Origin: Octopus sinensis
Lineage: Eukaryota
Length of the DNA: 64,000 nt
Assembly: GCF_006345805.1 (NCBI RefSeq)
Contig: NC_043003.1
Span: 61,814,001-61,878,000, forward strand
Direction of reading: 5' to 3'
This document shows, one piece after another, positions 1-64,000 of this stretch (the first letter of the stretch is position 1; every line of letters starts with the position of its first letter). Made by a program: the position numbers and the translations under genes. The notes below the pieces were generated by a model. That model saw only the letters and a list, made by a program, of their open reading frames with translations, was not told the origin of the DNA and did not search any database.

Positions 1-877
1 TCTTTTTTTCTTTAAAGCTTGGTTCAAACACTCTAATTGCTGACAGTAGACTTGAGCATTGGTTGTTGCATTAGATGGTAACAATTCAAAGTGAATTACT
101 CCTTTGCAATCCCACCAGATAGAGAGAAGAACCTTTTTTCCATGACGTTCCCTTCTCTATGTGGTTGAACTTTTTCCCTTTTACCAAGCCACTGTTTATG
201 ATGTTTAACATTTCGATAGAATGATCCATTTTTTGTCACCAATCACAAGTCTATCCAAAAAGTGTGAAATGAGTGCGCGAGAATGGAGATAAGAACAGAT
301 GTCAACTCGGGATTTGTGGTTGCTTTCAGAATATTCATGAGGCACCAATTTTCCAAGTTTAGGAATCTTTCCAAGTTGTTGCAGATGACGATGAACAGTG
401 GTATGGTTTGCACTAAGCTTTATTTTGAATTCTTCAACTGATAATGCAGGATTTTCTTCAAGTAATGCCTCAAGGAGCTTATCATCAAACTCAACTGATG
501 TCCTGTTCAATCTTCATCTTCAAGGCCGAAATCTCCACTTCTGAATTTTGCAAACCATCTTCTGCAAGTTCTTTCATTCAAGCATTCTTTCCCATAAACT
601 GAGTGTATGTTTCGAGTCACTTCGGCTGCAGAGTTTCCTTTTTTGTACTCATAAAGCATTATGTACCTTAAATGCTCTTTGGATACTTCCACGTTAGAAA
701 GGGTTTTAATCAAAGAAATTTTTATTCTATTATTCTTTAAAATAATATTTGATTAGTTTAAATGTACATAAATGCATAAAAATAATTTTTAATTCCATTA
801 GACATTCTAAAATACTATTAAATTTTATTCAATTTTAAAAAGGTAAAATCGGACAGAACTTATGGGATAAGCTGATA
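1..877 (-). mobile_element. Decayed mariner (Tc1/mariner) transposon, 5' half, running off the window start
   Basis: Frameshifted ORFs 507-713 (LRYIMLYEYKKGNSAAE...RRWFAKFRSGDF, mariner HTH) and 205-510 (KLVPHE...DRLVIGDKKWI). Bases 1-200 read KKVLLSIWWDCKGVIHFELL. A TIR-like end lies at 845-877. Confidence 0.93.
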
Positions 878-1199
878 TATACACTATAGTGTAATTATGA
901 TTATATAACAAAATACCACGTCTTTACAAGTCATTAATATTTATGTACTAGCTTTCAGTATTGTGTTTAGTATGTAAAATAAGTATATCCAGTGATGTCA
1001 CACCGCTGTATTTAATGGCTATTTAAGCAATGTGTTTGTGGATGATTAAGGGGTTAGACGGGTACTGATGAAGGAGCAAAATATGGCATATATGCTCATT
1101 ACCCTTTTTTCATCTTTGATCGCATTGTTTGTCTATATCTGACATCTTGGATACAAAATGCCGCAACAAAATTCAATACTGGCTATTATTCCTATAGAA

Positions 1200-1392
1200 T
1201 ATCTAAGCACCCAGTACACTCTGTAAAGGGGTTGGTGTCAGGAAGGACATCCAACTCTAGAAACCATGCCAAAAAAGACAAATGGAGCCTGGACAGCCGT
1301 TCAGCTGCTCTGCTTCTGTCAAATCATCCAACCCACACCAGCATGAAAAACAGATGTTAAATGATGATGATTATGATAATGATGATGATAAT
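1200..1392 (+). mobile_element. RTE-LINE-related 3' end (truncated copy or RTE-tailed SINE)
   Basis: Shares the ggaagg(g/a)catcca(a/g)ct(g/c)tagaaac...ccaaccc...gcatg...gttaaa(tgat)n tail seen at the end of the RTE at 46.6-49.3 kb. Confidence 0.8.
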
Positions 1393-2505
1393 CTTAACAA
1401 ATGATGTATGTTCATATTATTTCTCCTTCTTTCATACACACATATATGTATAAACTGATGTGTATAACATAATGTATATAAACAAATGCAGAATGGTGAA
1501 AACTGTAATATTTTGTTTCAGAGAAAATTCTCTTTTGGGATTTTAGTGTAACAAACACAGAACTCACTCAGAATGACATCAGTGCTTCATTAGACACAGG
1601 TGTTTTGGTCTGATTTGGTCTGATTTGACTTCCTTAATGACAAACACCTCTAGACCTTATGAGCTAAGTTGGAATTTTCTTTCCAATATAGAACAAGGAG
1701 CCATCTAATCATAGCTAGAAGAAAAAAGAGGAAACAGTTTCACAAAAGAACTTTTAAGTAAATAAACATCTGGTAAAAACACCTTTGGAGACTTTAAATA
1801 AACAGGATATGAATTAACTGAACCAAAATGAGGAAATCATGTTAAAAATACAACACTAAACCATGACTAGATAAACAGTGAAACCTCAAAATAAGCAAAG
1901 CAATATAAAAATAAATGACAGTGAAAATGACTAATGAAAATATAGCACAAATAGTGCATTAACAAATAACATGACAACAATCCAAGACAATGTTCTAAAG
2001 AACTACCACACACACACAAAAAAAGCAAACAATATTTGAAAGCAAATAAGGAAACGCTGTAGTCAATGTAATAATTAAAAACATTGTCTTTAACACCTCT
2101 AAAACAATAACACAACAAAAGAGTGAAAAGCAACTAATGAAATAGATAATCAAAGACATGGTAACTATTTCAATATTCTGTGTTCTAACACTCATCCACT
2201 TTTAATCTGGGAAAAATATTGCCTCTTGGCATTTTAATACTGCTTCAGTCACTAATAATTATTTTTAATAAACATACTGGCTATTCACAACATCAGTGCC
2301 TATTAAGGCTCTGTGATTCTGTGTATATCACTAGCAGAGATATCACTGCTATCTCCAGCATCTAAGCATCTACCATTGACAAGGCAAAAGAAGGCTGGAT
2401 TCAAGTGATCAGGTGATCTCAGTGGTGGCAATAGTGGGTGATTTATCACAGTATCTTGTGTTCTAACACATAATCCACTTTTAAGTGGTGATAAATATTA
2501 CATAT

Positions 2506-2850
2506 TACCTCTGCCTTACCCAAAGGCAGAGGTATTGTTTACAGTTGTGTTTGTTTGTCCGTGAACAAGATATCTCAAGAATTGCTGGATGGATTTGAAT
2601 GAAACTTTCAGAGAGGTTTGGCCTCTTGACTGGCACAAATTGATTAGATTCTGAGATCAATCTGGTACTGGACTAGGATTCTGGATTTTTTTTATGGCTT
2701 TTTTTACTTAAGTTTTTAGAGCAGTCAGGTTCATCTTTAGTATTCTTGTTTGTGAGAGCAGTCAAGTTTATTTCAGATATTCTCATTTTAAAAATCATCT
2801 CTGGCTAATCGTTGAGAAGACATTGGTATTGCCTTGGCGAAGGTTTGCAC
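2506..2850 (+). mobile_element. Non-autonomous Helitron/Helentron-like (HINE/DINE-like) repeat
   Basis: 5' hairpin tacctctgcc/ggcagaggta (2506-2534), then gtttgtttgtccgtg and gatttgaatgaaactttcag motifs typical of such repeats. The family call is inference. Confidence 0.35.
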
Positions 2851-3112
2851 TCTCTGAGTACTCTTGATGGCATTATTATTACTTTTCTCACCAATAATTG
2901 CTTTAATGCATATAAAAAGAGTATGTGGAGTGAAAAAAAAACCCAAACAAAATCCAGTACTTTCCAACTTCTTCTGTGGTAGATTACATCAGTATGATAT
3001 ATGAGGCTTGAGATAAGGAAAAATTCAGTTAAGATAAGCAAAGTACTCACATGGGTAAAGTACTCTCTTTCTCTTTCATTGAAACACTAAAACATTTGAA
3101 TAAACAAGCATT

Positions 3113-3257
3113 GGTGTGTAGTTAAGAAGCTTGCTTTGCAAATACGTGGTTTGAGGTTCAGTCCCATTGGCAAATATGTTCAGCTGTAGCCCTTGGCTGC
3201 TCTATGTCTTGTGTATGAGTTTGGAAGATGGAAACTGTGAAGATGTCCATCATATAT

Positions 3258-3310
<53 letters not shown>

Positions 3311-3330
3311 TGTGTGTGTGGTGTGTGTAT
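3113..3330 (+). mobile_element. tRNA-derived SINE (degenerate) with (TG)n tail
   Basis: Degenerate copy of the SINE at 54066 (ggttcagtccca...gatggaaactg..gaag) followed by (TG)n. Confidence 0.7.
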
Positions 3331-3373
3331 ACATATATGTATACGTATACATATATATATATATTTATATATA

Positions 3374-3425
<52 letters not shown>

Positions 3426-3439
3426 TTTATATATATATA

Positions 3440-3665
3440 TACTAGCAGAGATACCTGCCGTTGCCCGTGTTACATACAATTGAAGAATTAGACTTTTCTG
3501 TTATATTTTCTGTAATGAACTGGAATATCTATGTTTCGAATTTCATCAAAATTGCAGATGGGGGTTATTTCCCTCTTTACACATCCCCCCAAAATTGTAA
3601 TCGAGTGACATGTATCCCATACTACTGATTTTTATGCGCATATTCCAAAATTCCAGTCTTATTGA
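3440..3665 (+). mobile_element. Non-autonomous Helitron-like element, 5' part
   Basis: Starts actagc...cctgccgttgcccgtg right after a (TA)n tract and contains gaatttcatcaaaatt. Resembles Lep1-type Helitron ends. Confidence 0.45.
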
Positions 3666-4369
3666 ACCTGTTAAAAAGATTTTGCTCCTGAAAAATGAAG
3701 GTCATGGAGCTCTAAAATGTGAGAGTTAAGGCTCCTGTTGGGAGTGGGCATCCTAATGTCAACAAGAGAAGTTGAATTGTTGAGAATCTTTTTAACTTGG
3801 GTCTTATATCTATTGTTTGAATTTCTTTTAAATAGGAAATATATGTTCACTGGGTTTGTAAAAGAGAGCAAAGCTACAGGAAATCAAAAGATGAATGATC
3901 ACAATAAGCAGTCAGTTATCCTACCCTAGTCGTTACCACTCCCAATGTAGGATTCCTCACCATCCAGGTGACAGGCACAGCTGTAAGATGCATTATGAAT
4001 CTATAGCAATTGGAAGGGTGTGACCCAACTGAAATATACATTAACAACTGTGTGACGTGAGGGCTTAGGAGAAATGAAAGTGTCACCTCTGGAGTTTGCA
4101 AATGACCACTATACTGATACATAACTGGACAGAATAAATTTACAATCTATAAATGTCTTTAAATAACCAGTCACTCATCTGGGAAGGCCTTGAAATTTAT
4201 GTTACCATCTGGGGACTATGTGTGACCGAGTGATAATAAAAAAACTGGAAGGAGGTCTGCAATCAAATAACTTTACTCAACACTTTGCAACTGAATCAAT
4301 GGAGGTAAAGATGCCTCTCATTTACTTGACAATTTATGCACCACATTGCAGAAATCACAATGTCTGACA

Positions 4370-4685
4370 CTGAGGGTTCCAGTCGACCTGATCAACAGAA
4401 CAGCCTGCTCATGAAATTAACAAACAAGTGGCTGAACACTCCATAAATACATGTACTTTAAAAGTACATATGTATTTATGTAGTTCTCAGGGAGATTCAG
4501 TGTGACACAGAATGTGATATAGCTGGCCCTTTGAAAGACAAGTACTTCTCATTTTGCCAGCTGAGTGGATTGGAGCAACATGAAATAAAGTGTCTTATTC
4601 AAGGACATAAGATGCTGCCAGGAATTGAACTCATGACCTTACAATTGTGAGCTGAATACTCTAACCACAAACCCATGAGCCTTCA
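4370..4685 (-). mobile_element. CORE-type tRNA-SINE
   Basis: Reverse complement of a tRNA-like head plus the ccttga(a/g)..agacactttatttca.gttgctcca core also seen at 20783. Confidence 0.7.
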
Positions 4686-5266
4686 AGTGCACATATGTAA
4701 AGGCTTACTTAAATACATGACTTGAAAGAGTCTATCAACTAATATAAGTTTGTGTTGCTTATATTGTATCATAGCAGCTTGTTCAGTTAATAATGAGAGG
4801 ATATATCAATTTTCCAGAGCTAATTAGTAAGGTAAGATTAATTGTTGAGTTTTTGCCTTCTTCATTAACAGCTCTGTGAGAGTGAAGTAGGGTTACATGC
4901 TACATAAAAGGATTAGTTTTAGATGACTTAACATCAGGAGGATATATTTTATAGCCTTACTAGACAATCCTTGTATTTGTTGGTTTATTGGATTTGTGGT
5001 TAGAAGGAGTTGATTTGATTAGACGTGAAGTTTGCAAAATGAATGCATCTAAATGGGTGAAGTGTGGATAGAAATATTTGAGGATGTCTAGTGTGTACCT
5101 ACAAGTTCTGTGTGTATATGTATAAGTGTGTGTGTGTGTGTGTGTGTGTATGTTTCTGTGTCTGTGTGAGTGTTTATGTATGTATTTGTGTAAACATTCA
5201 CTTAGAGGCTGTGTTTGTTTATATGTAAGTATATATAGTCATACATACACACATATATATATACAT

Positions 5267-5575
5267 TTTTAACCACTCTACAAATTCGATATATACTCAA
5301 CAAATACAGTAGTTAATTCTATGCTGGAGTCCCTAATTTGCATACCGAAAATTTTTAACCGCTCTATAAACTCTATATATACTCAACAAATACAGCAGTT
5401 AATTCTATGCTGGAGTCCCAAATTTGCATACCGAAAATTTTTAACCGCTCTATAAACTCTATAGATATTCAACAAATACAGCAGTTAATTCTATGCAGGA
5501 GTCCCTAATTTGCTTACCGAAAATTTTTAACTGCTCTATAAACTCTATATATACTCAACAAATTCAGCAGTTAAT
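5267..5575. repeat. 86-bp minisatellite, about 3.5 copies
   Basis: Unit starts (aacc.ctcta) at 5271, 5357, 5443 and 5529. Copies are highly similar. Confidence 0.95.
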
Positions 5576-6152
5576 GACTGGTGACCAAGACTTTTGGCGA
5601 TGTACTGTGCTTGAGAGGACCCATCAGGACAAGTACACCTGTGCTGGTGGCACGTAAAGAAAATCTTTTTGAATGTTGGGCCTCATGGAGGCAAAGTGGC
5701 AGTTCCTTTAGAGTGCTGGGAATGACAGGCAAAATGACTGAGTTCCTTTTGAGCATTGTTCCTCACAGAGGAAAGGTAGCTGAGTTCTTTTCGAGTGTTG
5801 GGCCTCATGGAGGCAAAGTGGCTGAGTTCCTTTCAAGTGTTGGGCCTCACAAAGGCAATGATCAAAATCTTTGGCAAAATTGCAGTTGTGGTAGATACCA
5901 GTGTCATGCAAATTGGCACCCATGCCAGTGGTGCACAAATGCACCCCAGTGTCATACAAATGGCACACATGCCGGTGGCATGTAAAAGCACCCATTACAC
6001 TCTCAGACTGGTTGGCATTAGGAAGAGCATCCAGCTGTAGAAAACCATGCCAAAGCAGACTGGAGTCTGGTTCAGACTTCCAGCCCAGTCAAACTGTTCA
6101 ACCTATGCCAGCATGGACAATGGATATCAATAATGATGGTGATGATGATGAT
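5576..6152 (+). mobile_element. 5'-truncated RTE LINE 3' end (last codons plus 3' UTR with internal repeats)
   Basis: gacttttggcgatgtactgtgcttgagaggacc resembles the RTE ORF2 end. Repeated gtgttgggcctca..gaggcaaagtggc blocks follow, then the standard tail and (GAT)n. Confidence 0.8.
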
Positions 6153-6429
6153 ATATATATTAACAAGCAAAACGCACCCCGTCCAAAGGACAGTGCTGAA
6201 TCATATCTGCTGAATAAAAAGCAATCAGTGTTTTCTTTTCATTAAAAAATAATTAAGCATGCCTTTATTTCAATAAAATTTTGGTTTTGTTAAACGAAGT
6301 TAAGGTAAAAAAAGAACTTCTTGAGAAACCAAATAGTCTTTCCTTCCTTTATGCAGTTTGAGGAAAATATCTCTTTTGCATCTTACTTTTTTGGTCTCTT
6401 AAATATACTGCATTTTGTGGCATTATTTC

Positions 6430-6675
6430 TAGCCAGCCGGCTTTTTTTGCGCAAACTGCATGAGCATTTTTCTCGCATACATGTAGAGTCAATCACAACA
6501 GCTGATGTACTTGTGCATACAAATGCACGTTCCCATGGCTATATCTATCGCGTTCTCACCTGGAATCGATTTTTATGATTGATACTGTCAGTATCTATAT
6601 ATCAAATCTGAGTGCAATCGGATGGTGGATGCTCGAGATCCTAGAAGACACACACACAGACAGAATGGATTTTAT
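6430..6675 (+). mobile_element. Non-autonomous Helitron-like repeat
   Basis: tctagccagccggc start, caaatctgagtgcaatcgg motif and cacacacacagacaga...ggattttat end. Same architecture as 23540 and 30600. Confidence 0.4.
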
Positions 6676-6720
6676 GGATTGTCTAGTAAGGCTAAACCTC
6701 GCTAAGATAAATATTTCAAT

Positions 6721-6789
6721 CACCTGAAGATTGACTGTAACCATAACTCGAATTATTAAGAATTGGACAGCCATGAAATGATCGTAGTG
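6721..6789 (+). ncRNA. Type I hammerhead-ribozyme-like motif (degenerate, Penelope-like element tail)
   Basis: CAC-CTGAAGA-stem II (CTGT/ACAG)-GAAA-T-GATC-GTA-GTG. Stem I is CAC/GTG. The first stem II pair is U/U and stem III is U-G. Confidence 0.5.
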
Positions 6790-7158
6790 TTTTACTCATT
6801 ATCTTTTATTAAACTTTTAATAATTTTGATATATATTTAAAATAATATAAATTAATTAATTTTATGTATTGGCTTAAGTTTTTCATTGTTTGATTTGCCT
6901 AATAGTGGTTTTATCTCTAATTTAATATAATATAATATTTTACTATAAAATCCTAAATCTGATTTTTCCCTGTAAGTTTGGATTTATTCCCTAATATTTT
7001 ATTATATATATATATATGTATGTATGTATGTATATATATATATATAAATATATATGTATATATATATATATAGGTATGTATGTATATATATATAAATATA
7101 TATATATATGTGTGTATTTATATATGCATATATATATAAATATATATAATATATATAT

Positions 7159-7233
<75 letters not shown>

Positions 7234-7373
7234 ATATATATGTCAATATGTAACCATGTGTGTATCGTTGGCGATTTTTTTCCACCGTCCTTCCTTCCTC
7301 AGATCTTTCCTTTTCCTATGTTTCTGACAGTTGAATGATTGAAATAGGTCAAAAGAATAGAAAAGAATACATG

Positions 7374-7405
<32 letters not shown>

Positions 7406-7486
7406 CATACAGTAGTACCTTGGGTTTTGAACACCTCTGATCATGAATAAATTGTGCCTTATATATATATATATATATATATATGA

Positions 7487-7830
7487 CAAACATCAATGGA
7501 ATTTGTAGTCGTGATACCAGTGCCGGTGGTACGTAAGAGAAACATCCGAACGTGGCCGTAGCCAGCACTGTATCGACTGGCCTCCATGCCGGTGGCACGT
7601 AAAAAGCACCATCCGAGCGTGGCCGTTCGCCAGCCTCGTCTGGCACCTGTGTCTGTGGCACGTAAAAAGCACCCACTACACTCACGGAGTGGTTGGCATT
7701 AGGAAGGGCATCCAGCTGTAGAAACACTGCCAGATCTAACTGGCCTGGTGCAGCCTTAGGGCTTCCCAGAACCCAGTTGAACCGTCCAACCCATGCTAGC
7801 ATGGAAACTGGACGTTAAACGATGATGATG

Positions 7831-7835
<5 letters not shown>
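7487..7835 (+). mobile_element. RTE-related 3' end inserted in (TA)n
   Basis: Repeated ggtggcacgtaaaaagcacc units, standard tail and (GAT)n. Flanked by TA tracts. Confidence 0.88.
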
Positions 7836-7867
<32 letters not shown>

Positions 7868-8099
7868 GTGAGTTATTCGTGATCAGAGGTGTTCGAAAAC
7901 TGAGGTACTGTTGTATATATATAAAACACCATCATAACTTGGCTTTGAGAATGGACAACTTGTGGCGGGAGGTGTCACATAATGATGCCAATATAAAACA
8001 CACCATCAGATAGGCTTAACTGCAATGGTAACAAGAGAAATCCCTTTTCTGGATTCGATACTGCTGTGTCACGATTCTTTACTTTATCTTTTTTTTCAT

Positions 8100-8440
8100 C
8101 ATCAAAGTAATTCCTGTATGCATTCTCAGAGGAGGATACAAACTCATGAATGATGTGTCACCAGGCTTCAGGATTAGAAGATTTAACAAACCACTACCAT
8201 AGGTCAATGTGACAGGCACCAAGAGATTTCTTCAGGGAGTCCTTTTAACTTTTTATTGACATTCCTCTATCACTGTGGTGCATTCACTATGCAGCATTTG
8301 AGTCTTGAGCAGTCATTGATCCTCCATCTTTGAAAAATGCTCTTTCTAATACAATTTTAACAGTCTGGCCATCATGCTGTTGACCTCTGCCTGTTCAAGG
8401 ACTTTGAAACTGAATACTTTGTATAATCTGTATTATTAGT
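8100..8440 (-). mobile_element. RTE/BovB-like ORF2 C-terminal remnant
   Basis: Decayed translation KVLEQAEVNSMMARLLK...HFSKMEDQ...KDSLKKSLGACHIDLW...W..IHE resembles the BovB C-terminus. Confidence 0.55.
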
Positions 8441-8479
8441 AATTTAACCTAATTATATTGGCCTTCTTCTCAGTGGTGT

Positions 8480-8612
8480 AGTTAGAGTATGTGCCAGCAG
8501 CTCTTTAGTTTGCTGCAACTGCCTCATCTTCCATTTCCTATACAGGCTTATACAGCCGACCCAAAAGTACCGCACACTTAAAAGCATCACCAGAGGCAGA
8601 CTTCTCTCCACT
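8480..8612 (+). mobile_element. L2-like LINE 3' remnant
   Basis: Weak similarity to the L2-group C-terminus, like the 37.1-37.5 kb copy. Confidence 0.3.
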
Positions 8613-9003
8613 GCCATTGTCCCTATTGCTCCCCCATCGTCCCATATCACCCCATATTGCTTCTCTTCTAACCATCTCCTTCCCATCATTGCACATGCTC
8701 TCCACTGCCCGACCCACAGTCCCCATCACTCCCCTCACATTCATATGCTTTCCATTGCCTCCCCATCACCATCCTACATGCCCCTGTCATCACCCCATCA
8801 CTCCTGTCATCCACCCCTGTTGCCCACCTGCACCTTTGGTTAAGCTACTGCTTATTTTTTCCTTTGTTTATAAATATCTACTTTATTTGTTCCTTTATAA
8901 ATATTAGAAGATATGTTGAGTTTGATTCACTTCCAGTTGACATCACTTGAGGAACTGTATAAATATGTATCCACAGAAACATGATTTTACTGCAGAGACT
9001 TAC

Positions 9004-9088
9004 CTGTGTGAATATTCACACAGGTATAAAATGTCACTCGTGAAATTCCAGTTGAAAACAGCATCTAGATTCTCCTCCATAATGAAAC
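9004..9088 (-). CDS. Internal coding exon of an unidentified host gene (xFIMEENLDAVFNWNFTSDILYLCEYSHx, phase 1/2)
   Basis: Long T-rich acceptor (tttttgtttttgtttttatcag) and perfect donor CAG|gtaagt. 85 nt, with only one open frame. Confidence 0.65.
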
Positions 9089-9984
9089 CTGATAAAAACA
9101 AAAACAAAAACATATAGAATAAAACAAATGCAAGTCAATAACAGATATTCAAAATAGGTTGGCAAGTCAAGCAGGTGAACAATAATAATAAACAAATTCA
9201 CAGCAATAAATACAACTGATACTATATTCAATAAAACAAACCACACATAAAGTTTATTGCAGCAATCAAAATGCACCTTTACTCAACAATATATGAACAT
9301 ATTATTAAATAAAATCAAGAACAGAACACATGTATAATACTCAATTCTAAACTAATGTTGATAATAAATTACAAAAACTCTGGAATAAAATATTTTCTCA
9401 CCAGCACAAAACCAATACTTGGAAGCTGCTGAACAAATTTCATTTGACCAATGTTATCCATGAATTTGTGTGCAAATATGAGATTAGCAAACCTCATGAT
9501 ACAAACAGATATATTGCCCAAGCAAATATAATTTAACACACATTTACACTAAGGAGCTATTGTAATATATTATTTACAGAGCTTAAGATGAAGCTAAGTA
9601 GGAAAACATTAGCCAACAACACAACCATCCTAGTAAACAGGAGAGAGAAACCTTTTGAGAAACAATAACAAATTGCATGAATATAAGGACCTGTTGGGGT
9701 GAATGAATATTGAGTAAAACAAGGAATGTTAAGATTAATCTATTTAAAAAAAAAATTATTTTTATATTTATTGCCATATATATACAGGTGAAAAATGCGG
9801 AGGAGATTCCATGTGGTGGTAAATATAAAATAAGATTTCAGGTGTAAAAGCACAGAAATATTGCTTGTGTATGATTAGCTAAGCGAAACCAGTCAACTCT
9901 GTACATTTTGTAATGGATTTAATAATCTTTATCTACACAAACAAGATTTTTGTGCTTTTTCACTTTAAATCCTATTTTATTCCA

Positions 9985-10045
9985 ACCCGTGCTCCGTCCA
10001 ACCCATGCTAGCGCGGAAAACGGACGTTAAACGATGATGATGATG

Positions 10046-10047
<2 letters not shown>
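9985..10047 (+). mobile_element. Very short RTE-related 3' tail
   Basis: ccgtccaacccatgctagcgcggaaaacggacgttaaac(gat)n followed by (TA)n. Confidence 0.8.
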
Positions 10048-10079
<32 letters not shown>

Positions 10080-10244
10080 CATTCTATTTTTAATAAATCA
10101 TCCTTGAAACTTGCCTGTTCTATGCTGTGAAACTTAGGATTGATCATTGCTACAAACAAAAGACTTAAACTATGAAATAAGGTTGATGGTAATGGTAGTA
10201 AAGTGGGACATAATAATGAAATGGATGGTCCCATGAAAAAAATA

Positions 10245-10757
10245 AAAAAATGTTGTAACTGTCGTTTCTGGAGTGCCTGCTTTTTAGATGGTCAGTGCTT
10301 ATACAATAATGTAGAGTATAAATGTGAGGTAAGCACCCTAAAAGAGCCTTAAAAATGTGTATATTGGGAGTACCATGAATTTTGAAGTCAGATATAGAGC
10401 ACACGTAAATTCATTCATAAATGAGGAGTCAAAAAATTCAACTGCCTTGGCCATTTATATTAACAAATTAAAAAAAGTAGCTATAAGACATTCTCCCCAA
10501 AATGGCAAGTATAATTATACTAATGTGTCCATTTGTTCTAATTTAATTAAATTCTATGTCTTTGTGCAGCTGAAGATTGCTCTGCATTTTAAATTGATGT
10601 AATGATTGCATTGTTCAATTAAATGGAGTTGCATGAAACGATTGTACCTCTTTATCTTTGGATATCCTTGTTGCTTATTTTGATTTTAATCACCCTTATT
10701 GAAATTGTAATTCTGAAATTTTGGTGCCTCAACTTAAGTAACATATTCATCTGAATC

Positions 10758-10760
<3 letters not shown>
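10245..10760 (+). mobile_element. Penelope-like element 3' fragment: GIY-YIG endonuclease remnant plus tail
   Basis: CCNCRFWSACFLDGQCLYNNVEYKCEV, then after a frameshift VYIGSTMNFEVRYRAHVNSF...KNSTALAIYINKLK. A CNCR..C.LDG.CL motif before GIY-YIG is Naiad/Chlamys-like. Confidence 0.8.
10563..10650 (+). ncRNA. Hammerhead-like motif downstream of the GIY-YIG remnant (degenerate)
   Basis: CTGAAGA (10570-76), long imperfect stem II, GAAAC-GATT-GTA (10635-46). Stem I is poor. Confidence 0.45.
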
Positions 10761-10847
<87 letters not shown>

Positions 10848-10866
10848 TATATATATATATATATAT

Positions 10867-10910
<44 letters not shown>

Positions 10911-10958
10911 CTTTTTATATATATATATAAAATATATATATATATATATAATATTATA

Positions 10959-11035
<77 letters not shown>

Positions 11036-11038
<3 letters not shown>

Positions 11039-11172
11039 GTAAGCTTTGGACAGACAAAAGGTGCAGTAACATCAAAGGAAGGTTAACAGAGAAACTAACT
11101 TTTGTATGTGAAAGGTGCACAGGCATAGTAAATGCTGAACATGTACAGAAAATAGACTCCACCAACTGTCAG
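11036..11172 (+). mobile_element. RTE ORF2 internal fragment (Cys-rich finger)
   Basis: [33 protein letters not shown], homologous to the same region of the RTE at 12.9-13.1 kb. Confidence 0.75.
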
Positions 11173-12029
11173 GTTTGCAAGCTAGAATAATGCAGGAGCC
11201 AGTCCTGATTTAATTAGACTTGAAGCTCCTAAATACTAGCAAGGCACAATATGTGTACAAATGGTCCTAATACCATGAAACGTGATTCTTAAGTATGGAT
11301 TAATTAATTATGAGATAATCAACTTGCGTAAATAACTAATTTAATTAGACTTTAAGCTCTAGTAATGAATCACATTGAATATTACTCATTAGACACAAGT
11401 GATACTTAAATGAAAACTTAAGAAAAAAAAACGGGTATGGAAAAACAAATTAAGAAGTTTTAATTAGACACTTAATTAGGAATTAATTAGACTTTCTGCT
11501 CCAACGTCAATTTCTTCGCAGAATTGTTCACTAAACTCAACTGAATCTATTCATGTCACTTAAGAACCATTTTAGGTATGGATTTATAATTTAAGAAGCA
11601 TTTTCTACTAATCAATTCTTTACTCATATACATTCGCATTCAGATCATCAGAATACGAACACACCTGATATTCATCTTCCGCTAGTTAACACATTCAGTA
11701 AGGGGGCATCAAAAATAAATTATCATGGAGGACCATTTCTCACCTGGCGATCCTGGGCAACCTTCATGTTCCCCCGATCTCATCACCTCTCAAACTGATC
11801 CCCATGTAATCTCACCTGATTCAGCATTGAATATTGGCGGGTCCCAGTCGGAAATTGCGAATGTACCCTCGGCCAGTCAGCCTACCATTGTAAGTGATCG
11901 TTCATTACACTGTGTTATCCACAGCAGAAAATCTAAAGAGAGCACTGAAAGTGGACTGCTACTTCCGCTCTCAGAGCAGAAATGGTGATCTATCCAAAAC
12001 GCCACATCAAAATGCTCAAGTGAAATAAG

Positions 12030-13100
12030 ATTCTGTACATCCATTTATTTACATGCCATCAGTATGGGAGCCAGTCAGGTGGCACTGACAATGATCATGC
12101 TCGAACGGTGCTTTTCACGTGCCACTGGCATGGGACCAGTCAGGTGGTACTGGCATTGACCATGCTCAAATAGTGCTTTTTAAGTGGGACCAGCATGGGT
12201 GCCAGTCAGGCAGTAATGACTTCACTTGACACAACAGTTCTTCGTAAACACAGTTTATTGCCCAAAGATTGAAGGGCACTCCTAAATGGGTCGGTTATGC
12301 TGCACTGGCATAGGTCATGATTACAGTCTCACATGGCTTGCCGAGTCTTCTCAAGCACAGCATATCTCTAAAGGTCACGCTTGCTCGTCATCACCTCCTT
12401 CAGGTCCAATGTTCAAAGGTTGTACTTCATTACCTCATTTCAGCTCTTCTTAGGTCTACCTCTTCCACAGATTCCCTCTACTGTTAGGGCGTGACACTTT
12501 TTCACACAGCTGTCCTCATCCATATGCAACATATGACCATACCAGTGCAGTCAACTCTCTTGCACACAATATCTAATGCTTCTCATGTCCAACTTTTCTC
12601 TAAAGGTGCTTAGACTGTTGTGTATGCACACTGAAATTACACATCCAGTAGAGCATACTAGCTTCATTTCTTGTAAGCTCATGCATGTCCTGAGCAGTCA
12701 CAGCCTATGTTTCACTGCCGTAAAGCATGGCTACTTGCACACATGTGACATACAGTCTACCTTTTACTCTGAGCAAGAGACTCTTTGTCACTGGCAGAGG
12801 TAGGAGCTCTCTGAACTTTACCCAGGCTATTCTTATCCTAGCAGCTACACTCTCAGAACATCAACCCCCACTACTGACTTGGTCACCTAGGACAGAAACT
12901 ATCAACTACTTCTGGTTATTCCCCTCAGTATGTGACGGAGGCTGTTTTCTGCACATTTTCAGTGTTTATTGCTCCTGAACATTTACAAAAACTATCTTCA
13001 CAGTTAGCCTTCCTTTAATATTGCTGCAGCTCTTATATGTCCATATCTTACACTGAGTACATCTTATGGAGTTTCTACCAAAACAAATCCTGTAAATGAT
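12030..13100 (-). mobile_element. 5'-truncated, decayed RTE LINE (ORF2 C-terminus plus 3' UTR)
   Basis: GRNSIRCTQCKIW...RIRIAWVKFRELL...MLYGSET...WYGH...TVEGICGRGRPKK, followed by a repeated 3' UTR. Confidence 0.88.
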
Positions 13101-13116
13101 CTCTCTCTCTAATATA

Positions 13117-13285
<169 letters not shown>

Positions 13286-13309
13286 ATCACTTTGATCACC
13301 TTCACTGAC

Positions 13310-14000
13310 CAGTCCATCGGGCATCCATTTGACACTGCTGGTCACAGCACACTGTCCACTCCTATCTGGATTGTGCCTTTCTCATCCACGTGATCCCAAT
13401 CGCCCTCCTGAAATCGTAACTCCACCACCGTGGAGGCCTTTTGAGTGGTCATTTCCGCTTGCCACTCGATGACTCGTTTCCGCTTGCCACTCGGGTACCA
13501 CTCGATGACTGTGTAGGTCCACTGATTATTGGTGAGCCAGGCAATGTGTCCAGCCCATCTAAACTTGCTGTGTGTATATTCTACGATGACATCCCTCACG
13601 CAGGACTACTCTCTGATGACCTCGCTACTGATGTGCTCTCTCAACGAGATTCCAAGCATTGATCTCTCCATGGCTCTTTGAGCCATTACCAATCTTTGTG
13701 TGCTTGTGTTTGTCCTCCCACCATTGGTTGACATGACATCGGAGGTGTTAAAGTCAGGCAGAGAGCAGCTCTGGAAAATCCTCACCGAGCGATTCACAAA
13801 CTATCTAGATGAGGGAGGAATTCCCTCACAGTGGAAAGAGTCAAATACCATGCTGCTATATAAGAAGGGTGATAGAGAAGATCTAAAGAACTACCAACCC
13901 ATATGCCTGCTGTCTCACGTATACAAGCTGTTCACAAAGATAATTCTGAACAGGTTGTCACGTCATCTCGATGAACAACAACCCAGGAAGCACCACCTTT
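13310..14000. mobile_element. RTE-1-like LINE fragments in opposite orientations
   Basis: Minus strand 13310-13700: QRAMERSMLGISLREHI...KFRWAGHIAWL..QWT..VIEWYP. Plus strand 13735-13990: IPSQWKESNTMLLYKKGDREDLKNYQPICLLSHVYKLFTKII (RT N-terminal part). Confidence 0.88.
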
Positions 14001-14029
14001 AGTCAAACAAATCAACACCAGAACATATT

Positions 14030-14165
14030 CATTGTAAGCCTCGTACTCAATCTATTGGTCTCTTTCACAGAACCACTAAGTTACGGGAACGTAAACACAC
14101 CAACATCAGCTGTCAACCAATGGTGGGAGGACAAACACAGACAAACAAACACACACACACACACA
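14030..14165 (-). mobile_element. SINE internal/3' segment
   Basis: Reverse complement of the gtgtttgtcc..ccacc...gttgaca...cgtaacttag...agtac.aggcttac segment of the 58026 SINE. Confidence 0.75.
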
Positions 14166-14189
14166 CACAGATATATATATATATATATA

Positions 14190-14712
14190 TGGGGCAAGCG
14201 AAATCGAAATCGAATTGAACCAGCCAGGATCCCTGGTCTGGTGGTACGTAAAAAGCACTATCCGACTCGTGGCCGTGGCACGTAAAATACTCCAATGCGA
14301 CCGTACGACAGCACCCTTGCCAACCCCCTTTGCTTGTGAAGACATGTTGGGGCAAGCGAAATCGAAATCGAATTGACCAGCCAGGATCCCTGGTCTGGTG
14401 GTACGTAAAAAGCACTATCCGACTCGGGCCGATGCCAGCACCGCCTCGACTGGCTTCCGTGCCGGTGGCACATAAAATACACCAATCTGACCGTGGCCGT
14501 TGCCAGCCCCGCCTGGCACCTGTGCAGGTGGCACGTAAAAAGCACCCACTACACTCACGGAGTGGTTGGCGTTAGGAAGGGCATCCAGCTGTAGAAACAT
14601 TGCCAAATTAGACTGGAGCCTGGTGCAGCCTTCTGGCTTTCCAGAACCCGGTCGAACCGTCCAACCCATGCTAGCATGGAGAACGGACGTTAAACGACGA
14701 TGATGATGATGA
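14190..14712 (+). mobile_element. RTE-related 3' end with 158-bp internal tandem duplication (copy A)
   Basis: ggggcaagcgaaatcgaaatcgaattg at 14191 and 14349, then standard tail and (GAT)n. Confidence 0.9.
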
Positions 14713-14879
14713 TATAGTGGTAAAAACGGTAAGATAACAAAAGAAAGAAAAAGACCTGAATATTATGTAAATAGAGGAAATTTATCTGTAAAATAATATG
14801 TGACAATTATTCAATAGCCAAGATAAAACTCTGAGTTTCGGATGCCGAGGAGGAAATCCACATCACCATCTCTTCGGTT

Positions 14880-15035
14880 ATCTGGCTTCTTTCAGTTTCC
14901 ATCTACTAAATCCACTCACAAGACTTTAGTCGGCTCGAGGCTATAGTAGAAGACACTTGTCCAAGGTACCACGCAGTGGGATTGAATCCGGAACCATATG
15001 CTTGGTAAGCAAGCTACTTACCACACAGCCAATCC
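14880..15035 (-). mobile_element. tRNA-derived SINE 5' half
   Basis: Reverse complement of ggctgtgtggtaagtagcttgcttac...ggttccggattcaatcccactgcgtgg...ggaaactgaaagaagcc. Confidence 0.85.
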
Positions 15036-15729
15036 TGTGCCTATATATGTATATATATTCTTATAACAGATAACAAAAGTGAAAACAATGAAACAAATTT
15101 GTTGCCTGGAAGTAAACTGAAGTCAACAATAAGATGTTTGAATCGGAAAAAAAAAATACATAAAAGAGAAAAAAAAAAAAGAAATTCATGAAGACATTAA
15201 TCCCATCATTCTTGTCTGCTATAAGACTGCAATGAGACATTGTTATCAATTTGTAGAATAATATATTTAAAAATTTTATTAAGATTGACTATAGTTTCAA
15301 TCTGTCTTTGTTTTTTAAAAGTACTCAAATATCTAGGAATTATTAATATGGCTATAAAGCTAGGCACTTCTAACGACCAAAGAAACTAGTTGATTACCAA
15401 ATACATTCAATCAAAAAATATCTCGATACTCTCTAATAAAACTGAGTAATCATAATCTGGAACAATAGTCAACCTTAATATTAAAAAAAAATATCTAAAC
15501 AATTCAGTGACACATTTTTATTACCGTTTACTTTGTTCATAAAGACAACTGACAAATACAATACAATAGAATGCCAATACAGCTGAGCAATTTTAACAAC
15601 AAAAGAAGCTAGTTGATTATGGAACAACACATTCTCCCATATTCAATGATGAATATCCCAATACCCTCTAATAAGACTGAGTAATGGCTATAATGCAACA
15701 ATAGCCAATCTTAACAAAATAAAAGAATC

Positions 15730-15816
15730 ATATATATGTGCATGTATGTGTGAATGTGTGTGTTGTGTGTGTGCATATATACATAGATATACACACATAC
15801 ATACAGATATATACAC

Positions 15817-15859
<43 letters not shown>

Positions 15860-16080
15860 CATATATATACATATGTATATACATATGTATATATATATAC
15901 ACATAGTATATATATATATGTATATACATATATATACAATATATATATATATATACATATGTATATATATATATATACATATGTATATATATATATGTAT
16001 ATACATATATATACATATATATATATGTATATACATATATATACATACATATATATACATATATATATATGTATATACAT
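15730..16080. repeat. Compound (TG)/(TA)/(TATG) microsatellite
   Basis: Direct reading. Explains the five low-complexity ORFs in the track. Confidence 0.95.
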
Positions 16081-16168
16081 AAATTATTATAAGCGGCTGT
16101 GGATAAAGATCACAAAAATATATTAAAAATGTAAAGCAGCAGGCTATTGTCATGACCATTAATAATTC

Positions 16169-16721
16169 GTAAAACATTTTGATATTTTCCCTCTTTGGTT
16201 GTTCTTTATCTTCTTCTATACCAGTATATCAGGAGATATGCCTGTGGATGGTACTCAATCAAGTTGAAAGCTTGTGGTTTAGAATATAAATTAGACTTCC
16301 GGTAGAATATTTTAAATATATTGTTCGACTTTTTGTGATAAGCCCAGGATTATTTTCAGAAAGAAGCTGCTCTTGTTGAAAAGGGTTAAACATCTAGAAC
16401 AGTGCATGAGTGAATATGAAAGCATGTTGGATGGATGTAGCATGCCAATAGTCATTGAGTCACAGAAAGACCCATATCACTTTTCATCAGAAGACATGGA
16501 CTTGGATTTGGAAGATCTTAATGATGACGCACCTATGGAATCAATTAATTTAAGAATCAAAGTGAACAATATATTTAAAATATTCTACCGGAAGTCTAAT
16601 TTATATTCTAAACCACAAGCTTTCAACTTGATTGAGTACCATCCACAGGCATATCTCCTGATATACTGGTATAGAAGAAGATAAAGAACAACCAAAGAGG
16701 GAAAATATCAAAATGTTTTAC
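16169..16721. repeat. Perfect 158-bp inverted repeat (16169-16326 / 16564-16721) with 237-bp spacer
   Basis: The arms are exact reverse complements when compared base by base. Confidence 0.97.
16360..16684 (+). other. Unidentified protein-like ORF or exon within the inverted repeat (KKLLLLKRVKHLEQCMSEYESMLDG...DMDLDLEDLNDD...)
   Basis: Stop-free 16316-16684. Possible acceptor ttattttcag at 16359 and weak donor AAA|gtgaac at 16561. No family recognised. Confidence 0.4.
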
Positions 16722-17211
16722 ATATTAAAATTCTTTGAATGAGAATTTTTTCCTTATTAGTCTGGAATTTATGAAACATTTGTTTTATGTTTGTATTTGT
16801 TGTATATTAATAGTTTGAGGTTGATAAGCATGTATGTATTATGCAGTCATGTATTGTATGCATGTATTATGTGCATATATTTTCATTTAAAGCTAAAGCT
16901 GTTGCTACGAGGAATGGGTGCTGCTTTGATTTCAAAAGAATAAAAAAAAAAAAACTTTAGATGTAGTCAACATCTCTTTATGTGATGGATGAGTAATAAC
17001 TTATATATGTAGAGCATGTAACTACACCTCATATGTACACACACAATATATAATATATATATATATATATTATATATATATATATATATATAATATATAT
17101 ATATATATTATTAATCAATATAGGGTGGCAAAAAAATTTTGTAGAATTTTTTTGCCACCAGCGGCCTAGTGGGAAAAAATTAAATAGTCATAGACCATTT
17201 TTAAGTTCAAC

Positions 17212-17375
17212 ATCAACAATCAAGGAACGGCCACAATAGGCCACTCACCCACCAGAAACAACAGCCAAAGCTTCAACCGCAAATAAACCGGAATTGATTT
17301 TTATTTGCGGTTGAAGCCTTGGCTGCTATTTCCAGTGGGTGAACGGCCCACTATGGCCGTTCCTTGATTGTTGAT
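17212..17375. mobile_element. Fold-back (MITE-like) hairpin element
   Basis: atcaacaatcaaggaacggcc...cttcaaccgcaaataaa pairs with tttatttgcggttgaag...ggccgttccttgattgttgat. Arms about 76 bp, imperfect. Confidence 0.65.
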
Positions 17376-17647
17376 ATATATATATATTATATATATATGA
17401 GTGTGTATGTATATAATGTTGAATGAAGGTTATTATTTTAAAGCAAGTTTAAGAATAACAACACAACATTTACTGCTAGAGGCACTCCGTACTGAGAATA
17501 GAGTCACTGGTTGAATAAGCCATCAAGCGAAACTTAAAAGTTCCAGTCAATACAAATCTTATAATGTATGTATGTATACATATATATATATATATATATA
17601 TGCACACACACACACATGTATTTATAAAAGGGAAATTAAACATGAAC

Positions 17648-17790
17648 AAAAGGGCATCCAGCTGTAGAAACACTGCCAGACTAGACTGGAGCCTGGGGCA
17701 GTCCCGAGCTCCCCAGACCCCGGTCGAAACCGTCCAACCCGTGCTAGCGCGGAAAACGGACGTTAAACGATGATGATGATGATGATGATA
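17648..17790 (+). mobile_element. Short RTE-related 3' tail
   Basis: aagggcatccagctgtagaaac...gttaaac(gat)n. Confidence 0.85.
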
Positions 17791-17998
17791 TATATATGCA
17801 TATATATTCATATATGTAGAAATATATTCGTACATACATATATATATATATATTTATATGTATACAAATATGCACATATATATATATATGCATGTATGTA
17901 TGTATGTATGTATGTATGTATGTATGTATGTATGTGGTGTGTTGTATATAATCTGTACGTATGTGTATGTTCATATATATGACTATTTTATATATATA

Positions 17999-18031
<33 letters not shown>

Positions 18032-18438
18032 GATATAGTATATAGATAATAGATAGATAGATAGATAGATCGATGGATATATAGATAGATATACAAATCT
18101 ATGGTAGCATATGTATGTCAGCATATGTATATCAGTATGCATGTATGTGAGCAATATATTTGAGTATGTGTGCTTGTATGTGTGTATTTGTGATTTATCT
18201 GTTCTTTGTTGCTGTAAAATTATTGGAAAATTTATTTTTTGATCTCAGTTTGAAGTGTTTTGATAAGAAAACATTCATTGATCATTTGATGTTTGTTTGT
18301 CATTTATTCCTGGATTATATAGCATTGATTTAAAAAAAAATATATATATTTTCCTAACTAATACAATTTTGTGTGAAATGTCATTTTAAGTCTTCATAAT
18401 TACCAGACCCCAAAAGATCTTCAATGTAACGCACTCAC

Positions 18439-18475
18439 TTTCAAACGTCCACGTTGAAGTTACAGTCATCATAAC
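18439..18475 (-). CDS. Candidate 37-nt exon (VMMTVTSTWTFE frame), or terminal exon of the minus-strand gene
   Basis: Branch-like ctgac, acceptor cttaaacag and donor AAA|gtgagt. The reading frame is ambiguous. Confidence 0.4.
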
Positions 18476-18854
18476 CTGTTTAAGTTGTCAGCCATGCATT
18501 GACAGAGTACACATACATAAAATTGCAAAAGGATAAATAATAATAGTAAAAATAACAATAATAATAATAATAATAATGATAAGATAAAAGATAGGAAAGA
18601 AAATTGAAAGACTTTTAAAAAACAATATCAAGATAACATACAAAATTACTGCATCATCATTAATATTTCTTTACTTAGCAAAATAATCCAGCTTAACCTT
18701 AACAAATAAAGTTCCTGCAGTAAAACACTAGCATACATAAACTAATATATACTTTTACACACACATACACACATGTATGTATGTATGTATGCATATGTAT
18801 GTATATATACATATATATATATATAATAAATAAATATATATATAGATATATATA

Positions 18855-18908
<54 letters not shown>

Positions 18909-19070
18909 TATATATATATATAAATACACACATGTATGTATGTATGTATGCATATGTATGTATGTATGCATATGTATGTATATATACATATATATGTATA
19001 TATATAAAATATATATATATATATTTATATATATATTAAATTATATATATATATATTTATATTGCTTGTG

Positions 19071-19610
19071 AAGACATGTTGGGGCAAGCGAAATCGAAAT
19101 CGAATTGAACCAGCCAGTATCCCTGGTCTGTGGTGTATGTAAAGCACTATCCGACTCGTGGCCGTGGCACGTAAAATACTCCAATGCGACCGTACGACAG
19201 GCACCCTTGCCAACCCCCTTTGCTTGTGAAGACATGTTGGGGCAAGCGAAATCGAAATCGAATTGAACCAGCCAGGATCCCTGGTCTGGTGGTACGTAAA
19301 AAGCACTATCCGACTCGTGGCCGATGCCAGCACCGCCTCGACTGGCTTCCGTGCGGTGGCACATAAAATACACCAATCTGACCGTGGCCGTTGCCAGCCC
19401 CGCCTGGCACCTGTGCAGGTGGCACGTAAAAAGCACCCACTACACTCACGGAGTGGTTGGCGTTAGGAAGGGCATCCAGCTGTAGAAACATTGCCAAATT
19501 AGGACTGGAGCCTGGTGCAGCCTTCTGGCTTCCCAGAACCCCGGTCGAACCGTCCAACCCATGCTAGCATGGAGAACGGACGTTAAACGACGATGATGAT
19601 GATGATGATA
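19071..19610 (+). mobile_element. RTE-related 3' end with 158-bp internal duplication (copy B)
   Basis: Near-identical to 14190-14712. Duplicated unit starts at 19081 and 19239. Confidence 0.9.
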
Positions 19611-19653
19611 TATATATTATAAATATATATATATATATATAAATATATATATA

Positions 19654-19748
<95 letters not shown>

Positions 19749-19768
19749 CTATAATATATTAAATATAT

Positions 19769-19868
<100 letters not shown>

Positions 19869-19913
19869 TAAATATAATATATATATATATATAGATCTAT
19901 ATATTAAATATAT

Positions 19914-19944
<31 letters not shown>

Positions 19945-20009
19945 AAATATATTATATATATATATAAATATATATATTTATATATATATAAAATATATAT
20001 ATATATATA

Positions 20010-20051
<42 letters not shown>

Positions 20052-20098
20052 TATATATAAATATTATATATATATATAAATATATATATATATAAATT

Positions 20099-20130
<32 letters not shown>

Positions 20131-20224
20131 CTATATATATATATATAAAATATATATAAATATATAATATATATATAATTATATATATATATATAAATAT
20201 ATATATATATATGCATGTAAGAGA

Positions 20225-20550
20225 ACTTTCCGTTTCGCGACCGTTGCCAGCACCGCCCCGTTTCGTGTCCGTTGCCAGCCTCGCCTGGCCCTCGTGCCGG
20301 TGGCACATAAAAAGCACCATCCGTTCGTGGCCGTTTGCCAGCTCTGTCTGGCACCAGTGCGGGTGGCACGTAAAAAGCACCCACTACACTCACGGAGTGG
20401 TTGGCGTTAGGAAGGGCATCCAGCCGTAGAAACACTGCCAGATTTGACTGGGCCTGATGAAGCCTTCTGGCTTCACAGACCCCAGTAGAACCGTCCAACC
20501 CATGCTAGCATGGAAAACGGACGCTAAATGATGATGATGATGATGATGAT
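20225..20550 (+). mobile_element. RTE-related 3' end in (TA)n
   Basis: Standard repeat units, tail and (GAT)n. Confidence 0.88.
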
Positions 20551-20582
20551 ATATAACTATATATATAATATATAAATATATA

Positions 20583-20620
<38 letters not shown>

Positions 20621-20674
20621 TATAATTATATATATATAATTATATATATATATATTTATATATATATATAATAT

Positions 20675-20728
<54 letters not shown>

Positions 20729-20782
20729 ATTTATATATATATATATATAATATATATATATATATATTATATATATATATAT

Positions 20783-21110
20783 ATGGCTCAGTGGTTAGAG
20801 CGTCGAGCTTACGATCGTGAGATTGTGAGCTCGAATCTCGGACCGGGCTGGGTGTTGTGTTCTTGAGCAAGGCACTTTATTTCACGTTGCTCCAGTTCAC
20901 TCACCTGTAGAAATGAGTTGCGACGTCACTGGTGCCAAGCTGTATCGACCTTTGTCTTTCCCTTGGATAACACTGGTGGCGTGGAGAGGGGAGGCTGGTA
21001 TGCATGGGCGACTGCTGGTCTTCCATAAACAACCTTGCCCGGACTTGTGTCTAGGAGGGTAACTTTCTAGGTGCAATCCCATGGTCATTCATGACTGAAG
21101 GGTGTCTTTA
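20783..21110 (+). mobile_element. Near-complete CORE-type tRNA-SINE
   Basis: A box (ggctcagtggttagagc) and B-box-like (gagctcgaatctcgg), then tgtgttcttgagcaaggcactttatttcacgttgctccagttcactcacctgtagaaatg, which resembles the MIR CORE domain. Confidence 0.8.
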
Positions 21111-21119
21111 CTTACTTTT

Positions 21120-21180
<61 letters not shown>

Positions 21181-21190
21181 AATATATATA

Positions 21191-21330
<140 letters not shown>

Positions 21331-21349
21331 AATATATATAACTACAAAA

Positions 21350-21990
21350 TTAGAGAATGGAGAAACATACTAAATCAATAAAACATCAACTATCAGATGA
21401 TACCCAATCAATACTTTAATACACCATTACATATCAGTAAAGGCATTATACAAAATATACAGTAAGAGTAAATAGACAAGAGATATAAGTAAAAAATTTC
21501 AAATATAATATGTAATTAAATCAAATCTGACAGCTGTTTCGGCAGTGAGGGCAGTCATACCTCATTTAATCTATAAGCCATAAAGGCAGGTATAAATGAG
21601 GCATTAACAAGGATGCCCCACGGCCTCTTCAGAGAATTAAATTAAATTTGTTATAATTGTGAAAAATATTATTTAACCATATATATATAAATATAAAAAT
21701 ATAAAAATGTAAAATATAAAAACTTATACATCATAATGCTACACTTATATAATATAATACTCATTGGTACAATAATGGAAGGTAAACAGAACAAAATAAA
21801 ACAAAATATATATCAGTGTATATATTAATATTAATAAGCACCGATATTATACATATTTGGCTAATAGTTTTTTAAAAAAAACTAACACATAGGGAGATAA
21901 AAAATAATAATTAAAACCATGGTTCAGTTCATAAAATTATAAAGCTATAAAAGTTAATAAAAATTACTATTAATATTAATAATAATAATA
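21350..21990 (-). mobile_element. Penelope-like element 3' tail / pLTR remnant
   Basis: AT-rich tail carrying a hammerhead motif, the same arrangement as at 6.7 and 10.6 kb. Confidence 0.5.
21523..21639 (-). ncRNA. Type I hammerhead ribozyme with complete catalytic core
   Basis: AATTCT-CTGAAGA-GGCCGTGGGGCA...TGCCCTCACTGCC-GAAAC-AGCT-GTC^AGATTT. The 10.1-11.1 pair is G-C, the stem III loop is palindromic, and the cleavage triplet is GUC. Confidence 0.72.
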
Positions 21991-22186
21991 ATAATAATAA
22001 TAGATACAGTTATGCTTGCACCAAATCCATCCTTTCAAGATCGAAATAACTGATTGTTTGACAATTTTTAACATCTATGTATTAGTCTTGTTGGGTACCT
22101 ATCTGGCAGTATATTGGATATATATTATCCCATGGTGGGTTGAATTTTCAACCCCTATCTCATTTTATAATATAAATATATATATA

Positions 22187-22227
<41 letters not shown>

Positions 22228-22229
22228 TA

Positions 22230-22620
22230 TGGTGGCACGTAAAAAGCACCATTCGAGTGGGATCGTTACCTGCGTCACCTTACTGGCACTTGTGCCGGTG
22301 GTATGCAAAAAAACATTCGAGCGAGGTCATTGTCAGTGCCACTGGACTGGCTCCTGTGCAGGTGGCATGTAAAAAAACACCATTTGAACGTGGCCATTGC
22401 CAGTACCACCTGACTGGCCGTTTGTCGGTGGCATGTAAAAGCACACACTACACTCTCAGAGTAGTTGGCATTAGGAAGGGCATCCAACTGTAGAAACTCT
22501 GCCAGATCAGATTGAAGCCTGGTGCAGCCATCTGGTTCGCCAGTCTGCAGTCAAATCGTCCAACCCATGCCAGCATGGAAAGCAGTCATTAAACAATGCG
22601 CATGATGATGATGATATATA
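22230..22620 (+). mobile_element. RTE-related 3' end
   Basis: ggtggcacgtaaaaagcacc units, standard tail and (GAT)n. Confidence 0.85.
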
Positions 22621-23248
22621 AATATACAGACAGACACACACACACGTATATGTGTGTGTATGTGTACATATAATTAGTATAATGATGGAGGTGTTAAATA
22701 GTTGCTCAATCTGCTAGAAGTAAGAGTGAAATCTTCCCCAAATCAAACCCCATTGTCTTGAATAGGGGCACATTAGATAAAGTAGTTGTAGCTCAGAACA
22801 CATTAGATAATATAGTTCTAAATAAGACATTAGCTAATGTAGCTCTTAATAAAGTCTTATTAGATAAGGTAGTTTTTGAAAAGGAAACATTAGATCAAGG
22901 TCCCGGGAACAAGGGGGCAGCGGGTGCACCTGCATCCCTTGGAATTTTCAGGTGGTGCAAGATCAAAATTTGCACCCCCTACATAATTTTACCAGTTTCA
23001 GAAAATAGTGTCTAAAAAGTTATGTGTATAAGATGCTTGAAGCTAGATTTCGTTTCAAAGCAAAAACAAAGAACAAAAATAAATAAATAAAAGTGATGAA
23101 GCTGGGCTTAAAATTCCCAAGTTGACTGACCAACTTCTGATGCAAAGTAGCCTCAAGTGAAAAAAAAAAATGATGTGACAACAACAGTAGCAGCAAACAA
23201 CAAGAACAATAGACATACATGACCAGCATCTACAGCTACTCTTCATAC

Positions 23249-23338
23249 TTGGTTTCTTGAAGACAGCTGTCCTCATTGTAGTTGATGTTGCTAAAGACTG
23301 ACGACATGCTTGAATGGATTCGACTGTTTGACCTCAGC
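23249..23338 (-). CDS. Coding exon of an unidentified minus-strand gene (xLRSNSRIHSSMSSVFSNINYNEDSCLQETx, phase 2/2)
   Basis: Acceptor cttttatttttag and donor CAA|gtatga. 90 nt, with a single open frame. Confidence 0.55.
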
Positions 23339-23539
23339 CTAAAAATAAAAGCCCTTTTAAAATTCTTTTAAATGCCGGGTCATAGTGTTAGTTTGGTAAA
23401 AATTTGTTAAATTAAAAATTTGGGGTAATAAAACATACAATGATATATTAAAAAGACGAATTAAAATTCCAGAGAAAAATACATAGAAGATAAATATACA
23501 AATTTACAAAAATACATAAAAGTTATTCTACAGGCCGTT

Positions 23540-23742
23540 TCGGAGATATGATATTGCTGTGGGCTCGCCCTAGGCAAATAGTTAAAAAAAAATTTGCCGA
23601 TGACACTCCCCGGACCCTAAGTAGGGCATGTGTAAAATTTGAATGAAATTGGTTGAGTAGTTTTCAAGTTTTAGGGAAACACAGATAGACAAACAGACAG
23701 ACAGACAGACACACATTCTCAGTTTTATATATATAGAGATAT
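23540..23742 (+). mobile_element. Non-autonomous Helitron-like repeat, 3' part
   Basis: tgtaaaatttgaatgaaattggttgagtag...(gaca)n cacacattctcagttttatatatatagagat. Paralogous to 30660-30810. Confidence 0.55.
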
Positions 23743-24079
23743 TTAATGTTCATTGTTAAATGCCTTGATATTTATTGCTCATTCGAAAAAGATTTTGAAA
23801 GGAAACATTCAACTATAAATGATTGCAGACCAACTCCGAAATTACCTAATTTGCGAAGAAATGTATTCGACAATTTCAGACTAATCTATATAAAAAGGAA
23901 ATGATATTAAAAGCATTACCTACCGTCATCCTGGCGCGGTTAACCACGAAGAGGTGCTTTTTTCGCTCATAAGTCTAACCCTAGCTGAGGCCAGCATACG
24001 GGCTAATATGCTTTTAACAGGGGTCTTTAATTTTATTAATCTTAGCTGGTCCAAGGATTATATCCAGCCTGGAGCTAAG

Positions 24080-25925
24080 CAACTGAAGTGGAGGGATACG
24101 AACGCTTTCCTCGATACAACAAAAGACTTTCCCATACATCATTACCCGTCCAATTAGGGGAAAATAACATACTCGACTTTGTCTTTATTTACAATGTTCA
24201 ATTCATTCCCACAGCTATTTCCAACCAAAGCATTATACAATTATCTGTATATGGTACAAAGATATATCCGACTAGCAGCATGGATTTCTACCCCGAAGAT
24301 CTTGCCTAACAAATCTTCTCCTTCTTGAAGAATGTATTACAAGGACCATGGCTGAAAAAGACTTGGTGGGCGTGGTATTTTTGTACTTCGCAAAGCCAGA
24401 AGGAATCTTTTCCCCATCCACCGATCCTTTCAAATGGACGTCTTTTAGCCTGTATACATCACTCTAGTTCGACCCCTCCTCGAATATTGCATCCATAACT
24501 CAAACCCATATCCCCAGAAAGACATTCAACACCTGGAACGGGTTCAACACTTGGCAACCCGAATGGGCGCGGGCTTGTCTAAGCTTGCGTAAGAGAAACA
24601 TCCCCAACGGCTGGCATTGCCTTCACTCGAACGACGAAGGATGCAGGGAGATCTCATCCGGCTTTCAACATCTTCAACGGACATGTAAACTTACCATTTG
24701 CGGAGATTTTCACCCCAGCGTCGGATAGAGGTCTTCGTGGACATGATCGCAAACTCTATCCCCGACACTTTCGTTTCAACAGGCGGAAGGCTGTATTCTC
24801 CGTCCGTATCGCAGCTCCGTGCATAATCCGTATCGCAGCCCTGTGCATAATCCAAGCGAATTCTTTGATCTCACAACTCAGGTGCAGAGACACAACTTAA
24901 AATTAATATCATGGAAGTTGATATACTTGCGGCTATTAATGATTTAGACTCAAACTCAGCATCTGTACCAGATAGTATTCTAGTTATATTGCTAAAAAAA
25001 CGTGCAAAAATCGCCTCATGAAATCATTAGAGGTACTATTTCAAAAGTCGCCAGATACCTTCATATTCCCGAGACTATTGAAAGAAGCTATAATAAAACC
25101 TATATATGTACAAAGGAGATAGCAGTGCTGAAGCTAAAAATTACAGACCTGTTTCCCTCACGTCTTACACGTCTAAAATTATCCAATGCCTTGTCCGAAG
25201 ACAAAAAGTAATAACATACCTGAGGGAAAACAACTTAGATGACACTCGGAATAGGTTTCGGACTGAACGAAGTTGCCTGTCACAATGCTTACAGCATCAT
25301 AACACTACCTCTAATAATCTCTTAAGAGGAAAGATCATTGACTGTTAAAACCTTGATATTGTTAAGGCGTTTGACAAGACTGATCATGGAATCATCTATC
25401 ATAATTTAAGAAATCTTGATATCACAGGAAATGTCGGAGAATGGTTCTTTAACGGTATGGGTCAACCTATTACTGCAAATAGATTTCTCTCTAAGTTACC
25501 TGTAATACGTCGTATACATCAGGGAACGAATTACACAAACATATCGATGGCTAGGAGCTAAACCAGAAAAAATATGAAAATTAGTACTTCAAAATTTCAG
25601 CTTCTTCATTACAAACGAATTCACCCAAATCGCAATATTTGACACACGGTAACATAATGATTCAGGGCACTAACGACTTCTTTAAATGCAGCAAACTCAT
25701 AGGCTGCATCCTACGAACATTCATGATAAGAGAACCGGTAGTTAGTTTTATATTTAGGGAAAACCCTAGTTCTGAGCAGTTTATATTACTGCTTACAATT
25801 TTAATCTTCTAACTCATCCGGTCTCATAGAAGAAATTGAAGGGTTACAAGGAACGTTCACTGGTAAAATACCTTCGGTTAAAAGTCTTGTTTACCGACAA
25901 TATCTGAAAGCGCTGAGTCTCTATG
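24080..25925 (+). mobile_element. Cluster of decayed CR1-group LINE fragments (at least two elements)
   Basis: NNILDFVF (EN end). LYTSLVRPLLEYC...LERVQ...SLERRRMQGDLI...LRGHDRKL (24430-24800). YKGDSSAEAKNYRPVSLTS...KAFDKTDHG (25100-25450). LSSLYYC...EIEGLQGTFT (25700-25920). Confidence 0.85.
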
Positions 25926-26010
25926 GTAAGTAGATTGCTTACTAACCACATGGTTCCATGTTCAGTCCCACTGTGTGGTCCCTTGGGCAAGTGTCTTCTA
26001 CTATAACCTC
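25925..26010 (+). mobile_element. tRNA-SINE head fragment
   Basis: ggtaagtagattgcttac...ggttccatgttcagtcccactg...cttgggcaagtgtcttctactata. Confidence 0.75.
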
Positions 26011-27850
26011 AGGATTTCGTAGACAAACATGTGCCATCCCAGGCAGAACCGTTCAAGATACCCTCCATCTTATTCGCTATACCATAGAGGGTTGGTAATA
26101 ATCTGGCAAAGGTGGGGCATTGGTACATTTTAGACCAGTCTAAAGCTTTTGATTGGGTTGACCATCTATACCTGGCGAGTGTGCTTGCGCGGTTCGGCCT
26201 GGGCCTTAGCTTCCTCAGGTGGTTTATCGCTTTGTACCACAACATTGACTCGATAGTTCGGGTGAACGGTTTCGTTTCGAAGCCGCTCTGCATCAGACGC
26301 TCGGTTCGTCAAGGATGTCCGCTCTCACCACTTTTGTATATAATGGCTCTCGAGCCCCTACTACGAAGGTTGAGTGGCATCCCGAGAGAACAAGGTCTAG
26401 AGGAGTTTGTTACGGCTTACGCAGATGATATCACTATCAGCGTAACCTCGGTAGCAAGCCTACGTGAAGTGGGTAAAACTATTGAGGCTTACGAGGAGGT
26501 GGCAGGAGCAAAGATTAACCGGGAAAAGTCGGTCGACTTGCAGCTCGGCACCTAGGTTGCAAGTCGATGCCTTCAGACAGCGTTGTTGGGCGCTGGGCGG
26601 AGGGACTGGTTAAGTTGCTGGGAGTTTGGTTTGGACCAGGCCTCCAGATAGAGATGAACTGGACGGAGATATTGAGCAGGGTGGCTGCAGTAGTCAAGAC
26701 CTGGTCTTGGCGGTGTCTATCCCTGAAAGGGAGGGCGGAGGTGGTCATTGTTTTTATCGCATCGGTCAATGCCTACCGCCTGACCGTCGTGCCCTGTCCG
26801 GATACGTGGTTCACCAGGTATGAGAGACAGTTGTGAAACGCTGTGTCTGCTGTCAAAAGCCTTTAAAGGGAGGTTTAGGGATGCCTTGGTTAATGATGCT
26901 CAGGCACCTCAGGATTCTCCTGGATAGTGGACGAGTGTGGTCTCCGCTGGCCAGACAAATCTTCCCCGAGTTCAAAACTTTTGCGATCAGGAAGGCTGAT
27001 GTTCTCACAGACCGAGGTCGAGTGAGTGGCATAAAGAGTGCCGTAAGGCCCCCTTGCTATTCCGGCGCTCGGTCAACGCCAGAGGTGGGGGTTCCACACG
27101 GATTTTATATAGTGGGTTGGTAGAGTCTGAATGCGACGATAGCCTGGGTGTGACTCTAGGTCTCGGGTTTATTCAACTGGATAGCCTGTTTCACCGTACA
27201 TTCGGGTTGAGAACGTTGGACAACTTCCAAAAGTCATTAACCTGGCAATGCTACAGAGGTGCCTTGCCCGTTTGGGATAAGCTCGTAAGACATGGTAAGC
27301 GTCAGTCGCCGACCTGTCCAAGATGCCGGGGGATGGGCAGGGAAACCGTCCCGCACACTATTATTCAGTGTCTGGAGATAACTGAAATGTGGGCTTATGC
27401 TGAATACCTGTTGGCCGGCGAAGGAAGAGTACACCTGTCGACTGAGTCAATTATAAAAATTGACCCACTGGGAGTTTTAACGAACGATCGTAAGAATTGT
27501 TTTCTCACAGTTGTCGCAATAGCGAAAGATGCAGTATGGAAGACTAGGGTAAAAAGAATTAAGACAGGCAACTTTATCTCTGGCCACAATTTACGATCAT
27601 TTTTTCTTTTCATTTGAAAAGGAAGCTGTGGCTGGAGAAGAGATGTTTGTCGGAGTGTACGTTCCAAAAGAGATGGAAGCATGTAGCACAAGTGGTGTGC
27701 GTGCAAAGAGCCGTGTGAATAGACGGGAAAAAAAGAAGAAAATAAAGGTACCAGCGGTAGATCGTGGCTTGTGTGGTCGGAGCATGGCCTGATCATCGCT
27801 TCATTTGTATTGTTAGTTCAATTCCATTTTTTTCTATTGTATTAAAATTT
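26010..27850 (+). mobile_element. Tx1/L1-group LINE ORF2: RT domain to 3' end, frameshifted
   Basis: LDQSKAFDWVDH...VRQGCPLSPLLY...AYADDITI...GAKINREKS, KGGLGMP, and the zf-RVT-like CPRCRGMGRETVPHTIIQC. Confidence 0.92.
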
Positions 27851-28109
27851 TTAAAGTCATATTATATGTAAAATCATATCACTTCACTGATCCCATCAGT
27901 TGTTCTGTCCATTTCTATGTTTGGCCCCCGGTGGGCAATAAAGAAATTGGTATTGCATCTGTGAGAGTTGGAAGTGTTGGTATTGTTGCCGAAGGCATCT
28001 GTATAGTAAGTGTAGTTTCTGTTGATTGTTTCCGTGTTGTTGGCTGTTTTAATTGCTGTTAAAATTTGTATAATAGTTTTTGTTTGCAATCTATTATGTG
28101 TTTTCCCCT

Positions 28110-29000
28110 GTAGGGGAAACACTAATTACTGGCAGGATGCCAAAAAGTGTGTATTTATATGACGAGGATTCGACAGATTTGGAGGCCAGAAAAGTGGAAA
28201 TAGCATTGTTGGAAGATGTTACGGATTCTTCTGAGAGCGAATTCCCATCACTGTCGAGGACTGACGTTGCAGGGAAGAGCGTCGAAGTGAAAGGACTTCA
28301 AACGGAGGAGGGTAAACAGAAAAGAAGTTTTGCGTCTGCAGCTGGAGACAGAACTCGCCAACTGTCGACGAAGAAAAGTGACGTTTTAATGTACCAGGAC
28401 ATGATAAAAATTCAAGACGGCGTTGTCAAGGTTCAACCCGCAGAAGAGCTTTTATTGACAGAGAAGAAAAAAACAATTATGTTTAAAACATACTGCCGAA
28501 AAGAAAGAAAAATCAAGCGAGTAAGCGAGGAGAAGGTACAAAAATGTCTAAAGCCCAACTGGCAGGATATAAGATATCTAGCCAGAGGGAAAAAATTCGG
28601 TACCATCGAGGTACACCTAAAAACATTGAAACTGCACAATTGCACTCGGTAAAATCTTTCGAAACAGAAGATGTGATTTTAATACCAATATACATGGTTA
28701 TGAGGTCATCAAAAATACGAATATCAAAGGTCCCACATCGAGTCGACCCTATGTGTTTGATGGCGGCAGTCCTGGCAGAAAGGGTAGATGAGATAACAAT
28801 ACTTCATGCTAACGTTTCACAAAAGGCAAATTGGACCGGCCACATGGTACACCTGTTAATTCAAACAGAACAGGCTGTATTAGATTCGTGGTTGATCAGG
28901 TAAAAGAGACAGTTCTTTAGCTTTTTGTGGGAGGGCAGGTCGCCACTTGTGAAACGCTCTGCCTGCTGTCAAAAACTTTAAAGGGAGGTTTAGGGATGCC
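28110..29000 (+). mobile_element. Tx1-like ORF1 remnant joined to a post-RT ORF2 segment (internally deleted)
   Basis: ORFs 28080-28652 and 28544-28903 (RRM-like ARGKKFGTIEV). LWEG...LKGGLGMPWL at 28925-29010 matches 26835-26895. Confidence 0.65.
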
Positions 29001-29215
29001 TTGGTTAAGAATTGTGCATGAGACGACAGCTACTTTTGAGAAATCTCGATTTGCGCATGAGAAAGTAAGGAGCGATGTCAGGAAGGGCATCCCTGTTGCA
29101 CTTCCTGACGGTAAGGGTCTTCCTATGACGCTGACATATAATGTCTGTGCAAGACCCTGCCTCAGTAAAGCTGCGCTCATGAGCCATCTTTATAGTCATA
29201 AATCGAGACCGATGA
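29000..29215 (+). mobile_element. RTE/BovB-like extreme C-terminus
   Basis: RIVHETTATFEKSR...RK...YNVCARPCLSKAALMSHLYSH, a decayed terminal C2H2-like finger. Confidence 0.55.
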
Positions 29216-30479
29216 TTGACTACCAGGCCGCTGATTATTTAGCAGAAAAAAGCTGGGGATCATCCCAAAGTTTAAAAATATCTGTTTCAACACATTCCAA
29301 CTGTGTCTTCTACTCCCCCTCCAAATACAAACTTCAATGAATTTTAGGAATTTTTCCTTCTTGCTGATGATCTTGCCGCTTTCGCAGTTTTTCGTTCAAT
29401 TGAACTCTTCCTTCGGGGCATGATCTAAAATAAGCATGATGAATGCAGTGAGATACACTGATAAGTATTAAATATTAATTGAAGGGTTAGTATGTAAGTG
29501 TAGATAAGTTGCAAACTTGCAGCTGCTGCGGTAATAAAGAACTGGTAGTAGAAAAGTAAATGTGTAAAATAAAATGATGTCATCAAAATGAAAATGGAAG
29601 CAGTTGTGAAAGGCAAGGCGAGGGAAATGGTAAGAGCAACGGAGAAAGTGGTTATGAATTGCGTTGAGAATGTTGTGGTTTGCGTGGACATGAATTTTTG
29701 GGGTGTTGTTTGTCAATGCATGGCTGCTCTGCCGTATAGATTGGATGGGAAAAGAGTTAATGAAAGAGCAATTGGATGAATTGCTTAGCTTTGTTTAGTG
29801 GTGCTCGTTGAGCAGAAACTGCCGTTGATGCTGCATGTGAGTGTAGGAATAGTTATAGGTAAGTTGGTAGGTCTGCAGGCCCGCATTAAGGAAGACGCAA
29901 AAAAAAAATATTGGTAAATTTTAATGCGTGGCAGCAGCGCGTGGTAGAAATAGCAGTGAAATGTCTCAGATTTCCTTAGTGAAACGCGTGCGGTTGCATT
30001 TAGGGAAATTGATGCAATTTACAAATGAAAAAGGTTACGCACGGAATTCAACAAAATGAATAAATGTGCTTTAGTTAATCAGTATTGCTTTGATAGAACA
30101 ATATTGTGAAAGAGAAGACGAGAGAAATGGTAACAAGGAAAGGAGACAGGGATTATGAATTGCGTTCTGAATGTTGTTTGCCAGGACATGAATTTTGTCG
30201 TATTAATAAAAAAGCAGACAGCTAGAAGGATGAAGAAAGATATCAGTGGTGTGGGGGCTAGAGGTGAAGTGGATGACAATATATTTTACTTGACAAGGTA
30301 GCATGTGGTTAATGTATGTTACCATCTTCCCTTGTCTCGTCGCGAGAAGTAAGTTCTGCCGTGGTAATGAAATGAGAATGCGATGTAAGGGGACAATGTT
30401 TTCGAGAATCTGGTTGGAATGTAAGGCAGGTCTGAAAGGGTTACCAACAGTGGTAGAGTGTTTATGAGGAATATGTATG

Positions 30480-30538
<59 letters not shown>

Positions 30539-30599
30539 ATGTGTGTGTGTGAGGTTAAAGGGAAAGTATCTCACATTGCAATAGAGAGATGTTATTGTT

Positions 30600-30810
30600 T
30601 CACTTTGGCACGTAATACTGATATAGTGTAGGAGATAAGAGATTGCTCTTATTAGCTTATGGCACTACATGGACTCTAAGTAAGATATGTATAAAATTTG
30701 AATGAAATAGGTTGAGTAGTTCTCGAGTTTTAGGGATTCACATTGACTGACACACACAAACAGACAGACAAGCACACACACATTCTCATCTTTATATATA
30801 GAGAGAAATT
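30600..30810 (+). mobile_element. Helitron-like repeat 3' part
   Basis: Paralogue of 23540-23742. Confidence 0.55.
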
Positions 30811-30889
30811 ATTAGATAAAATCACAGACAAATTAGTATGTTGTAAGCATAAATATTTAGCAACTTAATATTTTTGGACATAAAAATTA

Positions 30890-31052
30890 TTTAGTTCAAA
30901 TTCCACCGAGGTCGACTTTGCCTTTCATCCTTTCGAGGTCGATAAATAAAAGTACCAGTTTCGCACTGGCGTCGATGTAAGCGACTTAATCCCTTTGTCT
31001 GTTCTTGTTTGTCCTCTCTATGTTTAGCCCCTTGTGGGTAGTAAAGAAATAT
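30890..31052 (+). mobile_element. SINE 3' segment
   Basis: ccaccgaggtcgactttgcctttcatcctttcg..gtcgataaa.aagtaccagt...ccccttgtgggtagtaaagaaat. This segment recurs across the window. Confidence 0.7.
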
Positions 31053-31064
31053 ATATTGATTCCA

Positions 31065-31137
31065 GCCGAGACAGCACAGTTGGGAGAGCGTTAGACTGCA
31101 GATCTAAAGGTCTCTGGTTCGCTTCCGAGTTTCAGAA
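31065..31137 (+). pseudogene. tRNA-Phe-derived pseudogene with a GCA (Cys) anticodon
   Basis: 73 nt. By my alignment it has 10 differences from the canonical metazoan tRNA-Phe(GAA) as recalled, including U8C, A35C and A58C, and 2 acceptor-stem mismatches. Confidence 0.85.
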
Positions 31138-32009
31138 GTGTGTGCACGCTTGTTTATTTACGTTTTGTTTTTGTTTTTTACTTATTCAAAAACGCTTTTC
31201 TTGTGTGTGTCTTTACAAGGACGATTGGATCCATATACCTAACAGAATTTCCAATTATTCATGTAGGTAAGTGTGTGTGTGTGTGTAAACAGGAAAAAAT
31301 AGGATAAGCACTTTTTCTGAGTATAAATGGAAACAAAGTCGACTTAGCCGTTCATCGTTGCGGGAAATATAAAATAAGAACAACTGGTTGTACATTATCT
31401 ACGCCATCAACACAGCTCTACTTTCATTTAGAAACAAATTAAAATAAACACATTATTGACTTAGCAGGCACGTATGAAAGGCACTTTCATTTCTGACGAA
31501 GGATTGACCAACTTTTTTGTCTTCCTTCTACGAAGGAAGATAAGGTTAGAAAAGAAATGTCTGTTATCGGACAGATTCGGTAAAAGGTGGATGCAAGTGG
31601 ATCGCATGTTGGGAATGAATGGTCCTACGGGAGTGCTATCCAGGAAAAAGTTAAAACAAAAGGTTCAGTGGTGGAACGTGTCTTGCAGAGTCGGAACTGT
31701 TCCCCCACTGTGTTGTGATATGTCTGTCCCTTCATTCGTTTTATATTATCATAACATTTTTAGATACACTTTTGTGTAACAACATTCGATACCCAGGCCC
31801 ATTTGTACTGCCCCCTTATGGTTAGAATAAAATGTATTCGCTATTTCTCCGTTCTGTTGATGTATTATACTGTAAGTTGCTGGTTATTGTTAATTTAATT
31901 GTTGAATTTGCTGTTGTTTCATTTGTTGTGTTTTGTTTAAAAACAAAACACCTTGTTTTATCGTGTTTAGCAGAATTTTGAACGTTATTCCCCTCTTGGG
32001 GAGGGGAAT

Positions 32010-34360
32010 TATTTATTCTCTTGTGCAAGGGCTTCTCTCCAACCCAAAAGAAAGAAATATATGAGGAAACCAATTTTAAAATGCCTTCTGATAAAGTTTT
32101 GACCATAATGTCGGGCGAAGAATTTTTGAACGGAAAAATTGTTGAAACAATTGAGTCTAATTTCGCTGCAGTAGCAAGACTAAAAAGGAAAACCTTAAAC
32201 ATGACAAATGAATAATTAAACCAATTCAAAAATATATTCGAGAGGAAGATGCATGATTTGAAAGCCACCTTCCTGAGTTAATTGAAAACACAACAAAAAA
32301 AATTAATTGGTTTTAAATGTCTGAACATTAAAACTAAAAAGTTGGACAATGCGTGAAGAGGGGGTCGAGAAATGCTTGCAACCAATATGGTGGGATATTG
32401 CATTTATCACCAGAGGTCGCAAATTTGCAACCATTATCGTTCACCTAAAAAGTGAAGGGCGAAGGAGCTTTCAGTAATAGTAATGCTACCGATTTCACAG
32501 TGGAATAATTCCACTAGAAATAGATGTAATAGATGTAACATGACTCTACGCTGCTCTAATCATGGGCCTCGAGGATAAAATAACAATTCTCGAGGTTAGT
32601 AAAATAGAGCAGCAACATTGGAAGGAACAAGGGCTAGAGATCATGATTCAAGCAGCTCAACAAACTCTTCAAGAGATAGTGGAAAACATCGTGATTAATG
32701 AGGAAACTACGTTGAGGGTGACGGTGGAGGGTAGGATGCCACGGTGCTTCGAATGTGGGGGGAAAAGGCCACATTCGAGTAAACTGCCCCGCCCTAAAAG
32801 AAGAAACAGCGCCGCCAGCAGAGTCTCCAGCAAAAATCATAAAAGAGGAGACCATACCATCAACCGAAAACAAGGAAGACAAAGAAGGATGGACTAATGT
32901 AACCCATAAAAAGAAAAAAGTCCCTAAAAGAAAAACTGCCAACCTCACCCTTTCAACTTCCAGCTCTAGCAAAAGAAAAACACCCCCACCAGCAGACACA
33001 CATGACCCCCTCCCACTTCAACCAACCCAAACATGGACCCCCAAAAATCACCTGTAGAATGTACCCCTCCCAGTCCCGAAAAATATTTCCCCTCCCAACA
33101 AGAAACGAGCCTGATAGAAGTGAATGCTAACAACTAGGCATTAAAAAACTCCAACCGCAAAAGAATACAGCAATCATTATACTATTCTACCGGAAGGAAT
33201 TGTAATCTATGAAATTGACAGAGACAATTACAATTTATTGCATAGCTACCACTCGAAGAACATAGGCCCTCCAAGAATGGACATTTGCAAGTCCATGTAC
33301 GAGGGAAGATAGAGAGAAGGGATTATAATCCCTTCTTCTTCGAAAGGTAAACCACATTTCATGGTTTCGCTCACAGATTTATCCGCTCGGGGTGAGGAGA
33401 AACAGTAGGATATTTAAATTTCGTGGCCTCGGGTCGGATTGGAAATAAGGTCGCTTTCTTAATGACCTCAGGCCACATAGACTGGATGTGATAGTGGCCA
33501 CAGAGACCAGACTGAATAGGTTGCGGGACTTTTCCCCACTCCTGAACTCCATGCCAACGGGGGGGGGGGTAGTGGTGTCACGATCCTACTCAGGGAAAAA
33601 CCTGGTTTCCGAGACTAGAACAATCAGGCTGGTAGGTGTCCATGTCCACTGCGGGGCTGGACAATCTGCTTTTTTTAGACGCCTAGAAAATTTCCTAGGC
33701 ACGTCTAACAATTTAGTACTGCTGGGTGACTTTAACACAATCTGCGATGCACGTGTAGATTGTGTTGGCTCAAATCCAAATAGAAGGGGAAAGTTATGCC
33801 TCGCCGATCTGCTTAGTCGCTTTCAGCTGGCAGATCGGTACAGACTAAAATTTCTGAACGCTCCACTGTGGACCTGGACGAATAGCGACAGGTCTTCTAG
33901 ATCTTATTTAAATAGAATTTTAGTTAGACGGAAAGACAAGGAGAAGCTAGATGTCCACAATTCCACTTTGTTAACTACAATGACCACAAACTTGTGTCCT
34001 GTAAGCTGGTTGTAGATAGGATATGTAGACAAGGCCCCGATTACTGGAAAATTAAATGGTCGGTTTTGACCTGTGAGGAGTACAGGAAACGGATTAGAAA
34101 AGAAGGCTCTCACAGGCGCCATTATTAACAACAAATGGTGGAAGGCATTGGAGAAAGGTAGGGCAGCCCAAGTGTTGGCATCGAGATTGGCGCTCAACCA
34201 ACACGTCGAGTATTTAATACGAAGTTTGGATTGTCAGGTCGAAGTTTCGTGCAATGGGTCGACAAGGATCCAACACTGCGAGATGGGACACTGTGGTAAA
34301 CGAACCGGAGGAGATATGCAAGGTTCTTTACGAGCTTTTCAGACAGCTTTGCGATGACTG
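32010..34360 (+). mobile_element. Tx1/L1-group LINE 5' half: ORF1 (CCHC knuckle) and AP endonuclease, decayed
   Basis: CFECGGK/GHIRVNC zinc knuckle across a frameshift at about 32765. DVIVATETRL...VLLGDFNTICD...WTWTN...SYLNRILV endonuclease motifs at 33440-34050. Confidence 0.9.
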
Positions 34361-34370
34361 TACTACCGCT

Positions 34371-34548
34371 GTCAGCACTATGGCGACCAGAGCTCGCTCT
34401 GAGCACCATTGGGATGACTGACCCCCGCTAGGAGCCCACAGTCAGCGTTATGGCGACCAGAGCTTGCTCTGATCGTTATTGGGATGACTGACCCCCGCTA
34501 GGAGCCCACTGTCAGCGCTATTGCGACCAGAGCTCGCTCTGAGCGCCA
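34371..34548. repeat. 70-bp GC-rich tandem repeat, about 2.6 copies
   Basis: Unit starts (gtcagc) at 34371, 34441 and 34511. Confidence 0.93.
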
Positions 34549-34556
34549 TATATTTA

Positions 34557-34620
<64 letters not shown>

Positions 34621-36494
34621 ATGTTTGTGTGTCTGTGATTGTCTCCACCCCCACCATTGCTTGAGAACTGATGTTGGTATAGCTGCACTCAAATGACTGA
34701 AAAAGGTAAATGAGTAAAAGAGAATATATATTATATATATAGCTGAAGGATTAAAATTAATCAAAGGACATACTATGTATGTGTACCTGCTAGAAATAAC
34801 AGTCAAAATTCTTATGTAAATCACTGAAAATACACTGATAATAACTACAGAAATTACCCATCTGAGAGCAAACGGCTAAGACAATCTCTCAGCATACATT
34901 CAAGTATTTGGACTTATGTGGACCAGTTTTTGGAGTGGCATTATAGCCTCACCTTCCTGAGCATGCGTTACCTTGATGAAAAGCTCCAACCCATCATGTT
35001 GAAGTCTGCACTACAACTGATTTGTTTTGTGCTGAATCATGGCAGCCACCAGTGTGAAAATAATTTCAATATGGAGCAAATAATTCAGGAGAAAATATTT
35101 GCAAAGATATTACTGACTCTGTTATTATCTAGTGTAACAATTAAAAATGATAATAACAGAATCAATAATATAAGCGATTGCAGACCTACAAAACAGCATT
35201 AAATAGCTGAAGGATTAAACCTATATTATTGAATTTGTTATTATCGTTTTTATTTGTTACTCTAGATAATAATAGAGTCAATAATATCTTTGCAAATATT
35301 TTCTCCTGAATTATTTGCTCCGTATTATATATATATACTCATACACATGCATACACACATGTTAGGTTTCTGTCACTTAATTTCATTGACAAGGTACTCA
35401 CTGACCAAAAGTTATGGAAGAATATACTTGCCCAAGATGCTAGACAATGGAATTGAACATCAAACTATATGGCTGTGAGGCAAAGTTTTCATTCACACCG
35501 CCATGCTTGCACTTTTCTAAGTGTATCGAAAAGGAAACAACTTTACAACGTCCATCTTTCTCCAAACTCTCTTCACTTAAGGAACTGTATGCAAAATTGA
35601 AAGTTAATGAAACACCCATAAAATTTGTTTTATTGGTGTTGCTTACAATAGTGTTGTTTCTACATTTCAGAACTTATCTGGGCCTTTTACGCATTAAGTG
35701 CCATAATCATTCTCTTGAAAGGTTTATTGGAACCTCTCAAAAGAATGGTATTGTCCTGATGAATGATAGTGTAATATTATCTTAAGGCAGGTCTCAGCGA
35801 GCAGTTTTCAGAGGGCCCTGCATGTCAAAGGACCCAATTCAGATTTACTTTATTTGATGATATAAAAGATGCATGGTCACATTAGATGGACCCCAATTTC
35901 AACAGAGCATATTCAGGAAAAAGTGAGCATCAAGGACAAACTTAGCTAATGGGAGGCCAAACTTTGGACATAATTCCCAGGGGTGATTTTTTTTTAGGCA
36001 ATTTTTAGGGGAAAAAGATATCTTATATGCCATTATAAATATAGTTTGTAATGTGACAAGGAGTCATTAACATGCTGGAGAAAATGCTTTGTGGTATTTC
36101 GTCCATCTTTGTGTTCTGAGTTCAAATGCTGTTGAGGTCAACTTTGACTTTCATCCTTTCTGAGCTGATGAAATAAGTATCAGTTGAGCACTGAGGCTGA
36201 TGTAACTGACTAATATCCTTCCCCAAAAATTTCAGGCCTTGATCCTATTATAGAAGGGATTATAAATACAGTATAATATTCTGTGGTTTGCAGTCAATAG
36301 ATATATATACAACAGGTCACAGTGAACTGCTTTGCCCATAGTAGTGGTGGGGCTTCAAGGCTGTAAAGGCAACTCTGTGACAGCGATGCTATAACTACTG
36401 ATGAGCATACAACATAGATAGGATATTTTACATGTCCAACTTGTGTCTGATGCTGTACTTGATACTTGATGATAGTGATGATGATTTTCTTCAA

Positions 36495-36900
36495 CATTAG
36501 TATCCTGATATCTCCCTTATGCATCAAGACTGAAATCCATTCCACTTATGTTTATTCACCTGAAACTAATACTATAACGAAATAACCCCCTATTCAATCT
36601 GATAATAGCTAATATTGGCTTTTCTATGCTGACAACAGTTAAGAAAATTGTCGAACAATCTTTCTCTGTTTCTAGTTGATAGATGACGATACTCTTCAAT
36701 ATTTGTACCTTAATGCTGATATCTCCCTTATGCATCAACAGTGAAATCCATTCCCCAAATTTTCATTCACTTGAAACTAATACTATAATCAAATAACCCC
36801 TATTCATTGATTATAACTGATATTAGTTTTTTTTTTCATCTATGCCAATATGAGTTGAGAAAATTGCAGAACAATCTTTTGCTGTCTCTAAATGTCATCT
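36495..36900. repeat. Diverged tandem duplication, period about 211 bp
   Basis: ctgatatctcccttatgcatcaa at 36505 and 36716, with colinear similarity downstream. Confidence 0.85.
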
Positions 36901-37089
36901 TAGAAAAGTATAGCTTTTTAAGATAAGATTTTGATGACACCTTTAACCTATGACTTTAAATTATTTGCTTCTTGGTTGCCAACTATTAATAGTTAATGAC
37001 ATTTTTTGATCGAGCTTATCCTCCATTTTCAGTTGCATCACTTTCCTATTCTCTACAACACTTCCCCTACATTTTTTATTGTTTTTTTT

Positions 37090-37520
37090 TTCTTGTTGGA
37101 AAAGGTAGCCACTGCAAGCCTGTTGATGTTATTGAGGTTGACATCATTAATGTTCCTCGTGAAGAATTACAAGGGAATGGCTGTAGGAATGCATAGGAAG
37201 GGAGCAAATTCCAGAGGGGGAAGAAAGGAATAAATGTAAGGGTTTGGTGTGATGGAGAACATAACAAGTGAGAGGATGAGGGGAGGTGAGTGAGTGGAGG
37301 TAGTATAAGACTAGCAAAGGGCAGAAGTCACTATGTAATAGCAGTAAAAAAAGACAGTGAGGAGACAGCACAATCTGTGGGTCAAAGGTTGGAGTATGTT
37401 GGTGAGGGGACTCATGCCAATCAGTCTGAAGTGGGTATAGGGCTTTCTTTGGATGCAGTCTAAGAGGTCTTTACATGTAGCAATAGTGTTGTCCCAAGTG
37501 TGAGAACAGTACTCAGAGTA
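37090..37520 (-). mobile_element. L2-group LINE ORF2 C-terminal remnant
   Basis: YCSHTW...LDCIQRK...LIG...LQPLTHR...FYCYY resembles the L2/Crack C-terminus. Confidence 0.6.
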
Positions 37521-38439
37521 CTACTTTAACCATTAAGTAAAATAAGCATTTGCTTTAGGGCACCAAGGGAAAAGGAACACTACAGAAATGGTAAATGGTG
37601 TATGGTACAAATGAAATCACATTAAAATTGCTAAAATGATATTCAAAGTGGTTTATATGATTGGAAATATAATTTTGAAGTGTTCATGGTGTCATAGTGA
37701 GGATCTGGTCAAAGAATTTGCAATTAAAAAATGCTGGAGTAAACTTTTCATATATAAATAAAGTGGAAGTATACAAAAATAAACATTATTTTCCATCTTA
37801 CTGAAAGTTTTGTTTCATTTTGAAATGGCAGAAATAGCAGCCAAATATTCCTAAAATTACACCCTTTTATCTAAGAAGAGGGATTCGAACTAAGAGCGCA
37901 AAGAGCCAGGACATACAGTGCAAAGTATTCTCTCCATTACTCCAAAAATTTTGTGACTTCATCACCTATTTGCAAATTTGAATAATTACTGATGTCATTA
38001 GTAGAAAAGTTATAATTTATTTTCTTTCTCCTTCAGCTAACTTACTAATTAAAAAATAATTAAGTATCTATCTGAAAGCCGGCATTCATGAATGCAATTT
38101 GTCAAGCTTTTTAAAAACTGACAACTTAAAAACAAAAAATATTCGATTTCAAATATTTTAATTTTACACTTTTCTTTTTAAATGTTGTTTTTTAGCCCTA
38201 AGTCAGCCCTTATCAAGCAGACTTATGATCAAAGTCATTCCAAATGCAACTATCTCTCCTTTCTTTAGGGATGTGTAAAAATACGTCTAATGTGGTCCTT
38301 TATTTAAGATGTTAGTGTGTGATTTGAGGGATCTTCAGCTGCTCTTTTAAGCAGATTACTGTTTTCTCTTAGCTTGACTCTGACAAAATTGACCTACAAT
38401 AAAAAGAATACCAGCCTTGACTTTTTCTTTTCTTTAATT

Positions 38440-38760
38440 TGTTTCAGACATTGGACTGTGGCCTTGCTGGGGCACCACCTCAAAGAGCTTAATTGAACAA
38501 ATCAACACCACTATTTATTTTTAAGTCTGGTACTGTTTTGCCAAAATGCTAAGTTATGGGGATGTAAACAAACCAACACCAGTCATCAAGCAATAATGGA
38601 GGACAAACACAAAATATGGTTAAGAAGTTTACTTTGCAACCACATGGTTTTAGGTTCAGTCCCAATATACAATGCCTTGGGTAAGTGTCTTCTGCTATAC
38701 TCTAAGGCCAACCAATCTTTTGTCAGCAATTTGGTTGGCAGAAATTGCATGAAATACCTT
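38440..38760. mobile_element. Adjacent SINE fragments in both orientations
   Basis: Reverse SINE segment (cattggactgtggcc..gctggggcacc...ggaggacaaacac), followed by a plus-strand head (ggttaagaagtttactttgcaaccacatgg). Confidence 0.7.
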
Positions 38761-38969
38761 CAAACCAGTTTCATCCTGTCTCCACCTCATAACACTTCGA
38801 ACTTTATTTTATCTCCCTGTTTATTTCTGTGTTCCTTTCTGTCGAAGAGCGTAGGCTTGAAACATAAAGGACTTTCTCACTTCCCGAGCGTTAGACTAAT
38901 ACATCTGCTTGTTGTTTACACACCTGTCTTCATGTTTTGCTTTTTGTAAATTCTCACTATATATATATA

Positions 38970-39126
38970 CTTTATTTAAAAGCAGCAGAAATATAACAAA
39001 AGCTGTTACTCAGAGTTTCACGTTCCCGTTTGTCAGACAGTTTTGTTAAACAAAACTGTCTGACGAATGGAAACATGAAACTCTGAGTAACAGCTTTTGT
39101 TATATTTCTGCTGCTTTTAAATAAAG
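38970..39126. repeat. 157-bp near-perfect palindrome (78-bp arms, 4 mismatches, 1-nt centre)
   Basis: Direct comparison of 38970-39047 with 39049-39126. Confidence 0.95.
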
Positions 39127-39210
39127 CATATTACTCTACCTTTGGTATATGAGTACTCTTTTTTCCACCTTGTTTCGCTCTGGCATATATATATATATAT
39201 ATATGTATAA

Positions 39211-40614
<1,404 letters not shown>

Positions 40615-41864
40615 TACGTATACATATATTTATGTATGAATATGTATGTATGCATGTCTGTATGCTTGCATGTATGTATGTATGATTTTTCTTTGAGTTT
40701 TATTTTGTGTTCTTCTTGAGAGAATTCAAACAACAAGACATTTGGGGTTACGAGAAATGTCTATTTATGTATGTACATGTGCATGCGTATGTCTATATAT
40801 CTTTGCAGTTGTGTTTGTCCCCTCCACTGCTTGACAACTCGTATTGGCTTGTTTACATCCTCGTAACTTAGTGGTTTAGCAAAAGAGACCAATGGAATAA
40901 GTACCAGACTTAAAAAGATATGTACTAGGGTCAATTCCTCCAACTAAACCCTTTAAGACCGTGATCCAACTTGACCACAGTTGAGGTCTATAAAATAAAG
41001 CACCATTCAAGTGCTGGGGTCAATGTAATTGACTAACTTTCCCTCTGGCAGCAGCAGCGGTGGCAGTGACAGCAGTGGTGGTAATGTTGATGGCGGCAGT
41101 GGCTGCAGCAGAGGTGGTTAATAAATAAAGAAATACAAATAACATCATTAAATTCTGGCCCTAAAAGTTGATGGTAATCTGTTAGTTATAGATAGTAAAG
41201 AATTTATCAACAGCAAATGAAATAATAAAATATGTTAACAATACAAATTAAATTTGAAAACAAACCAAAAATAGTGGTGACTACCACAGTGTTTCTGATA
41301 TGGATGTCTGTTGTTGAGTGGGGTGTGGATAACTTGTCATGCTTAATGAAACAAAGATGGTTTTCAAGAATGAAAAATTATATTTAATCAAGACATGTAT
41401 ACAACATTGTGGGTGAACAAATTGAACTTAGGATATAAACTCAGAGCAGAAAAGTGAACATTGAGCAATTAGAAGAAAACTGTAAACAGAGAAATCAATC
41501 TCTGTTGTCAATCTAAAACTCAATAACTATTTTGTTCCTGCTTTTCATTCATGGCTTTTCGTTTTTGGATTTGGTTTGCAAGATTCTTTATGTGAGTTCG
41601 TGTGTTGAAGCATAATCTGTTGTGTCTGGGAGAGTCATTTTCTTTTTGTGCCTCAATAGTCTTGGGTCAAGACTATAGAAAGTTGCAAGACGCAACGAAC
41701 ATTTTAGGAAAATAAAAATAAGAAATAAGTGGAAGTTTTACCAGTGAGTGTGTTAAATTATAACGCACAAAAAGAAAATGACTCTCCCCAGATACAACAG
41801 AATTTATGGCTTTATTAAAATGTAGAACTCACTTGCTGAATGTGATCTGCAGCTTTGTCTACAA

Positions 41865-42117
41865 CAGTGGTACCATTTTCTACCTATGAACCCCTTTGGT
41901 TCCTATTTTAGTCTACTGTACCCTATAACCATTTAATGTTTTGAAAAAAATCCTATTGTATTTTTATAATTAAATATTAAAAAGAAATATATTTTGAAAT
42001 ATTGCTAAAATATTTTATGCATTGTAGAAATATAACCAATTCATTTTATGTAAACTTTAGCCACAAAAATCTTATATGGTCCCCCAAGGGTTATTGAACC
42101 TTGGCTGGGAACCACTG
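41865..42117. mobile_element. hAT-like MITE (decayed)
   Basis: cagtggt... left end and ...gggaaccactg right end. No intact 8-bp TSD. Confidence 0.5.
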
Positions 42118-44699
42118 CACTATAGCTTTGTCATCAGTTTTGGCAGTTCCTAAGTCTTGAGTGACAAAGCAGAACTGAACCCATATGCAAAATGCCGAAT
42201 TAAATGAAATGAGGACACAATTTTGAGCAATTAGATGAAAACTGTAAACAGTGAAATCAATCTCTGTTGTCAATCTCAATAGCTCAATAACTTAAAAGAT
42301 ATCTTTTAAGGGTTAAATCTACAAATGTAGATCAAGTTCTTAGTGTGCTTAATAGACAAGACTTATTTTTAAAAGCTAAAAGTTTTATCCTGTAAAGCAG
42401 TTTCAATGAAATGTACTTTCTCTTTCTGTCACGCCTTCTGAAATACCATCTTGCACCCCAGTCTTATGAACTTAGAATCTCTTTCACATTATATTTTCAG
42501 TAGGTCATGAAGGCAGATGTTGAAAGAAACACTTATTCGAATATTTCAACAACACATATAAAAGTGAATAATATTTAAATCATCTAAATAAGCACATTGC
42601 TATTTAAGACATGTAAATAAAATATAACACAAATCTATAACACAAATAAAATACATATTATGGAGATATAAGATTGCATATTTTATAAACTGCCAAAACT
42701 TCTATAATTTATTGTCAGAAACAATCTCGATACATAGGTGCTTCTTATTCAATAATCTCCAACCAAGAATATCTTTGATTACTTATTCAAGTTGTTGTTT
42801 AGGTTTATTCAAGTTAAATTTATCTATTGCAGACTTTCTATCTATTGTATCTGAAATCGATGTTTATAAGAATATTTCCAAAGACTTATCAAAAACTGAT
42901 CCTGGCAAAATATGTTACTTATCTAAATATACAGCCATCATCTATTTTTGTAGCTTTCCTTTGCCTGTGAAATAAACCTTTGTTATCTTTAAGCTTAAAA
43001 TATTGTTAAGCTGTGCAGTATATATATATATACTTTGGCTTAATTCACTACCAAGGTCAGACTTGTATTTCCCTCTGCGATGCAATATGTTTCATGCAAG
43101 AGAGAATAACGGTGTTTACAGAGATTTAACCCATTACACCAGCTTATTGAGGAAGAGCTAGTTAATACTGGCTTAGGAGATATTAACTTACTGTGTGTAC
43201 ATAAGACGTTATTCAAAGAAATAAAATAAACATGTTTTTCCTTAAAATCTTACATGCTAATATTAAATAGCTGGTGTACAAAAATACAAACTTCTTTCAT
43301 TGCTTCTTGCTTATTTAAGAACATTCATAGACATCCACAGCTATTTGGGTGGTAGTAATTAAAAGCTGATTTCATAGTTTATAATTACGCTAAAAAACTT
43401 TAATTTTGAAATGGAAAAGTGAAGAAAATTATTAAAAAATCAGCTATTACTAAATTACTTTATATAAAAGGTTTCTCTTATTACAAAATCGCAGGAAGAC
43501 ATTAATCAAGTTTATTATTTAATTATGTACTAAAACATAATTCTCTAATAAGTAACTGATTGTATGTAACTAACTTGAGTTTATTGATAAAGACAAATTA
43601 ATTTTCTTTATTCTTATACTAGAAAATTTGTAATTGAGATATCTGAAATGTTTAATCACTCATCAAGTAGTCCTTGGTGTTGCATTAAAATAGAAACCTA
43701 TTATGTGCTAAGGAAAATTACTTAAATCTGGTAATTTATGTTGGCAAGTTGCTGCTAGCAGTTAATCATTCATTCTTAGTGAAGGGAATTATTCTTGTAA
43801 GTATTGTAAAACATGAAAAACTAATAGAATAAAAGAAAAATAAGAAATAATCTTTATAATAAAATAATCTTGAAGACAATATAAGAACTTTTTTTGTTGT
43901 TTATTTTTATATAATGAGCATCTTTTCAAATATGTTGTAAGCATAATTTGTTGTCTTATCAATAGACTGAAGTAACACAATCAGTCACTCATTAGGGAAT
44001 TATGTTTTAGTACATAATTAAGTAATTAAAAGTATTACATAATATTGTCTTTTCTTACATTATTTAATACCCCAGAAATCACATTTTCTATTCTATAATA
44101 ATATAACTACACTGTAATTTAAATCTATTTATCTATAAGACTTATTCAGTTTAAAGTATTATGAATGTTCAGTTTCTTTTCTTTCTATACTTAATATGCT
44201 ATCTTGTAAAATACTAGCTTTAGTTTGTACACTGATCATAAATCAAGAAAATATCATTTTAGATTTTGCATTTGGTTTGCAAGATTCTAATTCCTGATGT
44301 GTGAATTCATATGTTGAAGTATATCGTGTTTTATCTTAGATGGGTCATTATGCCAATAATAAATACATGCACTGGTTCTATTTTACTTCTTTATTTTTTG
44401 ATTTGTTAATTGGTCAAACATTTAGCTTATTAACTAATTGATTGTCTGTTTAATTGTTTGATCAATCAACCTGCTAGGTTTTTATAACTCTTCCCTTGGC
44501 ATTTGCAATCTTGTCAGTGACATGCCCTCTCTGCTCCAGGTCTGCTTCAAGATTTTACAATAGTAAAGCATCAGACAAATGGTTTGAGGTATCTAGTTGT
44601 AGTTTTCCACTTTATGAGTACATGTCCCACTAAGGATATCTTTGTCTTTCATTGTTCTGAGAATGATAAAACAAAGTCAACTACTGGAGTTAATTTAAT

Positions 44700-45525
44700 C
44701 ACCTATACCCCCATGCTGGTTCCACACATCTGCTAGTGCCACTCTCAATCTTGCACCATGCTGGTGCCATGTATAAAGCACCCATTCTAGTACCACATAC
44801 AAGGCACTCGTGATCAGGTCACATATAAAGCATCTGTGCTGGTGTCACTTGAAAAGCACCCATGTTGGTGCCACATAAAAATCATGCATGCTGGTGCCAC
44901 ATAGAAAAGCATCCATGCTGGTGTCACATAAAAAGCAACCATACTGGTGCCATGTATAAAGCACTCATTCTGGTGCCTCATATAAAGCACTCATGCTGGT
45001 GTCACATATAAAGCATTTGTGCTGGTTCCACATAAAAACCACCCATGCTGGTGCCACATAAAAAGCAACCATGCTGGTACCATGTATAAAGCATCTGTTC
45101 TGGTGCCACATATAAGGCATTCATGCTGGTGTCACATATAAAGAATCTGTGCTGATGCCATACAAAAAGCACCCTTGTTGGTGCCATGCAAAATTCCTGC
45201 ATGCTGATGCCACATAAAAAGTTCCCATGCTGTAGTCACAAAAAAAAAGGCACTCATGCTGGTACCATGTATAAAGCACCCACGCTGGTGCCACATATGA
45301 AGCACGCATGTTGATATCATTGCTACTTGAAAAATATCCAGTACACTCTGTAAAGTGGTTGGTGTTAGGAAGGACATCCAACTGTAGAAACCATGCTGAA
45401 ACAGATAATTGGAGCCTTGTGCAGCTCCCCAGCTTGCCAGTTCCTGTCAAACTGTCCAACCCATACCAGCATGGAAAATGGCCAATAAATGATTTAAGGG
45501 GGGTGGGTGATGATGATGAACTTCT
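44700..45525 (+). mobile_element. RTE-related 3' end with an expanded array of about 22 degenerate ~26-bp units
   Basis: Repeated aaagcacccatgctggtgccacata-like units at 44710-45310, then the standard tail. Confidence 0.82.
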
Positions 45526-46149
45526 AGAATTTTTGGCCTGGTCCAAATGTTATAAATCAATTTGATTATAAGGCATGATTTTAATTTAGCTGAATATCTT
45601 TTCTAGAGTCAACACCACTGAAACAATTATTTTCTTTGAAACACTGTTGGTCATCGTTGTTTCATTATTGTGAATGTCCACTTGTCCATACTTGCATGGC
45701 TCAGATGGAATTAGTTGAGGCAGATTTTCTACAGCCAGACACCCACCCTGTCTCTAATATTCACCTGATTCCTAGCAAAGTAACATTTCCCATGCTCATA
45801 GCCAAGCATATTTCCCATGTTCATAACCATGCTCATTCACACCCATCATGTGATATCAAGACAAGGGTACATATCCATGATACATATTGATAGATAGACA
45901 GGTAGATAAATGGATAGATAGATAGATAGGTAGATAGATAGATAGAGAGATAGACAGACAGAGTCACATAGAGAGATTGGTAGAGAGAGAGATAGATGGA
46001 CAGACAGATAGATACATAGATATAGATACGTGTGTGTGTGTATGTGTATATATAGCTATGTTATATTCAGTTAGGAACATGGTAGAGTACAGTATAAAGC
46101 TTGTCCAACTTCAGAATTATCTAGTACTATCAGTAGAATTATATATTTC

Positions 46150-46600
46150 CAAATTTAAGTTTGGGCATTCATCGTGAGTGAATGTAAAATTGAAGATGGC
46201 TTTGAAGTCGATTTTAAACTAATGGAGACAACACTTGTATATCGCCTGAGGAAACACTAGTAGATCTCATTATGCAAACAAACAGCTGCATAATCAAATA
46301 CCTGTATTTTTGGAGAAATATATTGTGCCAAAACAATTATAGCGAGTAATTAATAAATGTCCACCCATACTCTTTCTTCTTGACTCCAGTTTCTTCAATT
46401 ACATATATATATATATCAAAATAAGCAACAGGATATCAAGAAGTGAGGCGGTAAAACTGTTTGAAACAGTCATACTGCGTCTCTTCTTGATATCCTGTTG
46501 CTTATTTTGATTTTATTCACCTTACTTTAAGCTGTGTGGATAATACCAGACTAATTTGGTGCTTCAACTTAAGTACCTAATTCAACTGAATCTCAATTAT
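46150..46600 (+). mobile_element. Penelope-like tail remnants with a 29-bp hairpin
   Basis: 46487-46595 is paralogous to the PLE tail at 10660-10760. Inverted copy of its start at 46415-46443. Confidence 0.5.
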
Positions 46601-46609
46601 TTCTTATAT

Positions 46610-46639
<30 letters not shown>

Positions 46640-46641
<2 letters not shown>

Positions 46642-49350
46642 CATCATCATCATCATCATCATCATTTAACGTCCGCTTTCCATGCTAGCATGGGTTGGAC
46701 GGTTCAACTGGGGTCTGGGGAGCCCGAAAGCTGCACCAGTCCAGTCAGATCTGGCAGTGTTTCTACAGCTGGATGCCCTTCCTAACGCCAACCACTCCGA
46801 GAGTGTAGTGGGTGATTTTATGTGCCACCGACACAGGTGCCAGACGAGGCTGGCAAACGGCCATGCTCGGATGGTGTTTTTATGTGCCACCGACACAGGT
46901 GCCAGACGAGGCTGGCAGACGGCCACGCTCGGATGGTGTTTTTATGTGCCACCGACACAGGTGCCAGACGAGGCTGGCAGACGGCCACGCTCGGATGGTG
47001 TTTTTATGTGCCACCGACACAGGTGCCAGACGAGGCTGGCAGACGGCCACGCTCGGATGGTGTTTTTATGTGCCACCGACACAGGTGCCAGATGAGGCTG
47101 GCAAACGGCCATGATCGGATGGTGCTTGTTACGTGCCCACAGCACGGAGGCCAGTCGATTCGGTACTGGCTACGGCCACGTTCGGATGGTTTTCTTATGT
47201 CCCACGGGCACTGGTACCACAAAGATACAAATTCCATTGATGTTCATCTATTTTGATTTGTTTTGATTTTCACTTGTCTCAACAGGTCTTCACAAGTGTC
47301 ACAAGAAGGAAGGTATGCACAGGTGGACTGACTACGTCCCAGGTAGGGGCCATGGGTTATGGCCTGACTAGTCTTGCCGGGTCTTCGGATGGTGTTTTTA
47401 TGTGCCACCGACACAGGTGCTAGATGAGGCTGGCGAACGGCCACGATCGGATGGTGTTTGTCATGTGCCCACCGCACTGACTACGGCACTGATGGATTTC
47501 TTGTGTGCCACAGGCACTGGTACCACAAGATACAAATTCCATTGATGTTCATCTATTTTGTCTATTTTGATTTGATTTGATTTTCACTTGCCTCAACCGG
47601 TCTTCACAAGTGTCACAAGAAGGAAGGTATGCACAGGTGGACTGACTAGTCTTGCCGGGTCTTCGGAAGGTGTTTTTATGTGCCACCGACACAGGTGCCA
47701 GATGAGGCTGGCGAACGGCCATGATCGGATGGTGTTTGTTACGTGCCCACAGCACGGAGGCCGGTCGATGCGGAACTGGCTACGGCCACGTTCGGATGGT
47801 TCTCTTGTGTGCCACCGGCACTGGTACCACAAAGTGTGTGCCACCGGCACTGGTACCACAAAGATACAGATTCGATTGATGTTCATCTATTTTGATTTGT
47901 TTTGATTTGATTTTCACTTGCCTCAACAGGTCTTCACAGTGTCACAAGAAGGAAGGTATGCACAGGTGGACTGACTACGTCCCAGGTAGGGGCCATGGGT
48001 TATGGCCTGACTAGTCTTGCGGGTCTTCGGATGGTGTTTTTATGTGCCACCGACACAGGTGCTAGATGAGGCTGGCGAACGGCCACGATCGGATGGTGTT
48101 TGTCATGTGCCCACAGCACGGAGGCCAGTCGATGCGGTACTGGCTACGGCCACTTTCGGATGGTTTTCTCTTGTGTGCCACCGGCACTGGTACCACAAAG
48201 ATACAAATTCCATTGATGTTCATCTATTTTGATTTGTTTTGATTTGATTTGATTTTCACTTGCCTCAACAGGCCTTCACAAGTATCACAAGGAGGAAGGT
48301 ATGCACAGGTGGACTGACTACGTCCCAGGTAGGGGCCATGGTTTATGGCCTGACTAGTCTTGCCGGGTCTTCGGAAGGTGTTTTTATGTGCCACCGACAC
48401 AGGTGCTAGATGAGGCTGGCGAACGGCCACGACCGGATGGTGTTTGTTATGTGCCCACAGCACGATGGCCAGTGATGCGGTACTGACTACGGCCATGTTC
48501 GGATGGATTCTTGTGTGCCACCGGCACTGGTACCACAAGCGGTACTGACTACGGCCACGTTCGGATGGATTCTTGTGTGCCACCGGCACTGGTACCACAA
48601 GGATACAAATTCCATTGATGTTCATCTATTTTGATTTGTTTTGATTTGATTTGATTTTCACTTGCCTCAGCAGGTCTTCACAAGTGTCACAAGAAGGAAG
48701 GTATGTACAGGTGGACTGACTACGTCCCAGGTAGGGCCCACGGGTTATGACCTGACTAGTCTTGCCGGGTCTTCGGATGGTGTTTTTATGTGCCACCATG
48801 TTCCCACAGCACGGAGGCCAGTCGATGCGGTACTGGCTACGGCCGCGTTCGGATGGTTTTCTTGTGTGCCACAGGCACTGGTACCACAAAGATACAAATT
48901 CCATTGATGTTCATCTATTTTGATTGATTTATTTTGATTGATTTTCACTTGCCTCAGCAGGTCTTCACAAGTGTCACAAGAAGGAAGGTATGCACAGGTG
49001 GATCGACTACGTCCCAGGTAGGGGCCACGGGATATGGCCTGACTAGTCCTGCCGGGTCCTCTCATGCACAGCACACTTCCATAGGGCTCGGTCTTCAGTC
49101 ATTTCCTTGGTGAGACCTAAAGTTCGAAGGTCGTGCTTCACCACCTCGTCCCAGGTTTTCCTGGGTCTACCTCTTCCACAGGTTCCCTCAACTGCTAGGG
49201 TGTAGCACTTTTGCACACAACTATCTTCAGCCATTCTCGTCACATGACCATACCAGCGCAGCCGTCTCTCTTGCACACCACAACTGACACTTCTTAGGTT
49301 CAACTTTTCTCTCAAAGTACTTACACTCTGACGGGCAAGATTGCTAGGTA
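46640..49350 (-). mobile_element. 5'-truncated RTE LINE: ORF2 C-terminus plus ~2.4-kb tandemly expanded 3' UTR
   Basis: LREKLNLRSVSCGVQERRLRWYGHVTRM...GRGRPRKTWDEVVKHDL (49043-49345). 62-bp units x5 at about 46811-47120, six larger units, and an (ATC)n tail at 46640. Confidence 0.93.
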
Positions 49351-49569
49351 GTCGGCCGTATGCTAGAAATAGATCATCAACGATCAAACTACAAAGAAAG
49401 TTCTCTAGAGGAAGAATTCAGCGAACACCAGAACCAAACTTGGTGGGCAGGACAGATGAAAATTTATATAAAAAACAATTAAAATTAATATTAATTTATC
49501 TCCCTCATTATTTATATATATATTATATATATATATATTATATATATATATATATTATATATATACACA

Positions 49570-50120
49570 ATGGGGTCCTTTCAGATGCTGTTGACAGAAT
49601 CCACTCGTAAGGCTTTGATTGGCCTGTGGGGATATAGTATAAGATACTTGCCTAAAGTGGTACACCATGGGACTGAACCCAAGACCAGATGGTTGGGAAG
49701 CAAGCTTCTTTACCATGCAGCCACAAAATCTGTTTTACCTTTCTAATCTACTACTCTCGCTAATATCTTTTCCTCAAAGTATAAATATTTATAATTGGAT
49801 TTCTAGTGATCACTACATTAAATTCACAGTATCACAGTATGAACCAGGCTATCAGATGTTGCTACACATCGCTGGTCACTATGCAATTTGCATTGTTTAA
49901 GCTTTTGAATGTCGCCATCCCACTGACTTGGTGAGTAAGCCAACATTCCCTTGACCAGAAGACTAATCCATCACAAGATTACCCATTTTAGGCGAGTATA
50001 CTGGAGCGACATGAAATAAAGTGTCCTACTCAAGAACACAACATGCAACCAGTCTGTGAATTGAAACTATGATCTCACAATCAAAAGAGCAACACCCTTA
50101 ACCACTAGACCACTCATCTT
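49570..50120 (-). mobile_element. tRNA-SINE head (49570-49720) and CORE-type SINE (49830-50120)
   Basis: Reverse complements of the SINE families at 54066 and 20783/59150. Confidence 0.7.
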
Positions 50121-50451
50121 CACACATTAAATTATTAATGTTAAATTAAAGGCAGTGAGCAGGCAGAATTGCTACCTCACTGGACAAAATGCTTAGCAGC
50201 ATTTCTTTTGGTTTTAATTTTTGAGTACAGTGATGGCAGGGGTCATCTATGCCATTCATCTTTTCAGGATCAATAAAATAAGTACCTGTTTAGCACTGGA
50301 GTTCTGAAATTGCTGGCCTTGAGCAAAAATTTGAAACCAATGTTAAATTAACCATTGTTTTTCATGCAGAGGGAGTCTCTTAGTAATTAAGTTCAGTGAT
50401 TAATTTCTATAAAATATACTAATGTTTCACGTTTTCTTTTGTGTATTCTAG

Positions 50452-50554
50452 CTTTTGGAATCAGTATGATAAATGTATCCTTGCACCTTATAAGATGAGA
50501 CAACTAAAAGAGTTGATAGCAAGAAGAACATCCATCTGTACAATAGAACCTTAA
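50452..50554 (+). CDS. Candidate terminal coding exon (xFWNQYDKCILAPYKMRQLKELIARRTSICTIEP*)
   Basis: Branch-like actaat, polypyrimidine tract gttttcttttgtgtattctag and a protein-like open frame to TAA. No upstream partner exon identified. Confidence 0.4.
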
Positions 50555-50704
50555 AAGTCCCTTCCAATACATTTAAGCATGGCAAGTGGGTGTTATAGAT
50601 GAAGAAAGGGTAAGAAACTCTCAAGAGAGCTGAAAAGTAGAAGGGAAGAAACCTGCCTTAGGCAAGTGTTTCGGCGCTTAATACATGTAAGCATGGAAAA
50701 GTGG

Positions 50705-50935
50705 ATGCATGAATGATGAAAATGATGAAGGTGGTGATGGTGGTGGTGGTGGTGGGGATGGTAGTAGTACGCTGCGGTGGTAGTAGTGGTGTTGATGGTG
50801 GTGGTGGTGATGAGGATGGTAGTTGTGGTGGTGGCAGTGGTGTTGGTCTTGTTGTTGGTGGTATTGGTGGTGGTGATAATGATGATGCCACCGTCGCCAA
50901 TGATGATGATGATGATGATGATGGCAATGCTGACA
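50705..50935. repeat. Mixed (GAT)/(GGT)/(GTT) trinucleotide repeat
   Basis: Direct reading. Explains the poly-H/P/G ORFs. Confidence 0.9.
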
Positions 50936-51723
50936 ACAACTATTGTACATTTATAATACTTAGTGCTTCTCTTATCATACGACTACTTCACCAAAGTACA
51001 ATGAAATTAGTTCTTTGCTGAACAAGTCTAATAATAAATCCTAAAACATTTCCAGAGGTGTTTCTCATATTTGCCAAAATGATTAAAATAATATTAACAT
51101 TCTTTTGTTTCTTTTCTTTACTTTGTTCCATAAGTGTTTCTAATAAGATTTTTTGATGCTAACTACATTGAATATGTTAACACAAATTTGACTAATAATC
51201 TCAACAAGTTACTTTCCTCTTAGCCTGAGAATTCACAGCTTTCTCTCTTTCCACGAACTGACAGCAAGAAAGTGGTAAAAAAAAGCTTTTCTTGGCTCCT
51301 ATATTCTGTGGTTTTTTGGGTGATGAGAAAGCTAAGTATAAATGTCTCATTAGTGAAATATGTTTGAGTTATTTAAATAAAAAATACAAAGTTAGCATAA
51401 ATAATGTAGGTGCTGGTGTGGTTCTGTGATAAGAAGTTTGCTTCCCAACCTCATGGTTTTGGGTTCAGTCCCATTGCATGGTATCAGGAGTAAGTGTCTT
51501 CTGCTATCACTCCAGGTCAAGCAAATCTTTGTGAGTGGATCTGGGAGATGGAAACTAAAAGAAGCTCATCATATATGTATGTATTTATGCATGCCATTAT
51601 TCAGTTTTATTTCAAGATTTCTTGCCAATAGAGAAAGAGACACTTTCTAACCTAGATCCAATGCTCCATCATTAGAATCTCAACAACACCAACAGGATAT
51701 TATTGTATGCATGTATGTATGTA

Positions 51724-51765
<42 letters not shown>

Positions 51766-51789
51766 CATGCATATACTTAGATATCTAGA

Positions 51790-52900
51790 TATGCTCATGT
51801 ACACTTAAATTATGAACTTCTGGAAAGTTTTACAGATTTTTACAGTTCCAGTGATGGTTTGGGTCTGTACTTTCGAATTAGCTTCTTTCCTTTCTTGTTT
51901 TGAGAAGCCTAATTTCTCAAGATTGGTATTTAGGCAGTGTGTTACATATCCCAGGGCCCCAATAATTACAGATATAAACCTTAACTTGTAATCTGGATAG
52001 AGTGACTGCCGATTTCTCAATAGTCCAGCATAGGTATTCTCTTTTGTACTGATCTTTGGCTTTATCTTAACATCCGCTGGGCAACTGATTTCCTCAACTG
52101 TACACAGTTTCTCTTCTCTTTCTCAAATCATTATATCAGGTCTACTGTGTTTACATTTTATTAAGGTTTTCTCTGGTACATTTCACCAGTACTCCTTTTT
52201 ATTATGAGTAGCTTCGGCTTCCACCATACTGTGGGTTCTAATTCCTTTGTCCTCAAGGTTATCCTTTCAATGGATCTCATTATACAATGTCCTAGCTATA
52301 TCATGTCTCATCAGTAGATAATACCATGAGGACATTTTCGAACAGCTGCTAATGATGTGGATGATATCATCGGTGTTAACTCCACAAAGTCTGCATTTAT
52401 TGGCACATTTTACTGCTTTCCCTATATCTCTGTCCTGTTTGTGTATCAAGTACTTTGTTGATATTTCCTGTTCTTGGATTGAATATGCATACCCCACAAA
52501 ATAGGAGGTAGTAATCCAGTTGCTGGTCCATGATGGACTGCTTTGGTGATCAATGTTACTATCATCTCGGAGCTTTCTACTAACATATTCATGCATGGTC
52601 TTCTGCTCATATATGCTCATCCTTTCTCATCTGATGATATGTTGCAGTAGAGTTGTGCAACTTCTTTAGACATGTACTTAAGGTTATCAGATAAGAAATT
52701 CTGCTCAAGGAACTGCCTTCCAAGTCTTATGATGTTATCAGCCACATGTATGCAAATTTGATCAAGGGATGCATTTTGACATTTGGTGGTTAAAAGATGT
52801 TGCTGAAGGGATATGCTATGGCATTCAAAGGCAGTTTGGATTGATGTTAAGCCATCTTGCTTTCATTTTAGGTAGAGGTAGTCTATGTCACTGTTTATGT
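51790..52900 (-). mobile_element. RLE-type non-LTR retrotransposon C-terminus (R4/Hero/NeSL-like), decayed
   Basis: CRLCGVNTDDIIHIISSC...RHD (CCHC finger plus RHD), then RPDIMI and EISCP, and FISVIIGALG...LEKLG...GTVKICKTF*. Confidence 0.85.
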
Positions 52901-54065
52901 TGAAATTACGTGTGCTTGTTAGTATCTTCCGGGTTTTCACATCAATGGCTCAGATCTATATAGGTATGTATATGTGTATGTGCATGGGTGTGTATGTATG
53001 TGTGTCTGCTTGTGTGTGTGTTATTGTCTCTTTGCTTTGACATCATGTGATAATTGTAATGAGTGTCACTGTCATACAAGAATCTTCTTTCATTTCTTAT
53101 CTTCCTTGAAAATATGTCTGGTCATGAGAAAATATTACCATGATTGGGAACAGGGAAGGATCTGTGACAGGAGAGGTATATGGCCATAGAAAATTCACTT
53201 AAAAAAATTCCATCCAGCCCATGTGACATTAAAACAATGTCGATGATTACAATGACAATGACAATGAAGATTATGATGATGATGATGATGATGATGACCT
53301 ATTCATTTTCTGTCTTCACCTCCTTATTATTTGTACTGAATCTTTTATAACATGGAATCAGATTATTATCTTTTGTTGATGAAACAGTCTATGAGTCCCC
53401 CACAAAATTTGAAATCCAAAAAAGAAGTGATTACTCTCCCTGGCTATGTGTTTAAGAGGTTCAGTTCACAGAATGTCGTTCTGATTTCCACCCCAAAGTC
53501 CAGCTACTTGGGTAAGTGTCTTCCGTCATAGCTTCAGGTTGATAATGTCCTTTAAGTGGAATTTGGATATAAAAAACTCATCAGATAACTTTTTTGCTTT
53601 TTACTTGTTTCAGTCATTGGCCTATGGCCATGCTGGGGCACAGCTTTGAACGATTTAGTCATACAATTTGACCTTGGTATTTTGCTTTTTTTTATGTCTG
53701 GTACTTATTCTATTGGTCTCCTTTGCTGAACTACTAAGTTACAAGGGCTATAATCAAAAGAACACTGGTTTTCAAGTGTTGGGAGGTGAAGGACAAACAC
53801 AAACACACAAACACACATAATATAGGCTTCCACACTAAATTCACTCAGTACTAAATTGATTCACAAGGCATTGGTCAGCCTGGAGTTATAGTAGAAGACA
53901 TTTGTCCAAGGTGCCATGCAGTGGGATTGAACCTGAAACTATGCGGCTGCAAAATGAGCTACTTTACCACATAGCATTGACAATGGAAAAATAGAAAATT
54001 TCTAATAGTGAGCAAAGAAAAAAAGAAGAAATTCTTGAAAATTTATGCAGATAAGCCACTCCAAG

Positions 54066-54465
54066 GCGTAGGAGTGGCTGTGTGGTAAGTAGCTTGCTTA
54101 TGAACCACATGGTTCCGGGTTCAGTCCCACTGCGTGGCACCTTGGGCAAGTGTCTTCTACTATAGCCTTGGGCCGACCAAAGACTTGTGAGTGGATTTGG
54201 TAGACGGAAACTGAAAGAAGCCCATCGTATATATATATATATATATTATATATATATATATGTATGCGTGTGTGTGTGTGTATATGTATGTGTGTGTGTA
54301 TATGTTTGTGTGTCTGTGTTTGTCCCCCCACCATCGCTTGGCAACCGATGCTGTTCGGCAAAAGAAACCAATAGAATAAGTACTAGGCTTACAAAGAATA
54401 AGTCCTGTGGTGCTCCAGCATGGCCACAGTCAAATGACTGAAACAAGTAAAAGAGTAATAGAGAG
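54066..54465 (+). mobile_element. Well-preserved tRNA-derived SINE with internal (TA)/(TG) tract
   Basis: A box gagtggctgtgtggtaag, B box ggttcagtccc, body, microsatellite linker and 3' segment. Confidence 0.88.
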
Positions 54466-54609
54466 TAAAGAGAGTATAAATATTAGAGTTTCAATTGATT
54501 AAAATTATTTACCATCCACCTCTCAAGTATGGTACCCTTCATTTACATATGTGTGTATGTGCCTATCAATTCTGTTCTATATTTCAGAGATGAGGAATTC
54601 TATACATTA

Positions 54610-54955
54610 TTTGCATTATTTACATTGGATGGATATGTGTCCTCATCTTGTTTGTTGTTACAACAACATTACATGGTTAAGAGTGTGGGCTACTAACCCC
54701 AAGATTCTGAGTTCAATTCCAGGCAGTGCCTTGAATAAATAACAGCAGCAGCAGCAACAACAACAACAACAACAACAGCAACAGCAGCAGCAGCAGCAGA
54801 TGATGACATCAGCAAAGAAATACCTCAGGGTTGGGTTCAAAATTCTACCAGGAGGTAGAATTCTACCAAGAAGGCCGGAGAGTAAATCAGCTGAAATGTT
54901 GTGGTAACAACAAACAAGATGAGGACACATATACGTCCAATGTAAATAATGTAAA
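54610..54955. repeat. ~60-bp inverted repeat enclosing a tRNA-like head and a (CAG/CAA)n tract
   Basis: 54610-54670 pairs with 54895-54955. Confidence 0.85.
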
Positions 54956-56024
54956 CAGTGTGTCTATCAATGTTGTTTCATAATAATTGATTTAATGTCT
55001 GCTTTTCCATGCTTGCATGGGTCAGACAAAACTCCCAGAGGCAGATTTTTTACAACTGGATATTCTTCCTGTTATGAACAATATTTTCTCCAAGTTTGGA
55101 CATCTTTATCATGAAAGATTACAAACAAACAGCATAGTTTGTATGATGGAAGACATTATTTATACTCAGTGTGTAATATCAAAATAAAGAGGTACACACA
55201 GACACACACACACAAATGACAGGCTTTTCAATTTCCATCAGCCAAGTTTACTCACAATGCTTTGGTTGACCCAATGTGCCATACAACAGGACTGTAACTG
55301 AAACCATGTGGTCACTAAGTGAATTTCTTAACCATACAGCCATACCTGTAGCTGAGTGCATGTGTACAAGCATACATACATTTATATATATTTATACATA
55401 CACACATGCATATTATGTTTGTGTGTGTGTGTGTGAGAGAGAGAGAAGAGAGATAGAGTGTGTGTGTGAGGACATTTATATGCATGTGAAGAGTTTATAT
55501 CTCTTAGCAATCTATATCAGCTAAAGATGTAAACATCATTTCAAATAAACTCCCTTGTGATATTTGTTCCACCCAATGTGCACAGACAGACAAACCATTA
55601 TCATTCTCACCATGGTTGATGCAGTGATCCGGTGATCGGTCTATTGGAAACCTGTGATAAACGACACTATTGTTCATGAGATATGATATAAAACAAATAA
55701 ATATATGAGTATATATGTGTACATGTGTGTGTATGTGTGTATGTATGTACGCGCGTGTGTGTGTGTGTATGTATGGCTACAAAATTACCAATGACAAAAG
55801 ATGACATGAAACAGATCAAAGAAATAAGTGTGGATGGAACCATAGCCAAAACTGTATCATTAGTAATAGGAATCTTCAGTATCTGATACCTCAAAGAAAT
55901 TGATTATGTTCAATATATTAGAAAACAGAGAGGAAATAAATATTTTCTAGTTGGTACATAAAAAAGTATAGATATTCAATGAATATGCTTACAGTAAATC
56001 CATACTTCTCGATAGCATCTTTAT

Positions 56025-56360
56025 CTGTTTCATCACCTTGATCGTCACCATCATCATCACCATCATCATCACCATCATTATCATCACCCTCATTGCAACT
56101 ATTGTTGTTGTTGTCGTTGTCATCATCATCATCACCATTTTCATCATAATCGCTGTTGTCATTGTTCTTATCACTGTCATCATCATCATTGTCTCATCAT
56201 CATCATCTTCATCATCATCATTTAATGTCCATGTTCCCTGCTGACATAGGTTGGACAGTTTGACAGGTCCTCATGAGCCAGAGAATTGCTTCATACTCAT
56301 ACTCGATTCTCTCCTTTGGTAAGGTTTCTATGGCTGGACATTCTTCCTAATGCCATCTTC
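56025..56360 (-). mobile_element. (ATC)/(GTT) repeat tract plus degenerate RTE-related tail
   Basis: (cat)n ttaatgtcc...ggttggacagtt...ggctggacattcttcctaatgcca. Confidence 0.65.
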
Positions 56361-56895
56361 TGCTAATATTTTTGTTGGTTTTGTTGATTAACCCACAGGT
56401 CAACACTGCCTGGGCAGATTTAGAGATCAATAGTGTTCAAATCATGATCATATCATCCCCTCTTTGAGCTTTCTATCTAAGATAACACCAAAGTGTCCCT
56501 CCTTTATATAGATGGTATAATGTAATTTGAGGGAGATTTGGTTGCTATTTCTTGCATGCTGTGTGTAATCAATGAAGTTGACTACATACCATTTCAGTGG
56601 AAAATTGGTAGAGCTGTAAGAACATCAGATAGAATGCCTTGCAGTTGTTTCAACTTTTTATGTTCTGAGTTTAAGTCTGTCTGAGGTCAACTTCACTTTC
56701 GTTGTATTAGAATTGTCAAATAAAGTACCAGTTTAGAACAGGCAATTGGCACAATTGTAGTGTTAAATAGCATGCCTTGAGGTATCTGTTCTCCACCTCT
56801 GGCTCCTTGTGTTCTGTATTGCAAATACTACTTAAGCACCAACAGTCAGGGCTAATAACCAGATTACGTGAACACCTCACCCAACCTGCAATTGT

Positions 56896-57102
56896 CTGTC
56901 CAGACTTATTTCTTTACTGCCCACAAGTGGCTACACACAGGGGAGACAAACGGATTAAGACGATTATATTGACCCCAGTGTGTAACTGGTACTTATTTAA
57001 TTACGCACTGGGGTCAATATAATCAACTTAATCCATTTGTCTGTCCTTGTTTGTCCCCTCTGTGTGTAGCCACTTGTGGGCAGTAAAGAAATGTCTGGAC
57101 AG
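56896..57102. repeat. Inverted pair of SINE 3' segments forming a hairpin
   Basis: 56896-56980 pairs with 57006-57102. One arm has a ~12-bp indel, and the loop is 25 nt. Confidence 0.88.
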
Positions 57103-58025
57103 ATAGAGCTACAACCAGCATAAATAAGCTGGCAACAGTAAGTTGAGTCATCATTGTCATCATCAGTAGCTGTGGCTTCATCATCATCATCATCAATGTT
57201 GTCGTCGTCATTGTTGCCATCATCATCATAATCATCATCCTCAACATTGTTGTCATCGTCGTTGTCGTTGTCATCATCATCACATCATCATCATCATCAC
57301 CACCACCACCACCACCATCATTGTTGTCCTCATCGTCCTCCTCCTCCTCCTCATTATTATAGAACCTCCATTTTTTCCATGCTTGCATGGGTCTGACAGA
57401 ACTTGAGGCAGATTTTGAACATGATCTTCAGAAATTGCTAGTAGCATGCTATCACTACTTGAAACAAACTGTTATACTTACTTCTTTTCTTGCTACCTTT
57501 ATTCCCTCTTTCACTCTAAATCCTATTCCAAACATGCCAGCTTCAAATTCTTCATGTTGAAGCCTACCACTTACCAAGCTCTTTCCTTCTTTATGTAATT
57601 GAACAATATATTATACTCACACTTTTCAAGCTTGATATATTAATCATACAAATCCCACCACAAACCCCATTTCTTATCTGAGAGCTCTCATCTGCCATAA
57701 ACAGTGCCCTATCTCATTAGAGATCTGAAAAGGAAGAAAAGACTCAGAGAACACATATTAACATGAAATAATAATAAACAAAAATATGGTAATAAAATGT
57801 TAAGTGCCTTTCCCAAAACAGAGTAGAGAAACACTGAAAATAAAGATACCAGTGTGGTTTAAGATATGGCAACTTCTTAATATTCTGTTGATACTCTTTC
57901 TTTCAAACCAATTATATTTTTTGTACTTTACATAGGTAACTCTAAGACTGCACTCATCTATTGTTATGTCTCACCTCAAAGTTTGTCTTATATCCAATAA
58001 GGGAAATGGGTTTCAGGAACTAAGG

Positions 58026-58440
58026 TATGTAGGAGTGGCTGAGTGGTAAGTAGCTTGCTTACGAACCACATGGTTCTGGGTTCAGTCCCACTGCATGGCA
58101 CCTTGGGTAAGTGCCTTCTACTATAGTCTTGGGCCAACCAAAGCCTTATAAGTGGATTTGGTAGACGGAAACTGAAAGAAGCCTATCATATATATTTACA
58201 TATATATATATGTGTGTGTGTGTGTGTTTGTGTGTCTGTGTTTGTCCCCCCTCCCCAACATCGCTTGACAACCGTTGCTGGTGTGTTTATGTCCCCGTAA
58301 CTTAGCGGTTTGGCAAAACAGACTGATAGAATAAGTACTAGGCTTACAAAGAATAAGTCCTAGAGTCAATTTGCTTGACTAAAAGCGGTGCTCCAGCATG
58401 GCCACAGTCAAATGACTGAAACAAGTAAAAGAGTAAAGAG
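58026..58440 (+). mobile_element. Well-preserved tRNA-derived SINE
   Basis: Same family as 54066-54465. Confidence 0.88.
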
Positions 58441-59149
58441 TAAAAAAATTTTTGTGAGGTTGAAGTTGGGAAGGACAGAGAGGTTAGATGCTGTAAACCT
58501 TCCTTCACCCACCACATTCTATGAACTGAAAAATAAGAAAATACTGTCACCTTCATCCTTCACTTCTCTTCTATCATCATGTACATTTCACAAGGTATCT
58601 ATAAAACTATTTACAATATTTATTCATGTAAAGCTGGCGATCTGGTAGAATTGTTAGCACGCCAAGTGAAATGCTGCTAAGCATTTCACATATCTTCACA
58701 TATTGAGTTCAAATCCTGCCAGGACTGACTTTACCTTTCATTCTTTCAGGGTCAATAAATTAAGTACCAGTTGGGTACTGGGGTCAATGTATTCGACTTA
58801 CCACTTCTCTGAAACTGTTGGTCATGTGCCAAATTTTGAAACCAATATTTACTCATATATAAGTCACACCACTAATTTAGTGTTAAATCTTGGTACAAAA
58901 TTTTTACCCTTCATAGTGTTAGCTATGACCAGTGTATAAGTTGTACCATAGGCTCAAAAACAGGGGGTCAGAGGGGTGTGCTTGTGTTTGTACCCACTAA
59001 AATTATTGTGGAGCAATGAAAATGCTTTGAACATTCTCCTGGAAAACTTCATCACCAAAATGAACATAGAAGCACTTTTGGACTGATTTGAAACATTACT
59101 TTTCCATTATTGGATTTATCTAATTTGACTGATAAACTAATATTACCGT

Positions 59150-59442
59150 GACTGACCAGGCTATCAGATGTTGTTACACATCTGGTCACAATGCACTTCG
59201 CATTGTTTTAGCCTTCAAATGATGCCACCCCACTGGCTAAGCGAGCAGGCCAACAGAAGAAAAAGTGAGAGAAAGTTGTAGTGAAAGAGTACAGCAGGGA
59301 TCAGCACCACCCCCTGCCGGAGATTTGTGGAGCTTTTAAGTGTTTTCGCTCAATAAACACTCACAACACCCGGTCTGGGAATCGAAACCATGATCCTACA
59401 ACCACGAGTCTGCTGCCCTAACCACTGGGCCATTGCACCTCC
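59150..59442 (-). mobile_element. tRNA-derived SINE (near complete)
   Basis: Reverse complement of ggaggtgcaatggcccagtggttagggcag...ggtttcgattccc. The 3' part is shared with 49830-49960. Confidence 0.78.
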
Positions 59443-59991
59443 ACATTGATAAACTAATATAATAACAATAATCGTTATTATATCTGTGTTTTAATATCAA
59501 GATTGAAAATTGTCGACCTCGTTTGTAAAAAGTTTTGAACCTAGACTTGCACCCCTAAGCAAGTTTCATTCTCACACTTATGAGTCGTGCTCCAGTTATT
59601 TTAGTTAAAATCTAGTATAAAATAGTGTGAATTATACACTAATAAATACAGTAGTTAAGTAAGATCAAAAATGTTCCCACGTCATTTATTTTATTTCAGC
59701 TCCTAGTACAACAGCAATTAATGCCTTTAGTTTATAATTCCTTTAAAAATCAGAGGTGATAAGGTTGAGGATTTGTGGTAATTAATTTGATGTCATATAC
59801 TTCTAACTGTGCATCATATGAAGACCACTATTTCTAGTCCCCAATGTCATTAAAGTAAGTGCCTGTAATATATGGTAATGTATGTAAATGTATGTATGGT
59901 AATTTAATATATGGTGATGTATGATAAATTTAATTTACCATACAACCTTGTCTTACACAGGCTAAAATTTGTTTGTATATCTATATCTATA

Positions 59992-60034
<43 letters not shown>

Positions 60035-61689
60035 GTGTATATATATATGTGTGTGTGTGTGTGTATGTATATATGTATATATATCATATCATATGTAATA
60101 ATTAAAGGAAATATTGTCATCTGGCTAATAAGGAAAATTTAAATTATGAGAGATTTCTGATTTAATACTGATTTTTGACATTGGTACAAGGCCACGCCTG
60201 CAAGGGGAACTTGAGATGTAACTGATACTGATTTAATATTTGCTTGTCAACAGCAAACAGACCGAATCATCAGCATGTCAGAAGAAATGCATGATGCTAA
60301 ATGGAATGTCTTTTTTGTCGCTTCAAATTCTGAGTTAAAATTTTGCCCAGGTCAACTATGCCTCTTATCTTTTCAGGATCAATAAAACAAGTACAAGTTG
60401 AGTACTGGGGTTGTTGTAATCATCTATCTCAACCCCAAATTTTAGTCCTTGTGCTTATAGTAAGAAGAACATTCACTTGCTTTAAAGAATGGAGACTTTT
60501 TCACTTACTTAAACAAACTTTCAAAGAAGACTCTTAGAATAACTATATCATTTTATTTTAAAATTTTAGGTGGGTGTAAGGATGAATAACTATTTCATGT
60601 TAGGAAATTCCAAACTAAGAGTCTGTTTTTAGTACACACCTACACTGAAGACTGTTGTAGCCAGTCAGTCATCCTACACATAAATTGCTGACTTCTTGAA
60701 ATTATCTACAAGGAAAAAAGATAAAAAACAAATGCAAAAGATACTCCAGTTCTGACCTAGATCTGTCAAATGTAAATTTAAGACCATAACAAAAAAATAT
60801 ATCTTAGAGGTTTCTCTACTTTTAGTTATTTATTTTTTATTTTTCTCTCTTGGTTATGTTTTTAATGATTTTCATTTTCTTTAACTCATTTAGTTATGTC
60901 AAGTAAATACTTGGTAGACAGCTGGCACAGCACTTTCACAATTCTTTCAACACTTCTACAATTCTTTGAAACACATTTAATAAGACAGTAAAATAAAACC
61001 ATTTTTTAATAATCAAATTCATTCTCATGCAAGCTTAACCTTCAAGAATATATTGTATTACATACTCATTATTTACATGTAACTTGGAAAATTTCCTGAC
61101 AGTTTATCTGAAGAGAATAAGTAACTTGGGACTGAAAGAAAACTAATGATAACAAATTTATCTATATATTCCACTATGAAGAAACCTCAAGGAATCTTCA
61201 AATAAAGAAGTTTGTCATCATTATCTTTTAAGATATCATTAACTATAATTCTTGCATTTATTTAGAAACAGGGGAGAAAAGACTTCCAAAAATGTCAAAG
61301 CTTATTATGAGGCAAAGTCATTATTTAATGTATAGATATGAAACAAAGTTTAAAGGAGAATAAATATTAATGATATCCCTAATATAAAGTGACGAGGCAA
61401 TTGAATTAGTTCAGCCAAGTCCAAATTCTATTCTAAGTTGTCAAACATTGCTAGTGAATCCCCAAAAACTAAGATTGGGTACACCTTGACAATACTTACT
61501 GGGCCAGAATTAGAAATTCATGCATGTCATCTGCTATAGCCTCAGATTGTACAATGCTATATATATATATATATATATATAAATATATAATCATAATTGT
61601 TTAACATCGGCCTTCCATGCTGACATGGGGTGAACAGTTTGCCAGGAGCTGGCCAAGTATGGACATGTAATAAACATATATATATATAT

Positions 61690-62110
61690 ATATCATCATC
61701 GTTTAACGTCCGTTTTCCATGCTAGCATGGGTTGGACGTTTCAACTGGGGTCTGGGAAGCCAGAAGGCTGTGCCAGGCCCAGTCTGATTTGGCAGTGTTT
61801 CTACAGCTGGATGCCCTTCCTAACACCAACCACTCCGTGAGTGTAGTGGGTGCTTTTTACATGCCACCTGCACAGGTGCCAGACGAGGCTGGCAAACAGC
61901 CACGATTGGATGGTGCTTTTTACGTGCCACCGGCACAGAGGCCAGTCGGGGCGGTGCTGGCAACGGCCACGTTCGGATGGTTCTCTTATGTGCCACCGGC
62001 ACTGGTATTACAGCTACAATTTCCATTGATGTTGATCGATTTCGATTTTGATTTTCACTTGCCTCAACAGGTCTTCACAAGTAGGGTTTGAGTCACAAAA
62101 AGGAAAGGTA
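61690..62110 (-). mobile_element. RTE-related 3' end
   Basis: (atc)n gtttaacgtccg...gatgcccttcctaac... plus the same 3' UTR modules as the 46.6-49 kb element. Confidence 0.9.
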
Positions 62111-62120
62111 TGCATAAGTA

Positions 62121-62976
62121 CGAGGTCTGATCATTAAGTTGTCCGAACTGTTGCCATAATAATGAAGCTAAAGCATTCAAAGTGAAGCCACTTGACAAAG
62201 ACTGACCTTGAATTCTGCTGTGTATGTGCACTAAGTTTTAACATTCTACCTCACTTCCAATGTTTACAACAGTGCTTGGAAGGAAGGTGTGTAATGTGTG
62301 ATCATCGCATTGACCATGACAGAGAAAGTTGTCATGGTGATACCTGCTCAGAGGCCTATGCAAAGTTGCAGAAAGTGTATAGTGAGGGATGTATGAGCCA
62401 CAAACAAGTGTATGAGGGGTTTACACATTTCCAAGATGGCCAAAAAAATGTCGATATTAACAACCGTTCTGGGTGACCTGCAACCAGCAGAACTCAGAAA
62501 AACATCAGAGATGTGCATGCAGCAGTGAGGGGAAATCGAATCCCCATCCCTTAGTTATCAGAGGATGTGCTGATTAGTTACAGTTCAGTTCAGTCCATTA
62601 TCAATGACAATTTGCATATGTGACGCACATATACCAAGTTTGTGTCAAAATTGTTTTCAGCTGACCAAAACAGCACTTGGGTTTCAGTCGCACAAGATCT
62701 CCTTGATTGTGTTGAGAACGATGAAAACTTCTCCAAAACTTTGCATAGGCCTCTGATGCAGATTCTCTGCTCGAACTTCTTTTGTCATAGTCAATGCGAT
62801 GTTTACACATTATACACCTTCCTTCCAAGCACTGTTGTAAACAGCAGAAGTGAGCTAGAATGTTAAACTTAGTGCACATGCTCAAAAGAGTTTAAAGTCA
62901 ATCTGTGCCAAGTGGCTTTACTCAGCATGTTTTAGCATCATTTTACTATGGCAATAGTCCGGGTACTTATTGATCA
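62121..62976. mobile_element. Mariner derivative with two inverted 5' ends
   Basis: Left: TA|cgaggtctgatca..., with the HTH remnant GDTCSEAYAKLQKVYSEG...FVSKLFSADQ to 62736. Right: inverted copy (62737-62976) of the first ~250 bp. Confidence 0.85.
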
Positions 62977-62992
62977 TATATATATATATATT

Positions 62993-62994
<2 letters not shown>

Positions 62995-63067
<73 letters not shown>
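62995..63067. repeat. (GA)n microsatellite
   Basis: Direct reading. Confidence 0.97.
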
Positions 63068-63069
<2 letters not shown>

Positions 63070-64000
63070 AGAAAGGAAGGTAGGAGACAGGTTTATTTAG
63101 CCAGAGGGGAAGCAGATAAGAAAAAATTTGCCAATGTTCTGTGCCGTGAGGATCAAAGACTTGAGGTATTTCGTGTTGCAAGACAGTGTGTGAGAGAGAA
63201 TTGTGATGTATGAAAGAAATGTGTCCGCATGGATGATGGTTCTCTTGCACTAAACGAAGTTGCAAAGAGAGAGGTTTGGAGACGCCACTATAAAAGGTTG
63301 CTCTATAGAGAGAATGAATGGGAGAAAGAGAGTCTGCCGAATGTCAACCCAACAGAGGGACCAGCTATCTGAGTTGACAGTACCTTGGTGGATAAAGTAA
63401 TTAAGAGTGTGAAGACTGGGAAAGTCCCCAGCCTATCAGGAATCACTGCAGAGATGTTCAAAATATCTGGCAGTGTCGGCTATAGCGTACTCACCTGTAT
63501 AATTAACCAGGTGACACACGAAGGAGTAATACCCAATGACTGGTGTAGCAGCATAATAGCCAACTGCTACAAAGGTAAAGGTAATGTTTTATATACAAAT
63601 AATTACAGAGATATCAAGTTGTTGGATCAGGTAAAGAAGGTCATAGCCCAACTAATTAGGGAGAGAGTCAGTTTAGATGAGATGCAGTTTGGGTTCGTGC
63701 CAGTGAAAAGTACCACTGATGCTATATTTCTGGTAAGACAGCTGCAGAAGAAATACCAAGCCAAAGATAAACCTCTGTACCTGGATTTCGTTGTCATGGA
63801 GAAAGCCTTTGACAGGGTCCCCCAATCTCTTATCTGGTGGTCAATGAGGAAACTAGGGATAGATTAATGCTTAGTGAGAGCTGTGCAAGCCATGTTAAGG
63901 GATGCTATCAGTAAGGTGAGGGTTGGCAACGAGTACACTGAAGAATTCAGGGTAGAGGTAGGGGTCCACCAAGGTTCAGATCTCAGCTCCCTCCTATTTA
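63070..64000 (+). mobile_element. RTE LINE ORF2 (RT N-terminal half), decayed, running off the window end
   Basis: IPNDWCSSII..CYKGKG...NYRDIKLL...QFGFVPVKSTTDAIF..RQLQKKY...MEKAFDRVP...GVHQGSDLS. Confidence 0.95.

What the first reader, a model, noticed from the sequence alone, without database searches (positions are those of the whole stretch)
16169..16721. Perfect 158-bp templated inverted insertion bracketing an ORF or exon
Seen: 16169-16326 is the exact reverse complement of 16564-16721, the duplicated sequence matches no repeat elsewhere in the window, and the spacer is 237 bp. TTCG lies at both edges of the left arm (16166-69 and 16324-27), and ACTTT microhomology lies at the inner junction. 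Inference: this is a very recent template-switch or polymerase-theta-type insertion, or a chimeric-read assembly artefact. If real and transcribed from either strand, it folds into 158 bp of perfect dsRNA. That would loop out the spacer and cover the candidate donor at 16562. Coleoid cephalopods have extensive ADAR editing, so it would be a prime editing, exon-skipping or back-splicing substrate.
Basis: partly seen in the sequence, partly recalled or inferred. Interest (0 to 1): 0.75.

Follow-up and report, generated by a model that had tools for sequence, protein, structure and literature searches.

The report
Spliced gene fragment between perfect inverted repeats
The perfect 158-base inverted repeat is real in the sequence, but it brackets an intron-less scrap of an octopus gene's messenger RNA pasted into the genome rather than a working exon, so it is most likely a scar of error-prone DNA repair or reverse transcription.

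Summary
16169-16326 is the exact reverse complement of 16564-16721 (158 nt, 237-nt spacer), and the arm has no other copy in the window.

The spacer is not an exon in place. Window 16358-16568 matches, without introns, part of exon 5, all of exon 6 and the first 15 nt of exon 7 of an Octopus bimaculoides gene. That gene is P0001, 476 aa, with a weak DUF4709 match, and its exons are separated by introns of 2.4 and 8.5 kb. No other exon of the gene lies in the 64 kb.

The cDNA homology ends inside the first 5 nt of the right arm (GAACA). The pairing continues 5 nt into cDNA-derived sequence (ACTTT/AAAGT). TTCG flanks the left arm. I found no adjacent poly(A), no target-site duplication above chance, no second copy and no Rfam match.

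Best reading (about 0.45): one microhomology-mediated template-switching event captured a cDNA patch and made a fold-back copy of 158 nt next to it.

Rivals are a two-step history, a palindrome or long-TIR element that acquired the patch, and an assembly artefact. Reads, other individuals and RNA data were not available.

The parts
16169..16326 (.). Left arm of the perfect inverted repeat (158 nt, 31% G+C)
   Evidence: Exact reverse complement of 16564-16721. No other copy in the window or in L001.
16564..16721 (.). Right arm of the perfect inverted repeat. Its first 5 nt (GAACA) are also the last 5 nt of the cDNA homology.
16358..16568 (+). Processed (spliced) cDNA fragment of the octopus gene represented by P0001. 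16358-16465 corresponds to exon 5 (cDNA 374-483), 16466-16553 to exon 6, and 16554-16568 to the first 15 nt of exon 7. The reading frame of the parent is intact.
   Evidence: Continuous alignment to the spliced O. bimaculoides CDS across both exon junctions; 90.8% nt identity over 207 nt, 75% aa.
16327..16357 (+). Junction segment of unresolved origin between the left arm and the confidently cDNA-derived part. It has weak, colinear but non-significant similarity to the 5' part of exon 5 (DKPRI versus DKHRI) and contains the apparent polypyrimidine/AG 'acceptor'.
   Evidence: Local alignment is no better than shuffles, 217/500. Colinear global alignment. A 10-mer, TTTTTGTGAT, also occurs as reverse complement at 16109-16118; this is about chance level.
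16328..16332 (.). ACTTT, complementary to AAAGT at 16559-16563 (cDNA-derived), offset from the arm by the single bulged G16327. It extends the palindrome into the cDNA patch.
   Evidence: The chance of a given reverse-complement 5-mer match is about 2e-3.
16559..16563 (+). AAAGT, the partner of ACTTT, part of parental exon 7 sequence (ATC AAA GTG AAC)
16166..16169 (+). TTCG at the outer edge of the left arm, repeated at 16324-16327 (inner edge). A possible switch-return microhomology.
   Evidence: The chance of a given 4-mer identity is about 6e-3.
16324..16327 (+). Second TTCG (the last 3 nt of the left arm plus G16327)
16163..16166 (.). TAAT, complementary to 16724-16727 beyond two mismatches. 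A possible imperfect annealing site at the outer junction.

Best explanation
This is a genuine but functionless mutational scar. A short internal piece of spliced mRNA/cDNA from a coiled-coil gene (codons ~125-195 of the 476-aa O. bimaculoides P0001 homologue) was patched into non-coding DNA. In the same microhomology-mediated template-switching episode the extending 3' end snapped back on itself and copied 158 nt of the adjoining sequence in reverse complement, so the cDNA patch became the loop of a perfect hairpin-forming repeat. Shown: the spacer is intron-less cDNA; the arms abut it exactly; microhomologies sit at the junctions. Inferred: that there was a single event; which enzyme acted (a LINE-type reverse transcriptase jumping templates, or a faithful repair/replication polymerase, rather than Pol theta); and which arm is the original. 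The sequence fits two variants. In the first, the right arm is native: its bottom-strand end ...TGTTC anneals to GAACA in the mRNA, about 211-237 nt are reverse transcribed, and the end snaps back through AAAGT/ACTTT to copy the arm. In the mirror variant, the left arm is native and the snap-back is primed by AAAGTGAACA on TGTTC(G)ACTTT. If transcribed, the locus would give a 158-bp perfect dsRNA stem. Nothing here shows that it is transcribed or used.
For: 1. Spliced origin. Window 16358-16568 aligns continuously across two exon-exon junctions of the P0001 CDS. In O. bimaculoides those exons lie at L001 22744-22890, 25318-25405 and 33875-33945.
2. It is a fragment, not an orthologue with lost introns. 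Homology starts inside exon 5 and stops 15 nt into exon 7. No other P0001 exon is found in the 64 kb, and the flanks show no homology above shuffles.
3. Exact bracketing. The cDNA homology ends at 16568 and the right arm starts at 16564. The left arm ends 0-31 nt from the other end of the patch.
4. Junction microhomologies. These are GAACA (5 nt, about 2e-3 by chance), ACTTT/AAAGT (5 nt with one extra base), TTCG (4 nt, about 6e-3) and TAAT..G at the outer junction.
5. No adjacent poly(A) and no target-site duplication above chance. This is the signature described for class 2 templated sequence insertions, which include spliced cDNA patches joined with microhomology and non-templated bases (PMC5110952).
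6. Template switching is an established source of perfect inverted repeats and hairpins (PMC5453318, PMC8794818).
7. The parental reading frame is intact over 69 codons, with 5 synonymous and 12 non-synonymous differences from O. bimaculoides. That fits a young copy whose differences are mostly between-species divergence of the parent.
Against: There are no reads, no second individual and no sister-species locus, so neither the empty site nor the order of events is observed. The parent gene of the window's own species was not retrievable, so the age of the cDNA patch relative to the perfect arms is unknown. A 158-nt snap-back copy is far longer than typical repair-templated inserts, which are under 25 bp (PMC5068794), and longer than twin-priming overlaps, median 12 bp (PMC12016303). 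No single variant of the model uses all of the microhomologies seen, so at least one of them must be chance. Perfect arm identity can also be kept up by gene conversion, so 'recent' is not proven.
Confidence: 0.45

Rival explanations
1. Pre-existing inverted repeat that later acquired the cDNA. This would be either an AT-rich palindrome or foldback that broke at its centre and was repaired with a cDNA patch, or a DNA transposon/MITE with long terminal inverted repeats carrying a captured gene fragment (Pack-type element).
For: It explains naturally why the patch lies exactly between the arms. The arms are AT-rich, 69% A+T. Palindrome centres are known break hot spots and Pack-type elements carry host gene fragments (both from my own knowledge). 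A TTAA/ATTAA direct repeat can be placed at 16158-62 and 16724-28. Another imperfect hairpin (17212-17375) and another inverted pair (54604/54892) lie in the same window.
Against: No second copy of the arm in 64 kb plus 68 kb of octopus DNA. The best flanking direct repeats are 5-nt AT-rich matches among 441 boundary combinations, which is about the number expected by chance. There is no transposase and no recognisable terminal motif. The arm complementarity continues 5 nt into cDNA-derived sequence (ACTTT/AAAGT), which is easier to explain if an arm was copied after the cDNA was joined to it.
Confidence: 0.2
2. Two-step history, closest to the first reader's view. An older cDNA patch sat next to native sequence (the right arm). 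A recent replication template switch then copied 16564-16721 in reverse complement and inserted it at ...AATAATTCG|ACTTTTT.
For: TTCG occurs at both edges of the left arm, with TAAT..G partial homology at the landing site, as expected for switch and return points. This fits the four-point template-switch model (PMC5453318). The patch differs by 9% from the O. bimaculoides gene while the arms are identical.
Against: It needs two coincidences: the copied segment must begin exactly at the cDNA/flank junction, and it must be inserted within 31 nt of the other end of the patch. My rough estimate of the joint chance is about 1e-3. The 9% divergence may simply be species divergence of the parent gene, and the intact frame favours a young patch.
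Confidence: 0.15
3. Assembly or sequencing artefact: a chimeric or fold-back read, or a polishing or gap-filling error, fixed in the consensus.
For: Perfect identity of the arms and uniqueness of the structure in the window. No independent sequence of this locus could be retrieved.
Against: The window has no N and looks like a long-read assembly (compared with 6,591 N in L001). Known fold-back read artefacts give read-scale palindromes without a structured 237-nt spacer (my own knowledge). The loop is a spliced cDNA piece joined through microhomologies, which points to a cellular reverse-transcription/repair event rather than to an assembler.
Confidence: 0.12
4. A working exon flanked by inverted intronic repeats, as in circRNA-forming or ADAR-regulated exons.
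For: AG at 16358-59 after a T-rich run and GT at 16562-63. A stop-free frame over 16316-16681.
Against: The segment crosses two parental exon junctions and breaks inside parental exons 5 and 7. No neighbouring exon of the gene is in the window. The GT is the parental Val codon. A 38-codon stop-free run occurs at 17% of random places in this window.
Confidence: 0.03

Closest known systems
Class 2 templated sequence insertions (cDNA 'patches' at repaired double-strand breaks; Onozawa et al., reviewed in PMC5110952)
   Same: Both are short internal pieces of spliced RNA-derived sequence, without a poly(A) tail or a target-site duplication, joined with microhomology and an extra base.
   Different: The described cases are simple patches. 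Here the patch is bracketed by a perfect 158-nt inverted duplication of flanking sequence. The organism is an octopus, not human cells.
Template-switch mutations that create perfect inverted repeats and hairpins (four-point model; PMC5453318, PMC8794818)
   Same: A segment is an exact reverse complement of nearby sequence, with short homologies at the switch points, and the result is hairpin-forming.
   Different: The published events are mostly tens of bases and replace sequence of similar length. This one is a 158-nt net insertion coupled to a cDNA insertion.
LINE reverse-transcriptase template jumping: twin priming (5' inversions) and chimeric retrocopies (PMC12016303; Ostertag & Kazazian 2001, cited there)
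   Same: The material is RNA-derived. An inverted segment has its outer end at an internal priming site, sequence is shared between the inverted and non-inverted parts, and there is microhomology at the junctions.
   Different: There is no 3' end of the mRNA, no adjacent poly(A) and no target-site duplication. The overlap is 158 nt against a median of 12 bp. The inverted part is not parental mRNA sequence.
Pol theta snap-back templated insertions in alternative end joining (PMC5068794, PMC4912351)
   Same: The insert is a reverse complement of the flank, with priming on 1-5 nt and reiterated priming and switching.
   Different: Pol theta inserts are typically under 25 bp with about 1 error per 30 bp. 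Here 158 nt are copied without error.
Pack-type or foldback DNA transposons, and palindromic AT-rich repeats (from my own knowledge)
   Same: Long inverted arms bracket a host gene fragment, and the arms are AT-rich.
   Different: No target-site duplication above chance, no further copies in 132 kb and no terminal motif. The captured piece is spliced.
Hairpin-RNA (endo-siRNA) loci and inverted-repeat-flanked circRNA exons (from my own knowledge)
   Same: The predicted transcript has a long perfect stem with a gene-derived loop.
   Different: In hpRNA loci the arms, not the loop, match the target gene. In circRNA loci the loop is a real exon. Neither holds here. Expression is unknown.

Membership tests
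Processed (retro)copy of a cellular mRNA | Colinear with the spliced transcript and lacking the parent's introns | tested here: met
   Two exon-exon junctions are crossed seamlessly at 16465/16466 and 16553/16554. The parental introns are 2.4 and 8.5 kb in L001.
Processed (retro)copy of a cellular mRNA | Canonical LINE-mediated hallmarks: the 3' end of the mRNA, a poly(A) tail and a target-site duplication | tested here: not met
   The fragment is internal (cDNA 374-586 of 1431). The nearest A-run (A13, 16944-56) lies 376 nt away and has no matching flanking repeat. No target-site duplication above chance.
Class 2 templated sequence insertion (DSB patch) | RNA-derived insert without TSD or poly(A), with microhomology or non-templated bases at the junctions | tested here: met
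   GAACA overlap at the right junction, an extra G16327, and no TSD or poly(A). Criteria taken from PMC5110952.
Class 2 templated sequence insertion (DSB patch) | An empty (uninserted) allele or orthologous site exists | not testable with these tools
   No cephalopod genome or read set could be searched by DNA. Metagenome scans found nothing.
Template-switch mutation (four-point model) | The inserted segment is the exact reverse complement of a nearby segment | tested here: met
   158/158, 237 nt apart.
Template-switch mutation (four-point model) | Ancestral state lacking the copy, so that direction and switch points can be assigned | not testable with these tools
   No outgroup locus is available. 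The direction R->L is suggested only by TTCG flanking the left arm and by the absence of an equivalent repeat at the right arm.
DNA transposon / MITE / Pack-type element with terminal inverted repeats | Target-site duplication directly flanking the repeats | tested here: not met
   The best results are three 5-nt AT-rich matches among 441 boundary combinations, against about 1 expected by chance.
DNA transposon / MITE / Pack-type element with terminal inverted repeats | Multiple dispersed copies in the genome | tested here: inconclusive
   None in the 64-kb window or in 68 kb of O. bimaculoides sequence. The whole genome was not available.
Exon flanked by intronic inverted repeats (circRNA or exon-skipping substrate) | The bracketed segment is an exon of a gene in place, with neighbouring exons and used splice sites | tested here: not met
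   The segment merges parts of three parental exons. No other exon of the gene is in the window. Splice-site use is not testable.
Known structured RNA family (miRNA and others) | Match to an Rfam covariance model | tested here: not met
   No hit inside 16163-16727. Only sub-threshold hits on TA/CA microsatellites nearby.
Hairpin-RNA / ADAR substrate | Transcription across both arms, with small RNAs or A-to-G clusters | not testable with these tools
   No RNA data. Only the in-silico fold is available.

The most novel reading that the evidence does not exclude
A heritable, single-step event in an octopus germ line in which RNA-templated break repair (or LINE reverse-transcriptase template jumping) both captured a spliced mRNA fragment and built a 158-bp perfect fold-back around it. 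That would create, de novo, a long hairpin-RNA locus that is transcribed and heavily A-to-I edited or diced. It would be a natural example of how template switching manufactures new structured-RNA genes from scratch in a lineage with extreme ADAR activity.
Probability: 0.08. Interest if true: 0.65.

Novelty: new variant of a known kind. Interest (0 to 1): 0.35.

Why it matters
If the structure is real, it is a clean natural specimen that combines two known error-prone processes: capture of a cDNA patch, and fold-back template switching. The scale is unusual, with 158 nt copied without error. All junctions are still readable, which is useful for inferring which enzymes repair breaks in cephalopod germ lines. 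It also shows how a long perfect hairpin can arise in one step.

It also carries a practical warning. An open reading frame with apparent splice sites between inverted repeats can be a retro-fragment rather than an exon, so predictions of exon skipping, circRNA formation or editing built on it would be misplaced.

On present evidence this is a single, probably neutral locus with no sign of function.

Tried and rejected
- **Protein word-index searches.** The window peptide found nothing. P0001, whole or as its N-terminal 308 aa, found only itself. No orthologue from the window's own species could be obtained, so the patch could not be dated.
- **Exact look-ups.** The ORF over the spacer and right arm, with ATG or TTG start, is not on record.
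- **Collection scans.** Two metagenome scans (arm 31-mer, cDNA 39-mer) and one viral scan (arm 26-mer) gave no match.
- **Rfam.** The only hits near the locus are sub-threshold microsatellite artefacts.
- **cDNA homology continuing upstream of the left arm.** This would have shown the arm to be an insertion into a longer retrocopy. Alignments of 16082-16168, with or without 16327-16357, are no better than shuffles.
- **Right arm plus downstream sequence as the parent's alternative 3' end or UTR.** No similarity to the 68-kb parental locus.
- **A13 at 16944-56 as a retrocopy tail.** No flanking direct repeat.
- **The 97% direct repeats at 14190-14713 and 19080-19606 as LTRs enclosing the locus.** Rejected. 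They are two young copies of a SINE-like family with (GAT)n tails and many older copies in the window and in L001.
- **Meaning of the stop-free frame running into the right arm.** Rejected. 17% of random 38-codon stretches in this window are stop-free.
- **Pol theta as the copying enzyme.** Judged unlikely on insert length and fidelity.

Full report
**1. Observation.**
The inverted repeat is exactly as described. Window 16169-16326 is the perfect reverse complement of 16564-16721 (158/158), with 237 nt between the arms.
- If two mismatches and a one-base bulge (G16327) are allowed, the complementarity extends to 16163-16332 and 16559-16727.
- The TTCG tetramers at 16166-69 and 16324-27 are present, as is ACTTT at 16328-32.
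- The arm has no other copy in the window or in 68 kb of Octopus bimaculoides DNA fetched later.
- It is the only inverted pair of at least 60 nt above 95% identity in the 64 kb.
- As RNA the region folds at -329 kcal/mol, z = -31 against shuffles.
- No Rfam family matches inside it.

**2. What the spacer is.**

An exhaustive HMMER search found one real relative, P0001, at E = 1.5e-30 and 75% identity. A source names it 'uncharacterized protein DDB_G0283697 [Octopus bimaculoides]'. It is 476 aa, with a weak DUF4709 match and otherwise coiled-coil. Its gene was retrieved as locus L001 (CM046602.1, 48 kb).

Mapping the protein onto L001 shows that the stretch matched by the window lies on three separate exons: L001 22744-22890, 25318-25405 and 33875-33945. 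They are separated by introns of 2.4 and 8.5 kb with normal GT/AG borders.

In the window the same sequence is continuous:
- 16358-16465 corresponds to exon 5, from cDNA position 374;
- 16466-16553 corresponds to exon 6;
- 16554-16568 corresponds to the first 15 nt of exon 7.

Identity is 90.8% at the nucleotide level.

Homology begins inside exon 5 and stops inside exon 7. No other exon of the gene is detectable in the 16 kb upstream or the 47 kb downstream. Neither the flanks nor the arms resemble the cDNA or the parental locus beyond what shuffled sequences give.

The spacer is therefore a fragment of processed cDNA, not an exon in place. The 'acceptor' AG lies where the cDNA homology begins, and the 'donor' GT is the parental GTG (Val) codon. 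The stop-free extension into the right arm is not informative, because 17% of random 38-codon stretches in this window are stop-free.

The window is probably from another Octopus species and a long-read assembly. This is an inference from two points: it has no N, whereas L001 has 6,591, and the patch diverges by 9% from the O. bimaculoides gene.

**3. Anatomy of the junctions.**
- The cDNA homology ends at 16568 and the right arm starts at 16564. GAACA is therefore shared by both.
- The palindrome continues beyond the perfect arms, across one extra base, into cDNA-derived sequence: ACTTT at 16328-32 pairs with AAAGT at 16559-63.
- TTCG flanks the left arm. No comparable repeat flanks the right arm.
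- At the outer junction, TAAT (16163-66) pairs with 16724-27 beyond two mismatches.
- From the window's own k-mer spectrum, a given 4-mer or 5-mer coincidence has a probability of about 6e-3 or 2e-3.
- No poly(A) adjoins the fragment. The A13 run 376 nt downstream has no flanking repeat.
- The best candidate target-site duplications are 5-nt AT-rich matches, at about the number expected by chance among the boundaries tried.
- The 31 nt between the left arm and the confident cDNA part (16327-16357) are of unresolved origin. They show a colinear but non-significant resemblance to the start of exon 5.

**4. Mechanism.**
*Shown:* a spliced cDNA patch sits exactly between two perfect inverted copies of an otherwise unique 158-nt sequence, with short homologies at every junction.

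*Inferred:* the most economical history is one template-switching episode, which comes in two variants.
- *Right arm native.* The bottom-strand 3' end ...TGTTC of the native right-hand sequence anneals to GAACA in the mRNA. It is extended by a reverse-transcribing polymerase for about 211-237 nt. The new 3' end (...AAAGT plus one extra base) then folds back onto ACTTT in the nascent strand and copies the 158 nt. The product is joined to the left flank at the partial homology TAAT..G.
- *Mirror variant, left arm native.* The snap-back is primed by AAAGTGAACA on TGTTC(G)ACTTT.

Both variants explain why the loop is the patch and why the arms are identical. Neither uses the TTCG repeat.

The enzyme is unknown. 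Two published observations argue against simple assignments:
- Pol theta templated inserts are mostly under 25 bp with about one error per 30 bp (PMC5068794), which fits poorly with 158 error-free bases.
- LINE twin-priming overlaps have a median of 12 bp and normally come with poly(A) and target-site duplications (PMC12016303).

The nearest published description of the patch itself is the class 2 templated sequence insertion. These include spliced cDNA pieces, lack TSD and poly(A), and are joined with microhomology and non-templated bases (PMC5110952). The nearest description of the arms is template-switch mutation, which generates perfect inverted repeats and hairpins (PMC5453318, PMC8794818).

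**5. Rivals.**
- **(a) Pre-existing palindrome or long-TIR transposon that received or carried the patch.** It explains the bracketing. It has no target-site duplication above chance, no other copies in 132 kb and no terminal motif. It leaves the ACTTT/AAAGT extension into the cDNA as coincidence.
It needs the copied segment to begin exactly at the cDNA/flank junction and to land at the other end of the patch.
- **(c) Assembly artefact.** It cannot be excluded without reads. It is hard to reconcile with a spliced, microhomology-joined loop in a gap-free assembly.
- **(d) A real exon.** Effectively excluded.

Perfect arm identity suggests a recent origin, but gene conversion between the arms could also maintain it.

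**6. Age and function.**
The parental frame is intact over 69 codons, with 5 synonymous and 12 non-synonymous differences from O. bimaculoides. This is what one expects if most differences are divergence of the functional parent and the copy is young, but the sample is small.

Nothing indicates function. No known RNA family matches, the arms resemble no gene found here, and transcription could not be tested. If the locus is transcribed, the 158-bp perfect duplex would be an obvious ADAR or Dicer substrate (general knowledge), but the stem does not match the parent gene, so it would not target it.

**7. Verdict.**
- The best explanation is a neutral scar of a microhomology-mediated cDNA capture with fold-back copying (about 0.45).
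- It is a new variant of known kinds.
- Interest is moderate to low until reads, population data or RNA data show that it is real and expressed.

Noticed in passing
window 17212-17375: A second, imperfect hairpin about 500 nt downstream of the right arm. The 164-nt segment is 83% identical to its own reverse complement, is relatively GC-rich, is followed by a TA microsatellite and folds as DNA at -67 kcal/mol (z = -16). Only sub-threshold Rfam miRNA hits fall on it, and there is no other copy in the window or in L001. It could be a palindromic MITE or an older template-switch hairpin.
   Followed up: partly
window 54604-54673 and 54892-54961: Another inverted pair: 70-nt arms at 90% identity with a 218-nt spacer. 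The spacer holds a (CAG/CAA)n run and a tRNA-like box (GAGTTCAATTCC), suggesting a SINE piece between the arms. It is unrelated in sequence to the 158-nt arms.
   Followed up: partly
window 14190-14713 and 19080-19606: Two direct copies, 97.4% identical over 529 nt, of a SINE-like element. The element has internal 86-nt repeats and a (GAT)n tail. Older copies (74-88% identical) are scattered through the window and through the O. bimaculoides locus. The pair flanks the finding at about -2 kb and +2.4 kb but does not look like LTRs.
   Followed up: partly
window 205-752 (- strand): ORFs that look like the N-terminal DNA-binding part of a mariner/Tc1-type transposase, judged by eye only (...EENPALSVEEFKIKLSANHTTVHRHLQQLGK...). 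They are broken across frames and are probably a dead DNA transposon.
   Followed up: no
window 26009-29340, 33488-34360 and 63385-63867: Several ORFs that look by eye like reverse transcriptase, endonuclease or gag. They are probably LINE or Penelope-type remnants, and would be possible local sources of reverse-transcriptase activity.
   Followed up: no
L001 (O. bimaculoides CM046602.1:103960794-104028730): The parent gene's C-terminal half is built from about ten near-identical 48-nt exons, each encoding (K/R)KSA(I/V)SSKEDYKDA-type repeats. This is an exon-per-repeat architecture.
   Followed up: no
tool behaviour: The word-index protein search missed P0001, although the query shares exact words of 12-13 residues with it. 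The exhaustive HMMER search found it.
   Followed up: yes
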